Positions 1 to 64,000 of a DNA stretch of 64,000 bases are shown here, one piece after another. The notes beneath the pieces were generated by a model. It did not search any database. It saw only the letters and a program-made list of their open reading frames with translations, and had not been told where the DNA came from. The first letter of the stretch is position 1. Each line of letters opens with the position of its first letter. A program made the position numbers and the translations under genes. Source of the DNA: Candidatus Micrarchaeota archaeon (GTDB taxonomy: Archaea; Micrarchaeota; Micrarchaeia; Norongarragalinales; SBBD01); contig JAHJQN010000003.1 in assembly GCA_018819225.1 (NCBI GenBank), forward strand, positions 204,310-268,309, given 5' to 3'.

Positions 1-2
1 TG

Positions 3-68
3 CACCAGGGAATCAAAGACGCGTTAGACGCGCTGCAGAGAATCTGGGAACGGCGCATCCGGAAATGA
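3..68 (+). CDS. C-terminal fragment of a gene entering from the left edge (HQGIKDALDALQRIWERRIRK*)
   Basis: Open frame from the window edge to TGA at 66-68, abutting the convergent gene ending at 69. Product not identifiable. Confidence 0.4.
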   Translation, partial: HQGIKDALDALQRIWERRIRK

Positions 69-395
69 TTAGTTCTTCCGAAGGGCGAGCACCAGCGCCC
101 ACGAACGCTCGAAACCGAACACGTCGGTCAACGAGACCAACGCATCGAAGACTCGGGTTCGGCCGCGCTGCTTCTCGCGTTTCAGAAGCGAATCGACGGC
201 CGCATTCAGTTCCTCTGCAAAATCGTCGGCATCCGGTTGAGTCGGGCCCACGAAGGCCAGCACGTGATCGTGCAGCTTGACGGAACGGCCATCCATATTG
301 AACAGTTCCCACTCGCGGTCATCCAGCGCCTCGACCGGACCGGAATAGACTTGCCGAAAGCCAAGGCGCTTGAGCTCTTCTTTCAAGGTGTGCAT
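69..395 (-). CDS. hypothetical protein (108 aa, MHTLKEELKRLGF...)
   Basis: 3' part of ORF 69..602. ATG at 395 lies just downstream of the AT-rich divergent promoter region (~410-450) and avoids overlap with galT. Confidence 0.6.
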   Translation of the reverse strand: MHTLKEELKRLGFRQVYSGPVEALDDREWELFNMDGRSVKLHDHVLAFVGPTQPDADDFAEELNAAVDSLLKREKQRGRTRVFDALVSLTDVFGFERSWALVLALRKN

Positions 396-459
396 GAGAC
401 AACGAAAGCGATTAATGAAAATATCTTTATAAACGCTTGTCGGATAAAGGAATGAGTCC

Positions 460-1353
460 ATGGTCCAGGAGTTCCGAAAAGAACAGACGAAAAATATGGT
501 CGTGTTGGTGGCCAGTGGACGCTCCAAACGACCGAGAGTATTTGGAAAAAAAGCGGCGTGTCCGTTCTGTCGCGGCGCCGAGCATACGACTCCGCCAACC
601 ACGTTCGCCCTACCGAATCCCGCGCAATGGAATGTCCGGGCGTTTCGGAATGCGTTCGGGCTCGTGAGCCCTCAAACATATCGTCCCTTTCGAAACGGAC
701 GCGCGCCCGCTTACGGAGAACATGAAGTCATCGTGGAGAACGACGAGCACGGCCGTTACTTTCCCTCGTTTTCATCGCAGGAATTGGCTCGGGTCTACGA
801 GGCGTACGCCCACCGATACCACGCGCTGAAAAAAAGGAAACACGTCAAACACGTGCTGTTGTTCAAAAACCACGGGCGGAAAGCCGGGGCGAGCATCGAA
901 CACGAACACGCGCAAATCATTTCGCTGCCGTTCGTACCGCAACTCGTCGAAAACGAAACGCGGCATGCCGGTCACTTGATCCGGAAAATCAAAGAGGAAA
1001 AACAAAACGTTGTTTTCGAAAACGATTGGGCGTACGTATGGTGCCCGAGCTTTTCGCGCTTTTCATACGAAATGTGGATCGTGCCAAAAAAAAACGTGCC
1101 CTCCTTAATGGATTACGCCGAACGGGAATCGCGCGTTTTGATGAAGACGCTGCAACAATGCATTCGAAAACTGGAGACGATATCGGATTCGTACAACGTT
1201 CTTTTTTTCGAAAGCCCGAAGCGCACGCCATTGCAGGCACACGTCGAGCTGTTTCCGAGGCGAAGCGATTGGGCCGGGCTCGAACTCGGAGGAGGCATTA
1301 TCGTGAACTCGAAAGAACCGCGCGAGGCCGCTAGAGAATTGCGCCGGCTCTGA
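460..1353 (+). CDS. galT: galactose-1-phosphate uridylyltransferase (GalT/HIT family)
   Basis: CPFC Zn motif, GEHEVIVE, FKNHGRKAGASIEHEHAQI (HxHxQ catalytic motif), C-terminal AGLELGGG. Confidence 0.85.
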   Translation: MVQEFRKEQTKNMVVLVASGRSKRPRVFGKKAACPFCRGAEHTTPPTTFALPNPAQWNVRAFRNAFGLVSPQTYRPFRNGRAPAYGEHEVIVENDEHGRYFPSFSSQELARVYEAYAHRYHALKKRKHVKHVLLFKNHGRKAGASIEHEHAQIISLPFVPQLVENETRHAGHLIRKIKEEKQNVVFENDWAYVWCPSFSRFSYEMWIVPKKNVPSLMDYAERESRVLMKTLQQCIRKLETISDSYNVLFFESPKRTPLQAHVELFPRRSDWAGLELGGGIIVNSKEPREAARELRRL

Positions 1354-1354
1354 T

Positions 1355-2500
1355 TCATGCGGGCAGCCCCGAGAGCCCGAAATATAACGCGGAATCCGAA
1401 ACCATCCAGTCCTCGACTTGCGGAGGCGTCGAAATATCCCCCATCGTGCGCAAACTACCGGGGTACGACAGGTTGAGGGTCATGACCTCGAAAGGCGTCA
1501 ACGAATTCGCGCCCATCACCACGATCCAATACGTTCCTTTCGGAAGCGTTGAATCCGTCGGGAAACCAAACCGCGCGTCCCCAAAATCGCTGGGAAGTAT
1601 CACCATACCGCGACGCGCCTCAAACAATACGCTGCCGGACGGCTTGCCTAAGGCGTCATGCCGTATCTGAACCGTGAATTCGCCTGCCGGATTCTCGGAA
1701 AGACGGCGCACTCGAAGCACAATGCTCTTGATGCGAACCGTACTCGCCACGTCGAACTTCTGTGCGAGCCGATTGGAGCGGTCGACGCGCATGGAAAGCC
1801 ATTCGTGCGACTCTTGAATCACGCCCAAGGGAAGCACCGAAAGCTCTAATTCGACCTCGTCATTGGAACGGAGTTGGCCTTGAGGCGTGGAAAGCCTCGC
1901 AGTCAATTCATGAACGCCATCCACGTCAGGAGTCCATTTCAACGTCGCCGTGTCCCCGGAATCCAACTGGGAAATCATCATTTCATCGATAAACCGGTTA
2001 CCCTCGAATAAGGAAACATTCACCGAATCAATGAATTCGGAGTCTGGACACGTGCCTTCAGCATACCGCACGGGAATTCGGAACGTATGCGTTTCGGAAA
2101 GGCGCAATTCCGAAGGAAGAGGGATGTCGCCGAAAAAGACGTCGGAAGGAATACAGTCCGTCGTAGGGGTTGAGGGCGCGGGCATGCGTTTCGTCCAAAC
2201 GTAGTAAGCGCCGAGTTCACCGTACGAGGCGTCATAGAGAGTGAACAAGCGGTTCTTTGAAGGATCTCGGGAGTCTCCGAACACGGGTTCTCCGGATAAC
2301 GCACCGGAAAGCAACTCCATTTCCACAAAGCCTTGCACGATGTCAAAGGTATTCGAATACGGAATGCCTTGGTAGAATCCGTCGGAAGGAGGAGGGGTGG
2401 AAGAGACAATGGGAGTCGGAGAAGGCAAGGCGTCGCCCTCGTTCACTAAGCAACCGGAAAGCAAAACAAAAAGCGCGAGGAACAGGATAACGAATCGCAT
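1355..2500 (-). CDS. predicted lipoprotein/surface protein with Pro/Thr linker and beta-sandwich (CARDB-like) domains
   Basis: Signal peptide with LSGC lipobox, PSPTP linker, beta-rich repeats such as ATLKWTP..GVHELTA. Confidence 0.6.
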   Translation of the reverse strand: MRFVILFLALFVLLSGCLVNEGDALPSPTPIVSSTPPPSDGFYQGIPYSNTFDIVQGFVEMELLSGALSGEPVFGDSRDPSKNRLFTLYDASYGELGAYYVWTKRMPAPSTPTTDCIPSDVFFGDIPLPSELRLSETHTFRIPVRYAEGTCPDSEFIDSVNVSLFEGNRFIDEMMISQLDSGDTATLKWTPDVDGVHELTARLSTPQGQLRSNDEVELELSVLPLGVIQESHEWLSMRVDRSNRLAQKFDVASTVRIKSIVLRVRRLSENPAGEFTVQIRHDALGKPSGSVLFEARRGMVILPSDFGDARFGFPTDSTLPKGTYWIVVMGANSLTPFEVMTLNLSYPGSLRTMGDISTPPQVEDWMVSDSALYFGLSGLPA

Positions 2501-2558
2501 GAAGGAAAGAGAACGCTGGAGAGAATAAAAGCGTTTATGTAGAAGGAAAAGACTCGGG

Positions 2559-2613
2559 GAAAATAAAAAAAGAAGAAAAAGAAAAAATAAAGAAAAGGGG
2601 CGTTGAGCCCCTT
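2559..2613 (-). terminator. S-layer gene terminator (7-bp hairpin plus long U-tract)
   Basis: AAGGGGC/GCCCCTT stem at 2595-2613 just after the stop at 2625, followed on the minus strand by an ~35-nt T-rich run. Confidence 0.7.
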
Positions 2614-2624
2614 CTTAGGGTTGC

Positions 2625-5210
2625 TTAACCTCTGACGCTGTCACGGTTCGACGCTAACCATCGAACGAGTTCCGTTCCTGCAGCTTGCGTGTCTGCAGCC
2701 GTGTAACCAAGCACGTAAACCTTCGAGCCCATCACTTTCACGATGGGTTCGCTGCCTGGTGCAACGGTGATACCCGCTCTCTGTGCATGCGAGTTGACAA
2801 CCGGACCTCCGATTACAACGAGAGATGCCGTGTCGCCAGCCTCCGTGTCAAAGACAACGAGAGGACTGCCTGCCGAGAGTTTCGTAACAACTGCCGCGTT
2901 CGACACGCTGGGTTTGAGGTTCGAGACGCCCGAGACGGTTCCCGTATTTTCCATTTCCTCGTCTTCGTCTGCCACAGTTTCGTCGACTGCCGCATCTGCG
3001 GTGATCTCCTTCACGAGGATGGAGTATCCGCCACCGATGTCTTGCGAGTCGCCTTCGGACAACGTGTAGTCGGCCTCGTTCGCGGACGCGCTAATACCAG
3101 ATTGCGTCAACGTGAACTTGGCGTGCGCCACGGTCGTCGGGTAACTGAACGTAGCCGACGTCGAAGAGATGGCATTGAAGATGCCTCCACGGTTACTCGT
3201 GTAGCCAGGCTCTTTAGCAGCCACAGCCGGAGCCGTCGTGGGAAGGGCATCGACACCCAAACCATTTAGGGAGTCATAGCCTATCTTGTCGATCGTCGTC
3301 GTTCCGATGGTGTTCACGAACTGGCGGAGCGTGCCGTCATATTGCAGCGTCCAGTGGAAGTTCGAACTCGCAGCGGTTCCCGACACTTGCGCGGTCGTTC
3401 CGTTCGCATCCTCCGTAATTTCGGGGATGAGAATCAGCGTTCCGTTGTGCGTCGCGGTTGCGCTGTCGTTAAAGCTCGTTCCGTTCCACGTGTTGTTCGT
3501 TACCTGAATTCCAGCGCTTTCCGTGCTGCTGTAGTGGTACAGCAAAGCGGTTGCGTTGTTGGCGTTCAGGGCACCACCTGTGGCTGACGTGTTGGTGATA
3601 TACCAACCCGTTCCAGAGTCGTAATAGTATACGGTACCCTGGATGCCGCTGGTCGTGTTGAATTCCGACAGTTTAACGTAGACGGAGTCCACGTTTTTCT
3701 GTAGCTGGAACGCATTGCTCTTTCCAGATTGGATGAGAACGAAGTCCTCAATAACCGCGGTCATATTACCCGTTGCAACTTCCGTGGCAATGGGTAGTGT
3801 CTGCGATTTCTGGATAGAGAAGGTCAGCGAGTCGTAGTCCACATCCTCCAAGCCGAGGTAGTTGAACTTGAATCCAGCCAATCCCTTGATGATGTCAATG
3901 GATTCGCCGGGGTTCAACGACGTGGCGATCGGAGTCTTGTAGATTTGGTCGACATCGTTGAAGATCTGGATGCGGGCAATTCCTTCCGAAGAGCCTACTG
4001 AAGCTCCCCAGATCATTGCCTTCCAGTTCTTGTGGCTGTCACCACCCGACACTTCCTGGTTGTGCGTGATGTCCAGTTTGTTGGAGTACAGCGAGACATC
4101 CGCATACGCTTCCTTCGCGAACGCTCCTGGGAACGCACTGTTCACTTTAATGACCAAGTTGTTCGCTTCAGAGACGGTCGTGGAGGTCGCGTTTTCATCA
4201 ACGGTGATCTGCTTGATCAAGTTGTCGTTGGAGTCGGTAATGGTGAACGAAACTCGCGGTAACGCGTTAGCTCCATAACCAAATCCTGACAAGTCGACCA
4301 GCGTCACGGTAAATCCGTCCGGCGTGGTTGCCGAATCACCGACGCGCATGATATCCTTATGCTGGATCTCCTTTCCGAGAATGACTTGCGACGCACCGGC
4401 TCCAGAGGCAGTGACTTCCATAATGGTCCACTTTTCACCCAAGAAGGTGATGCGCACATTGTTCTTCGTGACCTTGTCGTTGTCCGCACAGTTCGCATAG
4501 CTCTTTGAGGTATCCAAGCAGAGGGGGATGGGGTCCGTAAAGATGGCCTCATAACCCGTCTTAGCTTCCTTCGCCTGCAGGCTCTTCGACGTTTCGTCGT
4601 ATTGAACCTTCGCGAGAGCATAGACGCGCTGCTCTTCCTTCGTGTTCGTAGAGCCCTTGGAGTAAGCGATTTTTCCATCGCTGGCAAGGTCTCCATGCGG
4701 AGAAAGCACCGGTGTCTTGTCCTTCGTGATGACCTTCGGCCCAACCGGGCTGTTGAACGACGTATTCGTCGTCGAGAAGGACGTGGTCGTATTTCTCGTG
4801 GTGTCCGGGTTAAAGTCGACGTTGTCGTTCACGTACGCCTGCATGCTGAAAGCAGATGCAGGGTTTACGCCCGGCGTCGTCACGGTCAGCGTGACCTTCT
4901 TGTTAGAGAGATCGCACGAACCGGATCCGCCCGCGCCGCCGTTGCACGATAGCTGGTCGATACCCAAGACCGTTACTGCCTGGTCCTTGTACGCAAGGTT
5001 TCCGATCATGGCTGCAATGTTAGCTGCAACCACTCCATCGGACGCCGCTGCGTTCGTACCCACCGCGATTTTCACGTTGGGCTCGCCGTTCGTAAAGAAC
5101 GGGAAGGAACTCAGACCTGAGTCTACACTAACTGCTCCTGCAAACGCGGCTCCTAGCAAACCCATGCCGCTCGCAATCGCAGCTACTTTTTTTACGTTCA
5201 GGCTTCTCAC
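2625..5210 (-). CDS. S-layer protein (Methanococcales/DPANN-type S_layer N/C domains)
   Basis: N-terminus MRSLNVKKVAAIA..., VGTNAAASDGVVAANIAAMIG, C-terminal LVVIGGPVVN, many N-x-S/T sequons. GTG start with GAGGTG SD. Confidence 0.85.
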   Translation of the reverse strand: MRSLNVKKVAAIASGMGLLGAAFAGAVSVDSGLSSFPFFTNGEPNVKIAVGTNAAASDGVVAANIAAMIGNLAYKDQAVTVLGIDQLSCNGGAGGSGSCDLSNKKVTLTVTTPGVNPASAFSMQAYVNDNVDFNPDTTRNTTTSFSTTNTSFNSPVGPKVITKDKTPVLSPHGDLASDGKIAYSKGSTNTKEEQRVYALAKVQYDETSKSLQAKEAKTGYEAIFTDPIPLCLDTSKSYANCADNDKVTKNNVRITFLGEKWTIMEVTASGAGASQVILGKEIQHKDIMRVGDSATTPDGFTVTLVDLSGFGYGANALPRVSFTITDSNDNLIKQITVDENATSTTVSEANNLVIKVNSAFPGAFAKEAYADVSLYSNKLDITHNQEVSGGDSHKNWKAMIWGASVGSSEGIARIQIFNDVDQIYKTPIATSLNPGESIDIIKGLAGFKFNYLGLEDVDYDSLTFSIQKSQTLPIATEVATGNMTAVIEDFVLIQSGKSNAFQLQKNVDSVYVKLSEFNTTSGIQGTVYYYDSGTGWYITNTSATGGALNANNATALLYHYSSTESAGIQVTNNTWNGTSFNDSATATHNGTLILIPEITEDANGTTAQVSGTAASSNFHWTLQYDGTLRQFVNTIGTTTIDKIGYDSLNGLGVDALPTTAPAVAAKEPGYTSNRGGIFNAISSTSATFSYPTTVAHAKFTLTQSGISASANEADYTLSEGDSQDIGGGYSILVKEITADAAVDETVADEDEEMENTGTVSGVSNLKPSVSNAAVVTKLSAGSPLVVFDTEAGDTASLVVIGGPVVNSHAQRAGITVAPGSEPIVKVMGSKVYVLGYTAADTQAAGTELVRWLASNRDSVRG

Positions 5211-5476
5211 AAAATCTCACCTCGAGATTCATGTTGCTGAAGACCCTATTTTTCAAAGATCTTCTCCGTCACTTTCCGCTTCACCGATGCGGGAGGCACC
5301 CGTGCTGTGAGCGTAACAAAACTTTCCACTCAAAAAGCGTTGCGTCATCAAAACCAACACATGCCTATTATTCGCATAACGCTTTTCTGCAGCACATAAA
5401 AAAATGAATTTCCTGCAGAGAGTGGGTGCATCTTGCTCCGCGCGTAGCAGATGGTTTTTCTCCCCTATTTAAACAT
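5211..5476 (-). promoter_or_regulatory. putative S-layer promoter (TTTAAATA box ~5466-5473) and ~230-nt structured 5' leader
   Basis: TATA-like box ~260 bp upstream of the start. Several complementary segments lie in the intervening non-coding sequence. Confidence 0.45.
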
Positions 5477-5792
5477 TTCCTTTGCTCCCTGTCAATTGAC
5501 GAAAAGGGATATCCGTAGAGACGTAAACCTGTCTCTTTTTCAGGAATTCTCCCTCTAAAAACCTAATTTTTATTAATTTCGGCTTTCGTCGATTACGGGG
5601 TTTAAGCAAAAGCAAAAATAGCGAGAAAACAAACCCGAATAGCATACGTAACTAAAGGTTAATAAGCACGAGGAAAATGCCATAATGCAGCACGTGCTGC
5701 ATTTTGAAATAAGTAAAGCAAAAACGAGAAAAAAAGGGGTTCAAATATTAGAGGGGCGAACGGCTCCGGCACTAGTGCATCAGGTGATGCAT

Positions 5793-5966
5793 TTAGAAGT
5801 ATCCGAATGCAATAGCCACTAACACCGATACCGCCAACAACTCCAGCACCAAGAACACTTTAAGCCGGTGGCTCATGAATGCCCGGCCTCCGCTTGGAGC
5901 AGCGTAGGAATCGGCGCGTTGATGTTGAATGCGGGCTTTCCGGACGGATTTTTTGCGTTTTTTCAT
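5793..5966 (-). CDS. small membrane protein (57 aa; basic N-terminus, C-terminal TM helix)
   Basis: ATG at 5966 with upstream AGGTGA SD. Single hydrophobic C-terminal segment. Confidence 0.55.
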   Translation of the reverse strand: MKKRKKSVRKARIQHQRADSYAAPSGGRAFMSHRLKVFLVLELLAVSVLVAIAFGYF

Positions 5967-5982
5967 GGGGGTTTTCACCTTT

Positions 5983-6225
5983 TCATCCTTTTTCAATGAA
6001 TGCGAACGTATCCCGCGCAATCTTCACATCGCGCAACAACGAGGTCGCGCGGGCGCGGAGGGCGGCAAAAGAATGGGATTCGATACGGCAATATATAGCT
6101 TTCGGGTTTTTAGGCGCTGCTTTCACGCTTAAAACCACTTTACTGCTCTGGTCGCTCTTAATGACTTGGAGCGCGTGCTTCGCGTGCTTCGCACTCGAAA
6201 ACTCTATCTCAAACGAGGCATTCAT
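5983..6225 (-). CDS. pcc1: KEOPS complex subunit Pcc1
   Basis: 80 aa; FEIEFSS..HA..ALQVI and IESHSFAALRARATSLLRDVKIA match the Pcc1 pattern. Confidence 0.75.
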   Translation of the reverse strand: MNASFEIEFSSAKHAKHALQVIKSDQSSKVVLSVKAAPKNPKAIYCRIESHSFAALRARATSLLRDVKIARDTFAFIEKG

Positions 6226-7418
6226 TACGGATTACCTCTTCGGCAGAACATCGGGTCGTTGTTGTTGCCCATAACGGTATTGTTGGTGCATCCTTGAATG
6301 TCGGAAGGACAATCGTTTTCGTTGCAACCGCCGGTCACATCCCCGCACAAGTAAAACGCACAATTTCCATACCCAGTCAAATCATTGTCCTGGAACCAAT
6401 TATCGTTCGTTAGACCCACCGCATCCAAATAAACGCCGAATTGCGTGTTGTCGGTCAAGGCGTTCGCTTGAACCCAAGCGCTGTCCGCCTTCCAGAACTT
6501 AATCCCAAAGGCATTCGTTGAAATGTCGTTGGCTAGAAGTCGTAGGCCGGTGCACGTATCGCACTGAACCCCTATATCACTCGCCGTAATGGTATTCACA
6601 AGAAGCTCTGCGTTGGTCGCCCCTGATTTGATAAGAAAACCGATACCGGCTCCCGCGTTAGTGCAACCGGAGAACTGGTTTCCCGTTGCGGTGAGATCAG
6701 GGGTATTATCAATAGAAGAGCACGTTGGAACATTTTGAACCGTGTTAGAAATCAAATCCATTTGGTTATTTCCGTCGACGAAGATTCCTTCGTTTCCCGA
6801 CCCGCCTCCATCAATCGCATTACCTTCCACTCGCGCGTTCGTGCCGCCCGTCACGTCGATTCCGGCAAGAGAAAATGAATTCAACGTATTACTGATTACG
6901 TAACTATTGTCCACGTTGACAACGGATACGTCGACATTAAAACCTTCAATCGTGCAACCCCGTATAGTCATCGAATCCCCGATCTGGGCACGAACTCCAT
7001 AGGATCCGGCGGCGCCATTCGAAATCGTGTGACCGGTACAATCAAGTTCCACATTCGTTCCTTGCAGCGTAATGCACGAAGACGAGGTTCCTGATCCGTC
7101 AAAAGCGATGTTCCGTGTTAACACATAGCGTACATCGTCCGCCCAATAATCGCCATCTGCCATCTCGCAATCTAATAGTTCCACGGGAGTCGGCGGCTGG
7201 GCTGGAGGGGATACCTCGAAAAAATCAGACGGAACCGCGGAACCGTTCGGTGCCTGTGGAATGTAATCCAGAAACTCTTCCACTTCCTGAGACGTCAAAT
7301 CGATCTCGTTCTCCGCGCTACCCAACAAGTTCGTGCGCGTCACCATGAACACGAGAACGATAAACAGCATCGCTCCTCCGATCAAGAACACGTACTCTAA
7401 AGCGGTTTGGGCCTTCAT
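6225..7418 (-). CDS. class III signal peptide (pilin-like) protein with right-handed parallel beta-helix (NosD/CASH-like) repeats
   Basis: MKAQTALEYVFLIGG prepilin-type N-terminus. Repeated GI.+..N.I..N beta-helix turns, Cys-rich C-terminus. Confidence 0.75.
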   Translation of the reverse strand: MKAQTALEYVFLIGGAMLFIVLVFMVTRTNLLGSAENEIDLTSQEVEEFLDYIPQAPNGSAVPSDFFEVSPPAQPPTPVELLDCEMADGDYWADDVRYVLTRNIAFDGSGTSSSCITLQGTNVELDCTGHTISNGAAGSYGVRAQIGDSMTIRGCTIEGFNVDVSVVNVDNSYVISNTLNSFSLAGIDVTGGTNARVEGNAIDGGGSGNEGIFVDGNNQMDLISNTVQNVPTCSSIDNTPDLTATGNQFSGCTNAGAGIGFLIKSGATNAELLVNTITASDIGVQCDTCTGLRLLANDISTNAFGIKFWKADSAWVQANALTDNTQFGVYLDAVGLTNDNWFQDNDLTGYGNCAFYLCGDVTGGCNENDCPSDIQGCTNNTVMGNNNDPMFCRRGNP

Positions 7419-9448
7419 GCGGACACGTTCACCTTTTTCTTGACCTCAATGTCTTCCTTGCAATTCGGACACGCGTACACGAAGTGATCGGGGTGCGGCT
7501 TGATTTTTGGACTACAGTTCGCGCACAAGCCTTTACCGCAATACGGGCAGAAAATGATGCGCGAGTTTTGCGCGTGACACGTCGGACACCCCATGGATTT
7601 GTTGGCCTCCATTTTCACGAACGCGATATCCGATTCTTTCTTATCGGCCATCCCGCGCAATTGTTGAAATACTTCCGACTGCTTTTCCCTTGCTTTTTCC
7701 TCCTTCTTTTCAGGCAACAGATCTTCAAACGAGAGCTTGGCCGCGGGCTCTGTGGCTGCGGCCTTCTCCTTCGACGGCGCGTTCACCGACAGTTTATTCC
7801 TCAAGCCTCCTTTGCGCTCCGAGTCCTTGAGCTGCGAGTAAACATCCGAGACGATACTATCGAAGTTTTCACTGCGGGCCGTTTCCCGATTCGCGATCAC
7901 GCTGACGTCATCCGAGTCCGTACCTTGAGAGGACATGTATCGACGGCGCACCATTTTCGGAGCCGTTTTTTCGGGCGCTCCGGACACGAGGGCGTCCGCC
8001 ATTTCGTCTTCCTCGGTCGGCGGCGCCGGTTCATGGCGCTCGGAATACATGCGGCGCGGTCCGTGAACCGTCATGATGATATCGTCCGAGGAATGCGGCT
8101 CCGGATTTTCTTGGGCATTCGGAGACTCTTGAGAATCGTCCGCCGTGATTTCGCGTAATTGTCCGGTGCGCGTGCGTTCGGTCTTGCTGGACTTTCCTCC
8201 TTCTGGTTTCAACGGGATGACGCTCGGTTCCATGATTTCCTTGTACGAGGTTTGGATGGGCTCGACGCGCGTCTTCTGTTTCTTGGCGCGTTCTTCTTCC
8301 ACGACACGCGTGATCGTCGCCAGATGGCCCCCGGATTCTTGCGGGTGCGGCGTCTTCGGTGCAGCAGAAAGTTCTTTGCGCGGCAAGGGCCCCATTCCGT
8401 GCAACCGCAACGGTTCTTTGGAAGGCGCTTTCAGGATCGTCAACGGTTTTTCCACTAATTTCTTCGGTTTTGATTTCGTTTGAAGCATGGAAAACAAACC
8501 GGTCAGCATCCCGCCTTTTTTCGGTTCAATATAGGATTCTTCTTGCTTGAGTTTCAAAATGATTTGTCTTCGTTTGGCTTCTTTATCTAACGGTTTTTGT
8601 TCCCGGGGAGGAAGCACGTCCTGCGTTCGAGCAGGTGGGAGGAGAGCGTGATTCGGAACGATTTTTTCAGGAACGGGTTTCGCGCGTTCGGCGGGATGGG
8701 AAGGCGCGGGAGATGCGGGTGGGACTTGCTCGGGCGGCTTGGATTCGGAAACGCTTTCCTTTTGAACGCGTTTCAGGCGCTCCGCCGGAGACATCCGTTG
8801 AAGTTCCTTTTCTTTTTCAGATGGTTTTTGGGGTTGGACGGGTTTGAAGGAGTCGGTGCGCATGACGCGCGTCAGATCCAAATCCAATGGCGTTTCGGGA
8901 GAGGGTTCGGGTTCTTTGCGTTGAACGGGTTTCGCGATAGCCGGCGCAGCCGGATGAAGCGGCGCGACGGGAGATGATGCATGCACGGGTTTCGTCTCGC
9001 GTTCTTTGCGATAACGCAGTTCGGGTTTATGCGATTCGTGCGAATCCGATGCCGGTTTGGATTCGTGATGCGCCGGTTCGGATTCGCGGTGCTGGGGAAC
9101 GAATGCAATCGATGACGAGGCCATGGGAATGCCCACCGTCAAAAAATTGCTTTGAAAAATCAAAAAATAGAGTTTGAGTACGCCGAACGCGCCAATGATG
9201 AGGAGAAAGAACACCAGGGGAAAGAGCCCTTGGCGCGTCACCACGTCCGCACTGTTGTATACGTAGTCGACGATGAATGCGGCAATGGCGATCAGGAAAC
9301 CGGATATGGCGGAAACCCCCATCTTCAGGTTCAAGTCGAACAAGCGCACTTCGGGGTAGGTGAGTCGTAATAAGAGGTAGCCTAAGGCCACGGAACCCAA
9401 CGCAAAGTACGCGTAGTACGCTATAGACCACCCCGACAGATCGGCCAT
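7415..9448 (-). CDS. membrane-anchored protein with long Pro/Glu/Lys-rich disordered region and C-terminal multi-CxxC Zn ribbon
   Basis: Three N-terminal TM helices, low-complexity middle, CPTC/CPYC/CANC/CPNC at the C-terminus. Confidence 0.7.
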   Translation of the reverse strand: MADLSGWSIAYYAYFALGSVALGYLLLRLTYPEVRLFDLNLKMGVSAISGFLIAIAAFIVDYVYNSADVVTRQGLFPLVFFLLIIGAFGVLKLYFLIFQSNFLTVGIPMASSSIAFVPQHRESEPAHHESKPASDSHESHKPELRYRKERETKPVHASSPVAPLHPAAPAIAKPVQRKEPEPSPETPLDLDLTRVMRTDSFKPVQPQKPSEKEKELQRMSPAERLKRVQKESVSESKPPEQVPPASPAPSHPAERAKPVPEKIVPNHALLPPARTQDVLPPREQKPLDKEAKRRQIILKLKQEESYIEPKKGGMLTGLFSMLQTKSKPKKLVEKPLTILKAPSKEPLRLHGMGPLPRKELSAAPKTPHPQESGGHLATITRVVEEERAKKQKTRVEPIQTSYKEIMEPSVIPLKPEGGKSSKTERTRTGQLREITADDSQESPNAQENPEPHSSDDIIMTVHGPRRMYSERHEPAPPTEEDEMADALVSGAPEKTAPKMVRRRYMSSQGTDSDDVSVIANRETARSENFDSIVSDVYSQLKDSERKGGLRNKLSVNAPSKEKAAATEPAAKLSFEDLLPEKKEEKAREKQSEVFQQLRGMADKKESDIAFVKMEANKSMGCPTCHAQNSRIIFCPYCGKGLCANCSPKIKPHPDHFVYACPNCKEDIEVKKKVNVSA

Positions 9449-9511
9449 ACGAATGCAAGAGCCGGAAGTATATTTAAGGTTGGCGATGCTAGAACGTGCG
9501 AGGGGTATTGC

Positions 9512-10807
9512 ATGGAATTCCAGCCGATTGCGTCTTTACTTCACGAGAGTCAACATGAAAAAAAGGTGCGCGTGCGCGGTTGGGTGCACCGCAAGCGCTC
9601 CTCCGGCGGTGTTGCGTTTATTGTCATCCGCGATGCCAGCGGCATCATTCAAGTAGCCGTCAAGAAAGACCGCGTATCCGATGAATCCATGCGAGCAGCT
9701 GAAGAAGCGCTCATGGAAGCGCATGTTGAAACCGAAGGCATTGTTCAAAAAGACCGCCGGGCACCCGGAGGCTTTGAAATGCGTGCGTTGGATTTCCGTA
9801 TACGGCATTCCGCCAAACCGTTTCCGATTAGTCGAGACAAAAGCACGGAATTCTTGTTGGATATACGGCATTTATGGATCCGCAGCCAGCAACAGACGCA
9901 CGTCATGAAAGTGAAGGCGCAGATGCTGGAAAGCATTCGCCTCCTCTTCAAAAAGAAAGGGTACTTCGAGACCACGCCGCCCATCATCGTCAGCGGCGCG
10001 TGCGAAGGGGGAAGCACCTTGTTTACGTTCGATTATTTCGGGAAAAAAGCCTTTCTTTCGCAGAGCGCGCAGTTGTATTTGGAAGCGCTCATTTACTCGT
10101 TGGAGAAAGTCTATGCCATCACCCCTTCGTTTCGCGCGGAAAAAAGTCGTACGGTGCGCCATCTCGCCGAGTATTGGCACGTGGAAGGCGAGGAGGCGTA
10201 CATGGACTTGGACGGCTTGTTGAAATTCGAGGAAGAACTCGTTACGTTTGTATGCCACGATCTGGCGAAGAAGAGCAGCGAAGAATTGCGTGCATTGGGC
10301 CGCGATCCCGCGGAATTACTGAAAGTAAAAACTCCGTTCAAGCGCTTGCGTTATAATGACGCGGTCGAATTACTGCGTGAGAAAGGCAGTCACATCAAGG
10401 AGGGGCATGATTTGGGTGCCGAAGAAGAACGATTATTGACGGAAAAGGAAGCCCAGCCCATTTTTGTCACGCATTTTCCGAAGAAAATCAAGGCGTTTTA
10501 CATGAGTGAAGACCCGGAGGACTCGAAAACCGTGTTATGCAATGACTGCCTTGCCCCTGAAGGATATGGGGAAATCATTGGGGGATCGCAGCGCGAAGAC
10601 GACGTGAAAAAACTGGAGGCGCGCCTTCGAACGGAAGGCCAAAACCCGAATAACTACGAGTGGTATCTTGATCTGCGACGGTACGGGTCCGTCCCCCATT
10701 CCGGATTCGGTTTGGGCGCCGAACGATTGCTGCGTTGGATTGCGAAATTGGAGCACATTCGAGATACCGTACCGTTCCCGCGCGTCATTAACCGCAGCTA
10801 TCCTTGA
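9512..10807 (+). CDS. asnS: asparagine--tRNA ligase
   Basis: OB-fold RVRGWVHRKR, FRAEKSRTVRHLAEYWHVE, GEIIGGSQRE, YEWYLDLRRYGSVPHSGFGLGAER. Confidence 0.92.
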   Translation: MEFQPIASLLHESQHEKKVRVRGWVHRKRSSGGVAFIVIRDASGIIQVAVKKDRVSDESMRAAEEALMEAHVETEGIVQKDRRAPGGFEMRALDFRIRHSAKPFPISRDKSTEFLLDIRHLWIRSQQQTHVMKVKAQMLESIRLLFKKKGYFETTPPIIVSGACEGGSTLFTFDYFGKKAFLSQSAQLYLEALIYSLEKVYAITPSFRAEKSRTVRHLAEYWHVEGEEAYMDLDGLLKFEEELVTFVCHDLAKKSSEELRALGRDPAELLKVKTPFKRLRYNDAVELLREKGSHIKEGHDLGAEEERLLTEKEAQPIFVTHFPKKIKAFYMSEDPEDSKTVLCNDCLAPEGYGEIIGGSQREDDVKKLEARLRTEGQNPNNYEWYLDLRRYGSVPHSGFGLGAERLLRWIAKLEHIRDTVPFPRVINRSYP

Positions 10808-10813
10808 AGGGAC

Positions 10814-11668
10814 ATGAAACCCAAACTCCGCATCATCAGTCTCACGGTTGCCGCCAACCTGCTCCTCATTCTCGCCAAGCTCTTCGTGGCGCTCATTACC
10901 GGAAGCCTGGCGGTATTCGCCACGCTCATCGACTCCATTTTCGACTTGCTGGCCAGCTTCATCGCCTTTTTTGGGCTCAAGGAATCCGAGAAACCCGCTG
11001 ACGCCGAACATCCCTACGGACACGAAAAATTCGAGCACGTGAGCAGCCTCGCAGTCGTCTCGTTCATTTTCTTGACCGCACTATACATTGCGTACGAAGC
11101 CGTTCAACGTCTTCTATCCCCCACCGCCCTATCCATTACGGGACTCGAGCTCGCGGTACTACTGGGAACCATTGCCCTCGACATTCTTCTCGTCCGGTAC
11201 TTGAACAAACACGTCCCGCGCCATAAGAGTTTGCTGCTGGAAGCCACGCGAGCGCATTATTCTGCTGACGTACTACAAAACGGCGTCGCGGTAGTCGGCG
11301 TACTGTTCTCGAGTATGGGTTACCCGCTGGCGGATCCCATTGCCGCCCTCACCATCACTTATTTCATCGTCAAACCCGCGTTCCGCGTCGGACAGAAGAG
11401 TTTCAGTGAACTCGTGGACACGAGTCCCTCGCCCGAAACACTTGAAAAACTGAGGGAAATCATTCGCTCCACGTCTGGCGTCAGGGGATACACGAAACTG
11501 CGTGCACGGCAAGTCGCCGGAAAAATTTATTTGGATTTCGAAATGCAGGTGGACGGAGCCAAGAGTGTTTCCAAAGCGCATGCCCTGGCGCATCACTTGC
11601 AAGAACGTCTAAAGAAACGCGTTCCCGCGGTGAAAGATGTGGTCATTCACATTGAACCCAAGCGCTAA
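10814..11668 (+). CDS. cation diffusion facilitator (FieF-like) transporter
   Basis: GSLAVFATLIDSIFD, KPADAEHPYGHEKFE, HYSAD, C-terminal DVVIHIEP. Confidence 0.9.
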   Translation: MKPKLRIISLTVAANLLLILAKLFVALITGSLAVFATLIDSIFDLLASFIAFFGLKESEKPADAEHPYGHEKFEHVSSLAVVSFIFLTALYIAYEAVQRLLSPTALSITGLELAVLLGTIALDILLVRYLNKHVPRHKSLLLEATRAHYSADVLQNGVAVVGVLFSSMGYPLADPIAALTITYFIVKPAFRVGQKSFSELVDTSPSPETLEKLREIIRSTSGVRGYTKLRARQVAGKIYLDFEMQVDGAKSVSKAHALAHHLQERLKKRVPAVKDVVIHIEPKR

Positions 11669-12849
11669 ATCCGTTTCTCGGCCTCGTCCAAATCGCCTTC
11701 CGCCAGCAAATCGAACACGGCTTCCGCGTCCTCCATCTCCACGCCGTTCTCCTTCAAACGCAGACGCAACCACTCCATTCCCAATTCCCTGGCCCCCTTT
11801 TTTTCCTCCCGCAGTTTCCGCAGCAAACCAATTTTCTCCTTCAATTCCTTGGATTCGAAGCGTTTCTCTATATACAATTGCAACTGCGAACCGTACTTCG
11901 CTTCCAAAGGCTCGACGTCAACGGCCGAGGAAACGAATCCTTTATCTAAAGACCCTTTCAGGATGCACCGAACGGACGGTTTTCTCCCGGAATGCGTTTC
12001 GGCCAGGGGCTTCAAACGCGTATCCAATGCGTCAATCACCGCATGAGGCGACGCGTTCTCGAACGAAATCTCTATAAAATGGAACGGCCGGCTATTGATT
12101 TCATGAAACCGCGCTTCCCGCGTCCGCGTATCAAACACGTAAAACCCTTTCGGTTGTTCCTCGCGCTTGCGCATCTGCGTAATGACCGTGCTACCCGGAA
12201 CGATTAACCGTCTCCCGTTTTTCTCTTGATCGACATTCCAATGAATATGGCCATTCAGATACAAGTCAAAACCTCCGGGAAGCTCTTGAAGAGAAATAAA
12301 ATCCTCTTTCTCGAACGGAAGCAGCTCCCGCAAACTCTGATGGAAGACCAGCAGATTAAACGCGTTTTTTTCCGGGGTGAATGAAGCGGCTTGCAAGGTC
12401 TTGCGCACGTACTCCTCGGGAACGCCTTGCATGCCCTGCACGCATACTCGCTCCCCGTCCTTCTCCAAAAGAATCTGACGCGCGTGCACGTTGATCAATA
12501 AGCCTGCTTCCGCAAGAATTTGAATGATGTTCGTCATGCCCTTGCTTCTGCGTTCGTGCGTCCCGGGAATCGCAAGCAACGGCACTCCTTTCCAAACCAC
12601 TTTTTTTTCCGCGTCCGCCACTTTTTCCGTGATCGAAACCGTTGAAGAGCCCGTTTGCTGAATTTCGCGAAACACGCGCACGCCCTCGTGAATGACTTCC
12701 TGCTTCGGCACGCGGGAATCAAACAAATCACCGGGAAGAATGATGGCATCCACGTCGCGATCCAACGCCGCCCGTAGCGCTTCGCGGGCTTGGGGAGCGC
12801 TATCTTCGCTAAAACCGAAATGCGTATCGGAAACAAAAGCCAGCTTCAT
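11665..12849 (-). CDS. mre11: Mre11/SbcD-family DNA repair nuclease
   Basis: Metallophosphoesterase motifs SDTHFG, GDLFD, PGTHE, FHQ, GHIH, PGS. Confidence 0.85.
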   Translation of the reverse strand: MKLAFVSDTHFGFSEDSAPQAREALRAALDRDVDAIILPGDLFDSRVPKQEVIHEGVRVFREIQQTGSSTVSITEKVADAEKKVVWKGVPLLAIPGTHERRSKGMTNIIQILAEAGLLINVHARQILLEKDGERVCVQGMQGVPEEYVRKTLQAASFTPEKNAFNLLVFHQSLRELLPFEKEDFISLQELPGGFDLYLNGHIHWNVDQEKNGRRLIVPGSTVITQMRKREEQPKGFYVFDTRTREARFHEINSRPFHFIEISFENASPHAVIDALDTRLKPLAETHSGRKPSVRCILKGSLDKGFVSSAVDVEPLEAKYGSQLQLYIEKRFESKELKEKIGLLRKLREEKKGARELGMEWLRLRLKENGVEMEDAEAVFDLLAEGDLDEAEKRI

Positions 12850-12853
12850 ACCA

Positions 12854-12985
12854 TCAACGAATCGGTACGGGAATCACTCCCGTCACCATAAGCAGAACCA
12901 CGAGCACGGTCAACGCGTAATAATTTTCTTCCTGCAACATCAGCCCGCCAAGCCCCACAATGACTAAAAACATGAACGCGTCCAC
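12854..12985 (-). CDS. small hydrophobic membrane protein (~43 aa)
   Basis: GTG start after a GGGGG SD-like run, two short hydrophobic segments, ends 4 bp before mre11. Start uncertain. Confidence 0.45.
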   Translation of the reverse strand: MDAFMFLVIVGLGGLMLQEENYYALTVLVVLLMVTGVIPVPIR

Positions 12986-13111
12986 TTTCTTTCCCCCACT
13001 AGTTTCTCGAGAAGGCAAACGTAATAAACATTCTGTCGCCCGCGTTCCCGCCACACCCATTAAAACGAAACCGCATGCACGGCCCACACGCTTTTAAATA
13101 GGCTTCGAGTT

Positions 13112-13555
13112 ATGGATGCGAGTCGTATGGTCGAATGGTACGTGTATGCTCTCGTCACTATGCTCTTCTTTTCCTTTGGCAACATTGCGCTGAAGGAGCT
13201 CTTGAAGAATGACGTGGGTCAAATCATTGAAAAGAACCAACCTATTTTTCTTACAGCGGTCGGGGTGCTGGTGGCCATTCTCGTCATCCTGTATTTCACG
13301 CACCTGCGCTTCTTGGTCATGCCATCGGACTTCGGCAAATTGACTCTCTTGTTTTTGCTGCTCGCGGGAATCGGTTTTATTTCGCTGATCATGGCCGTGC
13401 AAAGCGGCAAGATCGCGTTGGTTACCGCGATCGTCAGCAGCTCGAGCGTCATGGTCGCCATCCTGTCGGTTCTCTTGCTCAATGACACGCTCTCCATAAA
13501 GGAATGGGGCGGCATCGTACTCGTCACGTCGGGCGTTATGCTCATTATTCGTTAA
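13112..13555 (+). CDS. EamA/DMT family transporter (single domain)
   Basis: Five TM segments, GKIALVTAI, LLNDTLSIKEWGGIVLV. Confidence 0.8.
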   Translation: MDASRMVEWYVYALVTMLFFSFGNIALKELLKNDVGQIIEKNQPIFLTAVGVLVAILVILYFTHLRFLVMPSDFGKLTLLFLLLAGIGFISLIMAVQSGKIALVTAIVSSSSVMVAILSVLLLNDTLSIKEWGGIVLVTSGVMLIIR

Positions 13556-13577
13556 TGATTGAAGAGGGGACTCGGGA

Positions 13578-14642
13578 ATGATATCGGATTCGCTGGCACC
13601 GTATTTGGATTGGACCGCGTTTGGAAACACGGGCGTCCAGTACATGGACTCGCTGATTTACTTCGTCACCGTAGTCATCGTACTCTGGATCTTCAAGAAA
13701 ATCGTTTTATCCGCGTTGCATACCTTATCGCGTAAAACCCGGCACACGTACGACGATTACATTATTGATTTCATCCATGAGATCAAGGCCCCCGTGTACT
13801 TACTCACTGCACTATATGTTAGTACCCAGCCGCTGACGCTGGAACCCATTCTCTCGAAAGGCATCGAATATGCTCTCGCCATCGGAATCATGTATTACGT
13901 GGTCAAGGGCGTGAACCGCGTCATCTCGGCCTTGGTGGACGCGTACACGGAAAAACGGCGCAAGAAAGGGGAACACGACGAAGCCATGATGAACGTGTTG
14001 AAAACCTTCGCGCACGCCATCATATGGGTCGTAGCCGCTTTACTCATCCTCGATAATCTGGGTCTGGATATCGGCGCACTACTTGCCGGAGTCGGAATCG
14101 GGGGCCTGGCAATCGCTCTGGCCGCTCAAGCCGTGCTCTCCGACATCCTCGCATCGTTCAGCATCTACTTCGACAAGCCCTTCAAAGTCGGCGATTTCAT
14201 CATCATCGGAAGTGACATGGGCGTCGTGAAATACATTGGCATCAAAACCACGCGCATCCAAACCCTTCAAGGACAAGAGCTTGTCGTCTCCAACCAAGAA
14301 CTCACGAGCACGCGCGTCAACAATTACAAGCGGATGCAAAAGCGTCGCATCCAATTCTCGTTCGGCATCGTGTACGGAACCCCGATAGCGAAAATGAAGA
14401 AGATCCCCGGCATGGTCAAGAAAATCGTCGACGCGAACCCCCTCTGCAAAACGGATCGCGTCCACTTCAAGAAATTCGGCGATTTCTCGCTGGATTACGA
14501 GGTCGTCTATTATTTGGACAGCGCGGACTACAACGTGTATATGGACGCTCAACAAACCATCAACTTGAACATCGCGGACGCATTCGAGAAAAACAAAATC
14601 GATTTCGCGTTCCCGACACAAACCGTCCATATCCAAAAGTAA
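13578..14642 (+). CDS. mscS: small-conductance mechanosensitive channel
   Basis: LLAGVGIGGLAIALAAQ, DKPFKVGDFI, IGIKTTRI, FAFPTQTV. Confidence 0.92.
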   Translation: MISDSLAPYLDWTAFGNTGVQYMDSLIYFVTVVIVLWIFKKIVLSALHTLSRKTRHTYDDYIIDFIHEIKAPVYLLTALYVSTQPLTLEPILSKGIEYALAIGIMYYVVKGVNRVISALVDAYTEKRRKKGEHDEAMMNVLKTFAHAIIWVVAALLILDNLGLDIGALLAGVGIGGLAIALAAQAVLSDILASFSIYFDKPFKVGDFIIIGSDMGVVKYIGIKTTRIQTLQGQELVVSNQELTSTRVNNYKRMQKRRIQFSFGIVYGTPIAKMKKIPGMVKKIVDANPLCKTDRVHFKKFGDFSLDYEVVYYLDSADYNVYMDAQQTINLNIADAFEKNKIDFAFPTQTVHIQK

Positions 14643-14657
14643 CGCGTGAATTGAATC

Positions 14658-15299
14658 ATGGTCTGGAAGGAATTCAATCAGTGGGCCTTTCCCCACGCGC
14701 GCATGCTCACGTACGCGGAAGCGTTGGTACTCCTGATTCTTGCGTTCGTGTCAGCCGACCAACGAGGATTCGACGCCGTCGAACTCGCGTCCAACTTAGG
14801 CTTTCTAGCGTTCGCCTACATCAGTTTTGCCCTCCTCGTTACGCCGCTTCGAAAAGTTCGCCCGACGTTTTCCTTGAACCCGACATTCGCTAAAGCCCGC
14901 CGAGCCGCCGGAGTCAGCGCATTCGTAATCGCGGCCCTCCACTACCTCATCTTATTCGGATTCTTCTTCAACGGAAACCTCGACGCGATTTTTGGGTTTA
15001 ACGCGAACAACGGGAACGCGTTGGTTCCCGCTTACGGAGCCCTCCTCATCCTGTTCCTGCTCGCGCTGACCTCAACGGATTACGCGGTGCGCAAGCTCGG
15101 AAAGAAATGGTTCCGTTTGCACAAGCTCGCTTACCTCGCTTATCCCTTCATCGCGTTTCACGCTTGGCGGGTCGGCAATCACTTCAAAGAGCTTACGCTC
15201 TTTAGCGGGCTCTTCTTCTTCGTATTCGCGCTCACGCTACTATTTGAATTGCTGCGCCTTTGGAAAGAGCGTTTTCAACCCGCGAACTCTCCGATGTAG
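14658..15299 (+). CDS. ferric reductase-like transmembrane protein (MsrQ/YedZ-like heme-b membrane subunit)
   Basis: LLVTPL, RRAAGV....LHY, LALTSTD..VRKLGKKWFRLHKLAY......FH with conserved His. Confidence 0.85.
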   Translation: MVWKEFNQWAFPHARMLTYAEALVLLILAFVSADQRGFDAVELASNLGFLAFAYISFALLVTPLRKVRPTFSLNPTFAKARRAAGVSAFVIAALHYLILFGFFFNGNLDAIFGFNANNGNALVPAYGALLILFLLALTSTDYAVRKLGKKWFRLHKLAYLAYPFIAFHAWRVGNHFKELTLFSGLFFFVFALTLLFELLRLWKERFQPANSPM

Positions 15300-15760
15300 A
15301 AATTCGGAAGGAACGAGCGGGCTTTCTCGGAATGCGAGGTCCCTGAACCCATGGGACGCGTATTGAACAACTCCGTTGAATCAATGCCGCATCCTTGCAG
15401 GATGGCATCACCACCTCCGTGATTTCCACCGGCAATGAAGGGGTTGACATCATACACTTTTCCATCAATCAATAACCAGCAATCTTCCGCGGAACCGTGC
15501 TGCGCGATTTCACCCATCGTAAACGTTAATACGTCCTCCGATGGCACCGGCACTTCCGTTGGTCCGGGAACGTCCGTAGGCTCGATGACACCCGTCGGCA
15601 TTGGCGGTTCTTCCAAGGTCGGAGACGGCGATTCTTCAATATTTCCAGTAGGCACAGGTGATGCCGTCGGCGCAGGGGCCGGCGCTTGCGTGCAGCCCGC
15701 TAATACGAGCGAGGCCAGCGCCACGAAAGAAAACAATCCGTTCTTCAGAATAAAAGACAT
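15275..15760 (-). CDS. lipoprotein with cytochrome b5-like heme-binding domain
   Basis: LAGC lipobox and Pro/Thr linker. FTMGEIAQH...DCWLLIDGKVYDV..F....HGGG...G.DSTELF...HSEKA...L..FYIG retains both axial His. Confidence 0.88.
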   Translation of the reverse strand: MSFILKNGLFSFVALASLVLAGCTQAPAPAPTASPVPTGNIEESPSPTLEEPPMPTGVIEPTDVPGPTEVPVPSEDVLTFTMGEIAQHGSAEDCWLLIDGKVYDVNPFIAGGNHGGGDAILQGCGIDSTELFNTRPMGSGTSHSEKARSFLPNFYIGEFAG

Positions 15761-15838
15761 GCCAAATCACCTAATAGTAAATAGAGCGAGATTTCGATCG
15801 GTTTGAGGATTATTAACGGTTTGGTTTAATCGCTCGAA

Positions 15839-16354
15839 TCATTTCGAAAATTTCCGGTCCAGTTTTTCGAGTTTGGGCGCGATGACCAAGCGACAATACG
15901 GTGCATCGGGATTCCGATCGTAATACCGCTCATGCTTTTGCTCCGCAGGATAAAAACGATCCAAACGCCTGATTTCCGTCACAACGGCGTGCGCATGCTC
16001 AACCGCTTTTTTCCGCACGAAGAATTGCACGCGATCCATCTGGGCATCCGATGTGCACAAAATAATGGAACGGTATTGCGTGCCCACATCGTTTCCCTGG
16101 CGGTTTAACGTCGTGGGATCGTGAACGGAAAAAAAGATCGTCAACAGTTGTTCCAACGAAACCGTCGAAGAATCGAATTCGAGTTGAACGACTTCCGCGT
16201 GACCCGTTTCCCCCGAGCACACCGTTTCATAGGTCGGGTGAATCGCATGACCGCCCGCATAACCCGGTAGGACGCTCTTGACGCCGTTCACGCGCGCGAA
16301 CACCGCCTCCGTGCACCAGAAACAGCCTCCACCCAACACAAGGGTATCCATCAT
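15839..16354 (-). CDS. msrA: peptide-methionine (S)-S-oxide reductase
   Basis: GGGCFWCTE, GYAGG, TGHAE, HDPTTLNRQGNDVGTQYRS, FYPAE..H..YY. Confidence 0.95.
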   Translation of the reverse strand: MMDTLVLGGGCFWCTEAVFARVNGVKSVLPGYAGGHAIHPTYETVCSGETGHAEVVQLEFDSSTVSLEQLLTIFFSVHDPTTLNRQGNDVGTQYRSIILCTSDAQMDRVQFFVRKKAVEHAHAVVTEIRRLDRFYPAEQKHERYYDRNPDAPYCRLVIAPKLEKLDRKFSK

Positions 16355-16508
16355 ACCAGAACGGGATTACCGCCATTAAACGCTTTGGTTGAATATCCGA
16401 CCAAAGAAACACGAATATTATCAGCCCGTCCGTCACTCCTCACAGCCGAAGCTCGGTAACAAAGGACTCATCATCTAATGAATAGATGCACGCCCAACAT
16501 TAAAAGAG

Positions 16509-16850
16509 TTACCCGAACCCGGCTTTCAACCAAACGAGCAACGCGTACGCATCCAATTCCGCGGAAGCCAGTACCGCAATAAACAGGAAGGCGAGAAGAG
16601 CGGCCAACACGGTTTTCTGAAAAACACCCACCTTCAAATCCCGCACGTAGGCCCGGTCACCCACCCGCTGTCGATGAACGAAGTATAACCCGAGAACCAC
16701 GGTGGAACATACGACGTACCATTCCAGCCCAGTACGCGCACTCCCCTCGAATAACGACGGGACCCCGAAAAACAAGGTCACCGCAAACAGGGACAGCGCG
16801 TAATACGGGCGCCGAACAAAATCCTGAAACGGTTCGCTGAAACTGGCCAT
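16509..16850 (-). CDS. small membrane protein (~113 aa, 3 TM)
   Basis: 3' part of ORF 16509..17087. ATG at 16850 avoids overlap with the divergent gene. Confidence 0.55.
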   Translation of the reverse strand: MASFSEPFQDFVRRPYYALSLFAVTLFFGVPSLFEGSARTGLEWYVVCSTVVLGLYFVHRQRVGDRAYVRDLKVGVFQKTVLAALLAFLFIAVLASAELDAYALLVWLKAGFG

Positions 16851-16916
16851 TGAACCCCAGAAGGACGTAAATGAATAAAAGCGTTCGGAATCAACATACG
16901 GGCATAGGGCTGTTTC

Positions 16917-18002
16917 ATGATCGTCAAAAGGAAAATGGCGGAAGTCGGTTACCGCGTGTGGTCCGCTGCAGGCATAGAAAACGGTTTGAAGCACGCCGAT
17001 AAGCTGCAACGACGAGGCGGAGGAGCGATCCTCAATATCCTCGGCGAACACCATCACTCTGAAAAGGCGGTCGAGCGGGATATTCAATCCTATTACGATT
17101 TAATCGATCGCATTGCGGAACATCGTGTCAAAACGGGCAGACAATGGGCTCGGTCCAATGCGCGCATTTCCATCAAACCCACGCAATTCGGATTTCACTC
17201 AATAGCTCCAGAAGGAGGTCGCAGTAAGTTCACCATGGAAAACCTGTGGGCCATCATTAATTACGCCACCAAAAACGGAATCAAAGTCGAAATGGATATT
17301 GAAGATTCCTCTTCCCATAATTTCACGATTCGGGCCTATCGAGAATTTGCACGACGGTTAAATGTGGGAGGAAGAAATGGGATGTTGGCACTCGCCTTAC
17401 AAGCCAACTATCCAAGAAACCACGCCTTAGGCTTGATGCGCCGTGTTCTCTCATTAGCTGAAAATCAGAAAATTCCGGTGGGCCTCCGGTTATGTAAAGG
17501 GATATATCAACCCCCGAACGACCCGAACGCTCTCTCGGAGCAAACGCATTTGGCATCCATCCTGCAAAATTACCGCAGCATGGTGGTCTTATCTCACAAC
17601 TTTCAAGTTCAACATCCGGGATTGCTGAAAATCGCCATGGCTTCGCATCGGGACGATATGCATGACCTAGCGGATACGCTCGTCAAAGATCACGAAACCC
17701 AGATGCTGAAAGGGATTCGTGGGCCCTTCAAACGCATGCTCGCCCGAGAAGGAAAAGGCATTTGGGAGTATACGCCCATTGCCATTTCCTCCACGGAAAA
17801 AACGAAAAAACCCCGAAACATATTCAAGCGCGTGGGACGGTCGTGGCGCATTGAACGCGAACGACAACAATCCGCAGGCGCTTATGCCGAACGCCGCTTC
17901 GGAAAAGCCATGAAATTGCTCTGGCGAACAGGAACGGACTATGTGACGCCCAAGTATTTTCCGCCTATCCGGATAGGAAAAAAGCGTTCGCGCGAAGAGT
18001 AA
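16917..18002 (+). CDS. proline dehydrogenase family flavoprotein (divergent)
   Basis: LNILGE, ISIKPTQFG, MDIEDS, LQAN, LRLCKGIY, ASH, QMLKGIR, YTP, Y..RR. Confidence 0.8.
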   Translation: MIVKRKMAEVGYRVWSAAGIENGLKHADKLQRRGGGAILNILGEHHHSEKAVERDIQSYYDLIDRIAEHRVKTGRQWARSNARISIKPTQFGFHSIAPEGGRSKFTMENLWAIINYATKNGIKVEMDIEDSSSHNFTIRAYREFARRLNVGGRNGMLALALQANYPRNHALGLMRRVLSLAENQKIPVGLRLCKGIYQPPNDPNALSEQTHLASILQNYRSMVVLSHNFQVQHPGLLKIAMASHRDDMHDLADTLVKDHETQMLKGIRGPFKRMLAREGKGIWEYTPIAISSTEKTKKPRNIFKRVGRSWRIERERQQSAGAYAERRFGKAMKLLWRTGTDYVTPKYFPPIRIGKKRSREE

Positions 18003-18036
18003 AAAGGAGGAGACTACCTTAAACGAGACGATACGA

Positions 18037-18684
18037 ATGAATGCGAAACAAAAAGCGCGAGCCATTATCCAACGCCTGCGCTCACGATATCCCGAAGCCA
18101 TGACGGGACTCGATTACGGAACTCCGATTCAACTACTGATTTCAACGATCTTGAGCGCGCAATGCACGGATGCACGCGTGAATCACGTCACGCCAAAATT
18201 GTTCAAAAAATTCAAGAACGCTTCCGACTTTGCTCGAGCGAATCGCATCGAACTGGAACAGCGGATTCGAAGCACGGGCTATTACCACGCGAAAGCCCGA
18301 CACATTCAACGGGCGAGCCGGATGATCATTGAACGGTTTAACGGAAAGGTTCCGAAAACCATGGAAGAGCTGGTGCAGCTTCCCGGCGTCGGAAGAAAAA
18401 CCGCGAACATCGTACTCGGAAATGCGTTCGGGATCTTAGACGGTATCCCCGTGGATACGCATGTCCAACGCGTGTCGAAACGACTGGGATTAACGCATCA
18501 CAAGGATCCAGCAAAGATTGAGCGCGATTTGATGAAACTCGTTCGAAAAAGCGAACGCCTGCTTATTTCCGACCTCTTGATTTTTCACGGACGCGCCATC
18601 TGCAACGCCAGAAAACCGCACTGCAGTCAGTGTACGATAAGAACCTGGTGCTCTTCAGCCGGAACCGTTCCGGGAAATTGGTGA
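18037..18684 (+). CDS. nth: endonuclease III
   Basis: ILSAQCTD, HhH LPGVGRKTAN, VDTHV, C-x6-C-x2-C-x5-C Fe-S motif. Confidence 0.95.
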   Translation: MNAKQKARAIIQRLRSRYPEAMTGLDYGTPIQLLISTILSAQCTDARVNHVTPKLFKKFKNASDFARANRIELEQRIRSTGYYHAKARHIQRASRMIIERFNGKVPKTMEELVQLPGVGRKTANIVLGNAFGILDGIPVDTHVQRVSKRLGLTHHKDPAKIERDLMKLVRKSERLLISDLLIFHGRAICNARKPHCSQCTIRTWCSSAGTVPGNW

Positions 18685-18747
18685 GCGAGCAAGCATTTTA
18701 TTAAAAAGAGAGCCATGCCATAATTAGATCAGAGAGGTTGAAACCGA

Positions 18748-20229
18748 TTGGTCCAGCGAATCCTTAAACACGTAGCGGACGTGATATTATTCGTAGGCGT
18801 CGCGTTGCTGGTTCCCGCTCTTTTCGCGTATTCCCAAGGAGAATCCATGTTCCTCCCTCTGCTCCTTCTCGCGTTCCTCATGATTCTTCCGGGCCTTCCG
18901 AGGCTCATGAGCAACTTCGGGCAATTCGCGCGAGAAACGGCCACGGGATGGTGGCACCGCCTTCAAGGAAAACCCGTGGAAGGCCGTCCTTGGAACTTCG
19001 CCGTATCGCTTCTCACGCTTCAATTCATTAAAGCCAAACAAGCCGAACGCTTGAGCCGCTCGGAAGCGCTCGTGATTGCCTCACTCGCCTGGCTCATTAT
19101 ACCCCTCGTCGGCACGATCCCCTACATGGCGGCAGGATTTCAAATGGAGAACGCATTATTCGAAAGCGTTTCCGGATGGACCTCGACGGGTTTAACGACG
19201 ATCGCATCCCCCGAAACCCTTCCATTGAGCTTGATTTTCTTCCGCAGCTTCACGCAATGGGTCGGCGGAGTCGGAATCATCATTTTCGCGCTCATCGTTA
19301 TCAAGGCGCCGGCCGCCAGCGAGTTACTGAAAGCCGAGGGACGGGAAGGAATCGATGTCGGCATTCGGAACACGGTGAACAAAATCTGGCTCATTTACTT
19401 CACGCTCACGATCTTGGGCGCGTTATTCCTATGGTTTTCAGGCCTCACCGTTTTTCAAGCGATCAATATGGCCATGGCCGCCATCGCCACCGGTGGTTTC
19501 CTTCCATCGCACAGTCTGGCGTTTACGGTATTTCAGAAAATCATCATGATCCTCATCATGATGGCCGGGGCCACGAGCTTCGCACTGCATTCCGAGTTCT
19601 TTCAAGGACGGTTCCAAAAAATGGTTCACAACACGGAATTCAAAGTCTTGCTGATGGCGATTCCGTTGTTCGCCGTTATCATGTACTTGCTCGGCGACCC
19701 GTTAGATAATGCGTTCTTCAACGTGACCGCGGCAATTTCAACGGCTGGATTCACCGTCGAGAACTTGGGCGGGCTATCCGATTTCTCAAAGTACATGTTG
19801 TTGCTGCTCATGGTTTCGGGTGCGAGTTCGGGATCAACGGTTGGAGGCGTCAAACTATGGCGCATGGCCACCATCCTTAAAAGTCTTCGAGCGAAAATTC
19901 GCAGCTTTTTCCTACCGCACGGGACGGTGCAGGTCATCAAAGTCAACGGAAAGCCCGTCAGTCAAGACCAAGTGGTGGAAAGTGGAAGCTTTATATTTCT
20001 GTACTCGCTGTTGCTCCTTTCGGTCGCCGCCGTATTCATGGCATTAGGCCTGCCGAGCATGGACGCGTTCTTCACCGTCGCCTCCGCTCTCGGAAACGTG
20101 GGCTTGACGACCGTGAGCATGGCCTCGCTTCCCCTCGTCGGAAAAGCCGGGTTGATGATCGTCATGTATTTGGGGCGCATTGAAATTCTGCCCAGTTTAG
20201 TTTTGTTGAAGTACCTCAGGGGTGGTTGA
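18748..20229 (+). CDS. trkH: Trk potassium uptake membrane protein
   Basis: FESVSGWTSTG, QWVGGVGII, IATGGF, STAGF, GSTVGGVK, LGNVG, GRIEI. Confidence 0.92.
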   Translation: MVQRILKHVADVILFVGVALLVPALFAYSQGESMFLPLLLLAFLMILPGLPRLMSNFGQFARETATGWWHRLQGKPVEGRPWNFAVSLLTLQFIKAKQAERLSRSEALVIASLAWLIIPLVGTIPYMAAGFQMENALFESVSGWTSTGLTTIASPETLPLSLIFFRSFTQWVGGVGIIIFALIVIKAPAASELLKAEGREGIDVGIRNTVNKIWLIYFTLTILGALFLWFSGLTVFQAINMAMAAIATGGFLPSHSLAFTVFQKIIMILIMMAGATSFALHSEFFQGRFQKMVHNTEFKVLLMAIPLFAVIMYLLGDPLDNAFFNVTAAISTAGFTVENLGGLSDFSKYMLLLLMVSGASSGSTVGGVKLWRMATILKSLRAKIRSFFLPHGTVQVIKVNGKPVSQDQVVESGSFIFLYSLLLLSVAAVFMALGLPSMDAFFTVASALGNVGLTTVSMASLPLVGKAGLMIVMYLGRIEILPSLVLLKYLRGG

Positions 20230-20857
20230 ATTGAACGTCGTCATCTTCGGAGCCGGTAAAGTCGGATTGACCTTGCTCCAATTACTCGAAAACTCGGATC
20301 ACGGAATCACGATCGTGGACAAAAACAAGGAGGTCTGCGATCTCATTGCCAGCGAAAGCCGCGCCGTCGTCGTCCACGGGGATTGCACGGATCCGGAATT
20401 GCTGGATAGCTTGAAACTCGAGGGAATGGATTTCGTGGTGGGCGTGAGCGGAGAAGAAGAAGTGAATTTCCTGGCCGCCATTTATGCGAAGCAAGCAGGT
20501 GCCCGCCACATCATCGCGCGAAGCAACAGTCGACAGCATTCCGCGATTCTGCAAAAACTGGGAATCGATGCCATGATTCCGGAAATCACGCTCGCCAGAG
20601 ATCTCGCCAATCAAATTGTTAACCCCACGATCTTTGCCATGCTGAACCCCGGAGAAAGCAACGTGGAGTTATTCGAAATACAAATTACCAAAAAGCAGGA
20701 CGGAGAGAAGGTGCACGAAGCCGTCAAACATCCCGGCGTGTCCATTCTCGCGTTGTTCGACGGAAAGAAGTTCTCGCTTCCCAAGCCCACGGATCGTTTG
20801 AAAGCGGGAACGATCGCCATCGTGGTGAGCACGAGTGGCAAGCGATCGCTCGAATAA
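20222..20857 (+). CDS. trkA: Trk potassium uptake NAD-binding regulatory subunit
   Basis: IFGAGKVG Rossmann motif, VHGDCTD, overlaps the trkH stop. Confidence 0.9.
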   Translation: MVELNVVIFGAGKVGLTLLQLLENSDHGITIVDKNKEVCDLIASESRAVVVHGDCTDPELLDSLKLEGMDFVVGVSGEEEVNFLAAIYAKQAGARHIIARSNSRQHSAILQKLGIDAMIPEITLARDLANQIVNPTIFAMLNPGESNVELFEIQITKKQDGEKVHEAVKHPGVSILALFDGKKFSLPKPTDRLKAGTIAIVVSTSGKRSLE

Positions 20858-20969
20858 ATGGCGCCGAGTTGTACGCAATGTTTATATAGATTACGCACTC
20901 ATGTAATTACTCACTCATTATTTTAGAGTGCTACTCACCCGATTCATATTCTTCACGAGGGAGGCACAG

Positions 20970-21587
20970 ATGGATGAAAAAAAATTCATGAAAGGGACGA
21001 CTACGGTCGGGATTATCTACCCGCACGGCGTCGTGATCGCAGCCGATAAGCGTGCGACCATGGGCTCGTTTATCGCTTCCAAAGAAGTGGAAAAGATTTT
21101 TCAAATCGACTCCGCGGCCGCCATGACCATCGCCGGAGGGGTCGGCGACGCGCAAAACCTCGTGCGATTGATGCGCGCGGAACTGGACTTGTACAAATAT
21201 TCGAACGGTCAATCCATGCCGATTCTCGGCGCGGCTACCCTGTTGGCCAACATTCTTCAAGGCAACAAATATTTCCCGTACCTCGTTCAGCTCATCGTCG
21301 CCGGCGTGGATGAAAAACCGCGCTTGTTTGATTTGGACCCCATGGGCGGATTGCTCGAGGAACGGTATACGTCCACGGGCTCGGGAAGCATCGTAGCGTA
21401 CGGCATTCTGGACGAACACTTCCGAGATGACTTGAGTGAGGAACACGCCGTTCGCCTGGCCGTTCAAGCCGTGAAGGCGGCCATGAAGCGCGATAACGCC
21501 ACGGGGGAAGGCGTCGATATCATGGTCATCACGAAAGGCAATGTCGAGAGGCTGTCGCCGGAACGCATGCAGACGTTGCTCAAATGA
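20970..21587 (+). CDS. psmB: proteasome beta subunit
   Basis: Short propeptide then G/TTTVG, AADKRAT, TGSGS, RDNATG. ATG at 20970 with GGAGG SD. Confidence 0.95.
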   Translation: MDEKKFMKGTTTVGIIYPHGVVIAADKRATMGSFIASKEVEKIFQIDSAAAMTIAGGVGDAQNLVRLMRAELDLYKYSNGQSMPILGAATLLANILQGNKYFPYLVQLIVAGVDEKPRLFDLDPMGGLLEERYTSTGSGSIVAYGILDEHFRDDLSEEHAVRLAVQAVKAAMKRDNATGEGVDIMVITKGNVERLSPERMQTLLK

Positions 21588-21686
21588 GCTTACGCGCAAA
21601 CCGCACCTTTTCTTCGAAGAACTCGGAAAGCGTTTCATTGGTTATTGCACTTCGCCGCATCAAATGGAATCACTCGAGGTTTCGGC

Positions 21687-23585
21687 ATGGCATCGAACAA
21701 TCACATCAAGGAACTGCAAACCAAAGTACTGGAAGTCTTGCCCAAAGAATGCGAGCTCACTAAAATCGAGATGGAAGGACCGCAAATCGTGTTGTATCTG
21801 AAGAACATGCAGGCGTTCACGAGCGACGAAAACTTGATCACGCGCATTGCGTCCCACATTCGGAAAAAAATTTTGTTGCGAAGCGATAGTTCGGTGCTCA
21901 TGCCTCCGGAGAAGGCCGAGGAGCGCATTCGACAAATCGTTCCAGACGATGCCGGTATTAAGGAAGTGAAATTCGATCCCGTGTTCAATGAAGTCGTGAT
22001 TGAAGCGCACAAACCCGGCGTGGTGATCGGAAAGAACGGCCTCGTGCTGAAAAACGTTATTTTGGAAACCGCGTGGAGTCCGCGCGTATTGCGTTCTCCG
22101 ACCTCGCCGTCGGAAGTGATTACCGCCATTCGCAACGCATTGATCAAAAACTCGAGCACGCGAAAGAAGTTCTTGAATACGCTGGGCAAGAAGATGCTGC
22201 AGGAGGAGAAATCGACGGACTGGGTCAAGATTACCGCGCTGGGAGCGGCCCGCGAAGTCGGACGCAGTTGTTTCCTGCTTCAAACCAACAATAGCAACGT
22301 GATGCTCGACTGCGGCTTGAACGTGGACACGTCGGAACCCACGCGGGCCTATCCCTACCTGAATGCCATGGGACTCGCCCTCGAGAAAATCGATGCCGTG
22401 ATCATTACGCACGCGCACTTGGATCACTCCGGCTTCCTCCCTTACTTGTACGCGTACGGGTACGAAGGACCCACGTATTGCACGCCCCCCACGCGAGACC
22501 TCATGGTGCTCTTGCAGCAAGACTGCATTAACGTGATGACATCGGAAGGCAATACGCCCCCGTACACGGAAAAGGACGTCAAGAATATGTTGAACCACGT
22601 CATCGTTCGCAAATACGGTGAAGTGACCGACATCACACCCAAAATTCGCTTTACGTTCCATAACGCCGGCCACATTCTCGGAAGCGCTATGGCGCATTTG
22701 CATATCGGCGAAGGCATGCACAATCTCGTGTACACGGGCGATCACAAGTTCGGGCGAACGAATTTGTTCGACCAGGCAGACGTCCGGTTCCCGCGCGTGG
22801 ATACCGTCATTACCGAATGCACGTACGGGGCGCCGCAAGACATGCGTCCGCGCATCGACGAAAGCGAGCGGCAACTCATGTCCGTGATTCACGAAACCAT
22901 TCAACGGGGGGGCAAAGTATTGATTCCCGTGCTCGCGGTCGGCCGCGCGCAAGAAATCATGCTCATCCTCGAGAAGTACCTCCGGAACGAAAACATACCC
23001 GTATACATTGACGGCATGTGCCGAGAAGCCAGCGCCATTCACACCGTATACCCCGAGTACATGCACCGCAACGTTCAGCGACGCATATTGCAAAACGATT
23101 CCCCGTTCGACAAACCACTGTTCAAGAGCGCAATCGGTATGGACCGAAAAGCCATCGTGGACAGCGAACAACCCTGCGTGATTCTCGCCACGTCCGGCAT
23201 GCTCACCGGCGGGCCCTCCGTCGAATTCCTGAAACTCATGTCCGCCAATGAAAAGAATTCCATGATCTTCGTCGGATACCAAGGCGTGATGACGCTCGGT
23301 AGAAAAATCCAAAACGGAAATTTGGAAGTACCGATTCTCAACGATAAAAACAAGTTGGACTCGCTGAAAATCAACCTGCAAGTGAGAACCGTCGAAGGAT
23401 TCAGCGGCCACTCCGACCGCATGCAGCTCTTGAACTTCTTGCGCGCCATCAAACCGCGCCCTTCCAGCGTTTTCATGGTGCACGGTGAAGAATCCAAGTG
23501 CGAAAACATGACACGCACCGTCGGCCGCATGCTCCACGTCGATGCCCGCGCCCCGATGAACCTCGACAGCATCCGCCTCAAGTGA
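21687..23585 (+). CDS. fttA: beta-CASP ribonuclease aCPSF1 (transcription termination factor FttA)
   Basis: N-terminal KH domains (KPGVVIGKNG), LGAAREVGRS, THAHLDH, AGHILGSA, GFSGHSD, VHGE. Follows psmB as commonly seen in archaea. Confidence 0.93.
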   Translation: MASNNHIKELQTKVLEVLPKECELTKIEMEGPQIVLYLKNMQAFTSDENLITRIASHIRKKILLRSDSSVLMPPEKAEERIRQIVPDDAGIKEVKFDPVFNEVVIEAHKPGVVIGKNGLVLKNVILETAWSPRVLRSPTSPSEVITAIRNALIKNSSTRKKFLNTLGKKMLQEEKSTDWVKITALGAAREVGRSCFLLQTNNSNVMLDCGLNVDTSEPTRAYPYLNAMGLALEKIDAVIITHAHLDHSGFLPYLYAYGYEGPTYCTPPTRDLMVLLQQDCINVMTSEGNTPPYTEKDVKNMLNHVIVRKYGEVTDITPKIRFTFHNAGHILGSAMAHLHIGEGMHNLVYTGDHKFGRTNLFDQADVRFPRVDTVITECTYGAPQDMRPRIDESERQLMSVIHETIQRGGKVLIPVLAVGRAQEIMLILEKYLRNENIPVYIDGMCREASAIHTVYPEYMHRNVQRRILQNDSPFDKPLFKSAIGMDRKAIVDSEQPCVILATSGMLTGGPSVEFLKLMSANEKNSMIFVGYQGVMTLGRKIQNGNLEVPILNDKNKLDSLKINLQVRTVEGFSGHSDRMQLLNFLRAIKPRPSSVFMVHGEESKCENMTRTVGRMLHVDARAPMNLDSIRLK

Positions 23586-23699
23586 CGGGATTTTTACGAG
23601 GGAAAAACCGTTTTCTCCCTCGGAGGAAAACATTTATTAAGACCCGTTGCGTCCTTAGCTCACTCGTTTTTTTAATGAGTGAAAAAGAGGTGTTTTTTG

Positions 23700-23849
23700 A
23701 TGGTGAGAAAGCCTTTTGGAGGGAAAAAAATCTCGTTCAAAGGTCAGAAAAAGACCTTGGAACAAGTCTTCGGTTCTGCCGGAGTAACGCCGAGTCTGAT
23801 GACGAAGAAATTGTGGCAACACATTAAGCGCTTCCGCTTGATGAAATAA
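23700..23849 (+). CDS. 49-aa basic micro-protein, SWIB/MDM2-like (not in ORF track)
   Basis: GAGGTG SD at 23687-23692, then ATG: MVRKPFGGKKISFKGQKKTLEQVFGSAGVTPSLMTKKLWQHIKRFRLMK*. Upstream TTTATTAA box, downstream T-tract. Confidence 0.75.
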   Translation: MVRKPFGGKKISFKGQKKTLEQVFGSAGVTPSLMTKKLWQHIKRFRLMK

Positions 23850-23936
23850 GTTCGGTGGGTTGATCACGCGGGCCACAATCCGCGTGAATCTTTCTTTTTT
23901 CTGCGTTTCAGAACATCATTTATTAACCCGTTCTGC

Positions 23937-25421
23937 TTGAAGATCTCCATGGATACCGAGTTACCGTACGGGCCCTGGAAAAAAGTCTTGACCGCCCAGT
24001 GGAAGGACTATCCGCTCCAGATATTTCAGAACGAAGAGCACCTGCTCCTCATTCTCCTGTTTGAAAAACAGAATAACGAGATTACGGGACTCCTCGTCAT
24101 GGAACGCAAGCCGTTTCTCATCGAAGGCGATTTATCGAAAGTGATGCTCGCGCAAAAACGAGACATCACGTTCATAGAGAAATTCTCTAAAAACGATCAC
24201 AAGCAATTCATGCTCCTCGACGCCTCGCCCCAATTCATTTCCTACACCGCCGAGGAATTGGAAGCCGAAATCACGAAACAATACGGCGAATTGGAGTCCA
24301 TGGGGCGCATTATCAAGAAGACGTTGGAAGCCAACGGCCACGTGAAAGTCAAGGATTCCAAGCAGATGACCGACAAAGATGCCCAATACTTATTCGGAGA
24401 TCCGTTAAGCTTGATGGCGCTTCTTCAAGGAAAACCGATGACGGTCCACGAACCCTCGACCGTCAAAACGCCGTTCGGAACCGATTTCCATAATCAAGTC
24501 GTGGAAATCCCTATGGAAAACCTGCGTGCGACGACCATCGTCGGCGGAACGCAAGAAAAGCGCGTGCATGCGATGCACGTCGTCATAGAAAACGTGTTGT
24601 TCAATCACACGCCATGCCTCGTGTTCGACGGAGACAACGCGTTATCCGGACTCGGCTTACCCAATCACGACGCGCAAGGACTCGAGCGATTCAATCTCCA
24701 TGACAAACCCGTCGGATTTTCCGTCAAGGAATACCGGCTCGGAAAAGATTTGTTCATCGACCTCAAGCTCATAGACGCCGGACTCTTCTTATCCGCCTTC
24801 CATTTGAAGGAAACGAACGTGGCGCCGTTGATTCAGCGCCTGTACGAAGAAAAACGGAAAGAGCTGTCGTCCCTCGACGACTTGAGTAACGAGCTCGTCC
24901 AGCTTCACGAAAGCCGGGAGATCCCGCGCTTCCTGATCCAGCGCGCGGTGCGCATTATCCGCGTCATCAACAAGGGCTACTCGAATCTTTTCGCCAAGAA
25001 CATCTCGGAAGAATTATCCGCGTCATGGAAAGAGGAAATCGGGCGCGTGATTTATGTCAATCTATCCGACCAACACGAAGACATTCGCCAACTCGGCATG
25101 TACTCTTTGTTGAAAGCGACCGCCAATTCCTCGCCGTCGGAGTTCACGCTCATGATCGCCTTTGAGCCCGATATTTCCAAGCTGCACCCGCGAACCCGCC
25201 AGTTGTTGATCGACCTATACCAAAAAGGAATCGGGTTCGTCGTACACGATGATCACGAAAGCAGTTTCAAAACGCTGCCGAATAGTCTGCAGATCGAAAT
25301 AGTGGGCAACGACGTGATTTTAGGCGGACTCGGCATGACGAATAAGACGCGCATCGTGCTCCGGCCCACGCATTCGAAATGCACCGAATTCTCGACGGCC
25401 GCTCCCCATAAAGAAAAATAA
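23937..25421 (+). CDS. HerA/DUF87-like protein with degenerate Walker A (probable pseudo-ATPase)
   Basis: FGTD...VVEI...LRATTIVGGTQEKRV..MHVVIE.......PCLVFD....LSGL follows the HerA layout, but GxxGxGKS/T is replaced. Confidence 0.6.
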   Translation: MKISMDTELPYGPWKKVLTAQWKDYPLQIFQNEEHLLLILLFEKQNNEITGLLVMERKPFLIEGDLSKVMLAQKRDITFIEKFSKNDHKQFMLLDASPQFISYTAEELEAEITKQYGELESMGRIIKKTLEANGHVKVKDSKQMTDKDAQYLFGDPLSLMALLQGKPMTVHEPSTVKTPFGTDFHNQVVEIPMENLRATTIVGGTQEKRVHAMHVVIENVLFNHTPCLVFDGDNALSGLGLPNHDAQGLERFNLHDKPVGFSVKEYRLGKDLFIDLKLIDAGLFLSAFHLKETNVAPLIQRLYEEKRKELSSLDDLSNELVQLHESREIPRFLIQRAVRIIRVINKGYSNLFAKNISEELSASWKEEIGRVIYVNLSDQHEDIRQLGMYSLLKATANSSPSEFTLMIAFEPDISKLHPRTRQLLIDLYQKGIGFVVHDDHESSFKTLPNSLQIEIVGNDVILGGLGMTNKTRIVLRPTHSKCTEFSTAAPHKEK

Positions 25422-25423
25422 AA

Positions 25424-25515
25424 TAGCGGGGGGTGGATTTTCCCTCGAAGAAGATTTGAACCACCGGTCTCCGGGTTATGAGCCCAGCGGGCACTCCTGG
25501 CTACCCTACCCCGCT
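25424..25515 (-). tRNA. initiator tRNA-Met (CAT) with ~17-nt intron in the T-loop; CCA not encoded
   Basis: AGCGGGG/CCCCGCT acceptor stem (A1-U72), anticodon stem with three G-C pairs around CTCATAA, T-stem GGTGG/CCACC enclosing 24 nt instead of 7. Confidence 0.92.
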
Positions 25516-25566
25516 ATAAACACAAAACAAGAGTAATACCTATTAGGGGAAAAGCAGGTTTATATT

Positions 25567-26157
25567 TCATTCGCCTGGACGAGGCGACGAGACATCGCGA
25601 TGCGCGGACAGCATCTTCTCCAACGCCGCGATCTTGACTTCCACGCGCTTGAGCTCCTTGCGGTTGTCAATGGCGTGCAAATCGTTCTTGCACGTATCGC
25701 ACTTGAAACGCCGGTCCAACGCGGGCTCGAAACTGAAACGGGAACACCCTTTCCGGCACGAATAAATGGCCGAACATTCCTCGGTGGACAGGGTTTCGCG
25801 CAGCGTATCGCACTCCTTACGCTTCATCATCAAAAAGTTGCGCATCGCCCGATCCAAATTTAATTTCCACGTATACGTAAACCAGCCATTCTGCATGTTC
25901 TTTTCGCGCGTATAGTCGACGAAACCGTACGAATGCAAGTGATTGAGAATGGAACGGATTTCCGCAATCTTCAACTGAGTCGACTCTTCGATGATTTCAT
26001 CGGTGGCCCCGTCTCCCACGGAATGTAATACGCTCAAACCCTTTTCGCCAATGCTTTCCGACACGAACTCGTCAAGGTGCAATAGAAAATCAGGGGCTTT
26101 CGGTCGTTTCGAAGTCGGTGATTTTCGCGTTTTTTTCGGGATGGGGCCTCGACGCAT
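25567..26157 (-). CDS. tfe: transcription factor E alpha
   Basis: TDEIIEE...KIAEIRSILNHLHSYGFV.Y.REKN...GWFTYTW, Zn ribbon C..GC...F..A....FKC..C...L...DN. Confidence 0.9.
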   Translation of the reverse strand: MRRGPIPKKTRKSPTSKRPKAPDFLLHLDEFVSESIGEKGLSVLHSVGDGATDEIIEESTQLKIAEIRSILNHLHSYGFVDYTREKNMQNGWFTYTWKLNLDRAMRNFLMMKRKECDTLRETLSTEECSAIYSCRKGCSRFSFEPALDRRFKCDTCKNDLHAIDNRKELKRVEVKIAALEKMLSAHRDVSSPRPGE

Positions 26158-26190
26158 AGGAAATCCTTACGAGGTAAAAATATTTATACC

Positions 26191-27588
26191 TTACTTGACG
26201 CGCCCTTGATAGATTTGAGCGCCTCCATTGTCCAAAATGCGATTCGCCGCCCCCAAATGCTCGACGGAATCCGAAAAAACAAGGGAATCAAAGAACAGGT
26301 CTCCGTCGATAAACACGTAGCGCACGTTTTTTTCCCGCAAGGAGGCCCATGCGTCCGCGTCGGGAAATTGAAACGTGTGCAACACGATGGCATGCCGAGC
26401 ATCCAACTGGTCCGCAAACTCGAAATACCCGTCCATGAACACCTTTCGACCGGACGCGTAGGTAATCAAGTGACCGCGATCCCATGCGGACAGAACGCCT
26501 TGCTCTTCCGGAACCACGGACAACCATTCCGCAGCCGACACCGCTTCACGGGAATACTGGCCTTGAACGCCCGTAGAGAATACTAACACCATCAAACTGA
26601 TGGAGACCGCGAGGATGCCCAACAAAACGGGTTGAAACGGCGCCGACCGCTTCAACGCGGCCACGACCGCGGGCGCCGCAAAGATGACGGCCGGCAGCGC
26701 AATAAAAATGGAGGCGCGGGGAGCAAGCAACAGCATCAAAAAGCTGATCACCAGCCACGCGAACCAGAACCCGCGATGTTTCACGGAAAAACGGCGGCGT
26801 TCCATCCACGCAATCCCCAGAAACACCCACACGATTCCGAGAGCCAGAAACGCGAAATCGAATTCCAATGGTTGCAGTTCGGAACTCGTTGCGAACGTTC
26901 GCCCCAACACCAGTTCATCCAACGGGAATCGCACGTAATACAGGACGCCAACGACCCACGGAAGGCCGTACGCCATCACGATCTTCCACGCAATGCGCTG
27001 ATGCTCCAAAAAACCGTTTCCCACAAACAACACGACGAGTCCGCCCGCTATAATGGAAGTAAACGGATGCAGCCACCCTAAAAACAAGGCGAGACAACCG
27101 AGGGCAACCCATTTTCGATCCATGAGAAAAAGCAGCATCACCGGAATCAGTAACAAGGAGAGGGAATCAGGTCGCGTGAAAGCCATTGAACGGATGAGAA
27201 CGCCGGGAAGGAATGCGAACAACAACGCGGCAAAGAACGCCGTTCGCTCGTTTCCCAAAATGCGAATTGACAAGGAAAAAACGGCGATGACGCCCGCTCC
27301 GGCCACGAGAAGCGAAACCAATGCGTACGCGTAGTAAACGGGAAGGTTCGTGAGCAAGGCAAACGAAGCCATGATCATGTGAAACAAGGGGTAGTACGTG
27401 TGAACGCGACCCTGAAAGGAAAGCGCATCCCATGCCGGCAGACGATTTTGTTGAACGATATCGGACGTGATGCGAAGATGATAATAATGATCGGGATCCG
27501 GGAACGAGGAAAGGGATAACGGCAGTACGCGTACGAGCAGGGCAGAAACCACTAAAAGAATCAAGAGCTTCCGATAGTCTATCGCCAT
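26191..27588 (-). CDS. AglB/STT3-like GT-C membrane glycosyltransferase (short, divergent)
   Basis: DPDHYYHLR, YYPLFH, RS...RPD, SELQP, and SAWDRGH in place of WWDYG; ~12 TM segments. Confidence 0.7.
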   Translation of the reverse strand: MAIDYRKLLILLVVSALLVRVLPLSLSSFPDPDHYYHLRITSDIVQQNRLPAWDALSFQGRVHTYYPLFHMIMASFALLTNLPVYYAYALVSLLVAGAGVIAVFSLSIRILGNERTAFFAALLFAFLPGVLIRSMAFTRPDSLSLLLIPVMLLFLMDRKWVALGCLALFLGWLHPFTSIIAGGLVVLFVGNGFLEHQRIAWKIVMAYGLPWVVGVLYYVRFPLDELVLGRTFATSSELQPLEFDFAFLALGIVWVFLGIAWMERRRFSVKHRGFWFAWLVISFLMLLLAPRASIFIALPAVIFAAPAVVAALKRSAPFQPVLLGILAVSISLMVLVFSTGVQGQYSREAVSAAEWLSVVPEEQGVLSAWDRGHLITYASGRKVFMDGYFEFADQLDARHAIVLHTFQFPDADAWASLREKNVRYVFIDGDLFFDSLVFSDSVEHLGAANRILDNGGAQIYQGRVK

Positions 27589-27600
27589 ACCGCTGCGCCT

Positions 27601-28041
27601 CTACAGGAATTCGACCGTGGTTTTCTCAATGAGAAGATCCTCTAAAGCGTAGTGCTTCAAGACCTCGGGAGAATAACCGTATTGCGCACCGAGCGCTTGT
27701 TTCGCGGAAACGCTCAAGGCGAATGAAATTGATTTTCCGAACCGGGTTCGAAGGGTTTTCGGGATGCGGACCAGACTCACCAACGCGGCCATACGCGTGG
27801 CAGCGCAAAACCGAATCGCCTTCGCGTGTTGAGGCGTGCACGCGATCCGACACATCCACTCCACCTCGAATTTCGTCGCGGACGCCGATCCGGAAAGGAA
27901 AGCTTTATAAGTCTGTGAATAAGTATAAGCAAGAAATCGGGGAAAACCGGCCAGTTCTGGTTTCAACGCAATGGTTTTTTCCGGAAGCTGCTTCGCAAGT
28001 GCTTCAGGCGAGAGCAGGGTTTCAATAAAATACACATGCAT
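27601..28041 (-). CDS. cgi121: KEOPS complex subunit Cgi121 (divergent)
   Basis: KAFLSG...A.KFEVEWMCRIACTPQHAKAI and C-terminal LEDLLIEK match the Cgi121 pattern. Confidence 0.65.
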   Translation of the reverse strand: MHVYFIETLLSPEALAKQLPEKTIALKPELAGFPRFLAYTYSQTYKAFLSGSASATKFEVEWMCRIACTPQHAKAIRFCAATRMAALVSLVRIPKTLRTRFGKSISFALSVSAKQALGAQYGYSPEVLKHYALEDLLIEKTTVEFL

Positions 28042-28105
28042 TTCAATCGACGAACAACATGCACCGCGCATGCATTTAAAGGCGCGGGGACGAGGCGATG
28101 ATTCC

Positions 28106-28498
28106 ATGGTCCAATATCATAAAGCCGTGTTAACGAAACGGAAGGGTACGGGAGGAAAGCGCCGGCTCTCGAGTGACAAGCGCTTGGCGAACTACGGCGG
28201 ATTCTTCACGAAACCTGAATTTGACAAGGAATTGGAAGGCGACCACCGCGTGCACCGAAAGGGGAAGGGGGGCACGTACAAGACACGCTTGCGTTCCGGA
28301 AAATACGCGAACGTGATTTCAAAGGACGGAAAGATTCAGAAAGCGGAGATCACGAACGTGCTGGAGAGCCCGGATAACCGCCATTTCGCGCGCGAAAACA
28401 TGTTGACGAAAGGGACGCTCATTGAAACAGCGCTTGGAAAGGCACGGATCACGAATCGACCGTCTCAACACGGCATCGTGCACGCCAAGCTCGTCTAA
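28106..28498 (+). CDS. rps8e: 30S ribosomal protein eS8
   Basis: KRKGTGGK, GKGG..K.RL, I.NVLESPDNRHFAREN.LTKG..IET.LGKARIT.RP.QHG.V.A.L. Confidence 0.95.
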   Translation: MVQYHKAVLTKRKGTGGKRRLSSDKRLANYGGFFTKPEFDKELEGDHRVHRKGKGGTYKTRLRSGKYANVISKDGKIQKAEITNVLESPDNRHFARENMLTKGTLIETALGKARITNRPSQHGIVHAKLV

Positions 28499-28503
28499 AG
28501 CCA

Positions 28504-28989
28504 TTACTTCTTCTTGAGTTCTCCCGCAGGAATACCTAGTTTTCTCGCATTTTTTGCTAGTCCCAGTTTGCGATAGAGGTCGGCCGCGGCATCCCTCTGG
28601 GATGGATGTGTCGCGTGAATGATACGAAGTGCTAATGCAAAATGCTTTTGGCTCGTAACCGGAGAACCGGGGGCATGCGCCTCTATTAAACGTAAGAGGC
28701 GAGGGGTAAGATGTTCGAATCGCGCGATCGCCCGCGTAGCTTGGGCAAAATTTTCCTGCACCCTGCCTTCCGTGTTCCCATGATGGTTTTGCACCGCCCA
28801 TAACGCGGAATCCGCATAATCGGATTGTTTCGCAAGTTGAACCACCGACTTTGACATTGCCTCCACTGTGGGATTCTTAACGTCTCCAATCACATATGGA
28901 AAAGCGGGAACTTCCCCACGATATCCGCCTCTGCGCCTATTGGGGGGTTCAGGATATAATATATCACCAATATTCCTTCGTTCAGGCAT
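28504..28989 (-). CDS. hypothetical basic protein (orphan)
   Basis: 161-aa ORF filling the gap, upstream TTTAATAA box, visibly more AT-ending codons. Confidence 0.6.
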   Translation of the reverse strand: MPERRNIGDILYPEPPNRRRGGYRGEVPAFPYVIGDVKNPTVEAMSKSVVQLAKQSDYADSALWAVQNHHGNTEGRVQENFAQATRAIARFEHLTPRLLRLIEAHAPGSPVTSQKHFALALRIIHATHPSQRDAAADLYRKLGLAKNARKLGIPAGELKKK

Positions 28990-29282
28990 ACCATCACCAA
29001 CGGGAATGGGATGGTTGTCATTATTAAATCTTAATCATGACAAACGGATCAACGAATAATGAATCAGATCGCTTCAACAGCATTTGCCTAATAACCCTCA
29101 CTTGCCCAATAAGTCGTTGGTAGCGTTGAGTTGTTGGGCAAAGCCGCTTTAAACGAAAACTTTATTAAGCCGAAGAGCAATATTTATATACTTTTCTGAT
29201 AAGAACCGGCTTTGTTATCCCTATTAGGCGGATCCGCCTTTCGGAGGAAGAAGCGGTTTTCCTAGGAAGAGAGGATGCGTGC

Positions 29283-29504
29283 ATGAAATTTCTCGTGCTC
29301 AAACAGACCGCGCGTGGAAACCTTCTGTTGCAGTCCTCGGAATCCAAGGGAATCGAACGAATGCCCTTGTTTTATAGGGGAAAGAAAGTCGCGTTCGTGT
29401 TCGACACCATCGGAAGAGTATCGAATCCGCTGTACTTGGCGTGTGCCGAAGGAGAACGGATCGAAAAAATAGTAGGAAAAACATTGCGAAGTGACCGCGT
29501 ATAG
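29283..29504 (+). CDS. gar1: H/ACA RNP component Gar1/Naf1 family
   Basis: GNLLL, GKKVAFVFDTIGRVSNPLY; directly upstream of tfb as in many archaea. Confidence 0.75.
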   Translation: MKFLVLKQTARGNLLLQSSESKGIERMPLFYRGKKVAFVFDTIGRVSNPLYLACAEGERIEKIVGKTLRSDRV

Positions 29505-29518
29505 AGGTGGATGAGGTT

Positions 29519-30418
29519 ATGGAATGCCCGGAATGTAAAAGCAAAAGCTTGAAGAAAGACGCGGGTAGAGGCGAATTAGTGTGCACGAAATGCGGCCTCG
29601 TCATTGAAGAAAACATGATGCACCAAGGCCCGGAATGGCGGGCTTTTGATGCCGAACAACGCGCCAGCCGTGCGCGAACCGGTGCTCCGTTGAAATACAT
29701 GAGCCCGAACAAAGGCCTCGTCACCGAAATCGATCAATACAACCGCGACGTGCGCGGAGGCAAGATTCTGCCGAGCCAGCAAGCGCAACTTTATCGCATG
29801 CGCAAGTGGCACAAGCGCGCCAGCATCAGCAACTCCATCGAACGCAATCTGGCGATCGCGCTCACGGAAATGAACCGAGTCGCCGCTCACCTGGGTTTGG
29901 AGGAAAGCATTCGCGAATCCTCGGCGCTCCTTTACAGAAAGTGCGTTGAAAAAGGATTGATTCGGGGACGACAAATCGAAAGCGTCGTTTCTGCAGTCAT
30001 CTACGCGATCTGCCGCCAGTTCGGCATTCCGAGAACCCTGGACGAAATCGCTTCCGTTGCCGAAATCCCGAAGAAGGAAATCGGACGGACCTACCGATTG
30101 ATTACGCAAGAGCTGGAACTTAAGATTCCGCTCACGAACCCGCGTTTCTACATCTCGCGATTCGTGACCGCTTTGCGTCTATCAGGAGAAACGCAGCAAA
30201 AAGCAAACGATATCCTGGATGACGCGCTCAAGAAAGGATTGATTTCTGGCCGAGGGCCCATGGGCGTGGCCGCCGCCGCGGTCTACATCGCATCCGTTTC
30301 AACGGGCGAACGCCGCACGCAAAAGGAAGTGGCGGACGTGGCCGGCGTCACGGAAGTGACCATCCGCAACCGATACCGCGAGCTCAAGAAAGCGCTCAAT
30401 CTCGATGTCGCCATCTAG
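29519..30418 (+). CDS. tfb: transcription initiation factor IIB
   Basis: CPEC..CTKCG Zn ribbon, GPEWRAF, two cyclin repeats, TEVTIRNRY. Confidence 0.97.
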   Translation: MECPECKSKSLKKDAGRGELVCTKCGLVIEENMMHQGPEWRAFDAEQRASRARTGAPLKYMSPNKGLVTEIDQYNRDVRGGKILPSQQAQLYRMRKWHKRASISNSIERNLAIALTEMNRVAAHLGLEESIRESSALLYRKCVEKGLIRGRQIESVVSAVIYAICRQFGIPRTLDEIASVAEIPKKEIGRTYRLITQELELKIPLTNPRFYISRFVTALRLSGETQQKANDILDDALKKGLISGRGPMGVAAAAVYIASVSTGERRTQKEVADVAGVTEVTIRNRYRELKKALNLDVAI

Positions 30419-30464
30419 GCCGTTTTCCAAAAGCTAAATATAGCTCGGATGACTAGCGCATAGC

Positions 30465-31019
30465 ATGGAAATCGAGGTCAAATGCCGACTGAAAGATGCC
30501 GAATCCCTACGCGTTCGCTTGGCCGGCCACGCGCGATACGTGCAAACCGTTCGCCAAACCGACACCTTGTACGATTATCCGGACGAACGCCTGCAGAAAA
30601 AAGACGAAGTGCTGAGGGTTCGCGAAGAACGCGTCCTTCATGGCCGAGATCGGGGGACGCAACGCGTCATCGCCACGTTCAAAGGCGCCAAGAAAAAATC
30701 GAAGCTCGTCAAAAAGCGGGAGGAACACGAGCTGGAACTTCTGGCGGCATCCGCTGACGCGGACGATGTGGCACGCGAACTCGGACTCACCCCCCGATTA
30801 AGGTATGAAAAAATTCGCGAGGAATACGAGGCCAACGGGGCTCGGATCGAAATCGACTCTTTTCCGTACGAACACGTCGAATCGTACGTGGAAATTGAGG
30901 CGCCCAACGAGAAACGCGTCCACGCGCTCATGAAAACGCTTCGGGTCTCCCATAAAAGCGTGGAGAAAAAAAGCTATCCGGAACTCGTACGCGCCGCCAG
31001 AAAACGGAAACGTCAATAA
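30465..31019 (+). CDS. CYTH domain protein (class IV adenylate cyclase CyaB-like)
   Basis: EIEVK, QTDTLYD, LRVR, TFKG, REEHE, EKIREEY, YVEIE. Confidence 0.88.
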   Translation: MEIEVKCRLKDAESLRVRLAGHARYVQTVRQTDTLYDYPDERLQKKDEVLRVREERVLHGRDRGTQRVIATFKGAKKKSKLVKKREEHELELLAASADADDVARELGLTPRLRYEKIREEYEANGARIEIDSFPYEHVESYVEIEAPNEKRVHALMKTLRVSHKSVEKKSYPELVRAARKRKRQ

Positions 31020-31843
31020 AACAGTTTTCTCCGCAATTTCTTCCAGAACTCGTCCTTATGCAGCATAATGAGTCTGGCCGGATCCGGAGACAACGTGATC
31101 TGCATCGTGTCCACCGGATCATCATAAAATCCGTCCACGGAAAACGATGCCTTCCGCTCCACGACTTCAAGAGTAATCTTTTCGGACGACGGAAAAATGA
31201 GGGGGTGCAGGAGCGGATTCAAGGGCGCCACCGGAGTCATCAAGATCACGTTCAAATTCGGGGAAATCAGGGGACCGCCGACGGAAAACGAATGCGCCGT
31301 CGAACCCGTTGACGTGGAAAAAATGACGGCGTTCGTGAAAAACAACTCGTCGAAGCTTTCGGAGAACACGCGAACATTAAAAGGACGGGAAGGCTTTCGC
31401 GCGTACACATGCACGTCGTTTAACGCCTCGATCTTCCGCCTGCCAATTTTGCATAACAGTTTGGAACGCTTTTCAATGCGGTATTTTCCGCTGAAGAACT
31501 GGTCGAGCGGGCGATCGAACTTTTCATTGATTTGCGACAGGAATCCGACGTTGCCCGTGTTAATCTCGAGTTTCGGTATGCCGGGGAACCGCTTTTCGGA
31601 GTCGAGGAATGCTCCGTCTCCGCCTACGAGAATAATGGCTTCCACGCGCCGACAGATCTCCCCATCCGGAATCCCGCGGCCGTTCAAACCAAGAATCTTC
31701 GAGGTGCCTTCCGTCATGAAATAGGAGTCGATGTCCCTGCATTTGCGACGGCGTTCCAAGTAGTCCAACACTTTCTTGGCCACCACGTGCGATTTCTCGG
31801 TATTCTTGCACATGAAGCCGATGCGACGGAATCGTTTGGCGAT
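31013..31843 (-). CDS. nadK: NAD(+)/NADH kinase (divergent; probable non-canonical start at 31843, first ATG at 31813)
   Basis: GGDGAFL, INTGNVGFL, ALND, STSTGSTAHSFSVGGP, VDG. Confidence 0.85.
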   Translation of the reverse strand: MAKRFRRIGFMCKNTEKSHVVAKKVLDYLERRRKCRDIDSYFMTEGTSKILGLNGRGIPDGEICRRVEAIILVGGDGAFLDSEKRFPGIPKLEINTGNVGFLSQINEKFDRPLDQFFSGKYRIEKRSKLLCKIGRRKIEALNDVHVYARKPSRPFNVRVFSESFDELFFTNAVIFSTSTGSTAHSFSVGGPLISPNLNVILMTPVAPLNPLLHPLIFPSSEKITLEVVERKASFSVDGFYDDPVDTMQITLSPDPARLIMLHKDEFWKKLRRKLFY

Positions 31844-31907
31844 ACTAACCCCCTAATCGAGACTGAATGAATCCCCACGTTATAAATGGTTTACCCCTTT
31901 AAAGCAC

Positions 31908-33428
31908 TTAGAGATCCGAAAAACGAACGGAACCCAATAACAATCGGTTTAATTTCTCTGGAAGTTCGGCGAGCGAAACCCGCTTTTGTTGCGTGGAATC
32001 GCGGTCGCGAAGCGTCACCGTATCATCCGTTAACGTATCGTAGTCAATCGTCACCGCGTACGGGGTACCCACCTCGTCGGCGCGAGCGTACCGTCTCCCG
32101 ACGCTGCCTCCGTCATCGTAAACCGCCGAAAAACAAGGCATCAGATTTCGGAAAACGCCTTGCCCCTTTTCCGCCAAGCCGTCTTTCTTCATCAACGGAA
32201 ACACCGAAACCTGTACGGGTGCGAGTCGGGGACTCAACGCCAACGTGACTTTGGTTTCGTTGTTCTCCGTTTTCTCGCGATACGCGTCCATGAGAACCGT
32301 TAAGAAGAGCCGTTCCAGCCCCCACGATGGCTCGATGACATGAGGAATCACTTTCTGTTTGGTTTCGTCCACGAAAAAAGAAAGATCTTTTTTGGAATGT
32401 TCTTGGTGCTGCTTCAAATCAAAGTCGCCGCGGTTCGCCACCCCCAACAATTCTTTCCATCCCCACGGATACCGGTATTCCACATCCCACGTTTCACTGG
32501 AATAATGCGAGAGTTCGGCGGACACATGCTGACGCAGGCGCAAATGAGCGGGATCCAGACCGAGTTCCAGCAAAAAGTTCCAGCACGCGGCCATCCAGTA
32601 CACGTGCCACTTCGTCTTCACCATTTTTCGATCCCACAATTCATTGAAGGAAAGCAAGCTCCCTTCTCCCTTATGGATCTGGGTCTCCGCGGCCAAAACG
32701 GTTACCGCAAGGGATTTCCAGTTCGCGGGCAGCTCGCAATCATCCATGCGTTCCGGATGAATGAAAAACTCCAACTCCATTTGATTGAATTCCCGGGCCC
32801 GGAACACGAAATTTCGTGGGGCAATCTCGTTCCGGAACGCCTTCCCGATTTGCGCGATACCGAACGGGAGGCGTTTTCGAGCGGCTTGTTGAACCAGTTT
32901 GAAATCCGCAAATATCAGCTGAGCGGTTTCCGGACGCAGCACGGCCTCGTTGGGCTCGTCCTTTAACACGCCGACCTGCGTGCGAAACATTAAATTGAAC
33001 GGTTGGGTCTCTTTCAATCCGCCCTTGCATTGCGGGCAGCGAATTTTGTTTTCCTTGATCAATTCCTGCATCTTGTCGGGCGTCAAGCCTTCCACCGATA
33101 ACTGGAGTTCCTGCTCGAGCAAGTGATCGAGGCGGAAACGCCGTTTGCACTTCCCGCACGCGATCAAGGGATCGTTGAACGCGTCCAAATGACCGGACGC
33201 TTTCCACATGGAAGGCGGGGTAATCAGCGCGCCGTCCATGCCGACCACGTCATCCCGCTGACGCACGAAATAGTTCCACCAGCTCGACTCCAAATTTCGC
33301 TTGAGCTCGACGCCCAGCGGACCGTAATCAAAGAATCCGGCAACGCTTTCGTAGATCTCGGACGTGGGGTAGACTAAACGCCGTCTCACGCATAAACTAA
33401 TGACTTTTTCAGCTAAACCGTCGGGCAT
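31908..33428 (-). CDS. glyS: glycine--tRNA ligase (homodimeric type)
   Basis: DYGPLG, FNLMF, LRPETAQ, QIGKAFRNEIAPR, PHVIEPS.G, GRRYARADEVGTPY. Confidence 0.95.
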   Translation of the reverse strand: MPDGLAEKVISLCVRRRLVYPTSEIYESVAGFFDYGPLGVELKRNLESSWWNYFVRQRDDVVGMDGALITPPSMWKASGHLDAFNDPLIACGKCKRRFRLDHLLEQELQLSVEGLTPDKMQELIKENKIRCPQCKGGLKETQPFNLMFRTQVGVLKDEPNEAVLRPETAQLIFADFKLVQQAARKRLPFGIAQIGKAFRNEIAPRNFVFRAREFNQMELEFFIHPERMDDCELPANWKSLAVTVLAAETQIHKGEGSLLSFNELWDRKMVKTKWHVYWMAACWNFLLELGLDPAHLRLRQHVSAELSHYSSETWDVEYRYPWGWKELLGVANRGDFDLKQHQEHSKKDLSFFVDETKQKVIPHVIEPSWGLERLFLTVLMDAYREKTENNETKVTLALSPRLAPVQVSVFPLMKKDGLAEKGQGVFRNLMPCFSAVYDDGGSVGRRYARADEVGTPYAVTIDYDTLTDDTVTLRDRDSTQQKRVSLAELPEKLNRLLLGSVRFSDL

Positions 33429-34728
33429 AGAAACGCCTTATTGCGCGTCGTTTTATTAAACGTTGTCTAGCGGGTCCCACGAGATACAGGGAACCGGTTA
33501 CGAGCACCCGATCCGCCACCTGCGACACGTGAACCGCATGAGTCAACGCCTCCGGAATGGACGCCGCGATATGGAACGGTTTTTTCGAGCGGCGAAGCAA
33601 CGGAACCAATGATTTCGAGGAGTGGGCACGCGGGCTTTCCGGATGGACTAAAACCACGTAACGCGAAAAAGGAAGGAGAACCGAAAGCATGTCATCCGCC
33701 GATTTGCCGGAAAGACATCCGAAAACCAACACCATTTTCTGGCTTTTTCTTAATAACGCCTGCCTCAATGCATCCGCCAGCGCTCGCACTCCATCCAAAT
33801 TGTGTGCGGCATCCACCCAAACCCGATTCGTAATGCGCTCCAGCCGACCCGGCCATCGGGCTCGATGCACCCCACGGCGCATGCTCTCCGAAGAAAAGGA
33901 GAACGAACGGGATTCCATTGACTCCACGGCTGCTAGCGCGCAGGAAGCATTTAATGCTTGATGGGCTCCGATCATGGAGGTATGCAACTCGTTCAAGGAC
34001 GTGCGAATGCCTTGATAATCAAAACGAGTCCCTCGTTCTGAAAGCGATCGGACTCGAAAACGAAAATCGCGATCGCGAGTCAATAAACGGGCGTTCTGCT
34101 TCCGGCAGACCGTTGCGATTACGCGATAAGGCGCTAATGGTCGGACGCCGGACACGACGGTTGCGCCGGGCTTGATGACGCCTGCTTTTTCTCGCGCAAT
34201 AGACGCCAAATTATTTCCAAGCATGTCGCAATGCTCCAAGCCCATGGATGGAACCACCACCGTTTTTCCGGGACAAATATTCGTGGCGTCCAAGCGGCCG
34301 CCCAACCCCGCTTCCATGATCGCCATATCGGCACGCTGGTCTTCGAAATAGCGGAGGGCCATCACCGTGAGCACCTCAAACGGGCTTAGTGCTCGCTTCT
34401 CCCTCTTCATGCGCGCCATCAAGGGAACCATCTCGTCGACCAAGCGGGAAAGCGCCGCATCCGAGATCGCGCGACCGTTCACTTGAAAGCGTTCGTTGTA
34501 TGCATGCAAGTGAGGGGAAGTGTATAACGCGGTTCGGTAGCCCTCTTCCCTAACCATTCGCTCGAGGAATGCAGATGTTGAGCCTTTTCCGTTACTTCCC
34601 ACCACGTGCACGTATTCCGAATCAAGTTGAACACCCGCTCGATCCGCCAGCATCCGAGGAGTCGAAAGACTCCACTCCGTCTTCATGGGAAGCGCTTCAA
34701 CGAGCGGCAAAACCGTCAGCATGTTCAA
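33409..34728 (-). CDS. folC: folylpolyglutamate synthase/dihydrofolate synthase
   Basis: HVVGSNGKGSTS, YTSPHL, FEVLT, EAGLGGRLDATN, WPGRLE, DAAHN, TGSLY. Confidence 0.92.
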   Translation of the reverse strand: MNMLTVLPLVEALPMKTEWSLSTPRMLADRAGVQLDSEYVHVVGSNGKGSTSAFLERMVREEGYRTALYTSPHLHAYNERFQVNGRAISDAALSRLVDEMVPLMARMKREKRALSPFEVLTVMALRYFEDQRADMAIMEAGLGGRLDATNICPGKTVVVPSMGLEHCDMLGNNLASIAREKAGVIKPGATVVSGVRPLAPYRVIATVCRKQNARLLTRDRDFRFRVRSLSERGTRFDYQGIRTSLNELHTSMIGAHQALNASCALAAVESMESRSFSFSSESMRRGVHRARWPGRLERITNRVWVDAAHNLDGVRALADALRQALLRKSQKMVLVFGCLSGKSADDMLSVLLPFSRYVVLVHPESPRAHSSKSLVPLLRRSKKPFHIAASIPEALTHAVHVSQVADRVLVTGSLYLVGPARQRLIKRRAIRRFYARRFS

Positions 34729-34743
34729 CGCCGTTTGATTACC

Positions 34744-35061
34744 TTAACGATAACGAAACCGTAAACGAGAAAAATCTCGAACCATTCCGTGATCGATCCT
34801 AACGCCTTCCTGGCGAAGCCTTTGCGTTTTCATCCGTGCGCCTTGCGCGTAACCCCCCAGCCCCCCGCCGGATCTTACCACGCGATGACACGGGATCCGA
34901 GGGGCATCCGGATTGTGATGCAATGCGTGACCTACTGCGCGGTAAGCACGCGAATGCAGGGCCCGAGCAATATCCCGATACGTCGATACCCGGCCCCGTG
35001 GAATCCGTTTCGTCAACGCGAGAACGGATTGGGAAAAACGCGTTTGCCGGGCCTTCATCAT
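34744..35061 (-). CDS. ogt: methylated-DNA--protein-cysteine methyltransferase (MGMT, C-terminal domain only)
   Basis: IPRGRVSTY..IA, RAVG.AL..NP...IPCHRVV, LGGY, L..EG. Confidence 0.88.
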   Translation of the reverse strand: MMKARQTRFSQSVLALTKRIPRGRVSTYRDIARALHSRAYRAVGHALHHNPDAPRIPCHRVVRSGGGLGGYAQGARMKTQRLRQEGVRIDHGMVRDFSRLRFRYR

Positions 35062-35078
35062 CGTGCTCTCCCCCTCCC

Positions 35079-35738
35079 CTAATCGCGTTGCAGCGTGCGA
35101 ATGCCAACCCATAACAAGGCCGCCAGGAAGAAGAACGCGAGCACCGCGACAATGTAGCGCGTGGAATCGTTTTCCAGTTCCTTTCCAATATCCGTGACCT
35201 GACTCGCCAGGTCCGGCGGAAGCGGAGTCGGCGTGGCCAATTCAGCCGTTGGCTCCGGCAAAGGAGTAGGAGTCGGCGTGGCGTTTAACGAAGGCGCGGG
35301 AGGATCGAACTGGTTTTCGATTTTTAAGGGAATCTCCACGAAATTGTCGGAATTATCCACGTCCATTAAGGTAAAGACGGTCTCCGTGTTCGACCAAGGC
35401 TCGCGTGGCGTTGAACGCATGGAAATCACGGGCTCGCCCCAACCCAAACCCGTCTCGATCCGGGACGGGAAGAACTCGACGAGATGATTCTCCGACGTGG
35501 TTTCGTCCACGGAAATCGATACGCTGCACCCTCCTAAATCGCCTCCCAACGCATCGCCCTCGATATAAACCGTAAACGCGACGTCCAAGGATTCGAGAGT
35601 GGGATGAACGATATGGAAATCGCTTTGCGAGGGCACGATTCCCAATGGGAACCCGTGCGCGCCCACAAAACTCTTGCACTCCGCCTGCGCGAACGGCAAG
35701 AGGAAAAGCGTCAGCACGATGAAATGGAGTATACGCAT
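35079..35738 (-). CDS. secreted, C-terminally membrane-anchored protein with Pro/Thr linker
   Basis: Signal peptide (AQA/E), acidic beta domain, TPTPTP linker, C-terminal TM. Confidence 0.7.
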   Translation of the reverse strand: MRILHFIVLTLFLLPFAQAECKSFVGAHGFPLGIVPSQSDFHIVHPTLESLDVAFTVYIEGDALGGDLGGCSVSISVDETTSENHLVEFFPSRIETGLGWGEPVISMRSTPREPWSNTETVFTLMDVDNSDNFVEIPLKIENQFDPPAPSLNATPTPTPLPEPTAELATPTPLPPDLASQVTDIGKELENDSTRYIVAVLAFFFLAALLWVGIRTLQRD

Positions 35739-35746
35739 GTCATCAC

Positions 35747-37615
35747 TTAGAACGTCGGTCGCTTGCTTAAAGAAGAATGGAGGGAAAGGGGTTCAAAAGG
35801 CTTGTTAAAGCATTCATCGCGCACCAAGTTCCCTAGTTGATCCGCGGAAAGCATTTCACGCGCTTTCGTGGAACGCACGCGCACCGCCAATTGCTGAGAA
35901 GCCATTTCCTGGTCTCCGACCACCGCCACGTACGGCACCCAATCCCGTTCGGCGTCCCGCACTTTTTTCTGAAGCGTTTCCGAGCGGTCGTCCAAATCAA
36001 TGCGCACCCGATCGAAGGCCTTGCTTTGAAGCACTTTCGTACCATATTCAACATGTTTATCCGATACGGGAATCAACCGCACTTGAGTGGGGGCGAGCCA
36101 AAGAGGCAGCATCGGCGTTTTTCCTTCCCGGATATGACGGGCGGCTTGTTCCAGCAACGCGAATACGACGCGCTCGATCGCTCCCGGAATCGAGGCATGC
36201 AGAATCAAGGGATGCTGCTTCCGGCCTTTCGCGTCAATAAAAGTAATGTCAAAAGTCTTACCGTTTTCCACGTCGATTTGAACGGTACTCAACCCCGAGG
36301 CCTTGTGCGCGTTGTCCACGAAATTCATCTCGAACTTCGTAATAAAATAGGCGTAACGTTCGTCGAATATTTCAAACAGCATGGGCTTCCCGATTTTCTC
36401 GACCATGCGACGGTACCATTCCTTATTCGACTCGAAAAAGTCTTTTTGTGCTCGAAACGCCGTCTCGAACGGAATGCCCAAATCCAGGTTCCAGTTCATG
36501 CACAAATGATACTGGCGCTCGAACTCTTCTTTCGCCATGTCTAAATGGCTGACCAGAGAATGCATGTCCGGCATGGAAAACGCGCGCAGGCGTTTCAGGC
36601 CCGCCAACTCCCCGCTCTGCTCCCTCCGAAAACTGTAATGCGTCAATTCGTAAAAGCGGAGCGGCAAGTGCTTGTACGTTATCGTCGCATCATGCATCGC
36701 CAAAAATTGTCCGAAGCAAGCGGAAAACCGGAGGAAGAAATCCTTGTTGTCGCTCTTGACCGTGTATTGCCTTGCGGGAAAACGGTGCAGATATTTTTTG
36801 AGCGCGGGATGCGCGTAATCATACATGATCGGCGTTTCCACTTGCATCGCGCCGTAATCCACGAGCAAGCGCGTGACGTATCGTTCCAACAACCGCTTGA
36901 TCACGAGGCCATTGGGAAGCCAGCGGAAATGACCGGAATCACTGGCCGGCTCGTAATCCACGAGTTGATGCTCTTTCATGAGCCGAATATGCGGGGGTTC
37001 CTGCGCGTACGTGCGCACTTTCTTGATCTCGTAATCCGCAAACCGCTTCAGGTGCTCATGACCCGAGTAATTAAATTCCGAGGCCGGAATCAGTTTTCCG
37101 TCCGGAGAGAAAATGAAGAAACGGCTTTTCACGTCCGCCTCTTGTTTTAATGACGTGGAAACCTCTTCCTCTTTTTTTGGCGCGGATACCCGCGTGTCGC
37201 CTCCAATGGTTTTGCTGAGCTCGGATAACGGGTGGCCCTTGCACTGCACTTCAAAGCTCTTGTACCAGCCAAACGGACTCTGGTCACAATCCGCAAACGC
37301 TTTCAAGTGCGCATGCAACTCGCCCAGCAACGGAACCGCATCGGACGGAGAAGCGAGATGGCTGCTGAGATGCGCGTACGGGTAAAGGAGAATGCGTTCG
37401 GCCTTCACTTCCGCGAAATGTTTTTGAATGGCTTGCGAAGCCTGTTTCACTTCCGCGCTTCCATCCCCTGCTTCCAAAGAAACGAACACCACCAATACGT
37501 TCCGGTATTCATGGCGCTTGCGCTGTTCGATCGGGACCTCTTCAAAGCCTTTCTTCAAGGCCTTTTTCTCGGCCTTATACGCGGCATGATCACAGTGGAG
37601 TTGCAATAAACGCAT
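35747..37615 (-). CDS. thrS: threonine--tRNA ligase (archaeal editing-domain type)
   Basis: MRLLQLHCD, YPYAHLSS.LA, PFGWYK.F...CKGHPLSELS, LRFSACFGQF, FRREQSGE, ILHAS..G.IER. Confidence 0.96.
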   Translation of the reverse strand: MRLLQLHCDHAAYKAEKKALKKGFEEVPIEQRKRHEYRNVLVVFVSLEAGDGSAEVKQASQAIQKHFAEVKAERILLYPYAHLSSHLASPSDAVPLLGELHAHLKAFADCDQSPFGWYKSFEVQCKGHPLSELSKTIGGDTRVSAPKKEEEVSTSLKQEADVKSRFFIFSPDGKLIPASEFNYSGHEHLKRFADYEIKKVRTYAQEPPHIRLMKEHQLVDYEPASDSGHFRWLPNGLVIKRLLERYVTRLLVDYGAMQVETPIMYDYAHPALKKYLHRFPARQYTVKSDNKDFFLRFSACFGQFLAMHDATITYKHLPLRFYELTHYSFRREQSGELAGLKRLRAFSMPDMHSLVSHLDMAKEEFERQYHLCMNWNLDLGIPFETAFRAQKDFFESNKEWYRRMVEKIGKPMLFEIFDERYAYFITKFEMNFVDNAHKASGLSTVQIDVENGKTFDITFIDAKGRKQHPLILHASIPGAIERVVFALLEQAARHIREGKTPMLPLWLAPTQVRLIPVSDKHVEYGTKVLQSKAFDRVRIDLDDRSETLQKKVRDAERDWVPYVAVVGDQEMASQQLAVRVRSTKAREMLSADQLGNLVRDECFNKPFEPLSLHSSLSKRPTF

Positions 37616-37766
37616 ACGAATTCACGCAAACGCTACTAGAACAGCGAAACGAATTAAAAAGCGGTTCCATACCCATCAGAATGCTTCGTCCTATGAACCA
37701 AACGAGGGCATAGATTAATAAACGTGGTTCGATTGTAACTGCTTCCCATCTTTGAAGGTTAGAAAC

Positions 37767-38201
37767 ATGAATGCGGAAGAACGAACGCTAATGGCCGTGG
37801 TCGAACGCAGCGACCGAACGAAGACGCCGAGTATTTCTCCGTTCAAAGGCGCCACGCTCATGGTGTTGAGATTCCTATTCATCAACGGCCAAGGCTACCC
37901 CACTCAAATTGCACGCCATTGCAAGATCACGGCGGCTCGCAGCTGCCAAGTGCTGAAAGATCTGGAGAAAAAAGGAGTGGTGCAAAGCACGTGCAAGGAA
38001 GAAAACTGCCGCTATTGCGACGCCACGGGAAGAAAGAACTACGGCACGCAGGCCGCCGACTGCATTTACTGCAAAGGTTCGGGCACCCTCAAAGAAAAAA
38101 CGTATCCGTTGGTATATCGAATCGCTGAAAAGTCCAAACCAGCCGTCTTCAACGTCTTCAACGCCATCTACGAAATCAGCCTCCACCAACAGAAGGCTTA
38201 G
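37767..38201 (+). CDS. winged-helix DNA-binding protein with DnaJ-like Zn finger inserted in the wing
   Basis: YPTQIARHCKITAARSCQVLKDLEKKGVV helix-turn-helix, then CRYCDATG...CIYCKGSG, then VYRI strand. Confidence 0.7.
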   Translation: MNAEERTLMAVVERSDRTKTPSISPFKGATLMVLRFLFINGQGYPTQIARHCKITAARSCQVLKDLEKKGVVQSTCKEENCRYCDATGRKNYGTQAADCIYCKGSGTLKEKTYPLVYRIAEKSKPAVFNVFNAIYEISLHQQKA

Positions 38202-38257
38202 GCGCTGGGGAAAGGGCTTTTAAGCGTCGGCACGTCTTACTCAACCAGGGACAGGGC

Positions 38258-38773
38258 ATGGAAGGAAAAAAGTGGTACCTGATATTCTACGACATCAAAG
38301 GATCCAAGGCGTTTGCCAAAAGCACGTTCCGCAGCAAGATCTCGCGCGTGCTCTCGCGCACCACGATCCTGCCACTCCAGCAAAGCGTGTGGGCCATCGA
38401 GTCCACGGAAGCCAACAAGGAAGTCGTTGATAAAGTCGTGGACCTCCTCAAAGCCCAGAACGCGAAAGTACTCTTGTTTGAAGGCTGGCCGACCTTACCC
38501 TCCACCCATGCGGATGTCAATGAAATGGTCGGCAGTCGCATGGACCAAAAATACGAGATCTTGAAAGGACAAGTGCTCGACCTGAAATCGAAAGTCAAGA
38601 AAGCCGAGAATCGGGAAAAAAGAAAACGCGAGTTTGCATCCGAGGCCTTGAAGCTTCGAAGAAAATTCGATCGCCTGGTCACCATGGATCCGAGAGACAT
38701 GATCTCCAACAACCGTACGCTCATCGAAGGGGAGTTCTTCGACCTCGAAAAAGAAATCAACGAGCTTCCCTAA
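38258..38773 (+). CDS. stand-alone Cas2-fold protein (PaaX central/ChrB N-terminal-like) with helical C-terminus
   Basis: WYLIFYDI...FRSKISRVL.....LQQSVWAI ferredoxin-like Cas2 pattern. Helical tail KYEIL...E..KLRRKF..L...D resembles ChrB-N/PaaX-C. Confidence 0.65.
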   Translation: MEGKKWYLIFYDIKGSKAFAKSTFRSKISRVLSRTTILPLQQSVWAIESTEANKEVVDKVVDLLKAQNAKVLLFEGWPTLPSTHADVNEMVGSRMDQKYEILKGQVLDLKSKVKKAENREKRKREFASEALKLRRKFDRLVTMDPRDMISNNRTLIEGEFFDLEKEINELP

Positions 38774-38800
38774 TGTAGAACCACTACTGGCGTACGGGTT

Positions 38801-39409
38801 TTAGGAAGCGATCGTAATGGCTGCGCAACCTCTTTCCTTCTCGATTCGCTTGATCAACCGCATCAGCCACAATCCTGAAAGCCGTATCGTTGTCCGTACC
38901 CACCCGCGGTTTAATTCGCTCATTATAAATCGAATGGACGATGGCGCGCGCACTCTCCGTCGCACGCGTAATTCAAAGACGACGCTGCGCGGATGCGGGA
39001 TCGCATAGGCTAAACGGGAACTCCACGGTTCCGGAAGCCGGAGCTTTCGAATACCGGCTTCCACTGTGGGACGGGCGCGCTTTTTCCGAAGATAAGCGCG
39101 ACGCCACATCCTCCAAGCCTCCCGCCCCGATACCTCTGGAGATTCGATGGAATGTATTCGCCGTTCTTCTTCAGACTTCCTCGTCCTTGAGGCCCTGGTT
39201 TTTGAATTTGATTCTTGGCGCCGTTCAATGAAGAGCTCTTGAGACGGCCATAGGGCCATCAGAACGCTTTTCGTCAACATCTGTTTGAATTGGAGCGCAA
39301 ACGCAGGATCTCCCAGGGAAACACGCGCAGTGGAATAAAACGAGGGAGGCATATGCGAGACGGTGAGCGTGTCTATGAGTAACCGCGACCGATTCCATTC
39401 CGGTGCCAT
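38801..39409 (-). CDS. hypothetical Arg-rich protein
   Basis: Longest ORF in the gap. ATG at 39409 lies ~25 bp downstream of an AT-rich box. No motif recognised. Confidence 0.4.
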   Translation of the reverse strand: MAPEWNRSRLLIDTLTVSHMPPSFYSTARVSLGDPAFALQFKQMLTKSVLMALWPSQELFIERRQESNSKTRASRTRKSEEERRIHSIESPEVSGREAWRMWRRAYLRKKRARPTVEAGIRKLRLPEPWSSRLAYAIPHPRSVVFELRVRRRVRAPSSIRFIMSELNRGWVRTTIRLSGLWLMRLIKRIEKERGCAAITIAS

Positions 39410-39477
39410 AATAGAAAGTCGACGGATCATCTTTTAATATTGAGGGGTTCATTCACACGGTTATCACATTTTTTCGC

Positions 39478-39813
39478 GTGAAAACCTTGAAGCAATTTAT
39501 TGACGATCTAAAACGAAATAGGTGCCGCGTGCTCTCGCTCTCGTTCAAGAGCCCGTCGCTCATCTTCTTGAAAGTCGAGCCCCCGCAATCCTCGGAAAAG
39601 GTCGGAGGCTTCTTGCTCCCGCAAGCTCTGCCCAATCAACCCATTCTCATGCTCCAACTTCGTTTGAATACAGAGATTTCATACGAGGAAAACGAGCCCG
39701 GGGTATTTGACGTGCGCATCGAGAACCCTCGAAAACCATTTACTGAACAGGAGTTGAAGGCGTTGGCTGCGCAAGAGTCCATTCAATTCATTAAAGCGAA
39801 AAACGGCGGATAG
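39478..39813 (+). CDS. hypothetical protein
   Basis: 111-aa ORF co-oriented with and adjacent to the next two genes. Confidence 0.55.
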   Translation: MKTLKQFIDDLKRNRCRVLSLSFKSPSLIFLKVEPPQSSEKVGGFLLPQALPNQPILMLQLRLNTEISYEENEPGVFDVRIENPRKPFTEQELKALAAQESIQFIKAKNGG

Positions 39814-39819
39814 ACGCGG

Positions 39820-40194
39820 ATGGAAAAATTCCTACAACACTTGTCGAAAATGCCGGAAATAGAGATTCGCGAAATCCGTTTCGGGCCTGCACGCGAAGGT
39901 ATCACGCACATGGGCTTTCCGGGATTTGAAATTCGCGTAACGCTCAAGAAACCGGGGAAACCCCCTCAAGGTAAAGCCGACACGCCCGAACGTTATCGGT
40001 TAGCCGTACTCGTTAAACGGGCCCAACACCTTAGCGGGAAAACCACTTCTTTTTCGGCGTTGTCCACGGCGGAAATGCCTCGGGCCAAAGAGCACATCGT
40101 CTTCGCGTCCCACCCCGATGTCACGAATCCGGAACAAGCCATCGCATTGCTTAAAAAGCTGGAGTTGCATCATTTATACGAGGGATCCGCATGA
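39820..40194 (+). CDS. hypothetical protein
   Basis: 124-aa ORF whose stop overlaps the prs start (ATGA). Confidence 0.6.
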   Translation: MEKFLQHLSKMPEIEIREIRFGPAREGITHMGFPGFEIRVTLKKPGKPPQGKADTPERYRLAVLVKRAQHLSGKTTSFSALSTAEMPRAKEHIVFASHPDVTNPEQAIALLKKLELHHLYEGSA

Positions 40195-41135
40195 AACTCG
40201 AGCGCATGAAACTGATTACGGGGAACTCGAACGTCACACTCGCCCGAGAAGTGTCGGCGTTCTTAAGCTCGAAGCTTGCGCACTGTACGGTTTCAAGGTT
40301 TTCCGATTCGGAAGTGCACGTGCAAATCGATGAAAGCATTCGCGGATCCGACGTGTTCGTGATCCAAAGCACGTGTCCTCCGGTCAACGATCACCTCATG
40401 GAACTCCTGATCGTGTTGGATGCGTTACGCCGCGCGTCCGCCAGCCGCATCACCGCCGTTATCCCTTATTATGGTTACGCACGCCAAGACCGGAAAGCGC
40501 ATCCCCGCCAACCCATCAGCGCTAAACTCGTTGCGAACTTGATTTCCACTGCCGGGGCCAACCGCGTCATGACCATTGATTTTCACAGCGATCAATTGCA
40601 GGGATTCTTTGACATTCAAGTGGACAACTTGTCTGCCATCAACCTGCTGGCGGACGAATTCGTGAAGCGCCAACGCGGTCCGCTCGTCGTGGTGGCGCCG
40701 GATGTCGGCGGAACCGTCCGAGCGCGACGGTTTGCCAAGCGCGTGAATGCTCCGCTAGCCATCATCGAAAAGCGGCGCCTGAAGCCCAACCAATCCGAGG
40801 TCATGAACGTGATCGGTGACGTGAAAGACAAGCACGCCATACTAGTCGATGACATGATCGATACCGCCGGAACCATCGTGCAAGCAGCGGGCGCCCTCAA
40901 GAATGCAGGGGCTAAAGACGTGTACGCGTGCGCCTCGCACGGCGTCTTTTCCGGATCCGCGTTCGACCGCCTCGACCGAAGCGTGATCAAAGAGGTCATC
41001 GTTACCGACACGATTCCGTTGAGGGGTTCGAAGAAGAAAACCCGTAAAATCCGCCAAGTCGGCGTGGGACAACTCCTGGCGGAAGCGATTCGGAGAACGC
41101 ACGAGGATGAAAGCGTGAGCATCCTCTTCCACTAA
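40191..41135 (+). CDS. prs: ribose-phosphate pyrophosphokinase (class I-like)
   Basis: FSDSE, IPYYGYARQDRK, VAPDVGG, VDDMIDTAGT, HGVFS, C-terminal SVSILF. Confidence 0.96.
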   Translation: MKLERMKLITGNSNVTLAREVSAFLSSKLAHCTVSRFSDSEVHVQIDESIRGSDVFVIQSTCPPVNDHLMELLIVLDALRRASASRITAVIPYYGYARQDRKAHPRQPISAKLVANLISTAGANRVMTIDFHSDQLQGFFDIQVDNLSAINLLADEFVKRQRGPLVVVAPDVGGTVRARRFAKRVNAPLAIIEKRRLKPNQSEVMNVIGDVKDKHAILVDDMIDTAGTIVQAAGALKNAGAKDVYACASHGVFSGSAFDRLDRSVIKEVIVTDTIPLRGSKKKTRKIRQVGVGQLLAEAIRRTHEDESVSILFH

Positions 41136-41139
41136 TACC

Positions 41140-41541
41140 CTAATCGATGCGCAACAACTTACCTCCTTTTTCCGAGACACTTAATTTGGGAACGCGGAGC
41201 TCTAACTTCCCGTCTTTAAAGACGGAAATCGCGAGATCCGGATTCACTTCCTCGGGGAAGGGGATCACGCGCTTGAACTCCTCCAAATAGGCAGCTGAAA
41301 ACGTGCTGTCCTCGAAATCCCGCGATTCCTTGCGATGCGTCAACCCCCGTATAGAAACCGAATCCGGATAAACAATGACTTTCAAATCCTCTTTCCGCAT
41401 CCCGTTAACATCCGCTGCAACAATAAACGCGTCCGGTTCCTCCCTTAGCGTCGCGCGAGGAAGCGGTTTCGGCCGTTCAAAAAAGTCAGGATACGCGGGT
41501 TCAAAGCCATCAAAATGCATTAGATCCATCATGCGTAACAC
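41140..41541 (-). CDS. small heat shock protein Hsp20 (start uncertain)
   Basis: EEPDAFIVAADV.GM.KEDLKV, FKRVIPFPEEVNP..A...FKDGKLELRVPK. Confidence 0.88.
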   Translation of the reverse strand: MLRMMDLMHFDGFEPAYPDFFERPKPLPRATLREEPDAFIVAADVNGMRKEDLKVIVYPDSVSIRGLTHRKESRDFEDSTFSAAYLEEFKRVIPFPEEVNPDLAISVFKDGKLELRVPKLSVSEKGGKLLRID

Positions 41542-41555
41542 CTCATATATATAAC

Positions 41556-41608
41556 AGCAGAGTACTTGTTTTGTTAAGTAATTTACTGTTTGTAACCAGT
41601 ATATTACT
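41556..41608. promoter_or_regulatory. three AGYA-N3-TACT palindromic boxes at 21-bp period (putative heat-shock operator)
   Basis: AGCAGAGTACT 41556-41566, AGTAATTTACT 41577-41587, AGTATATTACT 41598-41608, lying between divergent TATA-like boxes (~41546-41553 and ~41616-41623). Confidence 0.65.
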
Positions 41609-41654
41609 ACAACTATTTATAAAGGTTTCCGTGCATAGTTTAATGAGAAGCCGT

Positions 41655-42056
41655 ATGGCTGAAGAACCCAAAATCATCACCATCAGGCGCATCGAACGCC
41701 CCCGGAGAAGCACGCCGGAAGACGAACTCGACTGGCTATGCAAATGTTTCGGATTTTCGGAACAAGATGATCTGCGAAAACACATCCTGCAGGAAATCTT
41801 GGAAGCCGAGCGCCAAGAACGCGGAGTGCGCAGCCATAACATCAGCATAAAAATGCATGTGACGCGCGGAGGCGCCGTATACCACTTGAACAAAATGATC
41901 GAAAGCGGGCTCATCGTGCGCAACGGAAGGGAATACGAGCTCCGTGGACAGAATCTGGAACAAACGTTGGAGGAAATGGAGGAAGACATGTTGCGCATGT
42001 TCAAGCGCATGCGAAACATTGCCAAGGAACTGGATGAGGACATGGGACTCCAGTAA
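41655..42056 (+). CDS. ArsR/wHTH-type transcriptional regulator heading grpE-dnaK
   Basis: SHNISIKMHVTRGGAVYHLNKMIESGLIVR.GREYEL HTH, followed by a coiled-coil C-terminus. Confidence 0.8.
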   Translation: MAEEPKIITIRRIERPRRSTPEDELDWLCKCFGFSEQDDLRKHILQEILEAERQERGVRSHNISIKMHVTRGGAVYHLNKMIESGLIVRNGREYELRGQNLEQTLEEMEEDMLRMFKRMRNIAKELDEDMGLQ

Positions 42057-42086
42057 TCCGAGTCCAGCCATTGAGAGGATATCACC

Positions 42087-42629
42087 ATGAGCAACGATCG
42101 TCACGCCGAAAATCCGGCACCCGAAAAAAAGGAACTGCCGAAAGAGAAGAGTGCGGAAGAATGCGCGCAGGAGTATTTGACGCGATTGAAATACCTGGCA
42201 GCCGAATTCGATAATTACAAGAAACAAATGGCGAAAGAAAAGGAGAATTGGATGAACGCAGGACAAACGCAGCTCATCGCCGAACTCATACCGACCTTGG
42301 ACGAATTTGATGCCGCCCTGGAATCGATGAAAAAAGCTCCGGTGTCAAACGAGGCCGTTGCCGGTGTGGAAATCGTGCAGAAAAACATGCATCGCATGCT
42401 CCGTGAAAAAGGTTTGAAACAGGTGGAGACTCACGGAAAGCGTTTCGACCCGCACCAGCACGAAGCCATCGCCTATGAAGCGGTCGGAGAACAAGAGCCC
42501 GCGAACCATATTCTCCGCGTGATTCAAACCGGATATGAAATCAATGGAATACTCATCCGACCAGCTCAAGTGGTCGTATCGAAACACAACGCGCCCGAAA
42601 AAGGGGGAAAAAAAGGTGAACCACCATGA
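42087..42629 (+). CDS. grpE: nucleotide exchange factor GrpE
   Basis: [39 protein letters not shown]. Confidence 0.95.
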
Positions 42630-44464
42630 TAGAAAAAATTCTCGGAATCGATTTAGGAACCAGCAACAGCGCCGCCTCCGTCCTCGATGCCGGACGGCCC
42701 ATGATTATTCCAGCCGCCGAAGGCACGACCATCGGCGGAAAAGCGTTTCCGAGCTACGTGGCGTTCACGAAGGAAGGCGACATGCTCGTGGGCGAGCCCG
42801 CTCGCAGACAAATGGTGACGAATCCCGACGGAACCGTCTACGCAGCCAAACGAAAAATCGGATCCGATTTCATTTATTCCATCCGGGGAAAAACGTATAC
42901 GCCTCAACAAATTTCCGCATTTCTGTTGCAGAAGATCAAGAAGGATGCCGAAGCGTTTCTAGGCGTGCCCGTCCGCAAAGCCGTTATCACGGTACCGGCA
43001 TACTTCAACGACAACCAGCGTCAGGCGACGAAAGATGCGGGAACCATTGCCGGACTCGAGGTCGTCCGCATCATCAACGAGCCCACCGCGGCGTCTCTCG
43101 CATTCGGTTTAGACAAAGGCGATAAAGAAGAATTGATCCTCGTCTTCGATTTCGGGGGGGGAACACTCGACGTCACCGTCATGGAGTTCGGAAAAGGCGT
43201 GTTTGAAGTGAAAAGTACGTCGGGAGACACGCAACTCGGCGGCACGGACATGGATAACGTCCTCATCGAATACGTTGCCCAGGAGTTCAGTAAAAAAGAA
43301 GGCGCCGACTTGAGGCAAGACGGGACCGCGATGACGCGATTGCGTGAAGCCGTTGAAAAAGCGAAGATGGAACTCTCGACGACCACCAGCACGGACATCA
43401 ACTTGCCATTCATTACGTCCGTGGGAGGTAAACCCAGGCATCTACAACTCCCCCTCTCTCGCGCCAAGCTCGAGCAGCTCGTGCGCCCGATTGTCGAACG
43501 ATGCCGCAATCCATTACATCGCGCGCTCTCGGATGCGAAACTGGAGGCAACAGACATTAACCGAGTCATTCTCGTGGGAGGACCCACGCGCATGCCGCTC
43601 GTACAACAATTCGTGGAAGAAGAGCTCGGAAAGAAAATCGAGCGCGGCGTGGACCCCATGGAATGCGTGGCCAGTGGGGCTGCCATTCAAGCCGGGGTGC
43701 TCGCTGGTGAAGTCAAGGACGTCCTGCTGCTCGACGTCACCCCCTTATCCCTCGGCATTGAAACGTTGGGCGGGGTATTCACAAAAATTATCGGCCGCAA
43801 CACCACCATTCCCACGAAACACAGCCAAGTGTTTTCAACGGCCGCCGATATGCAAACCGCGGTCGACATTCACGTGCTGCAAGGCGAACGCGCCATGTCG
43901 AAAGACAACGTGGAGCTCGGGCATTTTCAACTCGTTGGCATTCCGCCGGCCCCCCGCGGCATTCCGCAAGTCGAGGTCGCATTCGACATCGATGCGAACG
44001 GGATTCTGCACGTGTTGGCGAAAGACAAGGGAACCGGAAAAGAGCAGAAGATTCAAATCACGGCTCCGCACAAGCTCCCGAAAAGCGACGTGGAACGCAT
44101 GATGAAGGAAGCCGAGCAGTTTGCATCTCAAGACCAGAAACGAAAGGCCGATGTCGACGTCATCAATGAAGCGGACGCCATCGCGTACTCGGCCGAACAG
44201 ATGCTGGAGCAATTCAAGGACAAGATTTCCGCGGAACAGAAAACGAAAATTACGGAGGAAGCGGCCTCGATTCGAAAATTGATCGCGGAAAAGAACACCG
44301 AGGCATTGAAGCCGAAAGTCGATGAAATCAAAAAGCTCGTCCAAAGCATTGGAGCCAGCTTTTACCAACCGCAGCAAGAACCCCATACGCCCCCGAAAGG
44401 AAACGGTTCGGAAAAGATCGTTGACGCCGAGTATTCCGTGGAAGACGAAGAAAAGAAGGACTAG
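42626..44464 (+). CDS. dnaK: chaperone DnaK (Hsp70)
   Basis: [45 protein letters not shown]-terminal VDAEY. Confidence 0.98.
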
Positions 44465-45147
44465 CGCTTCCGGTGCCGACGCTGAATGGCGTCGCGGACG
44501 CTCTGGCGGTCCCCTTCCTTCTGCGCCACAAGCTCCCGATACGTCGTCGAGTCCAGTTCGCGCTTCATAAAACGAATGTGAAGTTCTTTCAGCTCGCGAT
44601 CCAAACGCGCCAAGTCCTTCCGCATATCCTTGACTTCCCGACGCGTACGTGTGACGCGTCGGAACCCGAAGAACAATCCGTACGCCCCCACCAATACGAT
44701 GATCGCGCCCACGGCGTAATAAACCGGCAGTCCATCCGGAGGAGCTCGTTGTTGAAACGTCGTCACCTGAACCGGCACGCCCTCAAACAACTCCAATAAG
44801 TACGATCCGGATCCTTGCGCCGATTGAAGGGTCAAACGATACGTTCCGCGGACCGGTGGCGACACCACACAGGAAAACTCGGTGTCTAAAACTCGCGCGC
44901 ACGCGCATGCGGAAGGCCCCGTGCACACGATATCCGTTAACGGAAGGGATACGTTTCCAATCAATGAAAGGGATTCACCGAGCACGACTCCGCCCGGAGG
45001 GTATATCAATGAACGCAATTCAACGACCGGCCTATCTTCTTCCGGAATCAAATCGGTCAGGTTGAGAAAATAGAAATCCGTGAGCTCTTGTTGCGCCAAC
45101 GACGTAGATGCCAGGACGACGAGCAGGATACCCAGGACTCGCCTCAT
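44461..45147 (-). CDS. secreted/membrane protein with C-terminal coiled coil
   Basis: Signal peptide, Cys-containing beta domain, TM helix, basic coiled coil. Confidence 0.65.
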
Positions 45148-45353
45148 GATTCAAACGCCTTTTTCTCCCGCTTCCACGCATCCAGCTCGTGCTGACCCAC
45201 CGTCTTCTCTTGATCGATAGCGCGTTCCTCGATACGGGATTGCTTTCGGCTCTTCATCCCATACACGTAATGAACGAAGACGAGTACGCCGATCAACAAG
45301 AGAATCACCATACCCATGACTTCCAATAACTTCCAAGTAAACGCGTCCAGCAT
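45144..45353 (-). CDS. small membrane protein (69 aa)
   Basis: GGAGG SD, single TM, overlaps the next gene's start. Confidence 0.6.
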   Translation of the reverse strand: MLDAFTWKLLEVMGMVILLLIGVLVFVHYVYGMKSRKQSRIEERAIDQEKTVGQHELDAWKREKKAFES

Positions 45354-45376
45354 ATGCTCGTCAACGCCTCCGAGAA

Positions 45377-45718
45377 TTAACGTTTGCGCTCTTTTTCGAT
45401 GATCACGGCGGTTCCGTAAGCAAAAATGTCGAGCGTAGCCGGAAGAATCTGCGTGGAACCGAAGGAAACACCGACGACGGCATTCGCCCCATGACGCTTG
45501 GCTTGCGACACGAGCTCGTGCACGATCTCTTTCCGCGCCTCGTTCATCATGTTACGGTACGCGGTCTGTTCCCCTCCGACTAACGACTTCAGAATTTCAA
45601 CGATATCCATCAGAAAATTTTTCGAGCGCGCGGTCGAAGCCCATACGAGACCCCGATACGACTTCACACGATAACCCGGTACGGAATGAAGCGTGGAAAC
45701 CAGCAAATCGTCGGCCAT
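45377..45718 (-). CDS. YbjQ/UPF0145 family protein
   Basis: VPGY.V....GLV, LVGGE...Y..MMNEAR, A...GANAVVGV, AYGTAV. Confidence 0.9.
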   Translation of the reverse strand: MADDLLVSTLHSVPGYRVKSYRGLVWASTARSKNFLMDIVEILKSLVGGEQTAYRNMMNEARKEIVHELVSQAKRHGANAVVGVSFGSTQILPATLDIFAYGTAVIIEKERKR

Positions 45719-45722
45719 GGTA

Positions 45723-47123
45723 TCATTCACCTCTAAGGTACGCATCTTCCTTGAACACGTAATTCATTAATGCATCGCGCAACGTCTTATTGCGTTTCGC
45801 CTCTATTAATAGGTTTTCTTTCTCGATGAAACGCGCTTTTGAAAACGGCTTGACGAGATGCGACGCCACTGCGTATTGGGGAGGATGCTCGCGCACCTGT
45901 TCCAATAACTGCGTCGCCGTACGCATGGGACGCGGTTCTTCCACAACGACCTTGCTCCCTTCAACAAACGGACCCCGAATGCGTTTGGGATGCGAATCCA
46001 GAAAACGCTCCAAATCCCCGTGGAAATAAACGGGCGGCCCATACACCTTATACAGCTTGCTCGACACCGCGTGCTCCAGCTCCAACAATATGTAGCAAGA
46101 GTCCTTCGAAAGAAAGGATACCGAGTCGTGAACCGTGAAATCCTCGATTTCCAAGTGCTTTCGAAGCGAACGCTCGGTCCGACGGAGTTGCGGCACGAGA
46201 ATATCCGAAACCAATGCGTCCGGGCGCGGGAATTCCGCCAGCACCAACGGCATGCGTTGCCTGAATCCTTTCGTCAATTCGTTAAACGAGCGTCGTTTCG
46301 AAACCGGGAAGAAAAAGCCGCGGCCGGGTTTCGCCGTAAAACGCCTGGCGAGAACAATAAATTTCGCTAGATTTTCCTCGCTCACCGCAGCGCCTGCGTT
46401 TCGCGTCGCGTCAATGAAATCCACGAGAACCAACGGAGACGGAAAGCGGCGCTGCATGTCCTCGGGAATGCCTTCGTAAGCGTTCTCAATGTCCAACAAC
46501 ACCGGCGGCCGCCAGTCCGACACATGCTCCAAAAGAGTAAACAAGTTGCGGAAATTAAGAATCAAGTACTCGCAAACCAAGCCAGAAAACCCTTGCACTT
46601 CCGCCTCGGCACCGTAAATGCCGTGGGACTTCAACAATTTCTTGAGCACGCGCACGTCGCGCCGTTGAAGGGCCGTCAGCTTTTCCTGCAAGTACGTCAT
46701 GTGCAACGGCGTACGATCCACCGCGGAAATGATGCGTTCGCTCTTGGAAATCGTGTAGCACGGAATCACCTCTACTTTATACTGCCGGATGCGCGCTTGA
46801 TAATAGGGGTGTTCCGCGTAATGCATTTCCCACGAAGCGGGAATGGCGGTTTGGAGCGCCTTCCCTAACGTTTTCACCAAATGGTCGCGGCTCTTGTTCT
46901 GCGGAAACCCGACGAACAAGTCGATATCCCGGTCGTTTTTCAGACCCGTATCGCGGGCCGTGGAACCCACGAAGCGCACGGAAACCGTTCCCCCCAACGC
47001 GTCTTCGATACGCGTCGCCAAGCGTCGGGCAAACCGTTTTTCCACGGCCGCTTCCACCGACGAAGGCGTGACGCGTTCGCTCACCCATTCGAAGATCTTC
47101 TCGGCCAATGGTCGTCGATCCAT
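45723..47123 (-). CDS. cca: CCA-adding enzyme (archaeal class I)
   Basis: VGSTARDT.L..DRDIDLF, YAEHPY, SAVDRTPLH, GIYGAE...GFSG..CE.L. Confidence 0.94.
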   Translation of the reverse strand: MDRRPLAEKIFEWVSERVTPSSVEAAVEKRFARRLATRIEDALGGTVSVRFVGSTARDTGLKNDRDIDLFVGFPQNKSRDHLVKTLGKALQTAIPASWEMHYAEHPYYQARIRQYKVEVIPCYTISKSERIISAVDRTPLHMTYLQEKLTALQRRDVRVLKKLLKSHGIYGAEAEVQGFSGLVCEYLILNFRNLFTLLEHVSDWRPPVLLDIENAYEGIPEDMQRRFPSPLVLVDFIDATRNAGAAVSEENLAKFIVLARRFTAKPGRGFFFPVSKRRSFNELTKGFRQRMPLVLAEFPRPDALVSDILVPQLRRTERSLRKHLEIEDFTVHDSVSFLSKDSCYILLELEHAVSSKLYKVYGPPVYFHGDLERFLDSHPKRIRGPFVEGSKVVVEEPRPMRTATQLLEQVREHPPQYAVASHLVKPFSKARFIEKENLLIEAKRNKTLRDALMNYVFKEDAYLRGE

Positions 47124-47182
47124 GCCCCTCTCGATAGCATTAGTTCCTCCGCTTTAAAAGCATTAGCCGCCTCTGAAGACTC

Positions 47183-47920
47183 ATGCGCTTAAAAGGTCAA
47201 GTCGCACTCGTGACCGGGGGATCGCGCGGTATCGGAAAAGCCATTGTGCAACGCTTTGCGAAAGAAGGAGCCACCGTGGCGTTCACGTATCACCACTCCA
47301 AGAAAAGTGCCGAAGCCGTATTAGAATCCATCACGCGCGACGGAGGTAAGGGAGCGATATGGAAATGCGACGTGGCCAAGCGAAATGAAGTGCAGACATT
47401 CGTGGAATCCGCAGTCAAACGCTTTGGAAGACTCGACATTCTCGTCAACAATGCGGGAACCGTTAAACCCGTTAACGATTTGGACGCAACGGAAACCCTC
47501 TGGGATGACATGCTGGCGATCCATTTGAAAGGCGTCTATTTCGGCATTCAGTCCGCGGTTCCGTTCATGAAAAGAAACGGGAAGATCATCAACGTGTCTT
47601 CCGCGGCCGCCATCAAGGGAACGCAAGTCAGCCTGCCGTACGCGGCGGCAAAAGCCGGAGTCATACTGCTCACGAAGCAGCTTTCCCGCACGCTGGGAGA
47701 AAAAGGGATTACGATCAATGCCATCGCTCCCGGCCCCATCGAAACGGATTTACTGAAATCGTTCGGTGCCCCCGGAAGACGCGAGGAATGGATTCGCGAC
47801 ATTCCGTTGCATCGTCTGGGTCAACCCGACGATATTGCGAACATCGCGCTATTTCTCGCATCGCAGGAAAGTGGGTTCATCACCGGACAGACCTTGATCG
47901 CGGATGGAGGAAGACGTTAA
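47183..47920 (+). CDS. short-chain dehydrogenase/reductase (FabG-like)
   Basis: TGGSRGIG, LVNNAG, NVSS, YAAAK, NAIAPG. Confidence 0.92.
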   Translation: MRLKGQVALVTGGSRGIGKAIVQRFAKEGATVAFTYHHSKKSAEAVLESITRDGGKGAIWKCDVAKRNEVQTFVESAVKRFGRLDILVNNAGTVKPVNDLDATETLWDDMLAIHLKGVYFGIQSAVPFMKRNGKIINVSSAAAIKGTQVSLPYAAAKAGVILLTKQLSRTLGEKGITINAIAPGPIETDLLKSFGAPGRREEWIRDIPLHRLGQPDDIANIALFLASQESGFITGQTLIADGGRR

Positions 47921-50004
47921 CTGTTTTTCTTCTTTCCAACCGGCTTCAACGGTTTTTTTACAGGAGCCATCGATTTCTGCCCCCATGACGCCTTGCTTTC
48001 GCAGTTAGGGAGCAAGCACATCTCGAACGGCCGTTTGCCTTTCCGAACCACTTTAATGACCGGGGTCTTGCAGAATAAACAGGCCTTGTTCGTCGCCAAC
48101 ACGGAACTGTTTTTCGGCAGTGAAAACGTGGTTTTGCATTCCGGATATTTGTTGCACGCTGCAAAAAAACCGAATTTCGATTTCTTGATGACGAGTTTGC
48201 CTTCCGCGCATTTCGTGCACGCCCCCAATACGCGCTCGTCGCGACGGAACGCCACCAAACCTTTGGATAACTCCGCGCCGATCGCCGCTTCCTTCGAACG
48301 AAACTCGTTGAGAATCAGGGTCAACGCCTCCCGGCCTTCATCAATCACGTGTTGTTGTGCGACGCGGCCTTCTTGAATGGTTTCCATTTGCTTTTCAAAC
48401 TTGCGCGTCAACTGCTCGCTCAAAATTTCGGGAACATGGGTTTGAAGCGCCTCGAATACCGACAAACCGAACGCCGTGACTTGAATGCTTTTGCGGTTCG
48501 TGAGATAGTTGCGGTTGAATAGCGTATCGATGACCGCGGACCGCGTGCTTTTCGTGCCGATCTTGTGTTTCTCGAGCTCCTTGACGACACTCGCGGGAGT
48601 GAATCGTTTCGGCGGTTTCGTCTCTTTTTGTTCCTCCCACACGCTCTGTACAGCGAGGCGCTCCCCCTCCTTAAACGACGGGAGGATATTTTCTTCTAAC
48701 GGAGCGTACGGGGCATAAAAGGCCGTCCACCCCGGAGAAAGCGTGCGGATACCGGAAGCCAAAAACAATTGCGTGGCAACGGTCAAATGCACTTTCGCAC
48801 TCTCACGTTCCGCAGGAGGAGCAAAGCACGCGAGAAAGCGTTTAACCACCAAATCAAACAGTTTCTGTTCCTCCACACCGAGTTTGTGGACTTGGAGACC
48901 CGTAGGATAAATGGCGACGTGAGCGGAATCGGATTTGCTGCCCTCTCGCGGTACGAAACGTTTGCCATCAATGAGTTGTTGCGCTAACGCGGAATACGAG
49001 CGATGTTGTTTCAGTAAATTCAAGATTTTCGGCAAACCCAGTTTAGTGGGCAGTTTCTGTGAAGCCGTTCTCGGGTAACTGATCAAGGCCGCTTCATACA
49101 AATTCTGCGCCACCTCGAGTGTTCGGGACGGCGGCATACTGAAACAGCGATACGCTTCCACCTGCAACGTCGTTAAATCAAAGGGAACGGGAGAAGGTTG
49201 CGGGAATCGCTTGACCTCCAGCTTCGCAATGACGCCTTCCGTTTGCAAATGGCACTCCGCCAAAATTTTTTTGGAAATCGCGTGATCGAAAAAGCGTTGT
49301 TTCTCGTGCACAAACACGATCTCCTTGGCTTTCGCGAAAACCTGCCAATAGACTTGCGATTGAAACCCTTGAATTTCCTTCTCGCGCCGAGATAAAAGCG
49401 CGAGCGTGGGTCCTTGCACGCGACCAATGCTCAAGACTTTGAACGCCCCCGCTTTTTTCAGGGACGACATGAGGGCTCGACTCACGTTGATACCCCAATA
49501 CCAGTCCAGGGTGTGGCGGGCTTCCCCCGCTTGAATGGATGGCGTGTCCAACGGACCCGCTTGTTCGAAAGCCTCTTGCAATTCCGACGGCATCAAGGAA
49601 GAAAACAGCATGCGTTTCGCCTTCTTATTCGGAGCGAGGAAGCGAATCACATTACCCGCAATGAGACTCCCTTCCACGTCGTAGTCGCATGCGCTATAAA
49701 CTTCATCCACTTGCTTGGATAACTGGCTTAACACGTTCACGTATTTTCGCGTGTACGCGCTCTCCTTGCGTTTGAATGCAGGCACCCAGTGAATGTCGAA
49801 CGAAGGGTAACCCGGCGACTTGGTTTTTTCCGCGAGCGAGTACACGTGTCCGACGGCTGGAGCGACATAGATGTGCCGTCCCTCCCGATCGAATTCAAAG
49901 TAGGAAACGCCCTGCACCACTGTTTTTTTCGGGCTCGAACTCAATGCGAGGGCCATCTGTTGAGCGACTCGCGGCTTCTCCGTAATGATGAGCATTCGCG
50001 TCAT
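47917..50004 (-). CDS. topA: DNA topoisomerase I (type IA) with C-terminal Zn ribbons
   Basis: LIITEKP, AVGH, ACDYDVEGS, SIGRVQGP, ISYPRT, IGTKSTR, C4 ribbons. Confidence 0.95.
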   Translation of the reverse strand: MTRMLIITEKPRVAQQMALALSSSPKKTVVQGVSYFEFDREGRHIYVAPAVGHVYSLAEKTKSPGYPSFDIHWVPAFKRKESAYTRKYVNVLSQLSKQVDEVYSACDYDVEGSLIAGNVIRFLAPNKKAKRMLFSSLMPSELQEAFEQAGPLDTPSIQAGEARHTLDWYWGINVSRALMSSLKKAGAFKVLSIGRVQGPTLALLSRREKEIQGFQSQVYWQVFAKAKEIVFVHEKQRFFDHAISKKILAECHLQTEGVIAKLEVKRFPQPSPVPFDLTTLQVEAYRCFSMPPSRTLEVAQNLYEAALISYPRTASQKLPTKLGLPKILNLLKQHRSYSALAQQLIDGKRFVPREGSKSDSAHVAIYPTGLQVHKLGVEEQKLFDLVVKRFLACFAPPAERESAKVHLTVATQLFLASGIRTLSPGWTAFYAPYAPLEENILPSFKEGERLAVQSVWEEQKETKPPKRFTPASVVKELEKHKIGTKSTRSAVIDTLFNRNYLTNRKSIQVTAFGLSVFEALQTHVPEILSEQLTRKFEKQMETIQEGRVAQQHVIDEGREALTLILNEFRSKEAAIGAELSKGLVAFRRDERVLGACTKCAEGKLVIKKSKFGFFAACNKYPECKTTFSLPKNSSVLATNKACLFCKTPVIKVVRKGKRPFEMCLLPNCESKASWGQKSMAPVKKPLKPVGKKKNS

Positions 50005-50105
50005 AAGAGGTAACAACAGCGTCTTCAGGATTTATAAGAAGGAGGGGTGCTGCAGATTCGGAGCAAGAAAAGCGATTATTAAAAAGAATCCGCATAAAAT
50101 GGCAT

Positions 50106-50951
50106 ATGCCTAAATTATTCCTTCCATACCTGGAAGTGGCCGGAACCCAAAAAAGTGGGGTGGAAAAATTACTTGAACGTACGGTCCCTAAAGACATTCT
50201 GGCACGGCATCGCGAGCGATTATTCGGTACGCGCTACCCCATATTCCGAATCGCGATACGGCATCCAGCGGACATGCAATTGGGGGATTTCGAGCCCTTT
50301 CATCGCGCGATTTCTCACAGTCTTCAACAAGTCCAAGCCCGCCTCCAATACCCTCAAGAAGAGTTAGAGGTAGGCATTAAAGGCGGATTTAATATTCAAT
50401 CGCCGTATGGCGGCACACGATATGAAATCCTCCTTCCAGTGATGAGACAACGTCGCGTGCGCGACCTCGTCCTTGAAGTCCGTAAGGAATTGAAAAAAAC
50501 GATCGCCTATCAAGCACTAAGAAAAAAATACGTTTTAACGCCCGCCCAAAAAAGAAAAGCCGCAAACGAACATTTGAGTCCGATGCCCCCATGGGAATTG
50601 CGGATCAAAGACTATGAAGGACGCCCCCATGTCGTCATGGGACATCCTACACACCTAGAACCGGAAGAACGCGAGGCGTTAGGGAAAGCCTTTGTGACCA
50701 TGATTCAAACCGCGCTCCGTCAGCACGACGTATACACCCCACCCTCCTGGAAACCCAAGGCACTGGAAACGTTTCGTTCCATTCGACGCGGTCGCGAAAT
50801 TCGGGTAGGGGCCGCAGTTCCTTTACCCGACGGTATATTAGGCGGCCGAAATCGAGAACGCCGTGACGATGTGTTGGATACACTGGATGCGTTCATAATG
50901 GCATCGGATACGATGGTTCGCCTGCGGGAAAAGTACAAAGATCAAGACTGA
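50106..50951 (+). CDS. hypothetical basic protein (orphan)
   Basis: 281-aa ORF with upstream TTATTAAA box. No family recognised. Confidence 0.65.
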   Translation: MPKLFLPYLEVAGTQKSGVEKLLERTVPKDILARHRERLFGTRYPIFRIAIRHPADMQLGDFEPFHRAISHSLQQVQARLQYPQEELEVGIKGGFNIQSPYGGTRYEILLPVMRQRRVRDLVLEVRKELKKTIAYQALRKKYVLTPAQKRKAANEHLSPMPPWELRIKDYEGRPHVVMGHPTHLEPEEREALGKAFVTMIQTALRQHDVYTPPSWKPKALETFRSIRRGREIRVGAAVPLPDGILGGRNRERRDDVLDTLDAFIMASDTMVRLREKYKDQD

Positions 50952-50955
50952 CAAT

Positions 50956-51684
50956 CTATTTCAACAGCGTATACTTGCTGAGATAGATCTGCGTCTTCAG
51001 TACCTCAAGAAACGGAAGGACGAGAAGCGCGTTGACGATCACGGCAAGAAAACGGGCGATGCGGAAATCGGCAAATAACAGGAAAAAGAAGGAGACAAAC
51101 AGAACGAGAAAACAAGCGATGGCGAGAAACGCAATCAAATACGGGAACTTGAGGAAGCTCAACGACAGGCTGCGCCGAATGCTCGCACTCAAACCCGATT
51201 CCTCGATCACCATGGCTTGCGGGGCAAACAATATGGCGAGCGACAACAGCAATGAAAACAAGAGGCCGAAACTGGATGCCAACCCCGTATCGTACAAGAA
51301 CAAGTTGGCGATAAACGACAACACGAATACGGATAAGAAGAGCGTGAAGAGTTGCAGCGTATGCACCTCGATTTTTTCCTTCTCGTAGTGCGTCAGACGA
51401 ATCAAGGTCCGCTGGCTTTTAATGATGAGATTGATCCCCACCAACGCAAACGAAAATAACGCCAACGAAATCAAGAACACGCCCACAACAAACCCCGCCT
51501 CCAGGGACGAAAGATCGGTTCCAATGCTGCCATAACGGAGGAAAATGCCCCCCAACGAAATAAAATTGGGAAGCAGCAAGGACAGAGGGAACATGATGGC
51601 GAACGGTAAACTGAAGAACGAAATCAGCCTCCAATTCCTTCGGTACGATTGAAACGCATGCTGTAAAACGACGGTAAACGACAT
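50956..51684 (-). CDS. conserved-type multi-pass membrane protein
   Basis: Six TM helices. ATG at 51684 avoids overlap with the divergent kinase gene. Confidence 0.7.
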   Translation of the reverse strand: MSFTVVLQHAFQSYRRNWRLISFFSLPFAIMFPLSLLLPNFISLGGIFLRYGSIGTDLSSLEAGFVVGVFLISLALFSFALVGINLIIKSQRTLIRLTHYEKEKIEVHTLQLFTLFLSVFVLSFIANLFLYDTGLASSFGLLFSLLLSLAILFAPQAMVIEESGLSASIRRSLSLSFLKFPYLIAFLAIACFLVLFVSFFFLLFADFRIARFLAVIVNALLVLPFLEVLKTQIYLSKYTLLK

Positions 51685-51747
51685 ATTCGTCCCTCTGAAG
51701 AAAGGGGGCTTTACAACCTTAAAAAACTTGCGATACCCAAACTCTGC

Positions 51748-52266
51748 ATGCGACTCATTGTAACCGGCACGCCGGGCGTGGGAAAAACGAGTCTGTCGAA
51801 ACAAATCGCTGCGCGGTTGGCCATTCCGTTCATTTCCGTGAACGCGTTCGTCCAACGAAAGTCCATGGGGCGGCGGGAAGGCTTGGAACGCGTCGTGGAC
51901 CCGAAAACGCTCGAACGAGCCCTCCGAAAAGAACTCAAAGGAAAAAAGGCGTTCGTGCTGGACGGACATCTGGCCTGCGAAATCACGATTCCGTGCGATG
52001 CCGTACTCGTCATGCGCTGCCATCCCCGACGGCTCAACAAACGCTTGAAGAAACGAGGGTACTCGAAGAAAAAAATCGAGGACAACCTGTACTCCGAGGC
52101 GCTGGACTACTGTCTCGTGCGAGCCGAAACGCATTACGAAAGAAAAAAAGTCGTCCAATTGGACGCCTCCACCCGCGTATCCGTTGAAGCCGCATTAAAA
52201 CAATTGAAGCACCGGAAGCCGTTAATCATTCGATGGCTTCCCGAATTCTTATCCGATTTGAGTTGA
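51748..52266 (+). CDS. adenylate kinase/ATPase, AK6/Fap7 family
   Basis: VTGTPGVGKT, LDGH, V.RC.P..L..RL..RGY...KI.DN...E.LD. Confidence 0.88.
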   Translation: MRLIVTGTPGVGKTSLSKQIAARLAIPFISVNAFVQRKSMGRREGLERVVDPKTLERALRKELKGKKAFVLDGHLACEITIPCDAVLVMRCHPRRLNKRLKKRGYSKKKIEDNLYSEALDYCLVRAETHYERKKVVQLDASTRVSVEAALKQLKHRKPLIIRWLPEFLSDLS

Positions 52267-52379
52267 GCGAACGGGAATAAACGGATTTCAACGAGACCAC
52301 GACGGTAAGTAAGGATTTATAAAGCTTCATGGGTAGTAAATGCAGCTTTTAACTCCATGTGCGAGGGAGGTGGAATACC

Positions 52380-52487
52380 ATGCCGAAGCGACGCAAACGG
52401 CACGAAGAAGACGATTTTGACGAAGAAGAAGATTGGGAAGAAGACGAAGATTGGGATACGGAAGACTTGGACGATGACGACGATTAA
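52380..52487 (+). CDS. 35-aa bipartite basic/hyper-acidic micro-protein (not in ORF track)
   Basis: GGGAGGTGG SD, then MPKRRKRHEEDDFDEEEDWEEDEDWDTEDLDDDDD*. TTTATAAA box upstream, T-tract downstream. Confidence 0.75.
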   Translation: MPKRRKRHEEDDFDEEEDWEEDEDWDTEDLDDDDD

Positions 52488-52549
52488 TTTCCAACCCGCT
52501 TTCTTTCCTTTTTGCTTCCTTTTTTAAACTCAAGGTTCTTGCTAGGTGC

Positions 52550-53074
52550 ATGCCCACGCTCACGCTCCCGAAGCGTTTGAGACCCGTGTTGAAGAAACCG
52601 TTTGGCACCCTATTTTCAACCCGGAAAGCCCTTGAAAATCTCCGCCGGGAGAAACGCATTATAGCCGTCGGGGACATCGCGACTCTTCACCTCCTATCCA
52701 AAGGCATCCCACCCTGGATCGCATTCGTCGACTATCATTACCGTCGCCGCCCGCTCTCCCGCACCCAACGAAAACGGCTATCGCGATGGAAGGCCCGCAC
52801 ATGGCGGCTCACGAATCCGGCGGGCACCTTATCCGAAAACGCCTTCCGGTTAACAAAAAAACTCCTCGCACTACGCCACCAACGACACGTCGTCGAGGTG
52901 CGCGGAGAAGAAGACTTGCTCGTAATACCCGCCGCACTCCAAGCGAAAAAGGATACCGTTATTTACTACGGACAACCCGGACGAGGAGGAGTGGTGATGC
53001 GGGCTACAAAAACCGTGAAAGCCAGAATTCGTCGCGTATTCCGGGGTTTTATTCAAGGAAAGGGGAGCCGATGA
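52550..53074 (+). CDS. GTP-dependent dephospho-CoA kinase (DUF359 family)
   Basis: LKKPFG, AVGD, FVD...RR, NPAGTL, V.GEEDLL..P, YGQPG.G.V. Confidence 0.88.
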   Translation: MPTLTLPKRLRPVLKKPFGTLFSTRKALENLRREKRIIAVGDIATLHLLSKGIPPWIAFVDYHYRRRPLSRTQRKRLSRWKARTWRLTNPAGTLSENAFRLTKKLLALRHQRHVVEVRGEEDLLVIPAALQAKKDTVIYYGQPGRGGVVMRATKTVKARIRRVFRGFIQGKGSR

Positions 53075-54336
53075 AAATCCATTTTCTCGGAGGCGCATAC
53101 GAGGTCGGCAAGAGCGCGTTCATGGTGGAAACGCGGGACGTAAACGTGTTGCTGGATTGCGGCGTCAAAATCAACCACCGCACCGAATTTCCGTTGATGC
53201 ATAAAGCGAAGCGACCTCACGCGATTGCCTTAAGCCATGCCCACCTCGACCACTCCGGATACATTCCCGCGTTATTCAAGAGAAACACCGCTCCCATCTT
53301 ATGCACGTTTCCCACGATACCGCTCGTCCAACTCCTGCTGGAGGACACGCTGAAGATTAACGAATACAACCGAGAAACCCCGTACTTTTCCCGCGCCCAA
53401 CTCCGCAAAATGTTACATTACTTTCGACCGCTATCCTACCACCAGCCGTACGCGTTTCACGACGGAAGCGAAATCCAGTTATCCGATGCGGGCCATATTC
53501 TCGGAAGCGCGCAAATTGAATTCAAGAGCCGCGAAGGCCGAGTATGGTACACGGGAGACTTGAATACCGTGGACAGCGTCTTGCACTCCGCTGCGGCCAT
53601 GCCAAAGGAATCCTGCGAAACACTCATTACGGAAAGCACGTACGGTGGACGCGGACATCCGAACCGGAAAAAACTCGAGAAAACATTCTGCAATGAAATC
53701 CGGAGGGCGCGCGACGACGGATTCGTGGTCTTGATTCCCGCGTTTGCCATCGGCCGCACGCAAGAACTCGTTCAAATGTTGTACGCGAACGGCTTAGCGG
53801 ATTACGTGTACGCGGACGGCATGGGCACCAAGGCCAACGAAATCTCTGCGGAATTCCCGTCGTATTTACGAGATGGAAAAGAGTTCGCCAAGGCCTATCA
53901 ACGCATCCACACCATCAAAACCAAAATCGAACGAAAACGAATCTTGAAAAGAGGGAACATCATTCTGGCGACCGCCGGAATGCTGGAAGGCGGGCCGATG
54001 GTGAGTCATATAGAAAACGTCTTGCGAACGGGAATGAAAGCCAAGCTATTACTGACCGGATTTCAAGCCACGGGAACGAACGGACGATTACTGATGGAAG
54101 AAGGCCAAGTGCGTTTGAACGGCCAGACCATGAAATGGCCGTTTGAAGTGCAATTCTACGATTTTAGCGCGCACACCGATCAAGCCGGACTCGTGCGTCA
54201 TGTGAAGAAAGCGAACCCCGAAAAAGTCTTTTGCGTGCACGGAGACCCCGATCAGCTGGAAGAATTCGTGCAAACGTTGAAGGAAGAAGGATTCAATGCG
54301 TACGCGCCAAAGAACGGCGAGCGGATATCCGTGTGA
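53071..54336 (+). CDS. beta-CASP metallo-beta-lactamase ribonuclease lacking KH domains (aCPSF2-like)
   Basis: FLGGAYEVGKS, SHAHLDHSG, AGHILGSA, TESTYG, FSAH, VHGD. ATG at 53071 overlaps the upstream stop. Confidence 0.88.
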   Translation: MKIHFLGGAYEVGKSAFMVETRDVNVLLDCGVKINHRTEFPLMHKAKRPHAIALSHAHLDHSGYIPALFKRNTAPILCTFPTIPLVQLLLEDTLKINEYNRETPYFSRAQLRKMLHYFRPLSYHQPYAFHDGSEIQLSDAGHILGSAQIEFKSREGRVWYTGDLNTVDSVLHSAAAMPKESCETLITESTYGGRGHPNRKKLEKTFCNEIRRARDDGFVVLIPAFAIGRTQELVQMLYANGLADYVYADGMGTKANEISAEFPSYLRDGKEFAKAYQRIHTIKTKIERKRILKRGNIILATAGMLEGGPMVSHIENVLRTGMKAKLLLTGFQATGTNGRLLMEEGQVRLNGQTMKWPFEVQFYDFSAHTDQAGLVRHVKKANPEKVFCVHGDPDQLEEFVQTLKEEGFNAYAPKNGERISV

Positions 54337-54414
54337 ACGACAAGGGCGAAAAAAGGATTTTGGAATAATGCAGGGCAATAGCAATCTATTTAAAGCTGAA
54401 TTGGCACGATTAAA

Positions 54415-54533
54415 GGGTCAGCGGTCATAGGCGGGGGGATACACCCAGTCCCATTTCGAATCTGGAAGTTAAGCCCTCGTACGATTCGGACAGTACTGTT
54501 CTGGTGAACGGGAGATCCGAATACCGCTGCACT
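54415..54533 (+). rRNA. rrf: 5S ribosomal RNA (unlinked from 16S/23S)
   Basis: GCGGTCATAG, ACACCC.GTCCCATTTCGAA....GAAGTTAAGCC, AGTACTG, GGGAGA; terminal helix CAGCGG/CCGCTG; TTTAAA box ~25 bp upstream. Confidence 0.9.
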
Positions 54534-54627
54534 TACTATTTCTCCTTTTTTCGCACGCTATTGTCAACCATTTACTGCGACTTTTGATCGCCCTTTTTGA
54601 AAAGGTCGTCTGAATACCGCTGCACTT
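54519..54627 (+). repeat. 16-bp direct repeat (GAATACCGCTGCACTT) duplicating the 5S rRNA 3' end
   Basis: Identical copies at 54519-54534 and 54612-54627. Confidence 0.85.
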
Positions 54628-54815
54628 TCTACGTATTTTCGTTCTCTCTAGTCGAGATGGTTCTTCAAAGAAAGAAGTCGGCAGAACCCCTCTGCCCATG
54701 TAATAACCGAATATTCTTCCAGTCGAAACGCACTTTTTGTCGTCATTAGACGTAGCGAACGCCGTATACATCGAACCCTTTATAAAAATGAGAGGCGAAA
54801 GCAAAACAGAGGGGC

Positions 54816-55916
54816 TTGTTTGTGGAAGATTCAGCTATTCAACGTACGCCATTCTACGAAATGCATGTGCAGCATCGCGGTCGCATGGTGCCGTTTGCCG
54901 GATGGGAAATGCCCGTACAATACGAAGGCATCAAGGCCGAACACCTCGCCGTAAGACGTTCGGCCGGGCTCTTCGATGTTTCGCACATGGGAGAAGTCGA
55001 TGTCAAAGGACCGCAAGCGACCGCATTCGTTCAAAACCTCATTACCAACAATGTGCACAAGATCGTGCAGAACCAGTGCCTCTATTCCCCCATGTGCTAC
55101 GAGAACGCAGGCATCGTCGATGATTTGCTCGTCTACAAGCACGATAGCGAACACTACATGCTCGTGATCAACGCTTCGAATGTCGAAAAGGATTTTTCGT
55201 GGATGCAAAAAAACAATTCCGTGAACGCGGAGTTGAAGAATATTTCCAACGAGACCGCTCAACTGGCCGTGCAGGGACCTCGCGCGCTAGCCATTCTGCA
55301 AACACTCACTTCCGCGAACTTGGAATCCATTAAAACATTCTGGTTCCAGATGATTGAATTGTCTGGAGTCCGCGTACTCGCATCGCGTACCGGGTATACG
55401 GGAGAAGACGGATTCGAATTGTATTTTCCTCCGGAGCACGCGAAAACGGTTTGGAATGCGATCGTGAACGCCGGAAGTTCCGAGGGCTTGCAGCCCACGG
55501 GACTGGGCGCACGGGATTCGCTGCGTTTGGAAGCCGGACTCATGTTGTACGGAAACGACATCGACGAAAACAGCACGCCATTTGAAGCGCCATTGAAATG
55601 GACCGTTGACTTGAATACCGAGTTTATTGGAAAGAAGGCATTGCAACAGAATCCGCCGAACAAAAAACTCGTGGGATTCGAACTCCTGGAAAAAGCCGTG
55701 GCCCGACACGGAAATCCCGTAGTAATTAACGGGAATGAAGCCGGCGTGGTGACGAGCGGAGGGTATTCGCCGTTACTCGAGAAAAGCATCGGCTTAGCGT
55801 ACGTTCCCGTTGACCACCCCGAAACATTCCAAATCCGAATCCGCAAGGAAAAAGACGTTGAAGCCAAGAAATGCGGTTACCGGTTCTATAAACGAAAGAA
55901 AAAGGAGATCGCATGA
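54816..55916 (+). CDS. gcvT: glycine cleavage system aminomethyltransferase T
   Basis: [45 protein letters not shown]. Confidence 0.96.
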
Positions 55917-56287
55917 AGTTTACCAAGGAGCACGAGTGGGTGAACGTGGTGGATGGAATGGTAACCGTCGGCATCTCGGACTTCGCGCAAAAAGCGTTGG
56001 GGGACGTGGTATCCGTCGAGTTGCCGAAAGTAGGGAAGACGTTCAAGCAAGGAGAAAGCATGGCCATCGTCGATTCCATGAAAGCCTCCTCGGACGTTTA
56101 CGCGCCCTTGAGCGGTAACATCGCGGAAGTCAACAACGAATTGGTGAACCACGCGCAGTGGGTCAACGAAAGCCCTTACGAAAAAGGATGGATGGTCAAA
56201 ATCAAAATCGCGGATTCCAAGGAAATGGATTCATTAATGGATGAAACCGCTTACAACGAATTCTGTGCAAAGCAACCCGCTCATTGA
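55913..56287 (+). CDS. gcvH: glycine cleavage system H protein
   Basis: HEW, VGISDFAQ..LGDVV, lipoyl-Lys motif DSMKASSD.YAP, VNESPY..GW. Confidence 0.95.
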   Translation: MKFTKEHEWVNVVDGMVTVGISDFAQKALGDVVSVELPKVGKTFKQGESMAIVDSMKASSDVYAPLSGNIAEVNNELVNHAQWVNESPYEKGWMVKIKIADSKEMDSLMDETAYNEFCAKQPAH

Positions 56288-56298
56288 GGAGTAGAGAA

Positions 56299-57615
56299 AT
56301 GGATTACGTGCCCAACCGCAAACAAGAACAAGAGGAGTTACTGAAAGCCATTGGAGCCGAACGCATCGAACAACTGTTCGAGAACGTTAAACCTCAACTC
56401 AACCGCCCGCTTCAACTCCCGAAACCTCTAAGCGAATGGGAGATTAAGCAAACGTTGGAACAATTGAGCCTCAAGAACACGTCCTTTCGCGCGATCTTTC
56501 GGGGGGCTGGCGCGTACCACCACTACATTCCATCCGCGATCAACCAGATACTTCTAAGATCCGAATTCTATACCGCGTATACTCCGTATCAAGCCGAGGT
56601 TTCACAAGGCACGTTAACCGCCATCTATGAATTCCAGACGTATATCTGTATGCTCACGGGCATGGACGCTGCAAACGCCAGCATGTACGATGCCGCAAGC
56701 GCCCTCGCCGAAACCGCTCTCATGGCCTACGCCCAAAACGAGCGCCGGGAAGTGGTTTGTTCCAATACCGTACACCCGCATTACGTGGCAGCCGTGCGAA
56801 CGTATTGCCAAGCGCACGATATGACCATTAAGACAAACGAAAGCGACATCAGCGATCAAACGGCGTGCGTCATGATTCAATACCCGAACTTTTTCGGGGA
56901 AGTAGAGGACGTGAAAGCGCTGGCAGAAAAAGCGCATGCGAACGGAGCACTATTCGTCGTATGCATCGGAGATGCTTCATCCATGGCGCTATTGGAACCC
57001 CCAGCCTCATTAGGCGCGGATATCGTCGTGGGGGACGCACAAGCCTTCGGCATTCCCATCGGCGGAGGCGGACCGTACGCTGGCTTTCTCGCCGTACGAA
57101 AAGAATACATCCGACGCATGCCCGGACGCCTCTCCGGAATGACGAAAGACGACCGCGGACAAACCGGGTTTATTTTGACCCTGCAGGCCCGCGAACAACA
57201 CATCCGCCGAGAAAAAGCGACCAGCAATCTGTGCACGAACCAAGCCCTCATGGCCCTGGGCGCCACCATTTACTTGAGCTTGCTCGGAAAAAACGGGTTG
57301 CAGAACGTTGCCAAACACTCGTACACGAATGCGCATCGATTCCTCGAACAACTGCAACGCGAAGGATTCCATCGCATCGGATCCGCCGCGTTCTACAACG
57401 AGTTTCGCGTGAAAAGTCCCGTGGATGTCAACGAATTGAACGCGCGGCTGGCTCGCATCGGAATACTGGGAGGGCTCGCGCTTCCCAACAACGAAATGCT
57501 CGTGTGCTGCACCGAATGCATCACGGAAACGCACATGCGAGAATTTGTTGAACAGGTTCGGGAATTAAAGACATTGCCGGCCAATGCCACCGCCAGCCCA
57601 CACCCCATTCCGTGA
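56299..57615 (+). CDS. gcvPA: glycine dehydrogenase subunit 1
   Basis: GAGAY.HYIP, RSEFYTAYTPYQAEVSQG, NASMYD, GGP, LQAREQHIRREKATSNLCTNQ. Confidence 0.95.
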   Translation: MDYVPNRKQEQEELLKAIGAERIEQLFENVKPQLNRPLQLPKPLSEWEIKQTLEQLSLKNTSFRAIFRGAGAYHHYIPSAINQILLRSEFYTAYTPYQAEVSQGTLTAIYEFQTYICMLTGMDAANASMYDAASALAETALMAYAQNERREVVCSNTVHPHYVAAVRTYCQAHDMTIKTNESDISDQTACVMIQYPNFFGEVEDVKALAEKAHANGALFVVCIGDASSMALLEPPASLGADIVVGDAQAFGIPIGGGGPYAGFLAVRKEYIRRMPGRLSGMTKDDRGQTGFILTLQAREQHIRREKATSNLCTNQALMALGATIYLSLLGKNGLQNVAKHSYTNAHRFLEQLQREGFHRIGSAAFYNEFRVKSPVDVNELNARLARIGILGGLALPNNEMLVCCTECITETHMREFVEQVRELKTLPANATASPHPIP

Positions 57616-57621
57616 TACTCC

Positions 57622-59337
57622 ATGGAACTCATCTTCGAAAAAAAAGGAACGCCCTCGGAATACGTGCCGCCATGCAACGAAACGCTTCCCGAACCATTCA
57701 CGCGCAACGATTTGCCGTTTCCCGAAACCAACGAAGTGCAAGTGGTCCGGCATTACGTTAAATTGTCGACATGGAACTTCGGAGTGGATTCCGGCATGTA
57801 CCCGCTGGGCTCGTGCACCATGAAATACAATCCCAAAATCAATGAAGAAGTGGCGCGGCTGCCGGGATTTGCGGGCGTGCACCCCCTCTCCGAGGAAACG
57901 CACGTTCAAGGCGCTCTTCAACTCATGTACGAGCTCGAGGAATACTTGAAGGAAATCACGGGCATGGCCGCCTACACCCTTCAACCGTGCGCGGGCGCTC
58001 ACGGAGAACTTACCGGCGTCATGATCGCAAAAGCATATTTCGTTCACCGGGACGAAAAACGCCACAAGATCCTGATACCAGATAGCGCTCACGGCACGAA
58101 CCCGGCCAGTGCATCCATTTGCGGATTCGAAGTCGTCAATATTCCCTCGAACGCGAAAGGAGGATTGGATATCGAAAAGCTGCGAGAGACTGTCGACGAA
58201 CAAACGGCCTTGTTAATGATCACGAACCCGTCCACGCTCGGACTCTTCGAGGAAAACATGGAGGAAATCGCGCGAATGGTTCACGCGAAAGGCGCGTTAT
58301 TGTATTGCGATGGCGCCAACCTCAATGCCATGATGGGAGTCTTACGCCCGGGCGACCAAGGAGTCGACATCATTCACCTGAACCTTCACAAAACGTTTTC
58401 CACGCCGCACGGAGGCGGCGGTCCGGGAGCCGGACCCGTTGGCGTCACGAAAGCCCTGGAACCGTTTCTCCCCATTCCCACCTTGCGCCGAAACGGAGAG
58501 CGATATGCGTTGGATTACGATCGGCCGAAAAGCATAGGCAAAGTGAGTACGTTCAACGGAAACTTCGGCGTACTCGTTCGCGCATACACCTACATTCGCG
58601 CCCACGGCCCCACATTGAAAAAGCTATCTGAAAACGCGGTATTGAACGCGAACTACTTGATGCACGCCCTCAAGAAGGAATTTCATTTACCATTCGATCA
58701 AGTTTGTGCGCATGAATTCGTATTATCATCCACGCATCAACAAAAACACGGCGTTCATACCATGGATATTGCCAAGCGACTTCTGGATCACGGCGTTCAT
58801 GCCCCCACCATCTACTTCCCACTCATCGTCAACGAAGCGTTGATGATCGAACCCACGGAAAGCGAGAGCAAGGAAAGCCTCGATCATTTCATTCATGCCA
58901 TGAACGAGATTGCCCGCGAAGCGCGTGAAAATCCCGACGTGCTGAAACGTGCTCCCGTTCATACCCCCGTCGGAAGACTGGATGGCGTGCTGGCCGCTCG
59001 AAAACCGAACGTGCGATGGACCCCTCCTACAACCCCTCCACTTCCCTCAGGAATTCAGACGGGTTCCAGCATACACAAAGCACAGAAACTCGTCAAGATA
59101 CGCCTTGAATACGAAAACAATTCGATTCGAAAGATAATGATTCGCGGGGATTTCTTCATGCATCCGGAAGATCAACTGGAAAACCTTGAAGCGTCATTGA
59201 ACGGAACCGCACTCGACGCGGAAGCATTGGAAGCCCGCATCCGATCATTCCTTGAAACCGTTCAAGTATTCGGATTCGACGAGAAAAGTCTAACCGTAGC
59301 CATCCTGAAAGCCGCGGGAAAAGGGGAAAGGGCATGA
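57622..59337 (+). CDS. gcvPB: glycine dehydrogenase subunit 2 fused to C-terminal LplB-like lipoate-ligase accessory domain
   Basis: [22 protein letters not shown]-Lys [14 protein letters not shown]. After AARKPNVRW, a Pro-rich linker and a ~94-aa domain with [18 protein letters not shown]. Confidence 0.92.
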
Positions 59338-60056
59338 ACATCCGTTATCTTAAAACGGGAGCGAATTCCGCCGCATTCAACATGGGCTTGGACGAAGTCA
59401 TGATGCGCCGCGTGACGGTCCACGAACCCGTCCTCCGATTTTACTCGTGGAGTCCGCCGGCAGTAAGCATCGGATACTTTCAAGGATTGGAGGAGGAAGT
59501 GGATCTCCAGGCATGCGAAAAAGCCGGCGTGGACGTGGTTCGACGCATTACGGGAGGCGGCGCCGTTTTCCACGATACGGAACTGACCTACTCCTACATT
59601 ACGCGAGAGTACCCGAAGGACATCCTCGAATCGTACCACTTGATTTGCGGGGGCATCATCAAAGGCCTTCAGCGCTTAGGCATCGAAGCCCAATACGCAC
59701 CCATTAACGACATCCTCGTAAACGGGAAAAAAGTATCCGGTAACGCGCAGACCCGAAAGCAAGGCGCGTTGCTTCAACACGGCACCATTCTCCTGAAAGT
59801 CGACGTGGAAAAAATGTTTTCCTTACTCCGAGTACCGTCCGAAAAAATCCGCGATAAAATGGTGCAAAGCGTTAAGGAACGAGTGGCCGGACTCGAAAAA
59901 AACTGGGAAGAGGTGGCACCCGCCCTCGAACAAGGCTTTTCCGAAGTGCTCGGGGGATCTCTGCAAACCAGCGAACTCACTGAAGAAGAACGCGAGGCCG
60001 CGCAACTTCTCGCGCGTAAAAAATATGCGAGCCACGAATGGAACTTTTTCCGATAA
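59334..60056 (+). CDS. lplA: lipoate-protein ligase A, catalytic domain only
   Basis: [25 protein letters not shown]...[14 protein letters not shown]; 240 aa with no C-terminal domain. Confidence 0.92.
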
Positions 60057-60105
60057 CGCGCAATGGCTCGTGCTTTTAAAAAAAACGGAAAAAGAAGGAA
60101 AAAAC

Positions 60106-60801
60106 TCAGAGGCTGAGCTTCTTCCGTCCTTCCTTGATCATGCTCTTAGCGTCATCCTGCCCTCCGAGACCAAACGAGATGCCGACGGCCAACGCCACTC
60201 CGTACACGATGCCTTGCAACAGCGTGACAAACGAGGCGGTGATGATATCGGTGTTGAAGCCGAGCGTGGCCAACGCCATCACGAGACCGAAGAACACGAC
60301 GAGTGCCTTGCTACCCGTTCCCACGAAGCGCACGAAATTGGATTTCGGGGCCGTGTCCAACACCTTCTCTTTCACGACTTCCCCCAATACGGCTGCAATA
60401 ACGAGCAACAACACGGCTCCCACGAACACGGGCGCGTATATCAGCACGAAATTCAAGAATGTGGAAATCGTGCCCAAATACAGGAGGGACACGCCGGCTT
60501 GCAGGAAGATCAGCAAAATGTAGTATTTAGCAATCTTCGTTAACACGGCACTGACTTTGATCTTACCTAAAGCATCTCCAGCCCCATGCTCTGCAAGAAA
60601 CTTTTCAAAACGCACGAAATCCAAGAAACGCTCTACGATATGCGCGATGATGCGCGCAATAATGTAGCCGATCACAAAAATGATGATCGCTGCAATCACG
60701 TTCGGAATGAGTTCCAACACGTTCGACATGATCGTCTGAACGCTGTTCTCAAAGGCGGTTTCCAACGCCAAAAATGATCGAGTGACAATATCTGCTGCCA
60801 T
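60106..60801 (-). CDS. membrane protein with conserved TM-helix repeats (CmpX/MscS-TM-like)
   Basis: IPNVIAAIIIFVIGYIIA repeated as APVFVGAVLLLVIA, ending in ISFGLGG. Confidence 0.8.
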   Translation of the reverse strand: MAADIVTRSFLALETAFENSVQTIMSNVLELIPNVIAAIIIFVIGYIIARIIAHIVERFLDFVRFEKFLAEHGAGDALGKIKVSAVLTKIAKYYILLIFLQAGVSLLYLGTISTFLNFVLIYAPVFVGAVLLLVIAAVLGEVVKEKVLDTAPKSNFVRFVGTGSKALVVFFGLVMALATLGFNTDIITASFVTLLQGIVYGVALAVGISFGLGGQDDAKSMIKEGRKKLSL

Positions 60802-60930
60802 ACCAACACCTCCAATATTGAACGGAATACAGAGACTACTTTTTCCAGGTATTTAAAGGTGACGCCACGGGCGGCTTTGCTAACAAAGTCGAGGTTTCGA
60901 GCTATAGATTGCGAGCAAGCTACGCACAAA

Positions 60931-61143
60931 ATGAGCAATCATGAGCGAGGTTATTCGACACGGATTCTTCAGGTTGAAGGAATTGGCGAGTCCACAATTA
61001 CCGAAGAGGTAAAAATCGGCTTCAATAAAGGTCAATTCTTGGTTCGAATACCGAAGGCTATTAGTAATAAGTTGGGGCTTACCACGGAGAATCGTATGAC
61101 ATTTGTCCTTCAAGATGGGAAGCTTACCCTGAAGGTGGTTTAA
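60931..61143 (+). CDS. AbrB/MazE-like DNA-binding protein
   Basis: VKI..NKGQFLVRIPKAISNKLGL.....MTF.L.DGKLTL; 70 aa. Confidence 0.75.
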   Translation: MSNHERGYSTRILQVEGIGESTITEEVKIGFNKGQFLVRIPKAISNKLGLTTENRMTFVLQDGKLTLKVV

Positions 61144-61422
61144 ATGCGCCCAAGAAAAATAATAACAAATTACGATAGGAAAGTATTGGCTGGTTTGATG
61201 GCGAGCAATAAATGCGTATCCGCCAATCAACTTTCAAAACGGATAAATGTGAGTTGGAATACCGCCGACGCTCACCTCAAGAAGCTAGTCATTCCGGGCG
61301 TCGTGAAAAAGGGTATTATTCATCGTCATCATTCCAAGCGCATTTTTTGGAGGATAAATCGGCGAATGATACCTTGGATTACGGACGGAAATGCGCCATT
61401 TCTCAAGATTTTGTGCGTCTGA
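61144..61422 (+). CDS. small winged-helix protein
   Basis: DRKVL..L, SANQLSKRINVSWNTADAHLKKL...GVV, terminal FW strand. Starts immediately after the AbrB-like stop. Confidence 0.75.
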   Translation: MRPRKIITNYDRKVLAGLMASNKCVSANQLSKRINVSWNTADAHLKKLVIPGVVKKGIIHRHHSKRIFWRINRRMIPWITDGNAPFLKILCV

Positions 61423-62116
61423 ATGAAACTGGAACTGGTGAACGGGACGGAACCGGCACTGGTTTCAAACCCTTCAATTTTTCAGCTAAAACCGCTGCTC
61501 GTTGTTTTGCCCATTCTTTTACTGTTTGAGGAACCGTAGGCGGGCGAAGATATTCACGCCACCACCACGCTACTGAAGTCTTGAGCTTACGTTGAGTTTG
61601 CCATTTGAGATATTCGCTACGCGTTTCCTTATGGAATATGATGTCGCCGTTTGGTGCGACATGAAAAATGGGGTGTGTCTTGGCGATAGTTGCCGGGTTC
61701 ATCCAACCTTCTTGGTAATTGCCTTCATAGGCGGTGTTGAGCACACCGCCCCGTTCCATTACACGAACCAATTGTTTATGCAACACTCGCAGAAAGACGC
61801 CGTCGACTTCACGAGAACCAATACCTCCCAATACCCCTATCGTCGGAAATACTAGAGGCATTTTTGGAAAGATGGGAATAAGTGAAACATTCCCCGCGGC
61901 AGCAATTTCTGCAGCTCTTTGTGCAGCTCTTTGTGCCCGAATCGTATGTCTTTCTTTAAGGTAGGAATCAATCGAAAGCAGGTCTAACTCCGGGGCAAAC
62001 ATCTCCTGAATTTTTTCAGCCAGAACGGGCATCCCTTCGCGTTTTATGTATCTTTGGATGGTAGGGTTCAAATGCTCGTAGGCAATCCGGACTTCATTCT
62101 TCCTGACTTTGGGCAT
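61403..62116 (-). CDS. hypothetical basic protein (orphan)
   Basis: 237-aa ORF with TTTATAAA box ~25 bp upstream. Confidence 0.6.
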   Translation of the reverse strand: MPKVRKNEVRIAYEHLNPTIQRYIKREGMPVLAEKIQEMFAPELDLLSIDSYLKERHTIRAQRAAQRAAEIAAAGNVSLIPIFPKMPLVFPTIGVLGGIGSREVDGVFLRVLHKQLVRVMERGGVLNTAYEGNYQEGWMNPATIAKTHPIFHVAPNGDIIFHKETRSEYLKWQTQRKLKTSVAWWWREYLRPPTVPQTVKEWAKQRAAVLAEKLKGLKPVPVPSRSPVPVSFRRTKS

Positions 62117-62233
62117 GAACAGTTTGAGTTGGCGTCTGTTTATAACCCTTGTTTGCGGGCTTTGGAAAAAAGCGAAAAGTTCGAATGTCCGCGCAATTAT
62201 GTTGATGGTTGGAGCCCGTTAAATTCCGCCACT

Positions 62234-62301
62234 TTTTGAGCAAACTTCCGAAATTATGAGCAAGTTTTGGACGTTATGAGCAAAAAAGACTTGGTTAGCA
62301 A
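62234..62301 (+). repeat. TT(A/T)TGAGCAA direct repeats at 20-bp period
   Basis: Copies at 62234, 62254 and 62274; partial TTAGCAA at 62295. Confidence 0.65.
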
Positions 62302-62325
62302 AACCGCCACGGGCTATTGAAGAGG

Positions 62326-63030
62326 TTACGCGCCGGAAAAAGGGATTAGTGAATAGGTAGCGCACCCTTCGGAAACCGATGTATTAATCAGATCGCATAA
62401 ATCGGTCGCAGCGGCTTCCACGCGATCTCGCGAAATACCTTCCCCCCCATCCACAAATAATACGAAAGAATTCGTACGGTTAGAAATTTTTGCGGGTTCA
62501 CAATCTCGATAATTCCACTTACGGCACAAAACGGTTTTATCATCAGCATAGACGACTTCGCCTCCATGAACGGTTTGGTGCTCTCCGCCTAACGCCGTAA
62601 AGGGTTCGCCCTCTTTCGCAAAACGAAGCCGGACATTCCCCGAAAGTCTCGACGCGTCCTGACCCCCGACGGGAATCAAATGGTTTAAAGAAACCGCGTT
62701 GTAGCAATCCACGACCGCATTAATTCGAGGCAGTGATTCGCCTCGTCGGACGCGTTTAGCCAGCGCTTCCGCCGATGGTTTTCGTTTCGTTGGATCCTCC
62801 CCGAAGCCACGGAACATTTTCCTCCACGAAGCAATATGAGGATGTTCCGCCAGGATCGGTATCTCGCGCGCGTTCGATTCCGCCCGAAACGCATACTCGG
62901 AATAGGCGGTTTCGTGAGAGAAGGCATTCAGGCGGCATTGACCTTGAACGAACGCCACATGCGCCTCTGGAAATCGCTGGCGGACATCAGATGCTACCGA
63001 AAACGAGACCATAAGCACTCGCCCGCTCAT
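62326..63030 (-). CDS. stand-alone B3/4 domain protein (PheRS beta editing-domain-like)
   Basis: WR..FR.FG.DP.K.KPSAEAL.KR, INAVVD.YN..S....P.GG.D, GEVVY.D, CRKWNYRD. Confidence 0.88.
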   Translation of the reverse strand: MSGRVLMVSFSVASDVRQRFPEAHVAFVQGQCRLNAFSHETAYSEYAFRAESNAREIPILAEHPHIASWRKMFRGFGEDPTKRKPSAEALAKRVRRGESLPRINAVVDCYNAVSLNHLIPVGGQDASRLSGNVRLRFAKEGEPFTALGGEHQTVHGGEVVYADDKTVLCRKWNYRDCEPAKISNRTNSFVLFVDGGEGISRDRVEAAATDLCDLINTSVSEGCATYSLIPFSGA

Positions 63031-63791
63031 TAAGCGCTTTCCACGCGGGGCGCCAAAAAGAACGTGAACTGCGCGTCCCCGATCTGGTAACTCATTTTCA
63101 CGGGATGATTGGATTTGAATTCAAGAACCAACGGTTCGAGATCCACGGCCGCCCGACACATTTTATCTAAATACTCGGAGGGATACATGGCTTTTTGCTC
63201 GCCGTCCGTCTTCACTTCCAACTCCTTCGTTTGCTTGCTCATCATCTCGATCTTCAAGTCCCCCGCATCTCCATGCGCTTCCACAATAAACGCATGTTCA
63301 GTCGTCTCCAACTGCAAGTGGGAAGAAACCAATGCGGCATCTTTCAGCATATCCTTGAATTGGCCGGCCCGCAATGTCACCGAAGCCGCAAACGGCACTT
63401 TCGGTTGACGCGGCATCGCCGTATCCCGTAAATCCAGCAACGGCAGCTTGAACGAACGCTTCGCATCCGATACGAAATCCAATTGCACCTTGTTGCGCTC
63501 CTCATCATTCAAGCGAAGCGTCAACTTTTCTTTCCCGCGAGAACGCGCAAGTACCTTGGAAAGATCCACGAGATTCAATGACAGCGTTCGCGCGCCGTCC
63601 ACCTCGAATTCCGAGAATGCGTGCGCCTTAGGCAGATGAAAATCCACGAGCGCAATTTGAGACGGGTCCAGCGAACGCAACCGCATGCCTTCACTACTGA
63701 CCTCGAAGCTTCCTTCGTCCACGATGTGAACGATGGCGTCAATGCACTGCTTGAAAAACTTGGCATCCTTGAACGTAAGCTGCATACTCAT
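63030..63791 (-). CDS. pcn: DNA polymerase sliding clamp PCNA
   Basis: FK..IDAI..IVDEG.F.....GM.LRSLDPSQIALVD, F.LPLLD, Y..EYL, FFLAPRVE. Confidence 0.95.
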   Translation of the reverse strand: MSMQLTFKDAKFFKQCIDAIVHIVDEGSFEVSSEGMRLRSLDPSQIALVDFHLPKAHAFSEFEVDGARTLSLNLVDLSKVLARSRGKEKLTLRLNDEERNKVQLDFVSDAKRSFKLPLLDLRDTAMPRQPKVPFAASVTLRAGQFKDMLKDAALVSSHLQLETTEHAFIVEAHGDAGDLKIEMMSKQTKELEVKTDGEQKAMYPSEYLDKMCRAAVDLEPLVLEFKSNHPVKMSYQIGDAQFTFFLAPRVESA

Positions 63792-63862
63792 TCACCCCCT
63801 CTGCTGGATAATAAAACAACCGCGCAAATTATTAAAAGGTTCTTTTGTTCGTCGTCAGACGA

Positions 63863-64000
63863 AAACGACCTTTTCTTCACCAAGAAAAGCTCGACCAAAA
63901 GAACCAACCAAACGACCTTTTCTTCACCAAGAAAAGCTCGACCAAAAGAACCAACCAAACGACCTTTTCTTCACCAAGAAAAGCTCGACCAAAAGAACCA
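63863..64000 (+). repeat. 47-bp perfect tandem repeat with internal hairpin (at least 3 copies, runs off the window)
   Basis: AAACGACCTTTTCTTCACCAAGAAAAGCTCGACCAAAAGAACCAACC starting at 63863, 63910 and 63957; CTTTTCTT/AAGAAAAG 8-bp stem. Confidence 0.92.

Follow-up and report, generated by a model that had tools for sequence, protein, structure and literature searches.

Is the accessory subunit of a bipartite lipoate ligase built into the P-protein of the glycine cleavage system in this archaeon, and, if so, does the joint tie the lipoylation of GcvH to the decarboxylase? The question is raised by one gene within a 64,000-nucleotide stretch of DNA, hereafter the window, from the metagenome-assembled genome (MAG) of a Candidatus Micrarchaeota archaeon. 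The genome belongs to a DPANN archaeon and comprises 1.37 Mb on 8 contigs at approximately 90% completeness.

Architecture of the fusion gene

The list of open reading frames and the translation revealed a single 571-aa frame at 57622..59337 on the plus strand, which starts with ATG and has zero internal stops. Its first 466 residues (57622..59019, +) form the GcvPB core. The NCBIfam model NF003346 (aminomethyl-transferring glycine dehydrogenase subunit 2) matched this part with 729.6 bits against a cut-off of 441 and covered model positions 36-487 of 487, with the last model position falling on aa 466, the W of ...NVRW at nt 59019. The GcvPB assignment thus relies on a full-length match above the curated cut-off, and the GcvPA, H and T proteins are encoded alongside. 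A 16-residue GcvPB motif is present in the window protein and identical in P0002, a second fusion protein discussed below; its lysine is the one that we take to bind PLP.

Past W466 the reading frame stays open through an 11-residue stretch. The Pro/Thr-rich linker (aa 467-478; 59020..59055, +), modelled by AF2 with low pLDDT, holds neither a stop nor a canonical start codon. No in-frame ATG, GTG or TTG was found between W466 and M506, and M506 already lies within the LplB or Lip_prot_lig_C domain (aa 479-571; 59056..59337 including the stop codon, +), which was matched by PF10437, NF053749 and PDB 3r07_C. In the Pfam search the tail reached 30.4 bits over aa 491-543 with PF10437 (Lip_prot_lig_C), above the gathering cut-off of 24. 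With the NCBIfam LplB model NF053749 it scored 58.0 bits as part of the whole protein and 62.2 bits as the tail alone over aa 486-564, both below the cut-off of 65, as do most free-standing LplBs of its relatives. A profile built from the tail and 24 relatives matched LplB of Thermoplasma acidophilum (PDB 3r07, chain C) with an E value of 2.1e-17 and covered the whole domain. All 10 invariant LplB columns of the 25-sequence alignment, namely two Lys, GDFF, PE and two Gly, are kept in the tail. LplB is here not a free-standing subunit of about 90 aa, being fused in frame and devoid of an internal start.

In the AF2 model the tail adopts a beta-beta-beta-beta-alpha-alpha-beta-alpha fold with block-mean pLDDT values of 81-96 over aa 491-560. 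Ahead of it, pLDDT drops below 50 over aa 450-476, a stretch that is read from the model as a flexible or disordered linker of roughly 12-25 residues. The mean pLDDT of the full-length model was 72. Judged by its sequence, the 571-aa frame is a genuine two-part polypeptide made of a complete GcvPB and LplB.

The downstream ligase gene and the modelled complex

The next gene, lplA (59334..60056, +), encodes a protein of 240 aa that consists of the catalytic subunit only, with a PF21948 match of 175.7 bits and no PF10437. Its start overlaps the end of the fusion gene by ATGA, an arrangement by which lplA is, as read from the nucleotides, translationally coupled to the fusion gene. The lysine motif GKKISGNAQ of LplA was invariant across 20 homologues. 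Two features of a bipartite LplAB ligase are present in the window: LplA is without a C-terminal domain of its own, and its gene adjoins an lplB region.

Complex modelling of LplA with the excised tail gave an ipSAE of 0.90, compared to 0.29 for the best control; in the calibration, 58 of 80 solved complexes and 2 of 110 mismatched pairs came up to the ipSAE mark. Three runs shared at least 97% of the contacts, and the partner pLDDT was at least 89. The modelled interface brings aa 506-516 of the tail, which form the GDFFxHPE strand, together with residues 47-51, 72-77 and 138-142 of LplA. As a like complex, 3R07, has already been solved, the high score may reflect memory and indicates likeness only. 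By this model the tail would bind LplA in the manner of the Thermoplasma LplA-LplB pair.

A preliminary description of the locus had read it as a GcvPB-LplB fusion in which GcvPB homology stops near 59019, with neither a stop nor a nearby ATG across the linker, followed by a catalytic-only LplA of 240 aa that overlaps by ATGA. These points agree with the family models, which match both domains within one open frame, and with the position of the next in-frame start inside the LplB domain. The family search that it had proposed for the tail came out in its favour as well.

Operon and genome context

Directly upstream of the fusion gene lie gcvT, gcvH and gcvPA, all on the plus strand and joined to their neighbours by 4-nt overlaps or a 6-nt gap. 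The aminomethyltransferase gene gcvT (54816..55916, exact start codon uncertain) was matched by PF01571 with 323 bits and by PF08669. It is followed by gcvH (55913..56287; PF01597, 147 bits), encoding the lipoyl carrier and substrate of the ligase, and by gcvPA for the alpha subunit of the P-protein (56284..57615; PF02347, 430 bits). The product of gcvH was the sole GCV_H match above cut-off in the genome.

The tail of the fusion is the one copy of the LplB domain in the approximately 90%-complete genome, and a second lplB could sit in the missing 10%. Likewise, this LplA is the one protein with an LplA/LipB/LipM-type domain. Since the tail is the sole LplB of the genome, LplA would have to use the GcvPB-tethered domain to form the acyl-adenylate. 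A further consumer of lipoyl groups is encoded on contig C8 (33320-38894; L178:3320-8894, minus strand), where a lipA-E1alpha-E1beta-E2-E3 operon specifies a 2-oxoacid dehydrogenase complex along with lipoyl synthase. Because of this operon GcvH is probably not the only substrate of the ligase; presumably the sole ligase serves E2 as well.

Integrity of the junction

An open frame in a MAG might also result from a sequencing or consensus error that removed a stop or a frameshift between two separate genes. The sister genome does keep gcvPB and lplB apart, and the MAG itself was probably built from the only public run that contains the stretch, a groundwater metagenome. In the Logan assembly of this run, the region lies on a contig of 201,875 bp with a depth of 16.3, is identical over 58700-59700 and exhibits no variant. 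The agreement of two assemblers at this depth rules out an assembler error; an error in the library would be shared, since the Logan assembly probably draws on the same reads as the MAG. Against an artefact also stand the fusion frame itself, in which no canonical start that could serve a separate lplB lies between W466 and M506, so that a single error would not suffice, and the independent natural fusion P0002 in another lineage, recovered in two assemblies. We give hardly any credence to an explanation by sequencing error.

Distribution of fused and unfused genes

The gene order gcvPA-gcvPB-lplB-lplA occurs in unfused form in the sister genus (locus L018 of genome G002, same family), where a stop separates gcvPB from lplB. 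The same unfused order was observed in another Micrarchaeia MAG (L019) and in five Nitrosopumilales genomes (L015-L017, L028 and L043). The window proteins are 74% (GcvPB), 57% (LplB) and 66% (LplA) identical to those of L018; over all of these unfused operons the identities range between 52 and 74%, 37 and 57%, and 51 and 66%, respectively. The LplB profile retrieved 80 metagenome loci; 48-50 of them showed this unfused order, without a single fusion.

Within the order of the window genome, LplB was present in 16 of 60 relatives, each time as a short free-standing frame, and GcvPB was found in 2 of 61 genomes, the window genome and G002. A phylum-wide sample of 401 genomes contained 161 with LplB, and only in the window genome did LplB lie in a frame of more than 500 aa. 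No GcvPB-LplB fusion was detected among 301 genomes of the order to which L016 belongs. The preliminary description had suggested a search for this architecture across GTDB archaea; the fusion does exist among archaea, yet it is rare, with one case in the 161 LplB-bearing genomes of the phylum sample. An apparent third fusion, a 593-aa open frame in genome G495, was discarded, as the nucleotide sequence has a TGA that parts gcvPB from an in-frame lplB.

Among 5.8 billion protein clusters, only P0001 and P0002 came up with a GcvP-LplB architecture, a figure that comes from word- and pattern-limited searches of libraries clustered at 50% identity, in which fusions can be hidden. A HMMER search with the tail against 1.84 billion representatives gave no match of GcvPB length among the best 150; this library cannot serve for counting fusions, because the query's own cluster was not visible in it either.

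The unfused relatives keep a stop between gcvPB and lplB, and in several of them it is a single in-frame stop. In several Nitrosopumilales, lplB lies in the frame of gcvPB and is one TAA or TGA apart from it (L015:4217-4219, L016, L017, L183:3698-3700; genomes G642, G454, G415 and G558). An enrichment of this same-frame arrangement was considered and dismissed, as it was present in 11 of 48 adjacent metagenome loci compared to about 16 expected by chance. Since the arrangement is not enriched, there is no sign of programmed readthrough.

A second fusion and the origin of the locus

P0002 is a second GcvPB-LplB fusion from an unrelated metagenome, 52% identical to the window protein and assembled twice (ENA and Logan). 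Its gene is preceded by gcvPA and followed by lplA with the same ATGA overlap. In a maximum-likelihood tree of the GcvPB core, the window protein grouped with that of the unfused L018 (100/100), its nearest named relative being a Micrarchaeia MAG. P0002 was placed inside the Nitrosopumilaceae/Cenarchaeum clade next to the unfused L015-L017 (100/100). As the two fusions sit in separate clades beside unfused sisters, the fusion arose at least twice, each time recently. Comparison of the P0002 junction with the unfused L015 revealed a short deletion that removed the stop and the first LplB residues; the junction in the window and that of L018 are too diverged to read the exact mutation.

Compared with their counterparts in Nitrosopumilales, LplB and LplA encoded in the window show 39-51% and 51-57% identity; with the free-standing pairs of the genome's own family (L004-L014), the values are 31-41% for LplB and 47% (in genus g4) for LplA. 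The whole gcv-lplBA block seems to travel together, because both proteins are nearer to those of Nitrosopumilales than to those of the family. These comparisons, along with the presence of GcvPB in 2 of 61 genomes of the order, suggest that the block was moved horizontally and that the window genome lacks the family-typical lplB-lplA pair. The starting point would have been an unfused gcvT-H-PA-PB-lplB-lplA operon, common in Nitrosopumilales and present in a few Micrarchaeota, in which the gcvPB stop codon and a short spacer were lost to yield GcvPB::LplB.

LplB joined to other partners

Among longer proteins, those most closely related to the tail are of the radical-SAM-LplB type (P0009, P0016, P0029, P0104 and P0154). 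At locus L122, a 403-aa lipA::lplB gene (1574-2785) stands between gcvPB and lplA, followed by lpd; L128 holds the same gene set in unfused form, with lipA followed by lplB (1623-2776). At L098, a 402-aa LipS2::LplB (383-1591) is followed by lplA. The partner of LplB is the preceding gene in L122 and L098, and lplA itself in L132. That the partner in L122 and L098 is the gene in front agrees with stop-loss fusion within compact operons and with an LplB N-terminus that tolerates a tether.

Some further arrangements were observed. The protein in L132 (2495-3502), a 335-aa LplB-LplA of the circularly permuted Lpl(BA) type, is encoded about 1.1 kb downstream of gcvPB on a metagenome contig. In about nine Micrarchaeota genomes, LplB lies in frames of 365-408 aa. 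P0154, from a Candidatus Parvarchaeota archaeon, carries the plain NCBI name 'lipoyl synthase'.

Possible functional consequences of the tether

According to the model, LplA would dock on the tethered LplB via its GDFFxHPE face and, once docked, would form lipoyl- or octanoyl-AMP. The acyl group would then pass to apo-GcvH. E2 of the 2-oxoacid dehydrogenase would presumably receive it in the same way, with LipA inserting sulfur afterwards if octanoate had been attached. The tether would fix LplB and GcvPB at a ratio of 1:1 and put the ligase near the P-protein. We infer both LplA binding and ligase activity for the system in the window. The explanation that we consider probable is a stop-loss fusion in a conserved gcvPB-lplB-lplA operon, with LplA using the tethered domain. 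Most likely the fusion is an accident of compaction in operons, near-neutral and prone to recur, and did not evolve as a means of channelling.

The preliminary description had gone further and held that the lipoylation of GcvH is physically coupled to the decarboxylase. The tether would then be adaptive, recruiting LplA to the place where GcvH docks, permitting lipoylation on site and tying the ligase to the level of the P-protein. Such coupling would agree with the tail being the sole LplB of the genome, with the same fusion having evolved twice, and with the strongly conserved gcvPB-lplB-lplA order, which marks a dedicated link between the ligase and the glycine cleavage system. However, each fusion occupies a tip of the tree with close unfused sisters, and the fused form is confined to one of the 161 LplB genomes in the phylum sample and to none of the approximately 50 adjacent metagenome loci. 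The modelled linker is disordered, and AF2 did not dock the tail confidently on the GcvPB body (mean pLDDT 72). LplB also joins whatever gene precedes it, be it LipA or LipS2, and the E2/LipA operon needs a ligase too. The role of LplB points in the same direction: Christensen and Cronan reportedly found in 2009 that LplB is required for the formation of the adenylate and not for the transfer to the acceptor. Functional coupling is for these reasons unlikely, and the claim of the preliminary description found no positive support. A wider scheme would regard LplB as a portable docking module that, fused to GcvPB, LipA or LipS2, recruits LplA to whichever enzyme handles the lipoyl carrier next. 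In this archaeon an assembly of P-protein, LplA and GcvH would then lipoylate GcvH on site, and GcvH might pass lipoate on to E2; we regard this scheme as unlikely.

The opposite view would be that the tail is a functionless remnant of LplB and that LplA acts as a LipM-like octanoyltransferase which feeds LipA without LplB. LipA is encoded in the genome, and the tail scores slightly below the NCBIfam LplB cut-off (58-62 versus 65). There is also a precedent, as LipM-type enzymes evolved repeatedly from LplA via loss of LplB (PMC10332631). Against a relic speak the retention of every invariant LplB residue, the confidence of the models in both the fold and the LplA interface, and the 57% identity that the tail shares with the separate LplB protein of the sister genus, reached over a sequence with no stops or frameshifts. 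A relic is very improbable. Stop loss with a working tether therefore stays our preferred explanation. The fusion is probably near-neutral; as the same pair was fused twice independently, the arrangement could also be mildly advantageous.

Relation to known lipoate ligases

The bipartite ligase LplA-LplB of Thermoplasma acidophilum (PDB 3R07; Christensen and Cronan 2009, PMID 19520844, and Posner et al. 2009, PMID 19594830, as cited in PMC3904984) has two features in common with the system in the window: LplA, some 240-250 aa long, comprises the catalytic part only, and an overlapping gene directly upstream codes for an accessory domain of approximately 90 aa. In contrast to the free LplB of Thermoplasma, LplB of the window is the C-terminal domain of GcvPB and is encoded within a glycine cleavage operon. 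Single-chain ligases include Lpl(AB) of the E. coli type and, in Streptomyces coelicolor, a circularly permuted Lpl(BA) (PMC10332631). They contain the same two domains as the window system and show that LplB tolerates a tether at either end; however, LplB is fused there to its own catalytic partner, whereas LplB of the window is attached to an unrelated PLP enzyme, with LplA a protein of its own. The LipA::LplB and LipS2::LplB proteins (P0154, L122 and L098) and the LplA-LipA fusions of NCBIfam NF053790 (LplA_LipA_fuse) resemble the fusion in the window in that LplB or the whole ligase is joined to a neighbouring gene of the lipoyl pathway. The partner in the LipA and LipS2 fusions is a radical-SAM enzyme for sulfur insertion, whereas the partner in the window makes use of the lipoylated protein.

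NCBIfam provides exception models for LplAB and LplA-LipA fusions, and none that matches the window protein is a GcvPB-LplB fusion model. A GcvP-LplB fusion was mentioned neither in the archaeal survey PMC3904984 nor in the 2023 survey PMC10332631, and a targeted full-text search of the literature returned no description, in line with the remark in the preliminary description that none was known. GcvPB-LplB is thus apparently an undescribed domain architecture of a known bipartite ligase. The present evidence does not reveal a new mechanism; the fusion looks like sporadic stop loss in a widespread operon.

The locus bears on annotation as well as on biology. As the fusion gene is called plain GcvPB, annotation pipelines miss the sole LplB of the genome, and a metabolic reconstruction would wrongly score the ligase as incomplete if LplB is hidden in a 'GcvPB'. 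The protein is a ready-made natural construct for asking whether a tethered LplB works. As a natural 'Rosetta stone', the fusion links the bipartite ligase of archaea with glycine cleavage: gene structure by itself confirms that the lplB-lplA pair found beside gcv genes in ammonia-oxidising archaea and in some DPANN archaea is part of that system.
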